Shown here one piece after another: positions 1 to 64,000 of a DNA stretch of 64,000 nucleotides (the first letter of the stretch is position 1; each line of letters opens with the position of its first letter). Origin of the DNA: Heterodontus francisci (Eukaryota); contig NC_090374.1 of NCBI RefSeq assembly GCF_036365525.1, forward strand, positions 14,797,168 through 14,861,167, written 5' to 3'. The notes beneath the pieces are model-generated. The model was not told where the DNA came from, did not search any database, and saw nothing but the letters and a program-made list of their open reading frames with translations. The position numbers were made by a program, and so were the translations under genes.

Positions 1-145
1 AACAACTCGCTGTGTAAAATAACTGTCTCCTCATCTCACTTCTGCTTCTGGTTCTTTCTTAGCTCTGTGTCCTTTGGTCACTGAACACTTGAGAACCAAT
101 TTTGGGATGTGGTAGCCCTGGTAAGGCCAGCATTTATTGCCCATT

Positions 146-273
146 CTAATATGAATAGGAAGGGAATAGAGGTTTATGGGCCCCGGAAGTGCAGAAGGTG
201 TTAGTTTCGGCAGGCATCAAGATCGGCGCAGGCTTGGAGGGCCGAATGGCCTGTTCCTGTGCTGTACTGTTCT
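146..273 (+). mobile_element. CR1 LINE 3' end fragment
   Basis: Nearly identical to the 3' UTR/tail of the CR1 copy at 49480-49610 (…ggagggccgaatggcctgttcctgtgctgtactgttct). Confidence 0.75.
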
Positions 274-620
274 TTTTTTTTAGAGATACAGCACTGAAAC
301 AGGCCCTTCGGCCCACCGAGTCTGTGCCGACCATCAACCACCCATTTTATACTAATGCTACACTAATCCCATATTCCTACCACATCCCCACCTGTCCCTA
401 TATTTCCCTACCACCTACCTATACTAGGGGCAATTTATAATGGCCAATTTACCTACCAACCTGCAAGTCTTTTGGCTGTGGGAGGAAACCGGAGCACCCG
501 GAGAAAACCCACGCAGACACAGGGAGAACTTGCAAACTCCACACAGGCAGTACCCAGAATTGAACCCAGGTCGCTGGAGCTGTGAGGCTGCGGTGCTAAC
601 CACTGCGCCACTGTGCCGCC
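274..620 (-). mobile_element. tRNA-derived V-SINE (HE1-like)
   Basis: Reverse strand reads GGCGGCACAGTGGCGCAGTGGTTAGC (A box), then a B-box-like segment, V-domain TGTGTGGAGTTTGC…GGGTGCTCCGGTTTCCTCCCAC and a CR1-like tail; three copies in the window. Confidence 0.85.
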
Positions 621-628
621 GCTCTTTG

Positions 629-945
629 TACCCTTGAGAAGGTGGTGGTGGGTCATGTGGGTTCTCTTGTTGAATCACTGCAGGCTGTGTGGTGATGGTC
701 CTCCCACAATGCTGTCAGGGTAGGAGTTTGAGGAGTTTGACCCAGAGACAATGAAGGAACAACATTTGGATGGAGTGTGACTTAGAGGAGAACGTGGAAG
801 TGATGGTGTTTCCATATACCTCCTGCCCTTGTTCTTCTAGCTCGTGGCTTTGGGAGGTGCTGCTGAAGAAGCTTTGGTGAGTTGTCCATTCGATATTACA
901 CGTTGTAGCTACAATTTGCCAGTGATGGAGGGAGTGAATGTTTAA
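629..945 (-). mobile_element. CR1/L2-clade LINE (family B) 3' fragment
   Basis: Reverse complement matches 41400-41710; its extreme 3' tail is at ~115-147, split off by the CR1/SINE insertion. Confidence 0.65.
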
Positions 946-974
946 CGAATGTAATTGAGATAAATTTATATCCC

Positions 975-1080
975 ATCAGGTCAGTATTTGATAGGACTGT
1001 GTAGAAGGAGCGCTACTCTCTATCGAACCCGTGCAGTACCTGCTGTGATGTTTGATGGGACAGAGTACAGGAAGCTAGCT
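975..1080 (+). repeat. Degenerate ~67-bp satellite monomers (same family as 19448-19578 and 26195-26325)
   Basis: gtatttgataggactgtgtagaaggagcgctactctctatcgaacccgtgcagtacctg…gtttgatgggacagagtacaggaagc. Confidence 0.65.
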
Positions 1081-1454
1081 GTTCCGTGCAGTGCTATCGA
1101 CGGATGTGGGTTAATCGTCATCCCCACACCCAATCTCCCCATGAATTAATTTAAAGTTTGCTGGACATTCTGATAACAATACTGAAAGCTAATGCAGCAT
1201 CTTTCATTCTCACGTGATGCTGTGGTTTGCGCCTCTTGTTTGCCAACAGTTATATCAATGCCACACCTCTGCTGTGAGGCCTATCTGGAACCTCTGTTGC
1301 TGCGTTTCTTGGAAAGCCTACCCAAACTGATCTTCAACATCGTCTAGAAAGAACTGTTCTGGGAAGATCCCAGTGACAGCTGTCTGGATGCATTTGGGAC
1401 TCCAAAACAAAGGACATCTTTCCATATCTTCTCTTTTTTTAGTTCATTCATTGG

Positions 1455-2912
1455 ATGTGGTGTCAAGCTTCTTGAGTGTTGTTGGAGCTGCACTCATCCA
1501 GGCAAATGGAGAGTATTCCATCACACTCCTGACTTGTGCCTTGTCGTTGGTGGACAAGCTTTGGGGAGTCAGGAGGATTCCGAGCCTCTGACCTGCTCTT
1601 TTAGCCATGGTAGTTATATGGCCACTCCAGTTCAGTTTCTGGTCAATGATAACCCCAGATTGTTGATAGTGCGGGATTCAGCAATCGTAATGCCATTGAA
1701 TGTCAACGGGAGATGTTGGAGGTCTCTCTTTTTGGAGATTGTAATTGCCTGGCGTTTGTGTGGTGGGAATGTTACTTGCCACTTATCAGCCCAAGCTTGG
1801 ATATTGTCCAGGTTTTGCTGCATTTCTACACAGACTGCTTCAGTATCCGAGGAATCGCGAATGGTGCTGAACATTGTGCATTCATCAGCAAGCATCCCAA
1901 CTTCTGACCTTATGACTGAAGGAAGGTCATTGATGAAGCTGCTGAAGGTGGTTGGGCCTAGGACATTACCCTGCAGAACACATGCAGTGCTGTCCTGGGA
2001 CTGAGATGCTTGACCTCCAACAACCGCAACCATCTTCCTTTGTGCTCGGTAGGACTCCAGCTAGTGGAGAGTTCTCCCTCTGATTCCCGTTGACCTCAGT
2101 TTTGCTAGGGCTCCTTGATGCCATACCTGGTCAAATGCTGCCTTGATGTCAAGAGCAGTCACTCTCACCTCACCTCTGTAGTTCAGCTCTTTTGCCCATT
2201 TTTGAACCAAAAGGTCAGGAACTGAGTGACTCTGGCAGAACCTAAACTGAGCATCAGTGAGCAGGTTATTGCGAAACAAGTGCCAATTGATAACACTGTC
2301 GACGACACCTTCCATTACTTTACTGATGATTAAGAGTAGACTGATAGGGTGGTAATTAGCCGGGTTGGATTTGTCCTGATTTTCCTGTACAGGACATATC
2401 TGGGAAATTTTCCACATTGCAGGGTCGATGCCAGTGTTGAAGCTGTACTGGAACAGTTTGGCTCGGGGCACGGCAAGTTCTGGAGAACAAGTCTTCAGTA
2501 CTTTTGCCAGAATGTTGTCAGGTCCCGTAGCCTTTGCAGTATCCAGTGCCTTCAGTTGTTACTTGATATCACCTGGAGTGAATCAAATTGGCTGAAGACT
2601 GGCACCTATGATGCTGGGGACCTCAGGAAAAGGCTGAGATGTCTTTAGACTTATCTTTTGCACTGATGTGTTGGGCTCCCCCATCATTGAGGATGGGATA
2701 TTTGTGGAGCTACCTCCTCCACTTAGTTGTTTAATTGTCTGCCACCATTATTCACGACTTGATGTGGCAGGACTGCAGAGCTTAGATCTGTTCTGTTGGT
2801 TGTGGGATTGCCTAGCTCTGTCTATCACATGCTGCTTACACTGTTTGGCACACGTAGTCCTGTAGTCCTGTGTTGTAGCTTCACCAGGTTGACACCTCAT
2901 TTTGAGGTATGC
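1455..2912 (-). mobile_element. CR1/L2-clade LINE (family B), decayed ORF2 RT region
   Basis: ORFs 2061..2471 (NYHPISLL, ALDIKAAFDQVWH) and 1632..2033 (QGNVLGP, LADE, WADKWQVTF). Confidence 0.85.
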
Positions 2913-2929
2913 CTGGCTCTCCACTCTAC

Positions 2930-4066
2930 TTTGAACTTGCTATATGTGCATGCTAACTTTCTGCATTCCTTGTGCAAGTACATCCAAGTCTCTCTGAACA
3001 TCAACATTTCAAAATTTCTCACCTTTTACAAAATATTCTGCATTTCAGTTCTTACTACCAAAGTGAATAACCTCACCCTTCCCCACTTTGTACTCCATCT
3101 GCCACCTTGTTGCCCACTCACTTTACCTGTCCATATCTCTTTGCGGCCTCATCCTCACAGCTTGCATTGCCAGCTAGCTTTGTACCATCACCAAACTTAG
3201 ATACATTGCTCTCAGTCTCGTAATCTAAGTCATTAATATAAATTGTAAATAGCTGAGGCCCTAGCACTGATCCTTTTGGCACTCCACTAGTTACAGTCTG
3301 CCAACTTGAAACTGCCCTGTTGATCCCTGCTCTCTGCTTTCTGTCTGTTAACCAATCATCTGCCATGCTAATATTACCCCCAACTCCATGCAGCTTTATC
3401 TCATGTATTAGCTCTTTGTGTGGCAACTTATTGAATGCCTTTTGGAAATACAAGAATACTACACCTACCATCTAACCCCGATAATCTTCGATTCCCTTGC
3501 CTAACAAGAATCTATCTACCCCCGCCTTAAACTTATTCAATGACCCTGCCTCTACCACCTTCTGAGGCAGAGAGTTCCAAAGTCGCACAACCCTCAGAGA
3601 AAATATTTCTCCTCATCTCTGTCCTAAAAGGGTGACTCCTAAATTTAAAACAGTTCCCCCCTAGTTCTGGACACAAGAGGAAACATCCTTTCTACACCCA
3701 CCTTGTCAAGATCATTCTGGATCTTATATACTTCAATCACGTCTCCCCTCACTCTTCTAAACTCCATTGAAAACAAGCCCAGTCTGTCCAACCTTTCCTC
3801 ATAAGACAACCTACTCATTCCAGATATCTATTTTGTAAATCTCCTCTGAACCACCTCCAACGCATTCACATCCTTCCTTAAATAAGGAGACCAAAACTGC
3901 ATACAGTTTTCTCGATATGGTCTCACCAATGCCCTGTGTAACTGAAGCGTAACATCCTTACTTTTATTTTCAATTTCTCTCGTAATAAAGGATAGCATTT
4001 CATTAGCCTTCTTTATTACTTGCTGTACCTGTGTACTAACGTTTTGTGATTCATGCACGAGAATAC
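2930..4066 (-). mobile_element. CR1 LINE fragments (RT and 3' region)
   Basis: ORFs 3118..3471 ([27 protein letters not shown]) and 3828..4076 (LVRPY..CMQFWSP); cut at 4067 by an LTR. Confidence 0.85.
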
Positions 4067-4803
4067 TGTCAGGCAAACCCCACCTGCCCCTCCACCCTCA
4101 CCTGCCAAGACTGAGGCACACATTATTCTGCCACATGAACATTAAAACTTAAAATTGCAAGCTCCTGACTGGAAAGACATTTGCACGATAACAGATAGTG
4201 TTGGAACAAGAGACAAAGGACCATGCCCTGACCCATTCAACCAACAATGGACTTTTGATTACCAGATGTTGATGGTGAGGGGAGCTCGCATTCCAGGTGC
4301 TAAGATAGCAGAATCCACAAATGCAGAAGTGGTCAGACCAGTTTTAGTCACATGATTAGCTGGCTGTTGAAATTTGAACTTCCAACAAAGGATTTGAACT
4401 CTGAAGGCTGTTAGCTCCTGGACTAAAAAGACATGTCTGCCTGTCCATCTCCTTCCCATGGAACTGAATCTTGTGAAAACATGTGAACCACAAACTTTTC
4501 TTCTCTTTTCTGCCCCTATCTGCATGTGTATGTCGCATGTGCATGCTAGCCTGGGCGCATCGTATATCCATAGGCGTGAACTTTATTAGAGATTAAGTAA
4601 GTTTAATAAATTTCACTTTTCTTCTTTAAGCCAAAGAAAGCCTGTTTGTGCTCATTTCTTTGCCTTATAATTGGAAAGCTGTGAACAAGGATTCACAAAA
4701 GGGGAGCTCAAAACAGAGTGTGTTTAAAATTCAACCCTGTTACAATAAGACCAGGTGAAGATAGTAACAGACCTCTAGACATCTTTCTCACCTGGTCGTA
4801 ACA
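4067..4803 (+). mobile_element. 5' LTR of Gypsy (Gmr1-type) element
   Basis: Starts TGTC, ends GTCGTAACA, internal AATAAA (~4605), followed by a degenerate tRNA-Pro-type PBS (ttgggtgctagc) and gag; homologous partial 3' LTR at 8949. Confidence 0.8.
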
Positions 4804-7370
4804 GAAATTGGGTGCTAGCATCAGGAATTTTACCCACAGACGAACGAGTGAAATTGGAAGTGAGAAGCCAAATTTTTCCCAATCAAAACGAGCAAAGATC
4901 AATACAGGTTTTCTTGTGATTGTGTGCTATTGAATATTAACATGTCTGCAACTGAAGTGAGTAGCTCTCCAAGCCAGGGTAAAGTAATTTGCGATAGGTT
5001 AAAAGCACTGTCTATGAAGGAGTTGAGGAAAATGGCCGAGCAGTGTGGAATCACAGTAGGTGGCAAGGATAGGAAGCCTGAACTCCTAAGGCTAGTGGCC
5101 CACCATTTTTCTCTCGAATTAGGAGATGCAGAAGCAGTGTTAGAAACAGAATCTGACAGGGTATTGTTTGCAAAGATACAATTGTTTAGTTTAGTTTAGA
5201 GATACAGCACTGAAACAGGCCCTTCGGCCCACCGAGTCTGTGCCGACCATCAACGACCCATTTAAACTAATCCTATTCCTACCACATCCTCACCTGTCCC
5301 TATGCTTCCCTACCACCTACCTATACTGGGTAGCAAACTGGCAAGCAATTTATAATGGCCAATTTACCTATCAACCTGCAAGTCTTTGGCATGTGGGAGG
5401 AAACCGGAGCACCCGGAGGAAACCCACGCAGACACAGGGAGAACTTGCAAACTCCACACAGGCAGTACCCAGAATTGAACCCGGGTCACTGGAGCTGTGA
5501 GGCTGCGGTGCTAACCACTGCACCACTAACCACTGCGCCACTGTGCCGCCCTTGGACCGGAGGAGACTTGAATTTGAGGAAAGGGAGAGAAAGAAAGAGA
5601 GAGCCTTTCAGAAGGAATGTGAAGAAATAGAGAGAGAGGCAAGAGAGAAAGAAAGACAGGAGAAGAAATGAGGAAGAGAGAGAGAGAGAGCGAGAGAGAA
5701 AGAATATTCCGGAAAGAATCCGAAGAAAGAGAGTTGAAGCGGCTTGAGTGATGGAGTAACCCCAGTGAAAGAATGGCCAATATGGAGGAGCATATTTCAG
5801 GGCTGGGTACAGGATTGCTAAAACGCATTCAGTTAATTCCACAATTCAATGAGGAAGATGTGGAAGTATTTTTTGTGTCGTTTGAGAAACTGGCAAGTGA
5901 ACTAAAATGGCCATCTGAGACCTGGTCTCTCTTATCGCAAAGCAAACTAACTGGAAAAGCCCATGAGGTTTATTCCTTGTTGCCAGATGAGAGTTCATTA
6001 AATTATGAAGTGACCAAAAATGCTATCCTCTGGTCATATGAATTAGTACCCGAAGCCTTTCGCCAAAAGTTTAGAACCCTCAAAAAGCAAGCCAATCAAA
6101 CTTATCTGGAGTTTGAAAGAAGCAAGCAGCTGGCTTTTGACCAATGGCTGAGTTCTTTAAAAATCCAGCTCAGCTATGAGACTCTCAGAGAAGTAATCCA
6201 GTTAGAGGAATTTAAAAACTCTCTCCCATTCTCAATAAAGACCCATGTAGAGGAGCAGTGGGTTCAGAGAGCCCGGCAAGCGGCCGTTCTGACCGATGAG
6301 TTTGCTTTAATTTATAAGTCGGTTTCCCAGGGAGAACCTTTCTTAATCACCCCCACAAATCCGAAAAGGACAAAGGGTGGGAAGGTGATAGAAGCCCAGA
6401 CAGTCCTGGGAGAGAAAGGAAAGCAGGAGACACAGGGGGCCCTCCTCCAGCAAAAAAGGAAGGTGCAGTGAGCAAGAGTGAGACCCGAAGATCTGTGTGC
6501 TTCCATTGTAATAAAGCAGGGCATTTAAACGCTGACTGCTGGAAACTAAAGGGGAAACCGGGAGGGTTAATCAGGGCACATCCACTCAATGACCTGATGC
6601 AAAGCACAGCAGAACAAGCTGTGGCTTTTACGAAAGACCAACCCCCGCATAAGACAGCAGTTTGACTGGCCAAAACTCCACAAAGAGGTGGTGGAGTACT
6701 GCAAGAATTGCCACATGTTCCAGGTTGAGGGGAAACCCCAAGCTACAGTGAAACCTGCAGCCCTAAATCCTGTACTGGTGTTAGGAGGACCCACCAGCAG
6801 AGGGCTGGTGAACTGTAAGGGACCCCAAATGAGAACAAAAGGAGGCAGGAAGGCACACGGCTGGCAAAAGTTTAGAAAGAGAAAGGGAAAAAGTGACCAA
6901 CAGGGCAGGTTAAAGGAAGTCCAGGAAGAATCCTGGATGAAAACCTCTGCTGTCTGGTCAACCAACCCCGATAAATGTGAATGACTAGACCCCACAACCT
7001 CCTATGTAAATGTAGATTCCAGAAGCACCCCACCAGCACTGCTAACAGCATTTACAGGAACCTGTAGAGACCAAAAGACCTCTAGGGGGCACAGAAACCG
7101 TGAGGGTGATGCCTCATCTCGTCGAAGTGACACAGGCGAGTGCAGTTAAGTCTGCAGAAATACCTGCAGGTAGGAGTGTCCCCAGAGAACAAAGGAGAGA
7201 GTAACAAAGGCTCCTCCCCCACAGTCAGAGGAAAAGGGAACCACCCATCCCCTGAAGTCAAAAGTCTTTGCAAGACTCAGATAATTCAGGATTGACCCGC
7301 CCACAACTAACTCTCCTGAGAAAAAAAGGGGGAAATTAAAACAGCCCTGGCATCCAGTAAAGACCATTTT
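4804..7370 (+). mobile_element. Gypsy internal region, internally deleted: gag with SCAN-like region and CCHC knuckle, integrase remnant
   Basis: ORF 5773..6471 (F..FEKLA..LKWP..W, YELVPEAFRQKFR, LEEFKNSLP), 6468..6665 CFHCNKAGHLNADC, 6688.. CKNCHMFQ..KP; no RT visible. Confidence 0.8.
5184..5551 (-). mobile_element. V-SINE (HE1-like) inserted into gag
   Basis: Same family as 274-620; (TAAAC)n tail; 15-bp internal duplication in the A-box region (ctaaccactgcacca/ctaaccactgcgcca). Confidence 0.85.
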
Positions 7371-7374
7371 TATT

Positions 7375-8790
7375 AGTCATAGAGTCTTACAGCATAGAAA
7401 CAGGCTCTTAGGCCCACCGCGTCCATGCCGACCATAATGCCTATCTATACTAATCCCACCTGCCTGCATTAATTCCATATCACTCTATGCCTCGCTCATT
7501 CAAGTACCTGTCCAGATGCCTCTTAAATGTCGCTACTGTTCCTGCCTCCACCACCTCCTCAGGCAGCTCATTCCAGATACCCACTATTCTTTGTGTGAAA
7601 TATTTACCCCTTTGATCCCCTTTAAACCTCCTCCCTCTCACCTTAAATCTATGCCCTCCAGTTGTCAGTCACCCCTACCATGGGAAACAGACTCTGGCTA
7701 TCTACCCTATCTATGCCTCTCATAATTTTATATACCTCTATCATGTTCCCTCTCAGCCTCCTTCGCTCCAGGGAAAACAGACACAGCCTGTCCAATCTCT
7801 CTTTATAATTCAAGCCCTCCAAACTTGGCAACATCTTTGTGAATCTTTTCTGCACCCTCTCTAGCTGAATCACATCTTTCCTGTAGTGCGGCGACCAGAA
7901 CTGCACACAGTACTCCAAATGCGGCCTAACCAACGTTATGTACAACTGTAACATGACGTCCCAACTCTTGTACTCAATGCCTCGGCCGATGAAGGCAAGC
8001 ATGCCATACGCCTTCTTCACCACCCTGTCTACCTGTGTTGCCACTTTCAGGGAACTATGTACTTGCACCCCAAGGTCTCTCTGCTCAACAACACTCCTCA
8101 GGGCCCTGCCATTCACTGTATATGTCCTGCCCTGGTTTAACTTCCCAAAATACATCACTTCACACTTGTCTGCATTAAATTCCATTTGCCACTCCCTTGC
8201 CCTCTTTCCCAGTTGGTCTATATCCTGTTGTAACCTTAGACAACCTTCTTCACTGTCCACTATTCACCAATTTTGGTGTCATCTGCAAACTTACTAATCA
8301 TGCCCCCTACATTCACATCCAAATCATTAATATATATGACAAACAACAGAGGGCCCCGCACCGATCCTTGCGGCACACCACTGGTCATCGGCCTCCAATC
8401 TGAAAAACAACCCTCCACTACCACCCTCTGCCTCCTATCACTAAGCCAATTTTGTATCCAATTTGCTAGCTCACCCTGGATCCCATGCGGGACCTTGTCA
8501 AAGGCCTTGCTAAAGTCCATGTGGATAACGTCCATCGCCCTGCCCTCGTCAATCCTCTTGGTCACCTCCTTGAAAAACTCAATCAAATTCGTGAGACATG
8601 ATTTCCCACACACAAAGCCATGCTGACTATCCCTAATCAGACCATGCCTTTCCAGATGCATATAAATCCTGTCTCTCAGAATCCCTTCCAATAACTTTCC
8701 CACCACTGATGTAAGGCTCACCGGCCTGTAGTTCCCTGGTTTATCCCTGCTGCCCTTCTTAAATAAAGGCACAACATTAGCTATCCTAAT
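7375..8790 (-). mobile_element. 5'-truncated CR1 LINE (RT to 3' end)
   Basis: ORFs 8260..8772 ([21 protein letters not shown]) and 7649..8260 (LVRPHLEYCVQFWSP). Confidence 0.9.
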
Positions 8791-8948
8791 AGCCTAATTA
8801 ACTATCCTAATTGACTATCCTATTAACTATAGGCTTTAAGAAGGGATATGAATGAGAGAAATGCATGGTTTTTCTTTCTGTATCTTATATTTCTCTCAAA
8901 CCCTGCCATTTTTGTTCAAATCACACTTCATTCCCCTGGATGTGGAGG

Positions 8949-9075
8949 TGTCAGGCAAGCCCACCCACCACCTCCCCCACCCCCCCCCCCCCACCCCCAC
9001 CCCATCCTCCCCACCCACCTGCAAGAATGAGGAAAATTAATTCTGCCACATGAACATTGATTTTAAACTATTGCT
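8949..9075 (+). mobile_element. Partial 3' LTR of the 4067 Gypsy element
   Basis: tgtcaggcaagccc…acctgcaagaatgagg…ctgccacatgaacatt matches 4067-4150; preceded by purine-rich gatgtggagg. Confidence 0.65.
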
Positions 9076-9084
9076 GGTGAATCA

Positions 9085-9890
9085 AGTGCAGGGGGCAGCG
9101 TACCATCCTGGAATCACGTCTGCGACTACAGAAACGCCTGTTTGTTCCCCTAACTATAGAATCCCCAGTTGCTATTGCTTTTCTGATCTTCCTCCCCACC
9201 CCTGTACAGATGAGCCACCCTTTGGGCTATGGTCTTGGTACTGGCTGTACTTCCCCGATGGACCATTGGCCTCACCAGTATTCGGAACTGGACACTGGTT
9301 GGAGATCAAGATGCTCTCAGCAGATTCGTGCAATACCTGCTGCATCCTCCTTGTCCATCTGGCTGTTGCCCAATCGTTGCTACCTTCTCTCTCCTAAGCT
9401 GTGGAACTGGACACTGGTTGGAGATCAAGATGCTCTCAGCAGATTCGTGCAATACCTGCTGCATCCTCCTTGTCCATCTGGCTGTTGCCCAATCGTTGCT
9501 ACCTTCTCTCTCCTAAGCTGTGGGGCGACTGCATCCAGAAACGTGCTTTCCTCAAAACTCACAGTCTAGCAAAACAGCACGCTGACGGGAGCTGCTTTTC
9601 CAGCTCTGAAATTCAGAGCTCGAGCTCCTCCAGCTGATGACCCTTGCTGCACATGTGATTGTCCAGGACAGGAGAAGAGTCCTGCAGTTCCCACATGGAA
9701 CAGGATGAGCATTTCATGGGACTGAGGTGCACTACCATGTCTTTCTTTATTGTACTATTAACTAACTTATCAGAAATAAATATAAGACCAAAAGAAATAG
9801 TCACCAGCTACTCACTGATCAGCTTATTCTCTTATGCTGATGTTGCTTTAGGTTTTTTGTAACTCGCTCCCAGACACTCACTCTCCCCAG
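9085..9890 (-). mobile_element. CR1 5' portion (5' UTR and ORF1 N-terminus), decayed
   Basis: ORF 9613..9804 CSSCSMWE…HMCSK..LEELEL is homologous to the ORF1 zinc finger at 10171. Confidence 0.7.
9284..9521. repeat. Perfect 119-bp tandem duplication
   Basis: 9284-9402 = 9403-9521. Confidence 0.95.
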
Positions 9891-10170
9891 AGTGGGAGCA
9901 TTATATATTTGGGCAGTGGCTGAACCCGAGACACTACACATGTAGTGTCTCCCACCCGCCCTCCTCCTCTAACCAAAAAAAAAGGACTCTGGTGTGTTGA
10001 TAAGGTAAGCTTTTTTATTTCTTCTGTATTGTGTGATTGGTTAAAAATCTACTTTCTTTTTTTGATTTATCTATTAATTGGTTATTTGAAAAAGACCATA
10101 GCAGAGAAGTATCAGAAAGTATTTAACTCATAAATTTATATAAAGTAATAAAGTAATTAACTAAGTAGAA

Positions 10171-11067
10171 ATGGCTGGGCAGGTGATGTGCTGTAGCTGT
10201 ATGATGTGGGAGCTGGCTGTCCCCATTGTGAACGGCAGGGACCACATCTGCAGCAAGTGTTGGTTGCTGGAAGAACTCCGGCTCAGAGTTGATGATCTGG
10301 AATCTGAGCTTCAAACACTACGGCACATCCGGGAGGGGGAGAGTTACCTGGACGTTTTGTTTCAGGAGGCAGTCACACCTGGTAGATTAAGTAATTCAAA
10401 TTCAGTTAGTGATCAGGGACAACAGGGTGTGATTGCAAGTGAGGCAGGTAGGGGGATCCTGAGTTCAGGAGTGGAGGAGCCTCAGCCTTTGACCTTATCC
10501 AACAGGTACGAGATACTTGCTCCCTGTCTGGATGAGGAAAAGGGCTGCGGGGAGGATGAGCCAACTGACCATGGCACCATGGTGCAGAAGGCCATTCAAG
10601 AGGGGGGAGCAAAAAGACAAGTGGTAGTTTTTGGAGATTCTATAATTAGGGGGATAGATAGTATCCTTTGCAAGCCGGATCGGGAGTCCCGCATGGTGTG
10701 TTGCCTGCCCGGTGCCAGGGTGCAGGACATCTCTGACCGGCTTGAAAGGATATTGGAGCGGGAGGGGGAGGATCCAGTTGTTGTGGTCCACATTGGGACT
10801 AACAACATAGGCAAGGCTAGGATGGAGGACCTGTTTGGGGATTATAAAGCACTGGGAGCGAAATTAAGGAACAGGTCCTCGAGGGTCATAATTTCCGGAT
10901 TACTGCCCGAGCCACATGCAAATTGGCTTAGGGATAAGAATACTAGGGAAGTAAACAGGTGGCTAAGGGAGTGGTGTGGGAAAGAGGGGTTCCATTTCAT
11001 GGGGCATTGGCATCAGTTTTGGAACCGGGGGGATCTGTACCGATGGGACGGTCTCCACTTGAACTGA
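10171..11067 (+). CDS. CR1 ORF1: zinc finger, leucine zipper, SGNH esterase (premature stop ~20 codons early)
   Basis: CCSC…HICSKC, LEELRLRVDDLESEL, FGDSIIRG, HIGTNN, DGLH; the frame continues to a TAG at 11126-11128. Confidence 0.85.
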   Translation: MAGQVMCCSCMMWELAVPIVNGRDHICSKCWLLEELRLRVDDLESELQTLRHIREGESYLDVLFQEAVTPGRLSNSNSVSDQGQQGVIASEAGRGILSSGVEEPQPLTLSNRYEILAPCLDEEKGCGEDEPTDHGTMVQKAIQEGGAKRQVVVFGDSIIRGIDSILCKPDRESRMVCCLPGARVQDISDRLERILEREGEDPVVVVHIGTNNIGKARMEDLFGDYKALGAKLRNRSSRVIISGLLPEPHANWLRDKNTREVNRWLREWCGKEGFHFMGHWHQFWNRGDLYRWDGLHLN

Positions 11068-11126
11068 TCTGGAACCAGTGTTCTAGTGAAACGGATAAAT
11101 AGGGTGGTCTCTAGGACTTTAAACTA

Positions 11127-12680
11127 GTGACTCAGGGGGCAGGGAAAGGGAAAACGACAGGGAGTATGATGGTAAATAAAAAGGTAAGCAGCAGGTTAAC
11201 ATGTGTGCAGGAGGGTTTAAGTTCAAGGCAGACTATGAAAGAAGCAGAAAGGAAGGATAACTCAGGAGTTATTATTAGAGATGTTGGAAATCATGAGGGT
11301 AAGAAAGCTAGCATAAAGGCACTTTACCTGAATGCTCGTAGCATTCGTAACAAGGTTGATGAGTTAACGGCACAAATCATCACGAATAAATATGATTTGG
11401 TAGCCATTACGGAGACATGGTTACAGGTTGGTCACGACTGGGAGTTAAATATCCAGGCGTACCAGACTATTCGGAAGGACAGACAGGAAGGTAAGGGAGG
11501 TGGTGTAGCTCTGATATTCAAGGACGACATCAGGGCAGTGCTGAGAGATGATATAGGTTCTATGGAGAATGAGGTTGAATCAATTTGGGTGGAAATTAGA
11601 AACTCTAAGAAGAAAAAGTCATTGATAGGCGTAGTCTATAGGCCACCAAATAATATCACATTGGGGCGGGCAATAAACAAAGAAATAACTAATGCCTGTA
11701 AAAATGGTACGGCAATTATCATGGGGGATTTTAATCTACATGTAGATTGGTCGAACCAGCTCAGTCAGGGTAGCCTTGAGGAGGAGTTCATTGACTGTAT
11801 CCGTGATAGTTTTCTTGAACAGTATGGAATGGAACCGACGAGGGAGCAAGCTATCCTCGATCTAGTCCTGTGTGATGAGACAGGAATAATTAATGACCTC
11901 ATAGTTAGGGATCCTCTTGGAAGGAGTGATCACAGTATGGTTGAATTTAGAATACAGATGGAGAGTGTGAAGATAAAATCCAATACCAGGGTCCTGCGCT
12001 TGAACAAGGGGGACTACAATAGAATGAGGGAGGACTTGGCTAAAGTAGACTGGAAACAAAGATTTTATGGTGGGACAGTTGACGAGCAGTGGAGGACTTT
12101 CAAAGCAATTTTTCAAAGTGCTCAGCTAAAGTATATTCCAGTGAAAAGGAAGGACTGGAAGAAAAGGGGTAATATGCCATGGGTGTCTAAGGAAATAAGG
12201 GAGGCTATCAAATTGAAAGAGAAGGCATACAAAGTGGCCAAAAGCAGCTTGAAACTAGAAGATTGGGAAAACTTTAAAGGTCAACAGAAAGCCACAAAAA
12301 GAGCTATAAAGAAAAGTAAGATAGAACATGAGAAAAAACTAGCACAGAATATAAAGACAGATAGCAAAAGTTTCTATAAATATATAAAACGAAAAAGAGT
12401 GGCTAAAGTAAACGTTGGTCCTTTAGAGGATGAGAAGGGGAATTTAGTTATGGGATATGATGAAATGGCCGAGGCATTAAACAGGTATTTTGTATCGGTC
12501 TTCACAGTGGAGGACATTAATAACATGCCAGTAATTGACAAAGAGACGAACGTAGGTGAGGACCTGGAAACAATCATTATTACGGAAGAGGTAGTGTTGG
12601 GCCAGCTAATGGAGCTAAGGATTGATAAGTCTCCTGGCCCTAATGGAATGTCCCAGCTGATTGGAAAACAGCAGATGTGA
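11127..12680 (+). pseudogene. CR1 ORF2 N-terminal part: APE endonuclease
   Basis: YLNARSI, ITETW, GVVYRPP, MGDFN, SDH motifs; frameshifted by a deletion at ~12650. Confidence 0.85.
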
Positions 12681-14032
12681 CGCCACTGTTTAAAAAGGGA
12701 GGTAGACAAAAGATGGGGAATTATAGACCGGTTAGCTTAACCTCTGCAGTGGGGAAGATGCTTGAGTCTATTATCAAGGAAGAAATAGCAGGGCATCTCG
12801 ATAGAAATTGTCCCGTTGGGCAGACGCAGCATGGGTTCATGAAGGGCAGGTCATGCTTGACAAATCTTTTGGAATTCTATGATGACATTACGAGCAAGGT
12901 GGACAATGGGGACCCAGTGGATGTGGTGTACCTAGATTTCCAAAAGGCCTTAGACAAGGTGCCGCACAAGAGGCTGCTGCATAAGATAATGATGCATGGC
13001 GTCAGGGGTAAAGTATTAGCATGGATAGAGGATTGGTTGACTAACAGGAAGCAGAGAGTGGGGATAAATGAGTGCTATTCTGGTTGGCAATCAGTCACTA
13101 GTGGTGTGCCTCAGGGATCGGTGTTGGGACCGCAATTATTTACAATTTATATAGATGATTTGGAGTTGGGGACCACGTGTAGGGTGTCAAAGTTTGCAGA
13201 TGACACTAAGATGAGTGGCAGAGCAAAGTATGCAGATGACTGTGAAACTTTGCAGAGGAACATAGATACATTGAGTGAGTGGGCAAAGGTCTGGCAGACG
13301 GAATACAATGTTAATAAATGTGAAGTCATTCATTTCGGTAGGAGTAACAGTAAAAACGATTATTACTTGAATGGTAAAAAGTTGCAGCATGCTACTATGC
13401 AGAGGGACCTGGGTGTCCTTGTGCATGAATCGCAGAAGGTTGGTCTGCAGGTACAGCAAGTAATTAGGAAGGCAAATGGAATTTTGTCCTTCATTGCTAA
13501 AGGGATTGAGTTTAAAAGCAGAGAGGTTATGTTGCAGCTGTATAAGGTACTGGTGAGGCCGCACCTGGAGTACTGTGTGCAGTTTTGGTCTCCTTACTTG
13601 AGAAAGGATATACTGGCACTGGAGAGGGTGCAGAGGAGGTTCACTAGGTTGATTCCAGAGTTGAGGGGGTTGGCTTATGAGGAGAGACTGAGTAGATTGG
13701 GATTATATTCATTGGAATTCAGAAGAATGAGGGGGGATCTTACAGAAACATATAAAATCATGAAGGGAATAGATAAGATACAAGTAGAGAGGATGTTTCC
13801 ACTGGCAGGTGAAGCTAGGACAAGAGGGCATAGCCTCAAGATTAGAGGGAGCAGATTTAGGACTGAATTAAGAAGGAACTTCTTCACCCAGAGGGTTGCT
13901 AATCTGTGGAATTCCTTGCCCAGTGAAGTAGTTGACGCTTCTCCAGTAAACGTTTTTAAAGCTAAGGTAAATATCTTTTTGAACAATAAAGGAATTAAGG
14001 GATACGGTGGGAGCGCGGGTAAGTGGATCTGA
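12677..14032 (+). pseudogene. CR1 ORF2 C-terminal part: reverse transcriptase
   Basis: [36 protein letters not shown]. Confidence 0.9.
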
Positions 14033-14152
14033 GTCCACGAAAAGATCAGCCATGATCTTATTGAATCGCGGAGCAGGCTTAAGTGGCCGGACGGCCTACT
14101 CCTGCTCCTAGTTCTGATGATCTTATGATCTTATGACTCTGTATCTTGCCCG

Positions 14153-17100
14153 TTTTTTTCATCTCTATTTTTATAATATGGCCTTTATGCCCCAGGACCC
14201 TTTTATATATTTTATGTCGAGGTGGCCTTTATTTTTCTGGCCCCTTTATATACATTTTATAAAAATAACTTTATTAAAAAAAGATAAATAAAACAAAACT
14301 CAAATTAAAATGCCATTCTCGGCATCAATTATGCACTCCAGCCCCGACAGTGCTCACCGGTCGTGGAAGGCCTCAAGCGTACCGGCGGACGCCGCATGCT
14401 CCTTCTCCGGGGACAACTGGGCACGAACGTAACTGCGGAAGAGGGGCAGGCAATCAGGGAGGACGGACCCCCCGATGACCCGCAGCCTGGAAATGTGAAT
14501 TGCCACCTTGGCCAGGCCCAGGAGCAGACCAATGAGGAGATCCTCCTCCCGGCCCACGCCCCTCCGCATCGGGTGCCCAAAGATCAGGAGCGTGGGGCTG
14601 AAGTGCAACCAAAACCTGAGGAGTAGCCCCTTCAAATACTCAAACAGGGGCTGCAACCTCGCACACTCCATATACACGTGGAAAACGGACTCATCCGGAC
14701 CGCAGAATTTACAGGCGGCCTGGGAGTCCGTGAACCTACTTAAAAGTCTATAGCACGGGACTGCCCTGTGCAACACCCTCCACCCGAGGCCCCCAATGTA
14801 AAGGAGGATTCCCGCATAGAGAGACCTCCATCGGGGTTTCCCCTTGCTGCCAGATGGCAACACGGACTGCCAGGGCGTGTCTGACCAGCTGATGAGGGCG
14901 AGGAAGTGGAGAGTGAGCAGGAGCAGCCCGCACAGGAAACCCCTCCCCCCCAATTGGAATGACCCGGAGGGCATTTCCGATGAGCAGTTCCGGCCAAGCC
15001 CCCTCGTCACCCGCAGTGAGGGGCGTCCTGGGGGCTTCAGCTACTTATTCGGCCGTCGGTCCATCCCTGGGGCCGGCCCACCAGACAGCCAGTTTTTAAG
15101 CAGGCGGAGATCGCCCCTCTTCGGCAGCAGGACGATGACCACCCTGCGCCACGAGACGGGCATCTCCCCGGTCGCCAGGCTTTCCCCCAGGACCTGCGCG
15201 TAATCATCCCTCAGGATGTCCCAGAATGCCCTGAGGAACTCCACGGTCAGCCCGTCCAGCCCTGGGAATTTGCCCCTCGAGAGCTGGTGGAGGGCGCCAG
15301 TCAGCTCCGCCAACGTGAGCGGAGCCTCCAATCCTTTGGCGCCCTCCGGGCTGACCTGCGGCTGGTCCTCCCACAAAACTCTGCGCGCGTCCTCGCTGGA
15401 CGGATCCGGAGAGAACAACGCACTGTAATAAGTACGGACCAGGAGGTCCATTCCCTCTGGATCTGTGACGGAGGATCCGTTGTCAGCCAGCAGCTCAGCG
15501 AGCTGCTTACGGACATCCCGCCATTTTTCCAGCGAGTAGAAGAAGGGTGAGGCGTTGTCCAAATCTTCCAGGATCTGGATCCTCGACCTCACGTATGCGC
15601 CTCGGGACCCTATGTGCTGCAGGTCCTCAGCGCGCCCTTCTCTTTGTACGCCTACCACAGGGCCAGGTCCGCGACGGCATGACCGAGGCGGGACTCCAAG
15701 TCGAGCACCTCCCTCTCTAGGTGCCTGATCTCGGCTTCCCGCCTCTTGGTCGACCCCTTCGCGTACTCCTGACTGAAGACGCGGATGTGAGTCTTGCCCA
15801 CATCCCACCATAGCCTCAAGGAGGGGAAGCCCCCCTGCTTCCTTCTCCAGTCAGCCCAGAATCGACGGAATGAGTCCCGGAATCGCTCATCTTCCAGCAG
15901 CCGGTTGTTAAAGTGCCAGTACGCGGACCCCGTGTGAGGAGCGGAATGAACTCTGCCCACACCAGGTGGTGGTCCAAGCACTGCACCAGCCGCATGGAGG
16001 CTGCCGAGACGCGGGAGACGAGCGCCTGCAAAAAGTAGAGGCAGCCGATTCGGGACCCTCCTCCTCCAGACCTCCAGGTGAAGGCGCTGGAGTTGGGATG
16101 GAGATTCCGCCAGACGTCCACCAAGTTAAGGGAGCTGATCAGTTCCCTCAACTTCTCCACCGACGCTTCGCCGCGCTGGGGACCGCAGCGATCCTCCACC
16201 TCGAGGGTGCAGTTAAAATCCCCCCCAAGGATGATGCACTTGCCGCTATCGATGGAGCTCAAGAGAGCGGACACTTCTTCAAAGAAGCGTGTGGGTTTCC
16301 TGCAGAAAATTCACCGCATATCTCCCTTCCCTGAGGACTGAGAGATTGTGAAATCTGCGGTGAGACCCCCTGCTGCCCTTGATGTTGAGGCTGGCTATGG
16401 TTATCTTCATGTCAAAGGTACTTAAAACCCGTCACCAACACCTCACTGTGAGGAGGGAACGGAAGTTCACCTGGCCCTCCACTCCCCCAGCAACCCATCG
16501 AGGAATGCATTAAAACGGCACCTCTCAACCAGTTTCGTGCCCTCACCCTTGCCCGCTTTCTTGAGGGCGGCATGGACAGACTGGATGATCAGCTCCAGAC
16601 TCGACCAACGGCCGAGGGCCAGCTGAACTTTATCGCGGCAACCCCTGCAAGCCGCGAGGAAATCCCGGAGTTCCGCCGTGGGGATGAGAGGAGACTCGGT
16701 GGGAGGCACGAGGGACTCTACCACCTCACTGGCAATGGAATCAAGGTTGTCCTCCATGCCCCAAACCGAGTCCCCATCCTCCTCCTGGTTGTCACTGCCA
16801 GCGGTCGACACACCCACCACACACTGTGGGCGGACGTCCCGGCCGCGCCAGCTGGTCCCGCCTCCGTCACGATCCCACCCACAGGATCGATGGCGGAGGA
16901 GTCCCCTCTGGGTTCTAAGATGGAACTGGAGCCTGTGGGCACCAGCGGTTCAGGACCCTGCTCCACCTCCGTCCCCAGGCCAATGAGCAGTCCAGGGGAG
17001 ACGGAAGTTCCCGACTCCGGAAATCCAGCCGGTGCTGAGACCGGAGGTGAAGAGAGGAGGCCATCTCCCGCTCCGCCAGCACCCACAGGCCCAGCAGATG

Positions 17101-19103
17101 GGGCAGCATTTTCAGTTATAACCAGGTCTGGTGTCTCCTGGTTGTCAGTGGATTCTGGCTGGGAGGGCCGACCCTTTGGGGACTCGCCCTCCCCTCCACG
17201 CAGGCCACCGGACCCAGTGGCAGAACGGGAGGCTTCTCCAGAAGCGTCCCCAGACTCCCCCACCACAAGTAGGGCTTCAATTGCTCCCACAGGAGGGGCT
17301 GCATGTAGCGGGGCCTCCCCCTCCCCTCCATCCTGAAGAATAGGGAGCTCCTACCCAGACTTTGCAGTCTTGATGTTGGTGGTGGTAGGGGGAACCTGGG
17401 GACCCGAAACAGGAGACAGCTCCCCTCCAACAGATGGGCCCTGCACCTCAGGGCCCTGTGTTACCTCTGTGGAGGGGTGCCTTCTCCTCTTTTTCCCACT
17501 GGGGCACAGAGGCTCAGAGACCTCCATGTCATCAGAGGCCTCCGCCTCCGCACCCTTTTTTTTTTAGTTACTCTGGGCCTGAGCCCAGCCTTGGGACAGG
17601 TGGATTCCCTGGGAGCGGGCCTTGGGCTGAGCCCAGACTCAGATTGTGTCACGGCGTCCAGGGAATGAGCCTCTCAGTGTTTACTTTTCCTCCACGCCTT
17701 CCTTCCACTCGGACGGGCACTCCCCTCCCCGCCGGAGGCTGTGAAAACCACAGCCTCCGGAACCGACTAAGCGGTGTCTGTTGGATGTGTGGGGTGAGTG
17801 GGAGGAGGTGCAGTGTCGCCACCCTGGGCCGCCGAAGTGGAACTGGCGGCCGGGAGGTTGGGGCAGTTCTTATGAACATGCCCCACCCCCTTGCAGACGT
17901 GGCACCACACCCCGTCTAAGGTCCAAAAGACGTGGTAGACCGTCCCTGGAACTCCACACTGAAGTGGTCCTCCAAGACCTCCTCCCACGCCAGCTGCATA
18001 AATAGCTGGCGGCGGAAGGAGTAGACATGTCGGAGGCTGTGCTCCCGAAGACTAAGCCGGACTGGGGTGATCCCCGACCTCACCTCCCCCAGATGGTGCA
18101 GGTGGGGAAGGAGGAGCTCACTGGGAATAAAGGGCGGCACATTTGATAACATTATCCGCTGCGCAGTGGCCCCTAGAGGGTTCACCGGCAGGAAAGTCCA
18201 ACCCACAGTGAGCCCTTTATTCAGGGCCAGGGGCACGGCCCGCTCGGTCTTCAGGAAGAACACAGCCTGCCCGTACATTTTTGAGGCTGCCACAATGGCT
18301 GAGGGGCCGACAACCTCGGCCATTGCCTTTACGCAGGCCTCTATAGACATTGGGGTGGGGATAGCTCTTTACCCCATGGCTCGAAGTAATGAATTTAAAA
18401 GGTGACGGGGTCACACGGGCGGCCACAGAGGCTACAGCCGCATAGGTATGAGAAGGCCCCGCCACCAGTGATGATGGGCTTGCCATGGTTCAAGAGCCAA
18501 ACCCATCCCCAAATTGCAGGCAAACAAGCAAAAACAAAGAAACCAACTAGTAGGTTTGGGGAGAGGCTGAGGGAATACAGGAAAGGGGAAAGACAGGTTG
18601 CAAGCGATGACTTTGCTTTTTTTTTCTCCTTGAAGGGTGGTACTCAGAGCACTGTAAACACTCCTGGTCTTCCGGTTTTCTGGTTGTGGGAGGGGTCTTT
18701 TCCTGGGTCAGCCGAAAGCTGCCCAGGCACTAGTTAGATCCTTCTGTCTCTATAGCCAGGCAGCTTCAGCTGACTCAGGCTGGGCAATTAGGGTGGGGAG
18801 GGAGCTTCCTTGTGTATTCAGTGCAATGGCACAGATCCCTGCAGAATTGTACAGCCCCCACCCCTTGTTGTTCCGGCCTCTTCCACCTCCCACAACAGTC
18901 CAAATGAATTAAAGCCTGGTGCTCGACACCCACCTCGAAATACAGCCTTATTGCCAAAGTCTTTCCTCCTCTGCAGCAAAAGTTGTTCAAAATTTTGCAG
19001 TTCAGTCCTCAGCTCTCCCTCTACAACAGCACCTCCAGCAACTGACTGCAGCACTATCAGCTGCACCTCGTTGATGCACTCAGCACCTCCAACTGGTTAG
19101 CAG
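14153..19103 (-). mobile_element. Tx1-clade LINE copy 1: both ends present, internally deleted (RT core missing)
   Basis: ORF1 with CHVCKGVGHVHKNC (17767-18350), endonuclease GGDFNC (15816..16274), C-terminal CKFC..ESVFHVYMEC (14354..15010); T-tract at 14153; colinear with copy 2 apart from deletions. Confidence 0.9.
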
Positions 19104-19447
19104 CTAACCCCGTTTTTTTTTTTCTTTTTTTTTTAGCTGCAAGACGGAGGAGTCGCTGGAGGAGGTGGAGGGTGAGAGACGCTGCCCGGAGGGGTCGGGA
19201 TGGGTCGGGCGGCCCGGGATCCGGGGTAGGGAGTCACAGGGGGCGGGGGGAAGGGGATTAATGCCCCCCAACTCTTTCTGCCGCCCTCCTTTTCCCCCAT
19301 TTTTTTCCCATGCGGATTCCCTATGTAAACAGGTCACGCTGCAGTTCCAGCTTACGGCCACTGGCGGCGCTGCAGTTTGAGGCCTGGATTTTTAAAAACC
19401 CACAGCCTGGGCTGAGGGGCGGCTTCAGTCTGGGAAATGCAGACCTG

Positions 19448-19578
19448 GTGCTGTCCCGGGCTGTATGATAGAGAATCCAGGGAGCTTTACTCTGTATCTA
19501 ACCCCCGTGCTGTACCTGTCCTGGGGAGTGTTTGATGTGGACAGTGTGGAGGGAGCTTGACTCTGTATCTAACCCCCG
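19448..19578 (+). repeat. ~71-bp satellite monomers, left part of an array split by Tx1 copy 2
   Basis: gggagctttactctgtatctaacccccgtgctgtacctgtcctggggagtgtttgatgtggacagtgtgga; unit starts at 19480 and 19551. Confidence 0.85.
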
Positions 19579-19705
19579 TTTTTTTTTTTTTTCTTTTTTT
19601 TTTATATTTTATGTCGAGGGGGCCTTTATTCCTCAGGCCCCCTTTATATACACACTTATATTTTTAAAATAACTTTATTAAAACCAGATAAATAAACAAA
19701 AAAAC

Positions 19706-22700
19706 TCAAATTAAAATGCCATTCTCGGCGTCGACGATGCACTCCAGTCCCTGCGGTGCCCACCGGTCGCGGAAGGCCTCAAGCGTACCGGCGGACACCG
19801 CATGCTCCTTTTCCAGGGACACCCAGGCGCGAACGTAACCGTGGAAGAGGGGCAGGCAAACGGGGAGGACGGACCCCCCGACGGCCCGCAACCTGGACCT
19901 GTGAATTGCCACCTTGGCCAGGCCCAGGAGCAGACCGACGAGGAGATCCTCCTCCCGGCCCAAGCCCCTCCGCACCGGGTGCCCAAAGATCAGGAGCGTG
20001 GGACTGAAGTGCAGCCAGAATTTGAGGAGCAGCCCCTTCAGATACTCAAATAGGGGCTGCAACCTCGCACACTCCATATAAATGTGGAACACGGACTCGT
20101 CCAGGCCGCAGAAAGTACAGCTGGCCTGGGAGTCCGTGAACCTACTTAAAAGCCTATTGCACGGGACTGCTCTGTGCAGCACCCTCCACCCCAGGTCCCC
20201 GATGTAAAGGGGGAAGACTCCCGCGTCGAGAGACCTCCATCGGGGTTTCCCCTCGCCGCCAGATGGCAACGCGGACCGCCAGGGCGTGTCCGGCCGGCTG
20301 ACGAGGGCGAGGAAGTGGAGAGTGTGCAGGAGCAGCCCGTACAGGAAACCCCTCCGCGCCGATTGGAATGGCACGGAGGGCATTTCCTAGAGGCGGCTCG
20401 GGTTGTGCGGGACCGGCTCCCGAGGAGGGTTTCGGGGCCTGGGTCCGATGAGCAGTTCCGGCCGAGCGGGGGTCAGCTCGGCCGGGATCGCTCCGCACTC
20501 CCGAGCCCCCTCGCCATCCGCAGTGAGGGGCGTCCCGGGGGTTTCGGCTACTCCTCCGCCCGCCGGACCGTCCCCGGAGTCGGCCGCCCGGACAGCCGAG
20601 GCGCTCTCCTCCGCCGGCGGGGGAGCGCCCTGACTGGAGGCGACCATGTTCCAGACTCGGAAAAGATCCCGGTAAAAGACAGGCAACTCCCTCAGAGAGG
20701 CGCGGCTAACGGACTCCACCGGGAGCTGCGTGTCGTCTTGAAGGCAGTGACACTGGCGGAAAAAATACGTCGCCAGCGCACACCATCTGGGAGGACGCTC
20801 GACGTACAGGTATCTCTGCAGGGTCCGAAGGCGGAGAGTCGCAGCCTGGGTGCGGACGCACACCAGCGACTGACCGCCCTCCTCGATCGGGAGACTCAGG
20901 ACCGCGGCAGAGACCCAGTGTTTCCTCTTGCCCCAGAAGAAATCGACGAGTTTCTACTGGATCTTGGTGGCAAATACAGGGGGCGGGGCCAAAGTGACCA
21001 ACCGGTACCACAGCATGGAGGCCATCAGTTGGTTTATGACCAACGCTCGGCCCCTGTAGGAAAGCACTCGGAGCAGTCCTGTCCAGCGCCCCAGCCGAGC
21101 AGTGACTTTCGCCTCCAACTCCTGCCAGTTTGCCGGCCAGGCTTCCTCAGCGGGGCTAAGGTGGACTCCCAGATAGAGGAGGTGCGTGGTGCTCCACGCA
21201 AAAGGTGTCATCTCCTCCGGCAGGGAGTCCACCCGCCACTGACCAACCAGGAGTCCGGAACATTTCTCCCAATTGATCCTCGCGGAGGACGCGGCAGAAA
21301 AGGTCTGCTGGCAGTCGCGCATCCTCCGCAAGTCAACGGGATCTGTGATTGCGAGGAGCACGTCGTCGGCGTAAGCCGAGAGGACGACCCGCATGGCCGG
21401 CTCGCGCAGAGCCAATCCCGTCAACCTCCTGCGAAGCAGGCACAGGAAGGGCTCCACGCAGATGGTATACAATTGGCCGGACATGGGGCACCCCTGACGC
21501 ACTCCTCTCCCAAATCGAAGGGGCGCCGTCAAGGACCCGTTAACTTTGACTGGACACTCTGCGGCGGCGTATAAAAGTCGGACCCGGGCCACGAAATGCG
21601 GCCCGAGTCCGAAAGCGCGCAGAGTCCCGAAAAGGTAATCGTGATCCACCCTGTCGAACGCCTTCTCCTGATCGAGGGAGAGAAAGGCGACCGACTGACC
21701 AGTCCTCTGGGAAAGATGGATCAGGTCCCGGACCAGGTGGATGTTGTCCTGGATGGACCGGCCCGGGACCGTGTAGGACTGGTCGGGGTGGATCATGTGG
21801 GCCAGCTCGGAGCCCAGGCGGGTAGACATAGCCCGGGCAAAGATCTTATAATCCGTGCTGAGGAGGGAGACCGGACGCCAGTTTTTAAGCAGGCGGAGAT
21901 CGCCCCTCTTTGGCAGCAGGACGATGACCGCCCTGCGCCACGAGAGGGGCATCTCCCCGGTCGCCAGGCTTTCCCCCAGGACCCGCGCGTAATCGTCCCC
22001 CAGGACGTCCCAGAACGCCCTGAGGAACTCCACGGTCAACCCATCCAGCCCTGGGGATTTGCCCCTCGAGAGCTGGTGGAGGGCGCCGGTCAGCTCCGCC
22101 AACGTGAGCGGAGCCTCCAATCCTTCGGCGGCTCCGGGCTGACCTGCGGCAGGTCCTCCCACAAAACTCTGCGCGCATCCTCGCTGGACGGATCCGGAGA
22201 GAACAACGCACTGTAATACGTCCGGACCAGGAGGCCCATTCCCTCCGGATCCGTGATGGAGGATCCGTCGTCGGCCAGCAGCTCGACGAGCTGCTTACGG
22301 ACCCCCCGCCATTTTTCCAGCGAGTAGAAGAAGGGTGAGGCGCGGTCCAAATCTTCCAGGATCTGGATCCGCGACCTCACGTACGCGCCTCGGGACCCTA
22401 TGAGCTGCAGGTTCCTCAGCGCGCCCTTCTTTTTGTACGCCTGCCACAGGGCCGGGTCCGCGACGGCATGACCGAGGCGGGATTCCAAGTCGAGCACCTC
22501 CCTCTCAAGGCGCCCGATCTCGGCTTCCCGCCTCTTGGTCGACCCCCTCGCGTACTCCTGACAGAAGACGCGGATGTGAGTCTTGCCCACATCCCACCAT
22601 AGCCTCAAGGAGGGGAAGCCCCCCTGCTTCCTTCTCCAGTCGGCCCAGAATCGACAGAACGAGTCCCGAAATCGCACGTCCTCCAGCAGCCGGTTGTTAA

Positions 22701-23439
22701 AGTGCCAGTACGCGGACCCCGCCCGCGTGTGGAGTGGAGTGAACTCCGCCCACACCAGGCGGTGGTCCGAGCACGGCACCAGCCGCATGGAGGCCGCCGA
22801 AACGCGGGAGACGTACGCCTGCGAAATGTAGAGGTGGTCGATTCGCGACCCCCCTCCTCCAGACCTCCACGTGAAGGCGCTGGAGTCAGGATGGAGATTC
22901 CGCCAGACGTCCACCAAGTTAAGGGAGCTGATCAGTCCCCTCAACTTCTCCACCGACGCTTGGCCGCGCTGGGGACCGGAGCGATCCCCCACCTCGAGGG
23001 TGCAGTTAAAATCCCCCCCGAGGATGATGCACTCGCCGCTATCGATGGAGCTCAAGAGAGCGGACACTTCTTCAAAGAAGCGCGCTTGCAACGCGCTGGG
23101 CCTGGGCGCGTACACGTTCACAAAGTGGAGCGGCACGCTACCCAGGTGAACGGCGAGGTGGAGCAAGTGGCCCGGCACTAGCTCCTTGACCCCCAAGATC
23201 TCCGGCTGAAAAGTCGGGGCCAACAAGATAGCCACCCCACTAGAAATAGGGGTGAGGTGACTCATGTAGACCCCACCCTGCCACTCCAGGAGCCAGGTGG
23301 CTTCGTCTCCCGGAACGGTGTGGGTTTCCTGCAGAAAGCTCACCGCGTATCTCCCTTCCCTAAGGACTGAGAGATTGTGAAATCTGCGGTGAGCCCCTCT
23401 GCTGCCGTTGATGTTGAGGCTGGCTATGGTTATCTTCAT
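19706..23439 (-). pseudogene. Tx1 ORF2: APE endonuclease, reverse transcriptase, C-terminal Cys/His motif
   Basis: MKITIASLNING, LQETH, GGDFNC, SDH (22090..23439); NWRPVSLL, DQEKAFDRV, GVRQGCPMS, YADD (20954..22162); CTFC..ESVFHIYMEC (19706..20383); a frameshift near 22130 and stops at 20954 and 20387. Confidence 0.9.
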
Positions 23440-23471
23440 GTCAAAGGTACTTAAAACCCGTCACCAACACC

Positions 23472-25537
23472 TCACTGTGAGGAGGGAGTGGAAGTGCACC
23501 TGGCCCTCCACTCCCCCAGCAACCCATTGAGGAACACATTAAAACGGCGCCTCTCAACCAGTTTCACGTCCGCGCGCTTGCCCGCTATCTTAAGGGCGGC
23601 ACGGACGGACTGGATGATCAGCGCCAGATTCGACCAACGGTCGAGGGCCAGCTGAACTTTATTGCGGCAACCTCTGCAAGCCGCGAGGAAATCCCGGAGT
23701 TCCGCCGTGGGGATGAGAGGAGATTCGGTGGGAGGCACGAGGGACTCCACCACCTCACTGGCGATGGAATCAAGATCATCCTCCGTGCCCCGCACCGAAT
23801 CCCCATCCTCCTCCGGGTCGTCACCGCCAGCGGCCGACACATCCACCACACACTGTGGGGCAGACGTCCCGGCCGCGCCAGCTGGTCCCGCCTCCGTCAC
23901 GATCCCACCCCCAGGATCAATGGCGGAGGAGTCCTCTCTGGGTTCTATTGTGAAACTGGAGCCTGTAGGCACCAGCGGTTCAGGACCCCCCTCCACCTCC
24001 ATCACCCAGGCCAATGAGTGGTCCAGGGGAGACAGAAGTTCCGGACTCCGGGAAACCAGCCGGAGCCAAGACTGGAGGCGGCGAGAGGAGGCCATCTCCC
24101 GCTCCGCCAGCACCCACAGGCCCAGCAGATGGGGCAGCATTCTCAGTTATAACTGGGTCGGGTGTCTCCTGGTTGGTGGTGGACTCCGGCTGGGAGGCCC
24201 GACCCTCTGGGGCCTCGCCCTCCCCTTCATTCAGGGCACCCGACCCAGTAGCAGTGGCGGAATGGGCGGTTTCCCCAGGCTCCCCCACCACAAGCAGGGC
24301 CCCACTTACTCCTTCAGGAGGGGCCTCACGTACCGGGGCCATCCCCTCCCCTCCATCCTGAGGAATAGGGAGCACCTGCCCGGACTTTGCAGCCTTGGTG
24401 GTGGCGGTAGGGGGAACCTGAGGACCAGAAACAGGAGGCAGCTCCCCTCCAACAGATGGGCCCTGCACCTCAGGGCCCTGTGTTATTTCTGTGGAGGGGT
24501 GCCTTCTCCTCTTTTTCGCATTTGGGCGCGGAGACTCAGAGACCTCCATGTCATCAGAGGCCTCCGCCTCCGCACCCTTTTTTCCCTTTTTAGTCACCCT
24601 GGGCCTGAGCCCAGCCCTGGGACAGGTGGATTCCATGGGAATGGGCTTTGGGCTGAGCTCAGGCTCGGGTTGAGTCAAAGTGGCCAGGGGACGCGCCTCA
24701 CGATGTTTCTTTTTTTCCCCGCGTCTTCCTTCCGCTCGGTCGGACGCTCCCCTCCCCGCCAGAGGCTGTGAAAACCACAGCCTCCGGAACCGACTGAGCG
24801 GTGTCTGTTGGATGTGTGGGGGGAGTGGGAGGAGGTGCTGTGGAACCACTCTGGGCCGCCGAGGTGGAGCTGGCGGCCGGGAGGTTGGGGCAGTTCTTAC
24901 GAACATGCCCCACCCCCTTGCAGACGTGGCACCGCGCCCCGTCCGAGGTCCAAAAGACGCGGTAGGCTGTCCCCTGGAACTCCACATTAAATTGGCCCTC
25001 CGTGTCCTCCTCCCATGCCAGCTGCATAAATAACTGGCGGCGGAAGGAGTAGACATGTTGGAGGCTGTGCTCCCGAAGACCAAGCCGGACTGGGGTGATC
25101 CCCGACCTCACCTCCCCCAGATGGTGCAGGTGGGGGAGGAGGAGCTCACTGGGAATGAAGGGTGGGACGTTGGACAACATTATCCGATGCGCAGTGGCCC
25201 CCAGAGGGTCCACTGGCAGGAAGGTCCCCCCCACAGTGAGCCCTTTACTCAGGGCCAGGGACACCGCCCGCTCGGTCTTCAAAAAGAACACAGCCTTCCC
25301 ATACATCTTTGAGGCCGCAACAATGGCCGAGGGGCCGACAACCACGGCCATTGCCTTAACGCAGGCCTCAATAGACATGTTGGGGTGGGGATAGCTCTTC
25401 ACCCCATGGCTGCATGTCAATAATTTAAAGGGTGACGGGGCCACGTGGGCAGCCACAGAAGCTGCAGCTGCGTAGATAGTAGAGGGCCCCGCCACCGGTG
25501 ATGAAGGGCTTGCCATGGGTCTAAGAGCTAAACCCAC
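23472..25537 (-). pseudogene. Tx1 ORF1 (gag-like, CCHC zinc knuckle, long low-complexity linker), two frameshifts
   Basis: ORFs 24698..25537 (ASKMYGKAVFFL, LSNVPPFI, VYSFRRQLFM, CHVCKGVGHVRKNC), 23980..25083 and 23472..24140. Confidence 0.85.
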
Positions 25538-26194
25538 CCCAAATTGTGGACTTGCACACTAAATAACAGCGACTCACAGAAAAATTTGAAAAGACAAACA
25601 AACAAACAACAGGTTAGTGGAGAGGCTGAGGTAAGAGAGGAGAGGCAAAGGCAGGCTGGAAGGGATGACTTGCTTTCTGGAGGTGGTGCTCACAGTACAC
25701 TTAAAACAAACAGTCTTTGAAGTTGGTCTTCCGGTCCTCTGGTTGGGGGAGTCGTCTTCACCTGGGTCAGCTGAAGCTGCCCAGGCACTATCTATCCCCT
25801 TCCGTCTGTTTAGCTGGGCAGCTTCAGCTGACCCAGGCTTGGCAATTGGGGTGGGGAGGGAGCTTTCCTGTGTGCTTTTGCAGCAGCACAGATTCCTGCT
25901 GAATTGGCAGCCCCACCCCTTGTTGTTCCAGCCACTTGTTCCTCCCCCAACAGTCCAAAGTAAATTACTGGTGTTCAGCACCCACCTCCAGACAAAGCCT
26001 TGTTTCCAAAAAATGTCCCTTTCTTCTCTTTAATGGAGACTGTTGTTGGAGTTTTCCTCTGCTTGTTGGTAGCTGCTCTCCCTTGCTCAGTGCAGCTCCT
26101 CTCTCCACCTCTGCAACCTCCAACTGCCACCAGCACTCTCAGCTGCACCTCGTTGAGGCTCTCAACACTCAGGTTCCCAAATCAGAGAGCAGCC

Positions 26195-26325
26195 AATCCC
26201 AGTGCTGTCCCTGTCCTGGAAGTGTTTGATGGGACAGTGTAGTGGGGGCTCTACTCTGTATCTAATGCGTGCTGTACCTGTGATGGGAGTGCTTAATGGG
26301 ATAGAGTAGAGGAGATTTATTCTAT
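26195..26325 (+). repeat. ~67-bp satellite monomers, right part of the array split by Tx1 copy 2
   Basis: gtgctgtccctgtcctggaagtgtttgatgggacagtgtag…actctgtatcta; units start at 26202 and 26269. Confidence 0.85.
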
Positions 26326-26650
26326 TTTTTGATGAGGTAAGAGAGACAGTTGATGAGGTTTGTGCGATTGATGCGGTGCACGTGGATTTCCAAAAGGCAT
26401 TTGCTAAAGTGCCGCATAACAAGCTTGTCAGCAATGTCAGAACCTACGGAATAAAAGGGACAGGAGCAGCATGGATACAAAATTGGCGGAGTGAGAGGAA
26501 ACAGAGAGTAGTGATGAACGGTTGTTTTTTCAGACTGGAGGAAGACATTCTCAAGGGGTCAGTGTTGGAACCCCATCTTTTCCTGATATATATTAATGAC
26601 ATCGATGTGGGGGCACAATTTCAATATTTGTGGATGACACAAAACTTGCA
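26326..26650 (+). mobile_element. CR1 RT fragment
   Basis: ORF 26376..26672 DFQKAFAKVPH, KGSVL, YINDID. Confidence 0.75.
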
Positions 26651-26749
26651 ATTTCTGTGCTGCAGTAATTAGAAGATGTAGTCAGCAGGGCAGCTGCTTA
26701 ACTGGAACATTCTCACAGCTGTTAAGCTGGAAAAACCCTTCTCTGGCTG

Positions 26750-27220
26750 TTCTGCCCCTCTCACTCTCTCACCCCTTTTAAGGTAGAAACTTGTCAGGTT
26801 GGGGTGTCAGTCAGGTGACTAAGGCCTCTCTCCTCTGGGATGATTCATACTATGTTCCAGGATATGGGAAGCGTTGTTCTATGAAGGTATATAAATGTTG
26901 TCTATTCTGATGAAAAGATGTGACTTCATACCTATGGCTGCAGAGTCAGTCTGTCTACAATAATCTTTGTTACCTCCATTCCTGAAGATTGGAGGGGGTG
27001 CATGGAATGGGGTGTTTTTCAATTCAAATTCCCTAACGTTAATTCAGATGTGGATAATGGGTTTCATCTTGAACAGACAGAAATGTTTATTGACAGCGCA
27101 GGAGGGGGTCACCTGACTTCTTCAATTTTGTCTGTGGCATAAATGTGCCCATTTGTAGTTCAGATCAGCAGTTTGCTTTTATGTCATAATTCCTCCCGTT
27201 CATTTCATATTTCATCACCG
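26750..27220 (-). mobile_element. LTR fragment related to the 53111-54615 LTR
   Basis: Shares gagtcagtctgtct, gggggtcacctga and tcataattcctcc..ttcatt with 54350-54610; a second piece lies at 27725-27850. Confidence 0.5.
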
Positions 27221-27370
27221 TTCCCTTTGTGAGCAACACTAATGTATTCTGTGTAATTTACCATCATCTTTGCACTGGAAATGAAGAAACACTTTGATCA
27301 ACTTCTGTATTTTGGAGTTAAGAGACACGAAGCAGCGAGTGAGAAGGACGAAACACCGGAGAGTTTGGTG

Positions 27371-27431
27371 ATGAGGTTTCTCTACGTTTGGCTTTCTGCA
27401 GTCCTGCTCTCGGTCTCGGTGCGGGGTTACA
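27371..27431 (+). CDS. Candidate signal-peptide (leader) exon of the Siglec-like gene
   Basis: ATG then MRFLYVWLSAVLLSVSVRGY, followed by phase-1 donor A|GTAGGT; lies in a non-repeat, CpG-containing island; phase fits exon 58532. Confidence 0.55.
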
Positions 27432-28010
27432 GTAGGTGCTTTCCAACAACTGTTCAAATTCATTTTGTTAGCCAATTGCCATTTTTATCATTTCACTACA
27501 GGGTCGCGATTGGGAGAAAGTCCAGGGGAGCGACAGTCAGAGTCAGAGAAACGGGGAGGGGTGGAGTGAGTATCAAGTTTCCAGCTGGACACAGGGATAT
27601 CATAATTAACCACTGTATGGCTCAGGGAATTAGGTGTTTTTAGAAATGATAAATGATGCCAAGGAGAAACTGCAGAAAAGACTTCCTAGAATGGTGCAAA
27701 GGATGAGGAATCAGTTAAGTGGAGTGTTACAGACAGGTGGTAAGTGGTGTGGTGGCTTCCACTTTTCACCTCTCAACTAACCGCAGTCATGTTTTGTTAA
27801 AAATGGTGCCTTAGTCCCTGAGGTTTTATTGCAGGTTAAAAATGAAGATAACGTAAAAGTTATCTCTCTGGAGAGAGAGGGGCAGAGCAGCCTGAGAAAG
27901 TCTTTTTCAGCAGAACAGCTGTGAGAATCCTTGGAATACTATACAAAACTTCACTACTCCTGTAATCAAATCCTCTTGCAATAAAGGCTAACCTACCATT
28001 AGCCTTCTTA

Positions 28011-29777
28011 ATAAAAGCAAAATACTGCGGATGCTGGAAATCTGAAATAAAAACTAGAAATGCTGGAAATATTCAGCAGGTCTGGCAGCATCTGTGGAAA
28101 GAGAAGCAGAATTAAGGTTTCAGGTCAGTGACCCTTCATCAGAACTGGCAGATATTAGAAATGTAAACCGTTACAAGCAAGTAAAGCGGGGGTGGGGCAA
28201 GAGACAACAAAGGAGAAGGTGTAGATAGGACAAGGTCACCAAATAGCTGACCAAAAGGTCACGGAGCAAAGATTTGTTAATGGTGCATTGAAAGACAAAG
28301 CTTTAGTACAGAAAGGGTGTTAACGGACTGAAAATTGAACAGCCACAAGTACAAACATGAAAAAAAAAGTGGGTATGCAAACTGAGAAAACTAAGATGAA
28401 ATAAAATAAAATAAACACAAAAGAATATATATTAAAAAAAATAAAAAATAAAAAAATAACTAAAAATAAAAGTAAAATGGAGGGCCCGTCATGCTCTGAA
28501 ATTATTGAACTCAATGTTCAGTCCGGCAGCCTGTAGTGTGCCTATTCGGTAGATGAGATGCTGTTCCTCGAGCTTGCGTTGATGTTCACTGGAACACTGC
28601 AGCAATCCCAGGACAGAGATGCGAGCATGAAAGCAGGGGTATGTGTTGAAATGGCAAGCAACCAGAAGCTTGGGGTCCTGCTTGTAGACTGAGCGGAGGT
28701 GTTCTGCAAAGCGGTCACCCAGTCTGCGTTTGGTCTCCACAATGTAGAGGAGACCACATTGTGAGCAGCGAATACAGTATACTACGTTGAAAGAAGTACA
28801 AGTAAATCGCTGCTTCAACTGAAAGGAGAGTTTGGGGCGTGGGATAGTGAGGAGAGAGGAGGTAAATGGGCAGGTATTACACCTCCTGCGATTGCAGGGG
28901 AAGGTGCCGTGGAAAGAGGATGAGGGGGTGAGGGTAATGGAGGAGTGGACCAGGGTGTCACGGAGGGAACGATCCCTTCGGAATGCTGATGGGGAAGGGA
29001 GGGGAAATGCGGTTGGTAGTGGCATCACGCTGAAAGTGGCGGAAATGGGGGAGGGTGATCCTTTGGATATGGAGGCTGATGGGGTGGAAAGTGAAGACAA
29101 GGGGAACCCTGTCACGGTTCTGGGAGGGAGGGGAAGGGGTGAGGGTAGAGGTGCAGGAAATGGGCCGGACACGGTTGAGGGCCCTGTTAACCACAGTGGG
29201 GGGGATTCCTCGGTTGAGGAAAAAGGTCATATCAGTAGCACCGTCATGGAAGGTAGCATCATCAGAGCAGATGCGTCGGAGACGGAGAAACTGGGAGAAT
29301 AGAATGGAGTCTTTACAGGAGGCAGGGTGTGAAGAAGTGTAGTCGAGGTAGCTGTGGGAGCTGTGGGAGCCCAGCCTCCACAAGAAGCCAAGTTTGCAGT
29401 CCAATAATGTTTTAGAAATAGTTTGTGTGTCACTTCAAAATAGTCTGGAGAAAATGTCATTAAATGGAGAGTTTTAAGCATGGGTTTATAATGGATATTA
29501 GTAGACAGCCTATCCCCAGTGATGGAGACAGAGAAGTCGAGGAAGGGAAGGGAAGTGTTGGAGATGGACCATGTAAAGGTGAGAGAAGGGTGGAAATTAG
29601 AAGCAAAGTTGATAAAGTTTTCCAGTTCGGGGCGGGAGCAGGAAACGGCACCGATACAGTCATCAATGTACTGGAAAAAGATTTGGGGAAGGAGGCCTAA
29701 ATAGGACTGGAAGAAGGAATATTCGACATATCCCATAAAAAGACAGGCATAACTAGGACCCATGCGGGTACCCATAA
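28011..29777 (-). mobile_element. Penelope-like element (RT and GIY-YIG endonuclease), 5'-truncated
   Basis: GTRMGPSYACLFMG, YIDD (29227..29775); SQFLRLRRICS; NVVYCIRCSQCGLLYIVETKRRLGDRFAEH (28489..29172). Confidence 0.9.
28105..28148 (-). ncRNA. Minimal hammerhead ribozyme motif in the Penelope terminal repeat (probably degenerate)
   Basis: Minus strand: ccagttCUGAUGA-agggucacugaccu-GAAA-ccuuaauucug. Confidence 0.6.
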
Positions 29778-29964
29778 TGGTGCCCTGCTGACGACATCTT
29801 CCAACAACTTCAGAAGAGAAATTTCAAGGTGATTTTGGGATTCCCCATCAGTGAAACTAAACCAGGAATTTCCCAATTGACTTTGGATAGAGGCTTAACC
29901 AAAAGGAGCCTGCAACACTTCATCCTGTTGTTTTAAAACAGTTCCTGAAATGGTTGCAACCTTT

Positions 29965-32900
29965 AAACCTTTAACCGGTAAAACCCACACATTCCCAGGA
30001 AATGCATTATTTCCCTCTGAGTTTTGGGAATGGGGAAATCTACCAGGCCTTGCACTTTTCCTGCCCTTGACAACACCTGACCTTGGCCTAGAATGTGACC
30101 TAAATAGCTTACTTTAGCCTTAGTGAACTTGCTCCTTGCTAAATTGGCCTCCAGGTGAGCTGTCAGTAAACCCTTCAAGAGTTCCCTTAAATGGTTCAGG
30201 TAGTCTTCCCAAGTATCACTGTAAACTAATAGGTCATCCAATTAGATGACACAGTTGTTTAAACCAGCTACCGCCTGGTTCATGAGTCTTTGGAAAGTTG
30301 CTGGGGTGTTCTTTGTATAAGGCATCTTTGTACATTGGTATAAGGCATCGGGGTGAGAAATTCTGAAATTTCTCTTGCTTGGGTGGTCCTGGGGACTTGC
30401 CAATATCCTTTCAATAAGTCAATTTTACTAATGTAGGTGAAGCTTCCTACTCAGTTAATGCAGTCCTCAATACGGGGGATTGGATAGGAATCTGTTCTTG
30501 TTACTGATTGACTTTGCTGTAGTCATTGCAAAGTCTGGTTGATCCATCTGGTTTGGTTGCCAATACAATAGGGGAGCTCCAGCTGCTTTGGCTGAGTTCA
30601 ATTAAATCCAGCATTTATTTGATTTCTGTGATGACCTGAGCCAGTTTGTCAGGGGTCAGTCTGCATGGGTTCTGTTTTATTGGTGGTGTCTCTCCTCCAT
30701 CTACATCGTGTATTGTTAAAGATGTGCAACCCGGTTTGTCCCTGCAAATTTCCTCGAACTCCCTTAGCAGTGTTGCTAGGTCCTGTCTCTGCTGGTCAGA
30801 GAGATAGTTGAATATGGTGCCTAGTCTGCTTAATATTTCTGTATTTTCCAATTTTATTGTGGGGGCTTCGATTTGAGAATTTTCTGGATTTTCTTCCTCG
30901 CCTAGTTTGTCTTCACTAGTGCTGTCTTTCTCTATTGCTCTTACTGTTTGGCATACACTTACTGGCCTATCTGGTTCCTGGCTGTGGTATTATTTTAGCA
31001 TATTGACGTAGCAGAGTCTTTTCTTTTTTCTCTGGTCTGGGGTATTAATTAAGTAATTCATGTCACTGACCTTGTTCCTAGACTGTATGGGCCACTGAAT
31101 CTGGATTTTAGAGGTTCGCCTTGCAATGGTAACAGTACCAGAAGCTGATCCCCTGGTTTAAATTCACGGGCTGCGTTTTTTTTTTGCCTGCCTGCCTTTT
31201 CATGGTCTGAGATTCTTTCAGGTGTTATTTTCTTACAGCACCGACTTTAAAAAGTCTCTCTCGAAAAGTGGACACGAAATGTAGTAGTGAGGTTTCCTCC
31301 CTATGATTCAGGAATTTTTCTTGAACCAGTTTCAGCGGGCCTCAAAACCCAATTCAAATGGGCTGAAGTCTGTGGATTCATTTGGTGGATCTTTGGTAAC
31401 AATCGGCAAAAAGAAAATTTCTTTATCCCAGTCATGGGGGCAATCACAGCACAATGCCCTGATCATGGTTTTCAGGGATTGATAGTATCGTTCCAGAACC
31501 CCTGGAGACTGTGGGCGGTATGCTGAAGATTTCAACTGTTCGATACCAAGGTTGTGCACTTGGAATGTTGGGGAAATTAGTTCCTTGGCTGGACTGAATT
31601 TCTTTGGGCAAGCTGTATCATGTGAAAAATGGTGTCAGACCCTCAACTCGAGCTCTGGAAGTAATTTTTCTTAAGGGTATGTCTTCTGGGTGGCCATATC
31701 CATGATGCTTTGAAGGTATTGGTAACCTGTCCGAGTTTTAGTCAGTGGTCCCACACATTCAACCAGAAGTCTGCTGAAGGGTTCCTCAAAAGCAGGGGTA
31801 GGGATTATTAGAGTAGGTTTGATTGTGGGTTTGGTTTCCCAGCAAGTATGGCAGGTCTTGCAAAATTTAACCACCTCCTTGTGGATTTGAGGCCAGTAAA
31901 AATGTTGGGTCTTTCTGATAGCCACGTGCCCAGTGTTATGACTGAAGCGGGAGGAGTGCACTGTTAATTCAGTCCCACTTCTCCATAGGTCACAACATAT
32001 ATGTAAATTTTCCCACTTACCGAAGCCATCAATCAGATACTCGATGTTTCCCCTAGAATAAAGCACACCAACCAGGTTTCTTTAATAAACAACTAAATTA
32101 TCTTTTTATTCTAAACCAAGTCTTAATCAATAATGAAGTAAAATGTACGCACAAATGGAAATATTAAAGCCCCTTATTTCATCCTAGCCCTCACGCATAC
32201 ACATACATACACAACTGGTTAACCGGCAAAAAAAAGGATTTTTGTTTACAGCTGTTACAAAGAAATAAGAGGAATAAAAAAAAAGTTTGACTGAAAAGAA
32301 GGTATGGATGTCCTTTGCTTTGGCGAGGTGTCCCAAAGGGGAATAGGCAGCTGTCAATGGAATCTTCCTGGAACAGTTTTTTCCAGGTGATATTCATGAT
32401 TAGTCTGGGTAGGCATTCAAAGAGATGCAGCTACAGAAGGCTTCACATAGGTCTTGCATCAGGTGTGCAGCAACAAAGGTTTCAATTCTCACACGTTTGA
32501 TGCAAAGTTCCTTTAAAGATGCAAGGTTTCTGCAAACATGCCGGATTTCTTCAAATACAGGAGGCAACACTTGACACAGGGTTTGCTTTTCAAGAGAAAG
32601 ATGGGCTGCTTGATCTTCTGCTCTCCTGGCAGGTCAATAAGCAAACTCCAACTGACTGTTTTTAACAGATCAAAATGAAACTAAAACCTTTTCACAAACA
32701 AGCCTTGTGACAACCATAAATATTGAATTGTCATTTCCTTGTAAATAGCTCTTCAGGTCAAAACACAAGCCCTGCTATGTTTACTTGAAATCACATGTTT
32801 TCCAGTACTTGTTTACTCGCTGAAACCAAGAACCTTCTTTTGATCTTCCTTTTTTTTAAAACAACCACAAAGTTCAGCCTCTTCATGATTCCAGATGAAT

Positions 32901-33310
32901 CAGTGTCCACAATCCAACTATAATTTCTTAAAATATATTGTACAAAGAAAAATAGAAGCACTCACGTAACACCAGCCATAGGGATTTCATGGACAATCCT
33001 CAGAATCTCCCTACAATGTTTAGGCGGAGTACAATTTGGTGAACCACTGTCAACCCCTCCTCTGTAGGTCACTGCGGAGGTCTCCATTTTCTTATTATTA
33101 ATCCATTTTGAAGTAATAACATTCAGGCATCTTCTCAGCCTCTGCATCAGAACAGGCTGTCTGCTCTATTCTTTTTTAACTCAGGGTCTGCCTGCTGGGC
33201 TTTAATTGAAGATTTACTGTATACTTCCTTCTCTTTCCCCAAGTCTCCAAAAATTTTCAGCCAGTCAGGCCTCAGGCCTGACTTTGTGGTTCAGCTTGCT
33301 CTGTTGGATC
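29965..33310 (-). mobile_element. Decayed Gypsy pol fragment with integrase upstream of RT (Gmr1 order)
   Basis: IN: REILRIVHEIPMAG/GHV, CKTCHTC, SSAYRPQSPG.LER (31300-33100); RT: IKQNP.R, DDLLVYS, YLGH, FLGMCGFYR (29965-30850). Confidence 0.8.
31934..32971. mobile_element. Solo LTR with 4-bp TSD
   Basis: TGTTATGA…TCACGTAACA flanked by ccag on both sides (31930-33, 32972-75); interrupts the integrase zinc-finger coding sequence. Confidence 0.85.
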
Positions 33311-33349
33311 TTTTTTAGCCATGTACCTAGTTCCCATACAGTCAGGGAA

Positions 33350-36300
33350 TATTCCATAGATTGGAGTAAGGGGCGCACGGAAAGAAGACTTTGCCGCGTG
33401 AGACGTAGTCAGAGTGTGAAGCTGGGAATTTGACTCGTGGGAATTCGGTGCAGAGGGGAAAAGAGGTGCTTCTTTTTCACCCTCCAGTAGCTGTCGAAGA
33501 AGCAAGTTGCTTCCCAGAAATAGAGGGGAACCTTGAGATAGCAGCGAGGGTTTGAAAAGTTACGATGGTGAGTCTGTGGGTTCAGAGCTTTCCAAAGAAA
33601 ATTGGTGTATGACATTACAGCAAAGAAGGAAAGTGATTGGTTGGTGAACATTTTCTTTTTTTTTCTTATATGAACTAAGGAATTTTAATTGGGTTTAGTC
33701 TAACATTATCTTCTGAGACTCAGGTAATTTATTAGTGAGGTTTCATTAGTAGTAAGCTTTACTGGCAGTAGTAAAGCTTATCAGTAGTGGTGGGGCTTAG
33801 TAGTAGTGGGGTTTATTAATTCTAAACTAAGAAAAATAAATTACTTAACACATAATAAAGCTGGCAGGGCAAGTGATGTTCCGGCTGCAGTATGTGGGAA
33901 CTGGTGGACGCTGGCGTGATCCACGGTAAACGTGTCTTCAGTAAGTATATGCAGTGTGAGGAGTTTCGGCTCAGAGTCAATGAGCTGGAGGCCGAAGGCC
34001 GTCACACACCGCTGAGGATAGCGTCTTCTGATGTCAGTGGTCAGGGACAGGAGGGACTGTGAGTGAGGCAAGTAAGGGGATCGAGAAGGCAGAAGTGGAG
34101 GAGCCTCAGCCCTTGCAATTGTCCAACAGGTTTGAGGTTCTTTCAGCTTGTATGGATGAAAGCGAGGACTGCAGATGAGCAAACTGACTATGGCACCATG
34201 GTACAGAAAGAAATTCAAGTGGAGGGAGTAAGGAGAAATGTGGCGGGAGTAGGAGATAGTGTAGTAAGGGGGATAGACAAAGTTCTCAGCGGCCAAGAGC
34301 GAGAGTCCAGAAGGCTGTGTTGCCTGCCCGGTGCCAGGGTTCGGGACATCTGCTCGGGTCTGAAGAGAAACTTGCAGTGGGAGGGGGAGGATCCAGTTGT
34401 CGTAGTCCATGGGTAACAACGACATAGATAGGACTATGAAAGAGGTTCTACCTAAGGAGTATGAGCAGCTGGGGGCTAAATTATAAAGTAGACCCTCAAA
34501 GGCAATAATCTCTGGATCATTAACTGAGCTATGAGCAAATTGTTAGAGGGTAAATTAGATTAGAGGGTTAAATGTATGATTCAGAGTCCGGTGTGGTAGA
34601 TATTCGTTTTGATTCATTGGGCACTGGCACCAGTACTGGGGAAAGTGAGAGCTCTTATCATTGGGACGTTCTTCACCTGAACCATGCTGGGACCAGTTTT
34701 GTGGCGAGTCGTATAACTAGGGTGGTAGAGAGGATTTTAAACTAAATAGTGGGGGTGATGGGATCAACTGAGAGAAGATTAGATAATTTAAAGAGAGAGG
34801 AGAAGGCAAGAGAGCAAGTTAGTAATAAAGGAATTGATCATCTAAGTGTGGCAGAAAGGGACAGAGCGTAAGAGTGCACCAACAGATAAGGCCAGAGGTT
34901 GTGAATATAATAAAAAGACAGAACTAAAGGCACTCTATCTGAATGCACACAGCATTCACAACAAAGTAGATGAATTGACAGCACAAATAGAAGTAAATAG
35001 ATATGATCTGATTGCCATTATGGAGACATGGCTGCAGGGTGATCAAGGCTGGGAATTGAATGTTCAAGGGTATTAGACACTTCAGAAGGATAGGCAAAAA
35101 GGAAAAGGAGGTGGGGTAGCACTGTTAATAAAGGATGAGATCAGTACGTTAATGAGAGAGGATCTTAGAGTGAAAGATCAAGATGTAGAATCAGTTTGGT
35201 GAGAGCTAACTAACAGAAGGGACAGCAAACATTGGTAGGAGCATATAATAAGAGTAATGCAGTAATCATGGGGAATTTATTCTACATACTGTTGGGGTAA
35301 ACCTAATTAGCATTAATGTTATGAAGGACAAAATCCTGGAATGTATATGAGATGGTTTTTTAGAACAGTATGTTGAGGAACGAACTAGAAGACGGGCTAT
35401 TTTGGATCTCAATGTGCAATGAGAAAGCGTTGATTAATAATCTCATTATAAATGAATTCTAGGAAAGAGTGACCATAATATCGTAGAATTTTACTTTAAG
35501 TTTGAAAGTGATGTCGTTCAACTGAAATTAGGGTTAAATCTAAACAAAGGAAACTACAAAGGTATGAGGGGCATGTTGGTTGGGAAGATACATTAAAAGG
35601 TATGATGGTAGACAGACAATGGGCAGCATTTAAAGAATTAATACATGGTTTACAACAAATTTACATTCCTTTGAGACAAAAAAAGCCCAACAGGAAAGGT
35701 GATCCAACAATGCATAAATAGAGGAGTTAAATATTATGTTAGATCAAAGGAAGAGGCTTACAAAGTTGCCAAAAAAGTAGTAAGCCTGAGGATTGGGAGC
35801 AGTTTAGAATTCAGCAATGGAGGAGCAAGAAACTGATAAAGAAGTAGAAAATAAAATATGAAAGTAAACTAGTGAGAAATATAAAAACGGACTGTAAAAG
35901 CTTCTATAGGTATGTAAAAAGGAAAAGATTAGCAAAGACAAACGTGGGCCCATTACAGGCAAAGATAGGGGAATTTATAATGGGGAATAGGAAATGGCAG
36001 AGAAACTAAACAAATACTTTGTGTCTGTCTTAACAGAGAAAGATACAAAAAAATTGCCAAAAAACTAAAGAACCAAGGGACGAGCAGGAATGAGGTACTG
36101 AACAAAATTAGTATTAGTTAAAAAAAAGTAGTACCGAATAAATTAATGGGAGTGAAAATTTATAAATCCCCTAGACTTGATGATCTATATCCCAAAGTGT
36201 TGAAAGAGGTGGTTGTAGAGATAATGCGTGGTGATCATCTTCCAAAATTCTATAGATTTTCGAATGGTTTCTGGAGATTGAAAGGTAGCAAATGTAACCC

Positions 36301-36795
36301 CACTATTTAAGAAAGGAGGGAGAGAAAACTGGGGAACTACAGACCTGTAAGTCTGACATCAGTAGTAGGGGAAATGCTAAAATCTACTTTAAAGGATGTT
36401 ACAACTGGACACTTAGAAAATGATGGTAGGATTGAGCAGAGTCAACATGGATTTATGAAAGGGAAATCATGTTTGACAAACCTGTTAGAGTTTTTTGAGG
36501 ATATAACTTGCAGAATAGATAAGGGGAAACCAGTGGATGTGATATATTTGGATTTTCAGAAGGCATTCAATAAGGTCCCACATAGGAGATTCGTAAGCAA
36601 AATTAGAACACATGGGATTAGGGGTAATATACTGGCATAGATTGAAAATTGATTAATGGACAGAAAATGGAGAGTAGGAATAAACAGGCCATGACTAGCT
36701 GGGTACTGCAAGAATCATCACAATATATATCAATGATTTGGACATGGGCACCAAATATAATATTTTCAAGTTTGCTGATGGCACAAAACTAGTTG
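33350..36795 (+). mobile_element. Old CR1 LINE, 5' part (ORF1 esterase, EN, RT); continues at 40375-40420, 41770-41831 and 42246-43050
   Basis: VGDSVVRG..CLPGARV (34063..), YLNAHSI..METW (34846..), QHGF..DFQKAF (36374..); many stops and frameshifts. Confidence 0.85.
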
Positions 36796-36796
36796 C

Positions 36797-39700
36797 TCTT
36801 ATGATCCTGTTGTTTTTTGGGGGGAAAATATGTGGTGTGCCTTTGAGATGCCAAAAGATCTGAACTGCTTTAAGAACAAGCAAGCCTCAGGAGTTACCAA
36901 GAAGGTGCATTTTGGTTGCCCGTGGATACAACCATGTGGAGAGAGAGCCAACCAGGTTCCAAGGGTGCATCCTGGTTGCCTTGGATATAACCACTCGGAG
37001 ATTGAGGGTCGGTATACAATGCTACGATTGACTTTTAAAGTGGCTTTTTATTTGAGACAGATTGTTCTAACCGACAGACAGCTGGGCCAGCATGAACTGA
37101 CCAGAGATCTCTGTTAATTTAAACTGAAGAAAGTAAATTTAGACTATTTTACCCCCCCCCCACCCCCTCAAAATTCTAAAAGTTAAGCCACATTGATTTC
37201 TTTGAAAGTGGTAGCAAACTGTTGCTGTGTTCATCGCTGGACAAGAAGAACAACACTTCAACTGCTGAACTAGACTAGTGATTGTCCTACTGTTGGAGAA
37301 CCTTCCCCCCCACCATCCCCCATCAGACAACTGCGAAGACTTCGAGCAACATTGGATAGTTTCTACATTGGGAAGATTCCATTTCGACAGGAGTGTAAAT
37401 CTGCAAGGACTTTGTTACTTCTATTTTTAACTGTTGTTTTATCTTAATAGTGTTTAAGAATTTAGTTTTTCTAATAAACAGTTAATTTGTTGATCTAAAG
37501 ACACCTGGTTTAGTTCATACCATTCAGGGGTTAATAGATGGTTCAATTCGCCTGTGATTTTCCTTAGTTTGGAAAGTTTAAAGTTAGGCAATCTGTGGAG
37601 TGACAGGTCTCAATTGACAGTGCATTGCTCCCACCGCAATTAGAATTGTATATTTTTATTAGGGGCTTTGTCTTGAGCGGTCATGTCGTAACATATTAAT
37701 TGGGGGCTCGCTCATGATTGAATCTTATTTTAATTAAATGGCTCACATCTGGGGTCAGAATGAGACTAATTTGGAGGGTTTGCAATTGGAATCATATTAA
37801 TTACTCATTTCTGGGATAACATATTTAAATTGGGGTCAATTGGAAACTCAATTGTTGGGATCTAATGTAACGCCAATTACAAAGAAATAAAGAACCAGAT
37901 CTCTTGTATAATAAGGTAAAGTCTATACCATTATAATGGCATTAATGGTTGCAGCAGAGTTTTTGGGAAAGCAGAATGTTTCCCTGAGTGACTTGATAAC
38001 TTTAACTCAGAATAAATTAAAAGAATTGGCAGCAAAATTGGGGTTAGAATTGAAATTAGGTGCCAAAAAAGCAGAGATAATTGACATAATAGTCCAACAT
38101 CTGGAATTAGGAGAAGAAGATGATGAAGGAGAATATGAGGAACAAGAAAGCAATAGTTCAGAGAGTGATGCAGTGGTATTGGCTAGGATTCAGTTAGAAA
38201 TGAAAAAACTTGAGGATGAAAGGGAATTAAGAAAACTTGAATTGTAAAAAGAGGAAAGAGAAAAAGAAAAAGCAATAGTAATAAGTAAACTTGAACAAGA
38301 GAAAGAAACAACAAAAGACTTAAGCTTGAATTCCAGAAAGAGGATGGGAGAAAGAGTGGGAATTTAAATTAAAAGAGATGGAACTAAAACAAAGGGATGG
38401 TCTTGAATCCAGAGAAAGTTCAGGTCAGGAAGAATCTGAATTTAGCTCAGGACCCAGCGAAAAGCTGTTTAAATTTATACAGTCTCTTCCTACATTTGAG
38501 GAAAGGGATGTAGAGGCAGTTTTCATATCTTTCGTAAAAATAGCCAAACAGATGAAATGTCCGAAAGAAAGCTGGACACTGCTTATGCAGGGCAGGTTGG
38601 TAGGCAGAGCTCATGAAGTTTATGCCATGCTTCCTGAAGAGGCTTCTGCAGATTATGAGATGGCAAAAAAGGCTATTCTCACTGTGTATGAGTTAGTCCC
38701 TGATGCTTACGGTCAGAAGTTTAGGAACTTACGGAGATTGACTGGGCAGACATATTTAGAATTTGAGAGGATGAAGCAAATTATTTTTGACCATTGGATA
38801 CAGGCATTAAAGATAGAAACCACATATGAGAACCTTTGAGAATTGATTCTCTTAGAAGACTTTAAAAATGCCATTCCTTCAGTAGTGGGAACTCATATAG
38901 ATAACCTGAAAGTTTTGAAAGCTAGGCAAGCAGCAGAAATTGCTGATGATTTTGAGCTTGTGAATAAGCCAACCTCTTTTGTCCGTCACCCCCATAAACC
39001 TGAGAAGGATAGAAATTGGGAGAGTGAAAGGAAAGCAAGTAGCCGGGGACAAGAAGGAACAGCTGGGAATGCCTCAGGATCACCTCCTCAGGTCAGAAAG
39101 GAAGGTGCTGAGGATAGAAGTGAGGTTCGCAAGCCAATGTGTTATCATTGTAACAAAACGGGCCATGTTCGTTCAGAGTGCTGGAAATAGTGAGGTAAAC
39201 CCATAAGATCTGTTGGGGTATGCAAAGTTAGTGCACAGGAAAAGACTCCGACTGAGAGTATAGCAGACCAGGCTATAGCTTTGATGACAGCTATGAAACC
39301 AGATATTAGAACGAAAAGAGTGTAGAGGTTAAGAATAAAATACCTGAGAGTTACAATGAATTTCTGTCAAAGGGGTGAGTAACTCCTGTAAGTGAGACAG
39401 GAAAACCTATCATTATACTCAGCGACACAGGAGCAACCTAATCGCTCTTGCTAGAGAAAGATATAAGGGTTCCACCAGAGAGTGCCTTGAACCCTAAAGT
39501 TTTACTTAATGGAATTGGCGGGGTGTATATACGCATATCTTTGTATAAAGTATGCCTAGAGAGTGACTTAATATCTGAGATAGTTACTGTAGGTGTTGTC
39601 CATAGTTTACCAGTGAAGGGAACTGATCTACTCCGAGGAAATGATTTCTGGATCAACAGTATCAGTGTCTCCTAAAGTTACAGAGAAACCAAGTGAAATT

Positions 39701-40372
39701 AAGGAAATGGAGCAATTACTGGAACAATTTTTCGTGGATATTTCCTGCGTGTATAGTTACCCGAGCAATGGCTAAACAGGATCCATTGTTGGAGGTAAAA
39801 GGGGCACCACAAATAGATAGCCAAGTATCTGAAACCCTTATTTGGGGATTTAGATAATCCAAATGAGTTGTTTAACAGATCGTCTATCATTGCAGCACAG
39901 CAAGCTGATCCAGAGATATACCGAATAGCACAGAGAGTTCTGTCAGAAGCTGAGGAGACAGGAGTCCCAGAAGGCTGTTATATGGCAAACGGGGTTTTGA
40001 GGAGGAAATGGAGACCGCCTCATAGGCCTGCAGACAAAGGCTGGACAGTTGTTGAACAGATAGTAGTACGACCTAAATATCGCCAAGGATTATTAAGGTT
40101 AGCACACGACATTCCTTTTGCAGGACATAGGGGAATTTGAAAGACCAAATCACACATAAGCCTGGTCAGGTTTTACAAAGGATGTGAGACAATTTTGTAG
40201 GACATGCCATACCTGTCAAATGGTGGGAAAACCACAACCTACCATAAAACCAGCACCGCTAGTTCCCACATCAGTGATTGAGGAACCATTTAGCAGCGTG
40301 TTAGTAGATTGTGTAGGAACCTTGCCAAAAACAAAAGCAGGGCATCAATACATACTTAATATCATGGATATG
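36797..40372 (+). mobile_element. Gypsy (Gmr1-type) element: LTR, PBS, gag, protease, start of integrase; truncated
   Basis: LTR ends GTCGTAACA at 37693; PBS tgggggctcg (tRNA-Pro type) at ~37701; gag 37936-39190 with CYHCNKTGHVRSEC; DTGAT at ~39424; AHDIPFAGH, CRTCHTCQ, VDCVG. Confidence 0.85.
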
Positions 40373-40420
40373 GTAACAGTGGGAATGTGAGTTGTGAGGG
40401 GATGCAAAGAAGCATCAAGG

Positions 40421-41766
40421 GGATTACTCTCAATCATCAGTAAAGTGATGGAAGGTGTCATCAACAGTGCCATCAAGCGGCACTTGCTTAGCAATAAGCT
40501 GCTCAGTGACGCTCAGTTTGGGTTCTGCCACAGCGACTCAGCTCCTGACCTCATTACAGCCTTGGTTCAAACGTGGACAAAAGAGCTGAACTCAAGGTGT
40601 GAGGTGAGAGTGACTGCCCTTGACATTAAGACAGCATTTGACCGAGTATGGCATCAAGGAGCCCAAGCAAAACTGAGGTCAATGGGAATCAGGGGGAAAG
40701 TCCTCTGCTGGTTGGAGTCATAACTAGCGCAAGGTAAGATGGTTGTGGTTGTTGGAGGTCAATGACCTGAGCTCCAGGACATCACTGCAGGAGTTCCTCA
40801 GGGTAGTGTCCTCGGCCCAACCATCATCAGCTGCTTCATCAATGACCTTCCTTCAATCATAAGGTCAGAATTGGGGATGTTCGCTGATGATTGCACAATG
40901 TTCAGTAGCATTTGTGACTCATCAGATACTGAAGCAGTCTGTGTGGAAATGCAGCAAGACCTGGACAATATCCAGGCTTGGGCTGATAAGTGGCAAGTAA
41001 CATTTGCGCCACTCAAGTGCCAGGCAACGACCATCTCCAACAAGAGAGAATCTAACCATCTCCCCTTGACATTCAATGGCATTACCATCGTTGAATCCCC
41101 CACTATCAACATCCTAGGGCTACCATTGACCAGAAACTGAACTGGAGTAGCCATATAAATACTGTGGCTACAAGAGCAGGTCAGAGGTAGGGAATTCTGA
41201 GGCGAGTAACTCACCTCCTGACTCCCCAAAGCCTGTCCACAATCTACAAGGCACAAGTCAGGAGTGTGATGGGATACTCTCCACTTGTCTGGATGGGTGC
41301 AGCTCCAACAACACTCAAGAAGTTCGACAACAGGACAAAGCAGCCCACTTGATTGGCACCCCATCTACAAACATTCACTCCCTCCACCACCGACGCACAG
41401 TGGCAGCTGTGTGTACCATCTACAAGATGCACTGCAGCAACGCACCAAGGCTCCTTAGACAGCACCTTCCAAACCCGTGAGTTCTACCAACTAGAAGGAC
41501 AAGGGCAGCAAATGCATGGGAACACCACCACCTGCAAGTTCGCTTCCAAGTCACACACCATCCTGACTTGGAACTATGTCGCCGTTCCTTCACTGTCGTT
41601 GGGTCAAAATCCTGGAACTCCCTTCCTAACAGCACTGTGGGTGTACCTAGCCCACATGGACTGCAGCGGTTCAAGAAGGCAGCTCACCACCACCTTCTCA
41701 AGGGCAATTAGGGATGGGCAATAAATGCTGGCCTGGCCAGTGACGCCCACATCCCATGAATGAATT
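40421..41766 (+). mobile_element. CR1/L2-clade LINE (family B), 5'-truncated
   Basis: ALDIKTAFDRVWH, FADD, WADKWQVTF; 3' tail …gcccacatcccatgaatgaat. Confidence 0.85.
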
Positions 41767-41831
41767 AAAGAAAAGACAGGCCAAGTGAGTTGGCAGGAAC
41801 ATGGCAGATGGAATATAACGTGGAAAAATGT

Positions 41832-42245
41832 GGGCCGGAATTTGAGGTTGGGTGGGAGGCTCCACCCACCATCCATAACGTCAGGGGCAAGCCCGCCTTC
41901 GCCAGGCCTGGGAGCAACACCAAGATCATATGTCCCCCAGGCCCTAAGTTGGCCTTAGGTGGGACTTCTGCCAATCAGTGGGCCAGCAGCTCTCAGTACC
42001 AGCAGCGCTACTGCTGGAACTCCACCAAGATTCGGCAGCAAGAGGGACGCCGGTCCCGGATAAAGGTTTGTGAGGCTTCACCAGGGACAATTGTCTTGGC
42101 CGTTTCACGCCGCCACTGCCCCTGGTAAATTTGTAGTGGAGTCGGCAAGGCGTCGGGAATGGCACAGCGTGCCTCCCACTCAATTTTACAACTCCCCCCC
42201 ACCCATGCCACTAGCCCACTCCTGTAGGAGGTGTAAAATTCCAGC
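41832..42245. mobile_element. MITE-like insertion with short imperfect terminal inverted repeats
   Basis: ggccggaattt…aaattccagc, inserted into CR1 'aaatgtg^aagtt' with tgtg repeated on both sides. Confidence 0.6.
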
Positions 42246-43050
42246 TGTGAAGTTATTCACTTTGCTGGGAAGAACAGAAATGCAGAGTATTTCTTAAATG
42301 GTGAGAGATTGGGAAGTGTTGATGTCCAAAGGGACCTGGGTGTCCTTGTTCATAAGTCACTGAAAGCTAACCTGCAGGTGCAGCAAGCAATTAGGAAGGC
42401 AAATGCTATGTTGGACTTTATTGTAAGAGGATGTGAGTAGAGGAGTAAAGGAGTCTTGCTGCAATTGTGTAGAGCCTTGGTGAGACTGCACCTGGAGTAT
42501 TGTGTATAGTTTTGGTCTCCTTACCTAAGGAAGGATATACTTTCCATACAGGGAGTGTAATAGCGGTTTGCCAGACTGATCCTTGGGATGGTCGGATTGA
42601 GGAGACTGGGCCTATATTCTCTAGAATTTAGAAGAATGAGTGGTGATCTCACTGAAGCATACAAAATTCTTACAGGGCTCGACAGGGTTCTTGCAGGTAA
42701 GATGTTTCCCCTGGCTTGAGGCGTCTAGAACCAGGGGACACAGACTCAGAATAAGAGATAGGCCATTTAGGACTGAGATGAGAAGGAATTTCTTCATGCA
42801 GAGTCTGGTGTATCTGTTGAATTCTCTACCACAGAGGGCTATTGAGGCTCAGTCATTGAGTATGTCCAAGGAAAAGACTGATAGATTTCTAGACATTAAA
42901 GATGTCAAGGGATATGGGGATAGTGCAGGAAAAGGGTGTTGAAGTGGAAGATCAGCCATGATCAAGTTGATTAGTGGAACAGGCTCAAGGGGCTGAATGG
43001 CCGACTCCTGCTCCTAGTTCTTATGATCCTATGTTTCCAAGTTCCTATGT
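42246..43050 (+). mobile_element. CR1 3' part (continuation of the 33350 element)
   Basis: CEVIHF resumes; 3' tail ttcttatgatcctatg. Confidence 0.8.
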
Positions 43051-44649
43051 TCTTTCTGTATTTGTTCTTTCTCTTTGGCCTCATTTGGCTGGTTTAAGAC
43101 CACTGGGGCTGCTATCACTTTACCTCCAGCCAAATCATCGCCGAGCTGCAAATCTATTCCGGCCACAGGCAGACAATGAATAATCCCTATTGTAACTGGT
43201 CCAGATACTAGTGTAGGTGGATCCAATACAAGAGCACTGACATGTATCCATCTTCAGTGCCTCTTACCAGAACCTTTGCCTTGATTGAGCTGTCTGGTGG
43301 AACGGTCATCCTTTTACCCAGCATTAAGGAGTGAGTGGCCAATGAATCTCAGAGCAGAACAATGGATTTTCCTGTCTCATTAGAGGGATATGGGACACCT
43401 TTCCCTTTCAAACAAAATCCTGATAACCTTCAGGAATCTTTTCTACTTCTGCTACATCTGGGACAGTATTCTTTGAGGAGTGTATTACAGTGGTTCGGGT
43501 CACAGGCTTGTCTGCCTTGTTGCCTACTTGGGCTCCTTTTCCAACTCAGCTCTGTGAACTCCTACAAAATTTACTGTCTCCCCTTTAAATTCCAGCTTTC
43601 ACATGCCACGTTTTACTGCAATGGAAACACACAGGTCTGTGGAAAACATTCCTGCCCTTTGCACTTTATTTCCTTACTGGTGCAGGTCTTCTTGCATTCT
43701 CACTTTTGGTTCCCTTTTCACCAGCACCCCATCTTTTATTATTATTAATCCACTTTCTGTCCTTCCCAGAACTCTTGCGATTATTATAGATGGGTTTTCC
43801 ATGAAAAAGGATTTTTGAGTAAGCACATAATCATCTGCCATTTCAGCAGCTTCTCTTACCCTTGTAATTCTTTGCTCCTCCATATGAGTCTTTATGTTGA
43901 GGGGGATGCTATTTTTAAATCCTTCTCGTAAAATTATTTCTCTCAAATTTCCATTTGAGATTCTAACTTGAGAGATCGGATCCTGTGAACGAAAGCCATG
44001 AGTTTAATTCTTTCAAATTCAATAAAGGTTTGGGCAGGTTTTTTCCTAGCATTTCAAACCTGCGGCTGATAGGCACGTATGCATTTAAGATCGCAGTTTT
44101 AGTCTGTTCTTAATCAGAGGAGCTTTCTTCTGATAACATGGAATGAACTTCACAAGCTCTACCCACCAATTCATCTTGTACGAGGAGGGTCCAATATTCT
44201 TTTGGCCATCCTAGTCTGTATCTATTTTTTCAAAGAAGATAAAATGGAGCTCGACCTCTTCCTTATTACATTTTGGCACAAATTGTGAGTATCTTAAAAC
44301 AGCAAAGTTACTTTGCGAATTGTGGATCTAGTTTGAGTGGCTGGTTGCATTCTCACCTTGTACTTGCAGCCTTTCTAACTCAAACTTTCTCACCGCTTCC
44401 TGCCTTTCCTTTTGAAGTTGAAACTCTTCTTCCTCTTTTTCCTTTTGAAGTTGAAACCCTTTCCTCTTTTCTCAAGTGCAACTCCTCCCTCTCTTTCTGA
44501 ATTCTAGCTAGGGCCCTGTTTTCAGTATCAGATCCCATGGTTGCTTCTCCTGGTTCTGGGTTAAAATTAAAATGGCTCACTAGATTCTTCAACATTTTAG
44601 GTTTCTTTGTTTTTTGTTTGAAAGTGACTCCCACCTGGGCAGCTCAGGT
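43051..44649 (-). mobile_element. Gypsy element B: decayed gag-protease region
   Basis: REIILREGFKNSIP..IKTHMEE (43674..43946), GPVTIGIIHCLPVAGIDL.LGDDLAG (43029..43226); N-terminus continues at 52886. Confidence 0.75.
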
Positions 44650-45702
44650 TGTTACGACCAGGCGAGGAAGGGATCTCAGGCTCCTCTTTCGCCTCTTCTC
44701 TGGGTTGACCACAACAGGGTTTATCTTTTTTTAACACAGTGATTTAACTGACCACCTCAGTGAACAATTGCTCCAGTTTTCCTAATATAATTGCAAATGA
44801 ACCAACAAGACAGGTATTTTTGAGTGTAAACAAGAAAGATGTAAGTTTATTAACCTTATCACTCTAAACCGGTTAATATTACTAAAATACACTGCGCCTC
44901 CATGCCCATATTCACACAAGAGCCACACACACACACACACACACAAATAAATTACAGAGGGAAAAGCAAATTTTGGGAGGTTGGAGTAGAATCCTTAATA
45001 AATGCAGTTTAAATACTGAATCTCAGTCCCAGAGTCTTTAGTTGAAATTGTAGTCCTGAAGTCTTCGCTGGGCCATATGCACGGGTCGGGCTGGCTTCTC
45101 AGGTTCTGGAAGGCAGGAGAGGGACTTTATCCTTGTCCCCTGGTTGCTGACTGTAAGGATCTGTAAACTTGTCTTCCACCAGCGTCAGCTTGAGGCTTCT
45201 CAGGATCTGTACTGGAGAGAGAGAGAGAGAGATGCTGTTCCCTAGCTAGATCCCAGTTACTGTCTGGCTTCTGAGTCACCACTCACAAATCTCCTGAGTG
45301 GGCCAAGCAGTCATGTGATGTGACCACCTCTTTGTGTTTGAATCAGCATCTTCCGGAATGATCTTTGAAATTTTCCCCCGAGCTGTTCAGACATACTTGA
45401 TAGTGGGAGGTTTGGCTCTTTCAATGTCAATGGATGTCGATGGCTTTTGACGACCCCCATTGATAAGGTTATCCCAGATAAATGAATCGGAGAGCATCCC
45501 ATTGACCTGGCTCGACTGAGTAATCACATCTGTCTCCGGCCTGATTCTTTGGTGTTTTCATATGCAAATTGTGCGTGGCCAGCTTGGCTGCCAGCTGTTG
45601 CGTTTTCAAAAGTTATTTGTAACAATGTCCAGTACAAGTCTCAGGCAAAGTTCCATATGATGAAATTAATATTTCCATTTGGCATGTGGGGCTTCCGTCA
45701 CA
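44650..45702 (-). mobile_element. 3' LTR of Gypsy element A
   Basis: TGTTACGACC…CCGTCACA; homologous throughout to 51689-52885; contains (CA)n and (GA)n. Confidence 0.85.
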
Positions 45703-45886
45703 CCTCTGGACCATGCCGAATGAAATGTGACAATGGATGCATTTCATTATAGGAGTTAAAAAAAAGAGAAAACACTGGAAAACACACATGCATTTTTTCA
45801 TTCACTCTCATCCACTCTGTCATCCACTCAGAAATCTTAATATTGTTGCAGCTTGTCCTTTTTTCCTCTGAAGCAGCAGTGTTGAT

Positions 45887-48715
45887 TTCACAGAATCACA
45901 GAATCGTTACAGTGCAGAAGGAGGCCATTGTCTCCGCACTGGCTCTCTGAAAGAGCAATTTCCTCAGTTCCATTCCCCTGCCTTCTCTCCATAACCTTGC
46001 ACATTCTTCCTTTTCATATAACTGTCTAATTCCCTTTTGAATGCTTCAATTGAACCTGCCTCCACCACATTCTCAGGCAGTGCATTCCAGACCTTAACCA
46101 CTTGCTGCAGGAAAAAGTTTTTCCTCATGTCACTTTTGCTTCTCTTACCAAATACTTTAAATCTGTGCCTTCTCATTCTCAATCCTTTCATGAGTGGGAA
46201 CAGTTTTTCTCTAGCTACTCTTTCCAGACCCTTCATGATTATGAATACCTCTATCAAATCACCTCTCAGCCTTCTCTTCTCCAAGGAAAACAGTCCTAAC
46301 TTCTCCAATCTATCTTCATAACTGAAATTCCTCATCCCTGGAACCATTCTGGTGAATCTTTTCTGTACTCTCTCCAATGCCCTCACATCTTTCCTCAAGT
46401 GCGGTGCCCAGAATTCAACGCAATACTCCAGCTGAGGACAATCTAGTGTCTTATACAAGTTCAACAAAACTTCCTTGCTCTTGTACTCTATGCCCTTATT
46501 AATAAAGCCCCAGACTCTCAACCTGCCACCTTCAATGACTTATGCACGTATATACCTAGGTCCCTCTGCTCTTGCACCCCCTTTAGAATTGTACCCTTTA
46601 TTCTATATTGCCTCTCCATGTTCTTCCTACCAAAATGAATCACTTCACATTTCTCAGCATTGAACTTCATCTGCCACCTGTCTTCCCCTGCCACCAACTT
46701 ATCTATGTCCTTTTGTAGTTCTACACTATCCTCCTCACAGTTCACAATGTTTTGTATCATCTGCAAACTTTGAAATTGTGCCCTGTACACCAAGGTCTAG
46801 GTCATTAATATACATCAGGAAAAGCAAGGGTCCCAACACTGATCCCTGGGGAACTCCACTACAAACATTCCTGCAGTCCGAAAAACATCCATTAACCACT
46901 GCTCTTTGTTTCCTGTTACTCAGCCAATTCCGTATCCATGTTGTTACTGTCCTGCTTATTCCATGAGCTACAGGTTTGTTCACAAGTCTGTTATGTGGCA
47001 CTGTATCAAACGCATTTTGAAAGTCCATGTACACTACATCAACAGCATTGCCCTCATCAACCCTCTCTGTTACCTCCTCAAAAAACTCGAGCAAATTAGT
47101 TAAACATGATTTTCCATTAAGAAATCCATGCTGGTTTTCCTTAATTAACTCGTATTTGTCCATGTGACTATTGATTTTGTCCCAAATTATTTTTCCTAGA
47201 AGTTTTCCCACCGCTGAAGTCAAACTGGCTGGCCTGTAGTTGCTGGGCTTATCTTTACACCCTTTTTTGAACAAGGGAGTAATGTTTGCAATTCTCCAGA
47301 CCTCTGGCACCACTCTCGAGTATAAGGAAGACTGAAAAATTATGGCCAGTGCCTCTGCGATTTCCACTGTCACTTCCCTCAATATCCTTGGATGCATCTC
47401 ATCTGGTCCTGGTGCTTTATCCTCTTTAAGTACAGACAGCCTATCTAATACTTCCTCATTGTCAATTTTAAACCCTCTAGTATCTGACTTGCCTCCTCTT
47501 TCAACAATGCTTAGGTTGCATCTTCTTCCTTGGTAATGACAGATGCAAATTTAATACCTCAGCTATGCCCTTTAACTCCATGTGTAAATCCCCTTTCTGG
47601 TCCCTAATAGTCCCCACTCCTCCTTTTACCACCCTTTTACTATTTATATTCCTATAGAAAACTTTGGGATTCCCTTTAATGCTAGTTGCCAGTCTCTTTT
47701 CATGCTCTCTCTTTGCTTCTCTTATTTGATTTTTCACTTCCCCTCTGGACATTTTATATTTAGCCTGGTTCTCAATAGTATTTTCTACCTGGCATCTGTC
47801 ACAAGCACACTTTTTCTTCTTTATATTAATCTTTACCTCTTTTGTCATCCAGGGAGCTCTGGATTTGTTTGCCCTACTTTTCCCCATTGTCATCGACCGG
47901 TTTTCCTCCCAGCTTTTAACTCTAATTTATTCGCCCAACTCCATTCTTCTCCCATTGAAGTTGATTATTCTTACTCTGGATTGCTGTTTGTCCTTTTCCA
48001 TAGTCAGCCTAAACCTTATGATCCAATGATCACTATCCCCTAAATGCTCTCCTACTGATACTTGATCCAATCGGCCCACCTCATTCCCAAGAACCAGGTC
48101 TAGCAGTGCCTCCTTTCTTGTTGGACTAGCAACATACTGTTGTAAAACATTTTCGTGAACACACTCTAGGAACTCTTGCCCGTCACTGACCTTTACACTC
48201 CTATTATCCCAGTCTATGTTTGGATAATTAAAGACCCCCATTATAACTACCCGATAATTTTTGCAGCTCACTGGAATTTTCTTGCAAATTTGTTCCTCCA
48301 CGTCCTTCCCACTAGCTGGTGGCCTGTAGATAACACTGAGCAATGTAACTGTATCTTTTTTCTTCCTTAGCTCTAGCCAAATTGATTTTGTCCTCGACCC
48401 CTCTGGGACATCCTTTTTCTCCAGCACTGCAACAGTTTCCTTCAACAATACCGCCACTCCTCCCCCTTTTTCCCTTTCTTACCTTTCCTGAACACCTTGT
48501 ATCCAGGAATATTCAACACCCAGTCCAGCCCTTCTTTGAGCCTGGTCTCTGTTCAAGCCTCAACATCACATTTCCACAAGGCAATCTGCACCTGTACCTC
48601 ACTGGTCTTATTACCCACAGTCCATGCATTCACATACATGCACATTAACCCTGATTCAAACTTTATTACTTTCTCCCTTACGCTGACCCCACCTAATAAT
48701 TTACTATTCCCGACT
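45887..48715 (-). mobile_element. CR1 LINE ORF2 and 3' end, decayed
   Basis: ORFs 47927..48457 (YRPP, SDH), 46735..47397 (RT, FADD), 45964..46521; (ttctgtga)n tail. Confidence 0.9.
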
Positions 48716-49612
48716 CCGAGTCGTGGATAGTGATGAGGATTGTCAGAGGATACAGCAGGATAGAGATCGGTTGGAGACTTGGGCGGAGAAATGGCAGATG
48801 GAGTTTAATCCGGACAAATGTGAGGTAATGCATTTTGGAAGATCTGATACAGGTGGGAAGTATACAGTAAATGGCAGAACCCTCAGGAGTATTGACAGGC
48901 AGAGAGATCTGGGCGTACAGGTCCACAGATCACTGAAAGTAGCAACGCAGGTGGATAAGGTAATCAAGAAGGCATACGGCATGCTTGCTTTCATCGGTCG
49001 GGGCATAGAGTATAAAAATTGGCAAGTCATGCTGCAGCTGTACAGAACCTTAGTTAGGCCACACTAGGAATATTGCGTACAATTCTGGTCACCACACTAC
49101 CAGAAGGAAGTGGAGGCTTTGGAGATGGTACAGAAGAGGTTTACCAGGATGTTGCCTGGTCTGGAGGGCATTAGCTATGAGGAGAGGCTGGATAAACACG
49201 GATTGTTTTCACTGGAATGACGGAGGTGGAGGGGCGACATGATAGAGGTTTACAAAGTTATGAGTGGCATGGACAGAGTGGACAGTCAGAAGCTTTTTCC
49301 CAGGGTGGAAGAGTCAGTTACTAGGGGACATAGGTTTAAGGTGCGAGGTGCAAAGTTTAGAGGGAATGTGCGAGGCAAGTTCTTTACACAGAGGGTGGTG
49401 AGTGCCTGGAACTTGCTGCCAGGGGAGGTGGTGGAAGCAGATACGATAGCGACGTTTAAGAGGCGTCTTGACAAATACATAAATAGGATGGGAATAGAGG
49501 GATACGGTCCCCGGAAGAGCAGAAGGTTTTAGTTTAGGCAGGCATCAAGATCAGCGCAGGCTTGGAGGGCCGAATGGCCTGTTCCTGTGCTGTACTGTTC
49601 TTTGTTTTTTGT
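48716..49612 (+). mobile_element. 5'-truncated CR1 nested in another CR1
   Basis: ORFs 48723..49067 and 49239..49532; tail ttctttgttttttgt. Confidence 0.85.
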
Positions 49613-50460
49613 ACTCTTGTTCTATCTATCTCCCCCAGTATTCTGTGCTCCTTGGTTTTCCTCTCTGATACTTGCTCCTGGTTCACACACCCCTGACAAG
49701 TTACCAGTTTTGCTTCCCTGCAATCTGAGCTCCCTCTCAGGTTCCCACCCCCTGACAATTTAGTTTAAACCTTCCCCCAACAGCACTGGCAAATCTCCCT
49801 GCAAGGATATTCGTCCGTCTTGCTCAGATGCAACCCGTCCATCTTGTACAGGTCCCACCTGCCCCAGAACAGGTCCCAATGCCTCAGAAATCTGATGCGT
49901 TCCCTTCTACACCAGTTCTTCAGCCACATGTTCAATTGCTCAATTCTACTATTCCTCTGCTCACTTGCATATGGGACTGGGAGTAATCCTGAGATTACTG
50001 CTTTTGAGGTCCTGCTTTTTAGTCTCCTTCCTAGCTCCCTAAAATCTGCTTTCAGGACCTCATCCCCCTTCTTAACTATGTCATTGGTACCAATGTGGAC
50101 CACGGCCTCTGGCTGTTCACCCTCCCCCAGAAGAATGTCCTGCAGCCGCTCCGTGACATCCTTGACCCTAACACCAGGGGAGGCAACACACCACCCTGGA
50201 GTCATGTTTACTGCCATAGAAACGCCTCTCTGTTCCCCTAACTAATGAATCCCCTATCACTACTGCTCTTCCACTCTTCGTCCCCCCATTCTGTGCAGCT
50301 GAGCCACCTGTGATGCCACAAACTTGGATCTGACTGCCACTCCTCTGAGGAATCATCACCCTCACTAGTATCCAAAATGGAAAACCGATTAGCGAGTGAG
50401 ATCATATCAGGGGACTCCTGCACTACCTGCCTGGTTCTCTTAGATTGCCTGGCGGTCACT
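49613..50460 (-). mobile_element. CR1 ORF1 esterase region (continuation of 45887-48715)
   Basis: IGDSLVRG, HIGTND, DGLH (49765..50365). Confidence 0.8.
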
Positions 50461-51688
50461 CATTCTTTGGGGTATGGGGTTACTCTCCCTTTGGACACAA
50501 TATCCTGATAACATTCAGGGATCTCGTTACATTTTCCTGTACCCAGAGCAGACTGTTTCCTGGGACTTACTGCTGTTGCAATTAAAGCCACAGCCTGCTC
50601 TGCTGTGCTTTCCATCAGGGTCCCTTTTCCAGCACTGGGCAGGTGTGCCCTGATTAACCTTATAGGCTTTCCCCTAAGCTGCAACTGGACTCGCTCTGTG
50701 CACTTTTTGTTCCTCCACATGGGTCTTTATAGAAAGAGGGAGAGAGTTTTTCAATTCCTCAAGTAGAATCAACTCTCTGAGGTTTTCATACGTGGGCTGC
50801 ACTTTAAGGGCCCTTAACCACTGGCCAAAAAACAGCTCCTTACTGCTTTCAAACTCGAGGTAAGTTTGATCAGCTTGTTACCGGAGGGTTCGGAATTTCT
50901 GGCAGTACGCTTCTGGTACTAGCTCATATGCCCCAATGATAGCATTTTTAGTCAATTCATAATTTAATGAACCAGCAACAGTGAATAAACCTTTTCCTGT
51001 TAGCTTGCTTTGTCGCTGGAGGATCCAGCTCTTGGCCGGCCATTTCAACTGTCTCGCAAGCTTTTCAAAAGTTACAAAAATGCTTCCACATCCCCCTCAT
51101 TGAAACTTGGGATCAATTGGGAGAACTTTATGAGCTCAGCACATGGTCCTGAGTTAAGTGCAGTCTCCATATTGGCCATGCTTTCACTGGCCCCACACTG
51201 CCCCACCCCACCCCACCCCCAGCTAATTCAAGCCGCCGTAACTCCCTATCTTGCTGCTCCTTCTGGAAAATTCTCTCTCTTTCTTCCTGTCTTCCAATTC
51301 ATGTTTCCTTTGTTCGAATTGTGTCCTAGCTAACATTACCTTGTCTGAGTCTGACTCCAACCCTGTCTCCGAATCTTCAGGTTCGAGTGAAAAATGGTTG
51401 GCCACAAGTCTTAGGATGTCGGATTTCTTACCTCTTGCACGGAAAGTAATCCCAAACTGCCCAGCCACATTTTTCAACTTTTCCACTTATAGGGCCTTTA
51501 TCTTATCCCAAGTTACTTCATCCTGGCTTGGGAAAGTACTGGCCTCGGATGCGGAGATGTTAGTATTCTAGCAACACAAACCACAAGAAAACCTGTATTG
51601 ATTTTTTTTTTGTTGGGATCAATTTGGTTTCTCACTTCCAATTTCTCGTTTGTCTGTGTACAATGCCAGACTAGAGCCCCCAAATTTC
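50461..51688 (-). mobile_element. Gypsy element A gag region and PBS
   Basis: ORF 51223..51486 is homologous to 4924..5199; PBS tttgggggctctag directly after the LTR. Confidence 0.75.
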
Positions 51689-52885
51689 TGTTACGACCAG
51701 GTGAGGAAGGGGTCTCAGACTCCCCTTTTGCCCCTTCTCTGGGTTGACCACAGCAGGGTTTATCTTTTTTAACAGAGATTTAACTTACCACCTCAGTGAG
51801 CGCTTACTCCTGTTCCTCTAATATATTTGCAAATGAACCAATCAGACAGGTTTTCTTTCTTGAGTTTAAACAAGAAAGATGTAAGTTTATTAACCTTATC
51901 ACTCTAAACCGGTTAAAATTACTAAAATACGCTATGCATCCATACCCACNNNNNNNNNNNNNNNNNNNNNNNNNNNNNNNNNNNNNNNNNNNNNNNNNNN
52001 NNNNNNNNNNNNNNNNNNNNNNNNNNNNNNNNNNNNNNNNNNNNNNNNNNNNNNNNNNNNNNNNNNNNNNNNNNNNNNNNNNNNNNNNNNNNNNNNNNNN
52101 NNNNNNNNNNNNNNNNNNNNNNNNNNNNNNNNNNNNNAAGCAGAGTTGGGAGGTTGGAATCGAGTCCTTTATAAATGGAATGTAAATACTGAGTCTCAGT
52201 CCCAGAGTTTTTAGTTGAAATTGCAGTCCTGAAGATCTCGCTGGGCCATGTGCACGGGTCAGGCTGGTTACTCAGGTTCTGGAAGGCAGGAGAGAGACTT
52301 TATCCTTGTCCCCCGGTTGCTGACTGTAAGGATCTGTAGACTTGTCTTCCACCAGACGCAGATTGAGGCTTCTCAGGATCTCTACTAGAGAGAGAGAGAG
52401 AGACAGAGATGCTGTTCCCTTGCTGGATCCCAGTGACTGTCTGACTTCTGAGTCACCAATCACAAATCTCTTGAGTGGGCCAAGCAGTCATGTGATGTGA
52501 CCACCACTTTATGTCTGAATCAGCATCTTCCGGAATGATCTTTGAAATTCAGGGCTCTCCTCCTAGCTGTTCAGACATACTTGGCAGGGGAGATTTGACT
52601 CTTTCAATGTCAATGGGTGTCGATGGCTTTTGATGACCCCTCATTGATAAGGTCATCCCAGATAAGTGAATCAGAGAGCACCCCATTGTTCTGACTAGGC
52701 TGAGTAATCATATCTGTCTCCAGACTGATTCTTTGGTATTTCATATGCAAATTGTGCTTGGCCATCTGGGCTGCTAGCTGTTCAGTTTTTAAAAGTTATT
52801 TGTAACAATGTCCAGTACAAGTCTCAGGCCAAGTTCCATGCGATAAAACTAATATTTCCATTTGGCATGTGGGATTTCCATCACA
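51689..52885 (-). mobile_element. 5' LTR of Gypsy element A (spans the assembly gap)
   Basis: TGTTACGACC…CCATCACA; pairs with 44650-45702. Confidence 0.85.
51950..52137. other. Assembly gap (188 N)
   Basis: N run. Confidence 1.
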
Positions 52886-53458
52886 GGGTTTTCAAATCTT
52901 CAATACTTAATCAATTTAACTTATCATGTGACATGTCTCCCTGCTCTTCTGCATGAAATGCGTCCTTTTGTTTCTCGCACCCGAGAAAAGAAATGAATGA
53001 TATGAGAAAACCTGTTTGTTCAATTTTCACAGTTTTAGAGATCCATTTTCCTCCCATTTCCAAATATTTTATTTAAGCAGTTCAGAATCCCAGCTTTGAG
53101 CCCCCATTTTGGTATGGACAGGTGGTAACTTGTGTGGGTGGCTTCCAATTTTCACCTCCCAACTGATTGCGATTGTGTTTTGTTAAAAATGGTGCATTTT
53201 TAGGGCCAAATAAACTGACAAACGATAGTTTTCTTGTAGGTTAAAAAAACACCTATTTTCTTTGGAACAATTCCTGAAATGGTCGCAACCTTCACCCACT
53301 CGCACATTCACACATACACAAGAATAGATAGAGAGAAAAAGGTCGGATGCATTTAAAGTCCAAGGTAATATAAAACTTTGTGGATTACAGAATGCTGTTG
53401 AATCATCTGGGGAGAAAAGTCTTCTTTTAAAGGTACAGGCCTGGTTGTCTGCTTGCTC

Positions 53459-53774
53459 TTTATTTATTTATTTAGAGATACAGCACTGAAACAGGCCCTT
53501 CGACCCACCGAGTCTGTGCTGACCGACAACCACCCATTTTATACTAATCCTACATTATCCCCATATTCCCTACCACATCCCCACCATTCTCCTACCACCT
53601 ACCTACACTAGGGGCAATTTACCTATCAACCTGCAAGTCTTTGGCTGCGAGAGGAAACCGGAGCACCCGGCGGAAACCCACAGGGAGAACTTGCAAACTC
53701 CGCACAGGCAGTTCCCAGAACTGAACCTGGGTCGCTGGAGCTGTGAGGCTGCGGTGCTAACCACTGCACCACCC
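53459..53774 (-). mobile_element. V-SINE (HE1-like), with small deletions
   Basis: Same family as 274-620. Confidence 0.85.
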
Positions 53775-53799
53775 TAAATGAACTTAATTCAATTAATTA

Positions 53800-53915
53800 A
53801 TTAATTGAATTTAAATTCCACCAGCTGCCATGTTGGGATTTGAACCCATGTCCCCAGGACATTAGCCTGGACCTCTGGATTGCTAGTCCAGTGACATTAC
53901 CACTACGCCACCATC
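53800..53915 (-). mobile_element. Head of a second tRNA-derived SINE family
   Basis: Reverse strand ggtggcgtagtggtaatg…gggttcaaatccc (A/B boxes); homologous to 57440-57550. Confidence 0.6.
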
Positions 53916-54627
53916 TCTCCATTTTTTCTCTCCATCTTGCTGAGGTGTTGTACAGTTCTATTGGTTAAAACTCAGCCCAAGGTTGGTGGTGTGAATTTGG
54001 TTTACCTTCACAGATGGAGAGTCTTAAAGTCACTTTGTAATTTCTCTGCTGTAATGGTTGTTCAGTTCTTGCTCAGCAGGGTTCTGCTTAGCTGGATCTC
54101 TCTCTCAGCCTCTGGCTGGAAACTGGCTTTCGGTGGTCTTGTCTGGATCTTCCTCTCTCTCCAGAGGGCTACCAATTAAGGTCAAAATCCATCACATTTG
54201 ACTTTCTGTTAGGTGGTGCATGGCCCTGTTCCCTGGTGTGAGCACACAATGGACCAGGATGTAGAAACCATGGCTATCTATTGACGTCTGAATGGGAATC
54301 ATTCTGTTATAATGATGCTACTTAACTCATTCATTTTGGTTTGGGCTGTGAGTCAGTCTGTCTTCTGAACCTTTTGTTAGTTCATGCAGGTAGATAGGAG
54401 TCATCAATATGCAATGGGTTCTCCCAGAGCTATTTCAGATGAAGTTAACAAGTTTAACCCTCCACAGACGGAACTGTGTATTGTCAACACAAGAGGGGGT
54501 TCACGTGATCACTACTCCATATTGTCTGTGCAATAATTGTCCTTGTTCTTGTGGTTCAGTGTAAAAGTTGACTTTTTATTTTCATAATTCCTCCAATTCA
54601 TTGTTTATTTCAACACAGCTCCTTCCA

Positions 54628-54995
54628 AGCATGTGAGGAGAGACTGAAGAAGCTGGCATTGTCCCCTTAGAGCAGAGAAGGTTGAGGGAGATTTAGTCGA
54701 GGGGTTTAAAAACATTGAGGAGTTTTGATAGCGTAAATCATGAGAAACTGTTTCCATTGGCAGGAGGGTGATATTTTCTTACAGAGTGAGTTCAGATGAT
54801 CTGGAATGCAGTGACTGAAAGGCTGGTGGAAACAGATTCAATACCAACCATCAAAAGGGAATTGGATAAATACTTGAAGGGTAAATATTGCAGAACCATG
54901 GAGAAAGAGTAAAGGTGTGGGACGAATTAGATATCTCTCTCAAAGAACCAGCACAGGCATGATGGGGGAATGGCCTCCTGTGCTGTTTGATTTTA
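54628..54995 (+). mobile_element. CR1 3' fragment
   Basis: Similar to the CR1 3' ends elsewhere (agagaaggttgaggggagatt…ggcctcctgtgctgt). Confidence 0.7.
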
Positions 54996-55674
54996 TTTAT
55001 AAAATAATGGATAGCTGGAAGTGAATTACAGCCTAGAATCTAATCGAGAGTTCTGGGGATTGAAAATCCTGTCCTGTTGCACTGACAGTGGGATATTGCT
55101 CATCAGACACAGCGCTCTCTGATGACCTCAGGATTTAATACAGGATCAGCTCATTTACATACGGAACAACAAATAATATAATGGAGGTGTTTTAGATGAT
55201 GGAAGTATTTAACAATTTCCTCTGGTGGGGGAATTACAGAACAAGGGAGCATAACCTTAGATTTATAGTTAGGCTGTTCAAGGGTTATGTCAGTAAGAAC
55301 TTCACACAAAGGGTGACGAGACATTTCCTGCGACACTTGCTGAGACATTTGTTAATAAGACCTGCCTGTTTGAAGTCTGTGCCATGAAATTTATTCATGT
55401 AGTGTTGCCTCTTGTGGTGCTCTGCAGGCTGCCCTTGCTTCCCGGAGACAGGCAGTCCCACAGGTCACTACCTGTGTGACCCCATGCCCCGTTCTTCATT
55501 GATATGTGCGCAAGCAGCAGCATCCCCTGCCAGGGCCTGAACACGTTGAATTGGCACCATCCTGAAGACAACTGGCTGATGTAACGTCAGGATTCCAAAT
55601 TTGAACAGCCCAGATCCTGGTAACGCTGAATTGTCCACTCCTGAGCAAAGAAGCAAGATGGACTCTACAGCAGC

Positions 55675-55895
55675 TCCCCTGCTCTGCTTCAAGTAGTGCA
55701 GTGGGATCTTTTACATCCACCTGAGAGCAGACAGGGCCTCGAGTTAACGTCTCACCCGAAAGACAGGACCTCCAACAGTGTAGCACTGCCTGAGTACTGG
55801 ACTGGAGTGATTTTGTGCTGAAGCCTCTGGAATGGGCATTGAACAGACAGCTTTCTGATTGCAAAGTGAGAGTGCTACACACTAAGCCACAGCTC
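55675..55895 (-). mobile_element. Deu-domain SINE fragment
   Basis: Reverse strand: tRNA-like head, then gagacgttaactcgaggccctgtctgctctcaggtggatgtaaaagatccc (Deu core). Confidence 0.7.
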
Positions 55896-55899
55896 TCAC

Positions 55900-57000
55900 T
55901 ATAAAGGGTTAGCATAACTTCCCTGCTTTTGTAATCTATGTCACTATTTATAAAGCCCAGGATCCCATATAATTTTTAAAGACCATTATCCACTTCTCCT
56001 GCCACTAAGACAGATTTTTATATAGAAATGCCCAAGTCTCTTGTCCGAGCTGGAAGTGAATTACAGCCTAGAATCTAATCGAGAGTTTTGGGGACTGAAA
56101 ATCCTGTCCTGTTGCACTGACAGTGGGACATTGCTGTTCAGACACAGCGCTCTCTACAGCCTCTTTAAAATTGTATTTTTTGTTATATTGCCTCTCCTCA
56201 TTCTTCCTTCCAAAATGCATTATTGCACACTTCTCGGAATTAAATTTCATCTGCCATGTGTCTACCCATTTTACCAGTCTGTTTATGTCCTCCTGAATTC
56301 TTTACCATTCCCCTCATTTCTTTGTTTCGTGTCATCTGCAAACTTTGAAATTATGCCTTGTATACCAAAGTCCAGGTTATTACTTCATCAAAGAACTCAA
56401 TCAAGTTGTCAGAAATTATTTGCCTTTAACAGATCTGTGCTGGCTGACATTTGTTAACCCATATTTTTCTAAGTGACAACTAGTTTTGTCTTAGATTATT
56501 GTCTGGAATAGTTTCTCCCCCACCCCACAGCCCCCAATCTACCCACTGACATTAGGCTGACTGGCCTGTAGTTATTAGGTTTATCCCTCTCCTCCTTTTT
56601 GAACAGGGGTGTAACATTTACAACCTGCCAGCCCTCTGGCATCACTCCCATATTGAAAGAGGATTGGACGATTGTAGCCACAGCTTCTGCTATTTCCATC
56701 CTTATCCCTCAGGAATCTAGGATGCTTCCCACATCTGGTCTGGGTGACTTTTCTACTTTGGACACTGCTAACCTTTCAAGTACTTCCTCTTTATCTCGTT
56801 TCTCCGAGTCAATTTCTCTACTACCTCCTCCATTACTGTGACACCGGCAGCTTCCTCCTATTTTGGGGAGAAATGTTCATTCAGTACCTCAGCCATGCCC
56901 TCTGCCTCCACACCATTTATTTTCTGGTCCCTAATCACCAGAACCTTTCCTCTGACTATCCATCTACTATGTTTAGAAAGGACTTTAGTGTTCCAGATGT
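55900..57000 (-). mobile_element. Old CR1 ORF2 fragments (continue at ~57820-58100)
   Basis: ORFs 56496..56699 (PLFKK..NYRPVSL) and 56068..56250 (FNSEKC..HFGRKN). Confidence 0.7.
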
Positions 57001-57004
57001 TTAT

Positions 57005-57435
57005 GCTTGTTGGAGGCCAATCATCTCAGGCCCAGATGCAGGAGATCCTCAGAGTAGTGTACCAGGTCCAACCATCTTCAGCTGCTTCATCAATGACCTT
57101 CTCTCCATCATAAGCTCTGAAGTGGGGATGATCCCTGATGATTGTGCAATGTTCAGCACCTTTTGTGACTCCTCAGAATCTGAAGCAGTTCAAGCCTGCA
57201 TGTAGCAAGACATGGACAACATTCAGGCTTGGGCTGATAAGTGGAAAGTAACATTCGCACCACAGAATTGCCAGGCAATGACCATCTCCAACAAGAGAGA
57301 ATCTAACCATCAGCCCTTGACATTCTACAGCATTACCATCGTTGAATACTCCACCATCAACATCCTGGAGGGATTCAGAAGAAACTTAACTGGACCAGCC
57401 ATATAAATACTATGGCTACAAGAATAGATCAGAGA
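57005..57435 (+). mobile_element. CR1/L2-clade family B RT fragment
   Basis: PQSSVPGPTIFSCFINDL, WADKWKVTF. Confidence 0.75.
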
Positions 57436-57439
57436 TTGA

Positions 57440-57800
57440 GGGTGACAGTGGTTCAGTGGTGCTGTCACTGATGTAATAATCTAGAAGCCCAGGCTAATTC
57501 CCCTGGGGCATGTGTTCAAATCCCACCATAGCAGCTGGTGGAATTTAATTTCAAATAATTGAAAAGAATCTCAAAATAATTGCCACTTTCAAGAATGGTG
57601 CCATAAAACTATTATCACTTGCCATTAACAAAAACATTTGGTTCACTAATGTCCTTGTCTGGCCTATAGGTGACTGCAAACCCACAGCAATGTGGTTGAC
57701 TCTGAACTGCCCTCTGAAATAGCCCAGCAAGTCACTCAATTGTCTGGGGCAATTAGGGATGGGGAACAAATGCTGGCCTTGCCAGTGATGCCCACAGGAA
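57440..57800 (+). mobile_element. tRNA-derived SINE with a family-B LINE tail
   Basis: A/B-box-like head (gtggttcagtggt…gttcaaatccc); 3' end gggcaattagggatggg..aaatgctggcct.gccagtga.gcccaca matches the LINE 3' end at 41702-41752. Confidence 0.7.
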
Positions 57801-58130
57801 TTTAAAAAAAACTTTATGTTACCCACTTATATTTTCTCATACATTCTCTTTGTCTTCTTTCCTTTTTCAGGTCTCCCAAACACTTTCAGTACTGACTCTC
57901 TTGGTATAATGAATCAGACATTGATCATAAACCTTCTTTTCCTGTCCCATTTTAAACTCAATATCTTTAGTCATCCAAGAAGCTGTAGTATTGGATGTTC
58001 TTCCTTTCGCCATCCTAGGAATGTTTTTAGCCTGTACCTGAAATATCTCCTCATTAAAGGCCCCCATTGCTCACATTCTGTTTCACCTGTCTATCTTGGT
58101 TTTGAACCCATCAACTATAAACCATCTGAA

Positions 58131-58369
58131 CCCCTCTGTTATATTCCAGCCTGTAACTCACTGTTATTTATCCATTATTTAATGTACAAACTACCCAAAC
58201 CCCTCTGTTATATTCCAGCCTGTAACTCACTGTTATTTATCCATTATTCTATGTATAAACTACCCAAACCCCTCTGTTATATTCCAGCCTGTAACTCACT
58301 GTTATTTATCCATTATTCTATGTATAAACTACCCAAACCCCTCTGTTATATTCTAGCCTGTAACTCACT
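58131..58369. repeat. 69-bp minisatellite, ~3.5 copies
   Basis: cccctctgttatattccagcctgtaactcact… starts at 58131, 58200, 58269, 58338. Confidence 0.95.
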
Positions 58370-58531
58370 CGTGTCTGATGTCTGTGTATAAACCATCCCA
58401 ATCTGACCATATGATGTTATATCTGCTGTCACTAGATCACAATCAGTATATTATCTCACAGTTTGATTTTGAAACAGTATTCTCTGTCCCTGTGCTGTTT
58501 TAATATTCTCGCTCTCTCTCTCTCTCCACAG

Positions 58532-58915
58532 AGGTTTCTGCTAATGGTTGGACAATGAGCGCTGCGGATGATGTGAGTGTTGAGGAAGGAGGGTCCGCTG
58601 TCTTGCCGTGTACTTTCACTCACCCACACACTGATCAGACGGTCACCGGCTCTGTGATATGGTACAAAGGCCGTTACAATGTTATTTTTAAGTGTATATA
58701 TTCTGGTCCGGGCCATTCACAGAGTGAGCTGTGTGAGAATGTGATACAGCAGGACGGCGGGAATCGATTCAGATTCGTGGGGAACTTCAGTAACAAAGAT
58801 GTCTCAATAATGATGGAGCGGCTGATCCGGGCGGACAGCGGTCCTTATCAGTGTCGTGTGGAGCTCACTGTTGGAAAATTTCAAACACAGAAACTAACGA
58901 GTCTGAGAGTGGAAG
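58532..58915 (+). CDS. SIGLEC15-like: Ig V-set exon (domain 1) of a Siglec-15-like sialic-acid-binding Ig lectin
   Basis: (CT)n..CACAG acceptor, G|GTGAG donor, phase 1/1, 384 bp, open; WTMS..V.VEEGGSAVLPCTFTHPH, VIW, FKC…SELC, RFRFVGN..NKDVSIMMERL, DSGPYQCRVEL match the Siglec-15 V-domain pattern including the Arg and extra Cys pair; orthology not established. Confidence 0.88.
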
Positions 58916-59999
58916 GTGAGGAACAATGTTCAGGGGCTGCAGCTGCCCCGATAGCTCAATGGCTAAAGGCTCCACCTGGTCTGGTCCTGAACCACATGGG
59001 TAAATAAACTCTCAGCAATCCCGGGCTTTGAAAGGGGAATATTGCCCGGGATTCCTGCTCCTGATCACTCTCCAGACACTCCTGCTGGAAGGTGTCTTAT
59101 TGGACATTGAATAAGACAATGGGCCAGCATGTGATGCTCTCCACAGTCAAATAGTCCATTGCCACTCATTGACCAGGCTTGTGCTGTAAGGAAGGCCATC
59201 TGGGTGAGATCAGTAATAATATTTTAGGATAATGAGCTATTTCAGTTTGGACATTGGGTAAGTGCAGCATGTCCATCTCAGTCTCAGTGCTGTAGGCCTG
59301 CAGTGTCCAGCTCAAAGCTGATTGGACCTGTTCCACCACTTCATATATTCTCAGTGGAGAATTGGCGGGTGGATCACAGGGAGACGATGTCAATTGGGTC
59401 ATTGCTGCTCAGCTCACACTTCAGGGCAGTACCGAGGGAGTGCTGCACTGGCTGAGGTGCCACTTTAACCTTCCTCCAGTGTTGCCCCTCAAATCGATTG
59501 AATCGTCTGGGCATTTCTGGGACCAATGGGAAATGATATTTAACCGAGACAAATGCAGTGTGATGCGGGTAGGTAGGATCAACACGGAATTCACTGAACA
59601 TTTACAGGGAATAATACAGAAAGTGGCTGAGAGAGAAAAGGATTGAGACTGTTAATGTACACACATCACTCAAAATTCACAACCAATGCAGTGAAGCCAT
59701 TGACAAAACAAACAGGGCATTGGGTTGTATTAACAAAACCATTCAGTACAAGTCAAACCACTTCCCACTTTCTGCTAGTCTGAGAAACGTCCCTGACCTC
59801 TTACCCTCTGTTTCCTGTTTTGTCACCATCTTTCAATCTGTTCTGCTACCCGGCCTCCTGAGCCCACAATCCCTGGGATCTCCACTGGCTGAGTACTACA
59901 CTGGGCAATGCCTCTACCTACTGGACCACAGGGAGAGCTCAGAACTGAAATAAATTAAAGTTCTCATCAAGACCTGGATTTTGCTGCCTCACTGTGTGG

Positions 60000-60178
60000 T
60001 GGAGGGAGGTTCAATTGAAACATTTAAAAGGGAATTAGATTGAAATAAAGGAAGAATGTGCAGGGTTTTGGGGAGAAGGCGGGGGGAATAGCAGGAAGTG
60101 AATTGCTCTTTCGGTGAGCCGGTGCAGACATGTTGGGCTGAATGGTCTCCTTCTGCAGTGTAACAATTCTGTGATCTG
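60000..60178 (+). mobile_element. CR1 3' end fragment (intronic)
   Basis: Reverse-complement match to 45890-46070. Confidence 0.7.
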
Positions 60179-60218
60179 TGAAGACACTGATCCATTCTAA
60201 TGTCTGTCCTTTCCTCAG

Positions 60219-60569
60219 CTGCTAGTGGAAATGTCTCAGTGGTGACTGGGACCGAGGGAGCTTCAGTTACATTGCCCTGTATGTTCACACCCAGGGAGCG
60301 CCGCACCCTGTCCACTGTTACATGGATGAGGAAGGAGCCCTACCAACACATAGTCACATTTAGAAACCAATCAAATGGATCTTGGACAACTGCAAATGGT
60401 GGAAATCGGGACGAGCTCATCGGGAATCCAAAGGAGGGAAACGCCTCAACCAGGATAAACCAGCTGAGTGTGAATGACAATCACACTTACCTGTGTCTGG
60501 TGGAATACACATTACGGTCCAATTATCAACATCTGATCCAGACTGAGACACAGCTGCTGGTTGTACATG
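60219..60569 (+). CDS. Second Ig V-set exon (domain 2) of the same gene
   Basis: ctttcctcAG acceptor, G|GTAAG donor, phase 1/1, 351 bp, open; GASVTLPCMF, VTWMRKEPY, GNPKEGNASTRINQL, DNHTYLCLVEY, TQLLV. Confidence 0.85.
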
Positions 60570-60645
60570 GTAAGAAACCATTCCCACATTCTCCAGTGTA
60601 TAGGGGTTGTACAGTGAGGGTGAGCAGTGTAATATAAAACACTCA

Positions 60646-60950
60646 TCAGCTGTGGCTCAGTGGTTATCATTCTCACCTCTGCGTCAGTCGGTTGTGGGTT
60701 CAAGACACTCCAATGCAATACTGATGGAATGTGACACTGTTTAAGGTACTGTGTATGAGAAGAGATATTAAAGTAAGGCCTTATCTGGAAGAGTATGGGA
60801 GTTGACCTAATGTCCTGGTCAATATTTATCTCTGAACCAACATCATCAAACCATAGTCTGATAATTATCTCATTGCTGTTTATGGGATCTTGCTGTGTGC
60901 AAATTATCTGCTGTGTATCCTGCATTAAAACAGTGACTACACTTCAAAAA
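60646..60950 (+). mobile_element. Deu-domain SINE, decayed
   Basis: cagctgtggctcagtgg…gggttcaag head; gtcctggtcaatatttatc…tgggatcttgctgtgtgcaaatt…cagtgactacacttcaaaa. Confidence 0.65.
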
Positions 60951-61242
60951 CAAAGTTCTGTCATTCACTGACTTCCTGGCTGACCTGCATCTTAACTCCA
61001 TTTAATGAACTTGTTTCTGGAACCCTTCCTACCCTTGTCTAACAAAATCTATCAATCTCAGTGTTGAAATTTTCAATAGATTCCCAGCATCAATAGCTTT
61101 TCCAGGGAGAGTTTCAGATTTCCATTATCCTTTGTGTGAAGAAGTCCTTCCTGACATCACCCCAAACAGCCTAGCTCTAATTTGAAGGTTATGGCCCCTT
61201 GTTCTGGACTCTCCCACCAGAGGAAATAGTTTCTCTCTATCT

Positions 61243-61665
61243 GTCCGGTGCCAGGGATCGGGACATCGGCTCAGGGCTGGAGAGGAACTTGCAGTGGGAG
61301 GGGGAGGATCCAGTTGTCATCATCCCCATGGGTACCAACAACGTATTTATAGAACCAGGAAAAAGGTTCTGCAAAGCGAGTATGAGCAGCTAGAAGCTAA
61401 ATTAAAAAGCAGGACCACAAAGGAAATAACCTCTGGGGTATTACCTGAGCCACGAGCATATTGGCGGAGGGTAAATAAGATTAGATAGTTAAATGCATCG
61501 CTCAAAGAGTGATGAGGGAGAACTGGGTTTTGATTTATGGGGCACTGGCACCTGTACTGGGGAATGTGGGAGCTGTACCGTTGGCACGGTCTTCATCTGA
61601 ACCATGTTGGGACCAGTGTTCTGTCGAGTCATATAACTAGGGCAGTAGAGAGGGCTTTTACACTA
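61243..61665 (+). mobile_element. CR1 ORF1 esterase fragment
   Basis: GARDRDI..EGEDPVV..GTNN; WHGLHLN. Confidence 0.75.
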
Positions 61666-64000
61666 AAAGGAAGGATGAATGAGAATGGACAGAGACTGCT
61701 TGAGTTGTGTACCTATCATAACCTCTGCATCACCAACTTGTTCTTTCACACTAAACCCTGTCACCAGGTTTCTTGGAGGCACCCAAGATCACGTCGTTGG
61801 CACCAGCTGGACCTCATCGTCACAAGGCGAGCCTCTCTAAACAGCGTTCAAATCACACGCAGCTTCCACAGTGCGGACTGCGACACCGACCACTCCCTGG
61901 TGTGCAGCAAAGTTAGACTCAAACCAAAAAAGCTGCATCACTCCAAGCAGTAGGGCCGCCCGCGCATCAACACGAGCAGAATTTCTTATCCACAGCTGTT
62001 ACATAAGTTTCTAAATTCACTTGAAAAAGCCCTTCAAAACACTCCCTCAGGGGATGCAGAGACCAAGTGGGCCCACATCAGAGACACCATCTATGACTCA
62101 GCAATGACCACCTATGGCAAACGTGTGAAGCAGAATGCAGACTGGTTTCAATCTCACTTTGAAGAGCTGGAACCTGTCATAGCCGCTAAGTGCATTGCAC
62201 TGCTGAACGACAAGAAAGCCCCCAGTGAGTTAACATCCGTAGCACTTAAAGCAGCCAGAAGCACTGCACAAAGAACAGTCAGGCGCTGCACAAATGACTA
62301 CTGGCAACACCTATGCAGTCATATTCAGCTGGCCTCTGACACCGGAAACATCAGAGGAATGTTTGATGGCATTAAGAGAGCTTTTGGGCCAACCATCAAG
62401 AAGATCGCCCCCCCTCAAATCTAAATCAGGGGACACAATCACTGACCAAGGCAAGCAAATGGACCGCTGGGTTGAGCACTACCGAGAGCTGTACCTCCAG
62501 GGAAAATGTTGTCACTGAGACCATCCTCAATGCAGCCCAGTCTCTGCCAGTCATGGATGAGCTGGATGTACAGCCATCAAAATCGGAACTCAGTGATGCC
62601 ATTGATCCTTTAGCCAACGGAAAAGCCCCTGGGAAGGACGGCATTACCCCTGAAATAATCAAGAGTGCCAAGACTGCTATACTTTCAGCACTGTACAAAC
62701 TGCTTTGCCTGTGCTGGGATGAGGGAGCAGTACCACATGACATGCGCGATGCCAATATCATCAACCTCTGTAAGAACAAAGGTGACCGCGGTGAATGCAA
62801 CAACTACTGTGAAATCTCCCTGCTCAGCATAGTGGGTAAAGTCTTCGCTCGAGTTGCTTTAAACAGGCTCCAGAAGCTGGCTGAGCGTGTCTACCCTGAG
62901 GCACAGTGTGGTTTTCGAGCAGAGAGATCCACCACTGACATGCTGTTCTCCCTTCGTCAGATACAGGAGAAATGCCGTGAACAACAGATGCCCCTCTACG
63001 TTGCTGTCATTGATCTCACCAAAGCCTTTGACCTCATCAGCAGACGTGGTCTCTTCAGACTACTAGAAAAGATCGGATGTCCACCAAAGCTACTAAATAT
63101 CATCACCTCATTCCATGACAATATGAAAGGCACAATTCAGCATAGCGGCGCCTCATCAGACCCCTTTCCTATCCTGAGTGGCGTGAAACAGGGCTGTGTT
63201 CTCGCACCCACACTGTTTGAGATCTTCTTCTCCCTGCTGCTCTCTCATGTGTTCAAGTCTTCAGAAGAAGGAATTTTCCTCCACGCAAGATCAGATGGCA
63301 GGTTGTTCAACCTTGCCCGTCTAAGAGCGAAGACCAAAGTACAGAAAGTCCTCATCAGGGAACTCCTCTTTGCTGACGATGCTGCTTTAACATCTCACAC
63401 GGAAGAGTGCCTGCAGAGTTTCATTGACAGGTTTGCGGCTGCCTGCAATGAATTTGGCCTAACCATCAGCCTCAAGAAAACGAACATCATGGGACAGGAC
63501 GTCAGAAATGCTCCATCCATCAATATCAGTGACCATGCTCTGGAAGTGGTTCAAGAGTTCACCTAGCTGGGCTCAACTATCACCAGTAACCTGTCTCTGG
63601 ATGCAGAAATCAACAAGCGCATGGGAAAGGCTTCCACTGCTATGTCCAGACTGGCCAAGAGAGTGTGGGAAAATGGCGCACTGACACGGAACACAAAAGT
63701 CCGAGTGTATCAAGCCTGTATCCTCAGTACCTTGCTCTACAGCAGCGAGGCCTGGACAAAGTATGTCAGCCAAGAGCGACGTCTCAATTCATTCCATCTT
63801 CACTGCCTCCGGAGAATCCTTGGCATCAGGTGGCAGGACCGTATCTCCAACACAGAAGTGTTCGAGGCGGCCAACATCCCCAGCTTGTACACACTACTGA
63901 GTCAGCGGTACTTGAGATGGCTTGGCCATGTGAGCCGCATGGAAGATGGCAGGATCCCAAAGGACACATTGTACAGCGAGCTCGTCACTGGTATCAGACC
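61666..64000 (+). mobile_element. RTE-clade LINE (EN C-terminus and RT), decayed; runs off the window
   Basis: NENGQRLLELC, SWRHPRSRRWHQLD, TDH; ORF 62472..63566 with QCGFR, DLTKAFD, GVKQGCVLAP, LLFADD. Confidence 0.9.

Follow-up and report, generated by a model that had tools for sequence, protein, structure and literature searches.

A candidate target-specific Tx1-clade LINE family and its insertions in an abundant ~70-bp repeat

Target-specific relatives and the layout of the locus

The Tx1 clade is one of the three main target-specific groups of non-LTR retrotransposons (PMC4640811; PMC4494074), a family being counted as target-specific when one sequence type is found in >20% of its flanks (PMC4494074). 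Its type element, Tx1L of Xenopus laevis, inserts at a site inside the Tx1D DNA transposon (PMC4494074, PMC1950540), and the Tx1L endonuclease, Tx1L-EN, is reported to be a highly specific nicking enzyme (PMC1950540). Other families of the clade show the same homing to multicopy sequence, i.e., Keno to U2 snRNA, Kibi to (TC)n, Koshi to (TTC)n, and Tx1-Mar to Mariner-N4_AMi. The known targets include satellites (families marked 'Sat' in Fig. 3 of PMC4494074), thus satellite targeting by Tx1 elements is not new in kind. Tandem insertions that sandwich a TSD are a typical sight for elements mobilised by Tx1, and non-autonomous RNAs are carried to the same site by Tx1 families (PMC4494074). Human LINE-1, a member of the same superfamily, resembles the shark LINE described here in its APE endonuclease, reverse transcriptase (RT) and poly(A) tail and, on our reading, in target-primed reverse transcription and the trans-mobilisation of cellular RNAs, but it nicks a loose TTTT/AA consensus and is dispersed (PMC1950540).

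The shark LINE lies in a window of 64 kb, by which we mean the whole stretch of DNA analysed. It has the same ORF2 architecture as Tx1L (APE, linker, RT, C-terminal Cys/His motif) and shares with it nucleotide-exact insertion into repeated non-genic sequence, a target-specific endonuclease being documented for Tx1L (PMC1950540). The two differ in the target, which for the shark LINE is a ~70-bp tandem/dispersed repeat, and in copy number, which appears far higher than that of Tx1L. The data make it probable that a Tx1-clade family (APE endonuclease and RT, ~6.6 kb, poly(A)-tailed) inserts by target-primed reverse transcription at one bond of this abundant repeat. The target CTAACCCC(C)G^TGCTGT and the ~70-bp unit were not found described in a literature search; the family may already have an entry in Repbase or Dfam. 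The features of the locus are as follows.

14136-14152, plus strand: 17-bp repeat remnant ACTCTGTATCTTGCCCG, left flank of LINE copy 1, with a 14/17 match to the motif
14153-19103, minus strand: Tx1-clade LINE copy 1, T7 tail at 14153-14159, internally deleted, with an extra 3' UTR segment of ~47 nt
19104-19112, plus strand: CTAACCCCG, a target copy between the copy 1 5' end and the orphan tail, possibly the copy 1 TSD
19113-19134, minus strand: tail of the orphan insert, T11 C T10 on the plus strand (A10 G A11 in sense)
19135-19447, minus strand: body of the orphan insert, 313 bp, 62% G+C, single copy in the source genome
19448-19578, plus strand: two repeat units (60 and 71 bp) containing the empty joint 19507/19508
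19579-19603, minus strand: copy 2 poly(A) tail, T14 C T10 on the plus strand
19604-19705, minus strand: copy 2 3' UTR, abundant in organism A only
19706-20383, minus strand: copy 2 ORF2 C-terminal piece, with a conserved C-x2-C...H-x4-C motif and a weak zf-RVT match
20954-22162, minus strand: copy 2 ORF2 reverse-transcriptase piece (RVT_1, 8.9e-39)
22090-23439, minus strand: copy 2 ORF2 N-terminal piece, APE-type endonuclease and linker, 449 aa unbroken (Exo_endo_phos, 6.4e-18)
23472-25981, minus strand: copy 2 presumed ORF1 region, split over several frames, with a CCHC zinc knuckle at about 24890-24931
25982-26193, minus strand: copy 2 5' UTR and 5' terminus, starting GCTGCT in sense, the last ~25 nt unalignable with copy 1
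26194-26202, plus strand: CAATCCCAG, a degenerate copy of the CTAACCCCG segment, either a TSD or a piece of the neighbouring monomer
26203-26325, plus strand: about two more repeat units with the second empty joint 26269/26270, after which the array meets a 5'-truncated CR1-like LINE

Junctions and the ~70-bp repeat

Three poly(A)-tailed minus-strand inserts, LINE copy 1 (14153-19103), the orphan (19113-19447, 335 bp) and LINE copy 2 (19579-26193), each start directly after the G of ...CTAACCCC(C)G. The coordinates, junctions and monomer joint given in the initial annotation were all recovered in the sequence, and its claim of repeated insertion at one nucleotide is strengthened by the orphan, a third case where two had been noted. 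The T-tract of copy 2 (T14 C T10) begins immediately after ...CTAACCCCCG, and 5' of the element the monomer picks up again at 26194 as CAATCCCAG+TGCTGTCCC. The T7 of copy 1 begins at 14153, directly after ACTCTGTATCTTGCCCG, and after its 5' end at 19103 comes CTAACCCCG. The empty site, G^TGCTGT, is read at two unbroken joints, namely 19507/19508, where the intact monomer runs ...ACTCTGTATCTAACCCCCG|TGCTGTACCTG, and 26269/26270. With up to three mismatches, the motif ACTCTGTATCTAACCCC occurs five times in the window against 0.12 expected, and four of these five sites are junction or empty sites. The junctions examined are these three, all within one array of one window; one listed contig of organism D runs through the repeat to position 19508 and into T9, which places a junction at the same nucleotide in another species.

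To account for this arrangement, the LINE endonuclease would nick the plus strand of the window between the G and T of CTAACCCC(C)G^TGCTGT, presumably by reading the sequence itself, and the freed 3'-OH would prime reverse transcription from the poly(A) end of the RNA. Such priming would explain why a T-run stands directly after that G in every insert. On this reading one short array holds three such events, which left a probably older LINE copy 1, a probably younger LINE copy 2 and the 313-bp A-tailed sequence that is not a LINE.

The flanks need to be read with care. A CR1-like LINE ends immediately before the 17-bp left flank of copy 1; its (TCTTATGA)n octamer tail shares TCTGTAT, and the resemblance of these 17 bp to the repeat could be partly due to that tail. 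Degenerate target-like 9-mers are present where a ~9-bp degenerate TSD had been proposed, but a TSD is not demonstrable, since the right- and left-hand 9-mers disagree at 3-4 of 9-10 positions. These 9-mers may belong to other monomers instead.

The proposed satellite nature of the repeat is borne out by depth but not by the window, which holds only about 4.5 monomers (units of 60-76 bp, head-to-tail) and in which TRF did not call the array as a tandem repeat. The satellite-like abundance hence refers to read and contig depth rather than to array size in the window: in public contigs the repeat bins reach 4-6e5 in organism A, 5-8e5 in B, 1-2.6e6 in C and ~1e4 in D, the yardstick for this range of 1e4 to 2.6e6 being a depth of ~24 for a single-copy contig. 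Unit-to-unit joins of the repeat were seen in contigs from four species. With head-to-tail units and high copy number, the ~70-bp sequence is a satellite or tandem repeat. Scanning viral contigs with the repeat motif returned a single chance match, in a phage-like contig.

Clade membership and the orphan insert

The ORF2 pieces are collinear with ORF2 of Xenopus Tx1L (YTX2_XENLA, P0204), with identities of 48% in the endonuclease (397 bits), 64% in the RT (511 bits, Tx1L residues 443-832) and 49% in the C-terminus (172 bits, residues 1077-1292), whereas human L1 ORF2p gives only 98 bits for the endonuclease and 144 bits for the RT, and R2 gives 91 bits or less for the RT. Membership of the Tx1 clade, as initially annotated, is strongly supported by these comparisons, the RT clade call being one of pairwise scores. 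The catalytic motifs N/E/D/N/D/H of the endonuclease are present and align with those of L1-EN and Tx1L. The bB6-bB5 hairpin loop, a DNA-reading part of the endonuclease (PMC1950540), is four residues shorter than in Tx1L and the turtle relatives, and the short form is common to both window copies and five database relatives, so that this lineage has its own form of the loop. Among the relatives, sea-turtle Tx1-like elements such as P0143 and P0121 share 45-50% identity in the endonuclease piece, and an Amblyraja radiata copy fused into 'ZNF830' (P0040) shares 73% and has the short loop as well. No relative turned up in metagenome scans for which the C-terminal piece and P0213 served as queries, and genome-contig scans were empty as well.

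Both copies lie on the minus strand and begin GCTGCT, as had been annotated, and they are 85-93% identical in blocks. Both are dead copies: copy 2 is near full-length yet frameshifted, and copy 1 is without ORF2 residues ~41-119 and ~525-1103 (Tx1L numbering). The 2.7 kb of broken ORFs in the presumed ORF1 region gave no Pfam match and only weak protein-atlas leads, and an Rfam search returned no family for the LINE ends.

The orphan resembles neither the LINE nor the remaining window nor any Rfam family, and its unlikeness to the LINE rules it out as a deleted LINE remnant. Its single-copy status is based on one contig covering 19141-19507 at a depth of 23.8 with 0 differences. It shares the tail pattern A10-G-A(n) with copy 2. 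Most likely, the orphan was brought in by the LINE machinery, either through trans-mobilisation or through a template switch from LINE RNA.

Alternative readings and significance

Could the repeat units be part of the element itself, as terminal repeats or as flanks transduced from a master copy? The repeat does flank copy 2 on both sides. However, the 3' UTR is followed first by the poly(A) and only then by the repeat, which puts the repeat beyond the transcript end, and unbroken monomer-monomer joints are present. Depth in organism A is several-fold higher for the repeat than for the LINE 3' end and ~100-fold higher than for the LINE 5' end, and the repeat abounds in organisms B and C, from which the LINE 3' UTR and 5' end are essentially absent. 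Because the repeat exists independently of the LINE and is far commoner than the LINE ends, it is the target rather than a part of the element; the initial annotation had named satellite flanks belonging to the element consensus as a reason to abandon its reading, and the depth evidence rejects that idea, to which we give hardly any credence. Somewhat less far-fetched, though still very improbable, is a regional hotspot in which an open, fragile or nick-prone array gathers poly(A) retro-inserts of any origin with no sequence-reading endonuclease, the shared nucleotide being a preferred breakage point. A non-LINE insert at the same nucleotide and the CR1-like LINEs that adjoin the array on either side would suit a hotspot, but these CR1-like elements meet the array elsewhere, at 14135/14136 and 26325/26326, and exact reuse of one nucleotide on three occasions is what an enzyme leaves behind. 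Moreover, Tx1L-EN, the closest characterised relative, nicks its target specifically in vitro (PMC1950540).

Site specificity would stand on fewer events if unequal crossing-over between repeat units had later doubled a single LINE insertion and the monomers beside it, and the two copies do lie next to each other, facing the same way, in a tandem array of a kind that favours unequal exchange. The copies themselves speak against it. Of 12 positions at which copy 2 departs from the genome's copies, copy 1 agrees with the population at 10. Four positions set copy 2 apart from at least 96% of genomic copies, and at none of them does copy 1 share the rare letter. The two also differ at the non-CpG sites 19811, 20021 and 20041, where each holds an allele that is common across the genome (28-50%). 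The tails (T7 vs T14CT10), the 3' UTR length, the 5'-terminal ~20-25 nt and the deletions are all unlike, and the orphan records an event of its own at the shared nucleotide. Since copies 1 and 2 differ in common alleles and in their ends, they look like independent insertions, as the initial annotation had argued, and later duplication is very improbable. An early duplication soon after insertion, or a local rearrangement history within the one array, may nevertheless have contributed.

A broader variant of the targeting model, which we regard as possible but rather unlikely, is that the ~70-bp repeat serves as a long-lived cross-species landing pad for several Tx1 families with the same ORF2 and with UTRs that differ by species. 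The shared A10-G-A(n) tails would then point to tails that are templated rather than added, and such tails could arise if read-through transcripts paired with the nicked target, or through a template switch from LINE RNA. Under site-specific insertion by a single family, which remains the preferred reading, the repeat may likewise benefit the element as a harmless landing site.

For annotation, the targeting would explain recurring stacks of LINEs and retrocopies inside the repeat, and caution is called for with gene models such as the skate 'ZNF830' fusion, which include LINE endonuclease sequence. If confirmed by a genome-wide census, the family would be a very high-copy target-specific APE-type LINE with a compact defined target in a cartilaginous-fish-like genome. 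It would offer many natural filled and empty sites for the study of sequence reading by APE endonucleases, with the short bB6-bB5 loop as an obvious candidate, and the same machinery would be able to place other RNAs at one address. Should the landing-pad reading with templated tails be true, the repeat and its LINEs would form an integration system that is precise by nature and guided by sequence, and that would also deposit cellular-RNA retrocopies at a single address.

An insertion bond shared by three elements

A tandem repeat with a unit of about 70 bp carries three poly(A)-tailed inserts in minus orientation at a single phosphodiester bond (G^T on the plus strand), as follows from their junctions, from uninterrupted unit-unit joints and from the sites of the target motif.

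Features and junctions (junctions read on the plus strand)
14153-19103, minus strand: copy 1 of a LINE
19113-19447, minus strand: orphan, a non-LINE insert between the two LINE copies
19579-26193, minus strand: copy 2 of the LINE, 6.6 kb
14152/14153: filled junction of copy 1, ...CTTGCCCG then T7
19112/19113: filled junction of the orphan, ...CTAACCCCG then T11 C T10
19578/19579: filled junction of copy 2, ...CTAACCCCCG then T14 C T10
19507/19508: uninterrupted joint, ...ACTCTGTATCTAACCCCCG joined to TGCTGTACC
26269/26270: second uninterrupted joint, ...ACTCTGTATCTAATGCG joined to TGCTGTACC

With the boundary regions set in register, the left half of the target before the T-run is the same at the three filled junctions as at the uninterrupted joints, and the right half restarts at 19448 as GTGCTGTCCC and at 26194 as CAATCCCAG, followed by TGCTGTCCC. 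The 17-mer target motif, allowing up to three mismatches, occurs five times in the window against 0.12 expected by shuffling, and four of these five sites are junctions or empty sites. The left junction of copy 1 is the weakest of the three, because its flank spans only 17 bp and comes right after the octamer tail with which a CR1-like LINE ends, and a second copy of this tail also contains TCTGTAT. The junctions and the intact monomer were thus described correctly in the initial annotation, which had proposed two insertions at one nucleotide; both are present, but the count missed the third.

The orphan lies exactly between ...CCCCG and GTGCTGT and has its own A-tail, so that this bond was used by a third retro-insertion. 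The 9-mer CTAACCCCG (19104-19112) stands between the 5' end of copy 1 and the orphan tail, an arrangement seen with the Tx1-mobilised SINEU-3, for which "tandem insertions sandwiching a TSD" have been described (PMC4494074). The orphan body (19135-19447; 62% G+C) is related neither to the LINE nor to any other part of the window, and Rfam gave no match for it. In the sense direction its tail (19113-19134) reads A10 G A11 and that of copy 2 (19579-19603) A10 G A14, and the common inner pattern A10-G-A(n) may reflect chance, a templated tail, or copying that began on the tail of LINE RNA and then switched template.

CR1-like LINE fragments flank the repeat array at 10405-14135 (plus strand) and 26326 to about 26650 (plus strand); the left one has a (TCTTATGA)n tail that reaches to 14135, the right one, truncated at its 5' end, begins mid-RT, and other diverged CR1-like copies occur across the window, e.g., with a tail at 43005-43050. 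The window also holds a perfect tandem duplication at 9284-9523 (119-bp unit, 2.0 copies, 100% identity) and 188 N at 51950-52137, either an assembly gap or masked sequence.

Affiliation and probable independence of the LINE copies

Both long inserts are copies of one LINE family, and copy 2 aligns to copy 1 in blocks at 85-93% identity. The alignment reveals internal deletions in copy 1, which in tblastn with Tx1L ORF2 lacks residues ~41-119 and ~525-1103. The search seeded with a turtle relative retrieved the Xenopus Tx1L ORF2 protein (P0204, Swiss-Prot), with which the pieces from the window were then compared directly by BLASTP.

ORF2 pieces of copy 2 and their matches to Tx1L ORF2
Endonuclease piece: 449 aa uninterrupted, APE-type, Exo_endo_phos 6.4e-18; with linker, 48% identity to residues 1-438, 397 bits
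RT piece: 402 aa, RVT_1 8.9e-39; 64% identity to residues 443-832, 511 bits
C-terminal piece: zf-RVT, weak match; 49% identity to residues 1077-1292, 172 bits

The matches are collinear and the C-terminal piece keeps the Cys/His motif, while against proteins with solved structures the endonuclease and RT pieces score no more than 98 and 144 bits for human L1 ORF2p and at most 91 bits for R2. These pairwise scores leave little doubt that the LINE belongs to the Tx1 clade, as first proposed. Among database proteins the nearest are unnamed fragments sharing 65-73% identity, including a skate (Amblyraja radiata) model, and sea-turtle elements reach 45-50%. The A. radiata "zinc finger protein 830" model (P0040) joins ZNF830 to a Tx1-type endonuclease 73% identical to that of the window, and this fusion is probably an annotation artefact from a LINE insertion.

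Both copies are dead, since ORF2 of copy 2 is frameshifted between its pieces and ORF1 is broken, keeping one CCHC knuckle near 24890-24931 and giving no Pfam family. The G+C content of the LINE is about 60%, and CpG observed/expected (0.72 in copy 2, 0.57 in copy 1, 0.42 in the window) fits copy 2 being the younger.

A single LINE insertion duplicated very early could also have left two copies, but we consider this very unlikely. Copy 1 was read at twelve sites at which copies across the genome depart from copy 2, and at ten of them it carries the population letter. At 19825, 19842, 19860 and 20121 the letter of copy 2 is absent from at least 96% of copies and copy 1 has the majority letter, so the two have no rare derived state in common there. 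At 19811, 20021 and 20041, in non-CpG contexts, they carry alternative alleles common genome-wide (50%, 32% and 28%), which is the expectation from different source subfamilies and not from drift after duplication. The many substitutions and different 3' ends reported initially were borne out; the copies differ in their tails (T7 versus T14CT10), in an extra 3' UTR segment of ~47 nt in copy 1, in their deletions, and in the 5'-terminal ~20-25 nt, not alignable beyond the common GCTGCT.

The repeat as target and the proposed mechanism

The window contains only about 4.5 units of the repeat (60, 71, 76 and 61 bp and a 17-bp remnant), an array not reported by TRF. Another tandem repeat, of 69 bp (58129-58369; 3.5 copies, 97% identity), has a sequence unrelated to that of the LINE target and adjoins a Siglec-15-like region. 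Public contigs from four runs of four organisms (A-D) were aligned to 18700-20200 of the window, skipping T-runs, and depth was summed per bin. It reached 4-6e5 (A, the probable source organism), 5-8e5 (B), 1-2.6e6 (C) and ~1e4 (D) in the repeat bins, values that are not copy numbers and are taken to mean no more than a thousands-fold excess over single copy, the yardstick being the sole contig over the orphan (single-copy depth 23.8, no differences). A stretch of ~50 bp within the orphan (19312-19362), perhaps a small motif that is conserved or repeated, has a depth of 148-300 in B and C, which lack the remainder of the orphan.

Many contigs contain unit-to-unit joins. Depth is likewise very high over the ORF2 C-terminal region in A, B and C (1-3e5), whereas the 3' UTR of this family has high depth in A alone (~1e5) and modest depth in D, and the 5' end ranges from ~2e3 to 1.5e4 in A and is near zero in B and C. 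The repeat is therefore independent of the ends of this LINE and is its target; that it forms a terminal part of the element is ruled out by its abundance in B and C. From the same depths we hold that in related species related Tx1 elements with other UTRs adjoin the same repeat. One contig among those listed for organism D follows the repeat to 19508 and then runs into T9, so that another species has this junction too.

The Tx1L endonuclease (residues 1-239) nicks in vitro almost exclusively at its own genomic target (PMC1950540), and a mechanism modelled on it is most likely. The ORF2 endonuclease would recognise the repeat and nick its plus strand at G^T, the 3'-OH would prime reverse transcription at the A-tail of the RNA, and second-strand cleavage, either ~9 bp upstream or within an adjacent unit, would complete integration. 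The right-hand 9-mers, CTAACCCCG after copy 1 and CAATCCCAG after copy 2, look like the degenerate ~9-bp duplications initially proposed, but mismatch the corresponding left-hand sequences at 3-4 of 9-10 positions; they are putative target-site duplications or could be part of another unit of the array. The endonuclease alignment with Tx1L is gapped only at the bB6-bB5 hairpin, whose loop is positioned in the minor groove on the downstream side of the nick (PMC1950540). Both window copies and five database relatives have the short form (…RSGGGG-SRID…), whereas the loop of Tx1L and the turtle elements is 4 residues longer; such a lineage-specific loop would fit a lineage-specific target.

Among target-specific non-LTR retrotransposons the Tx1 clade forms one of three main groups (PMC4640811), and its documented targets include Tx1D, U2, U5, 5S, microsatellites, DNA transposons and "Sat, satellites" (PMC4494074). 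Two metagenome scans brought up no relative and two genome contig scans no match, and a match in a viral contig scan was dismissed as chance. This target in sharks or elasmobranchs was not found in the literature searched, with Repbase and Dfam outside its scope. Because satellites are already among the documented targets, a satellite-targeting Tx1 element is of a known type, and the particular repeat targeted here appears to be a new case of it.
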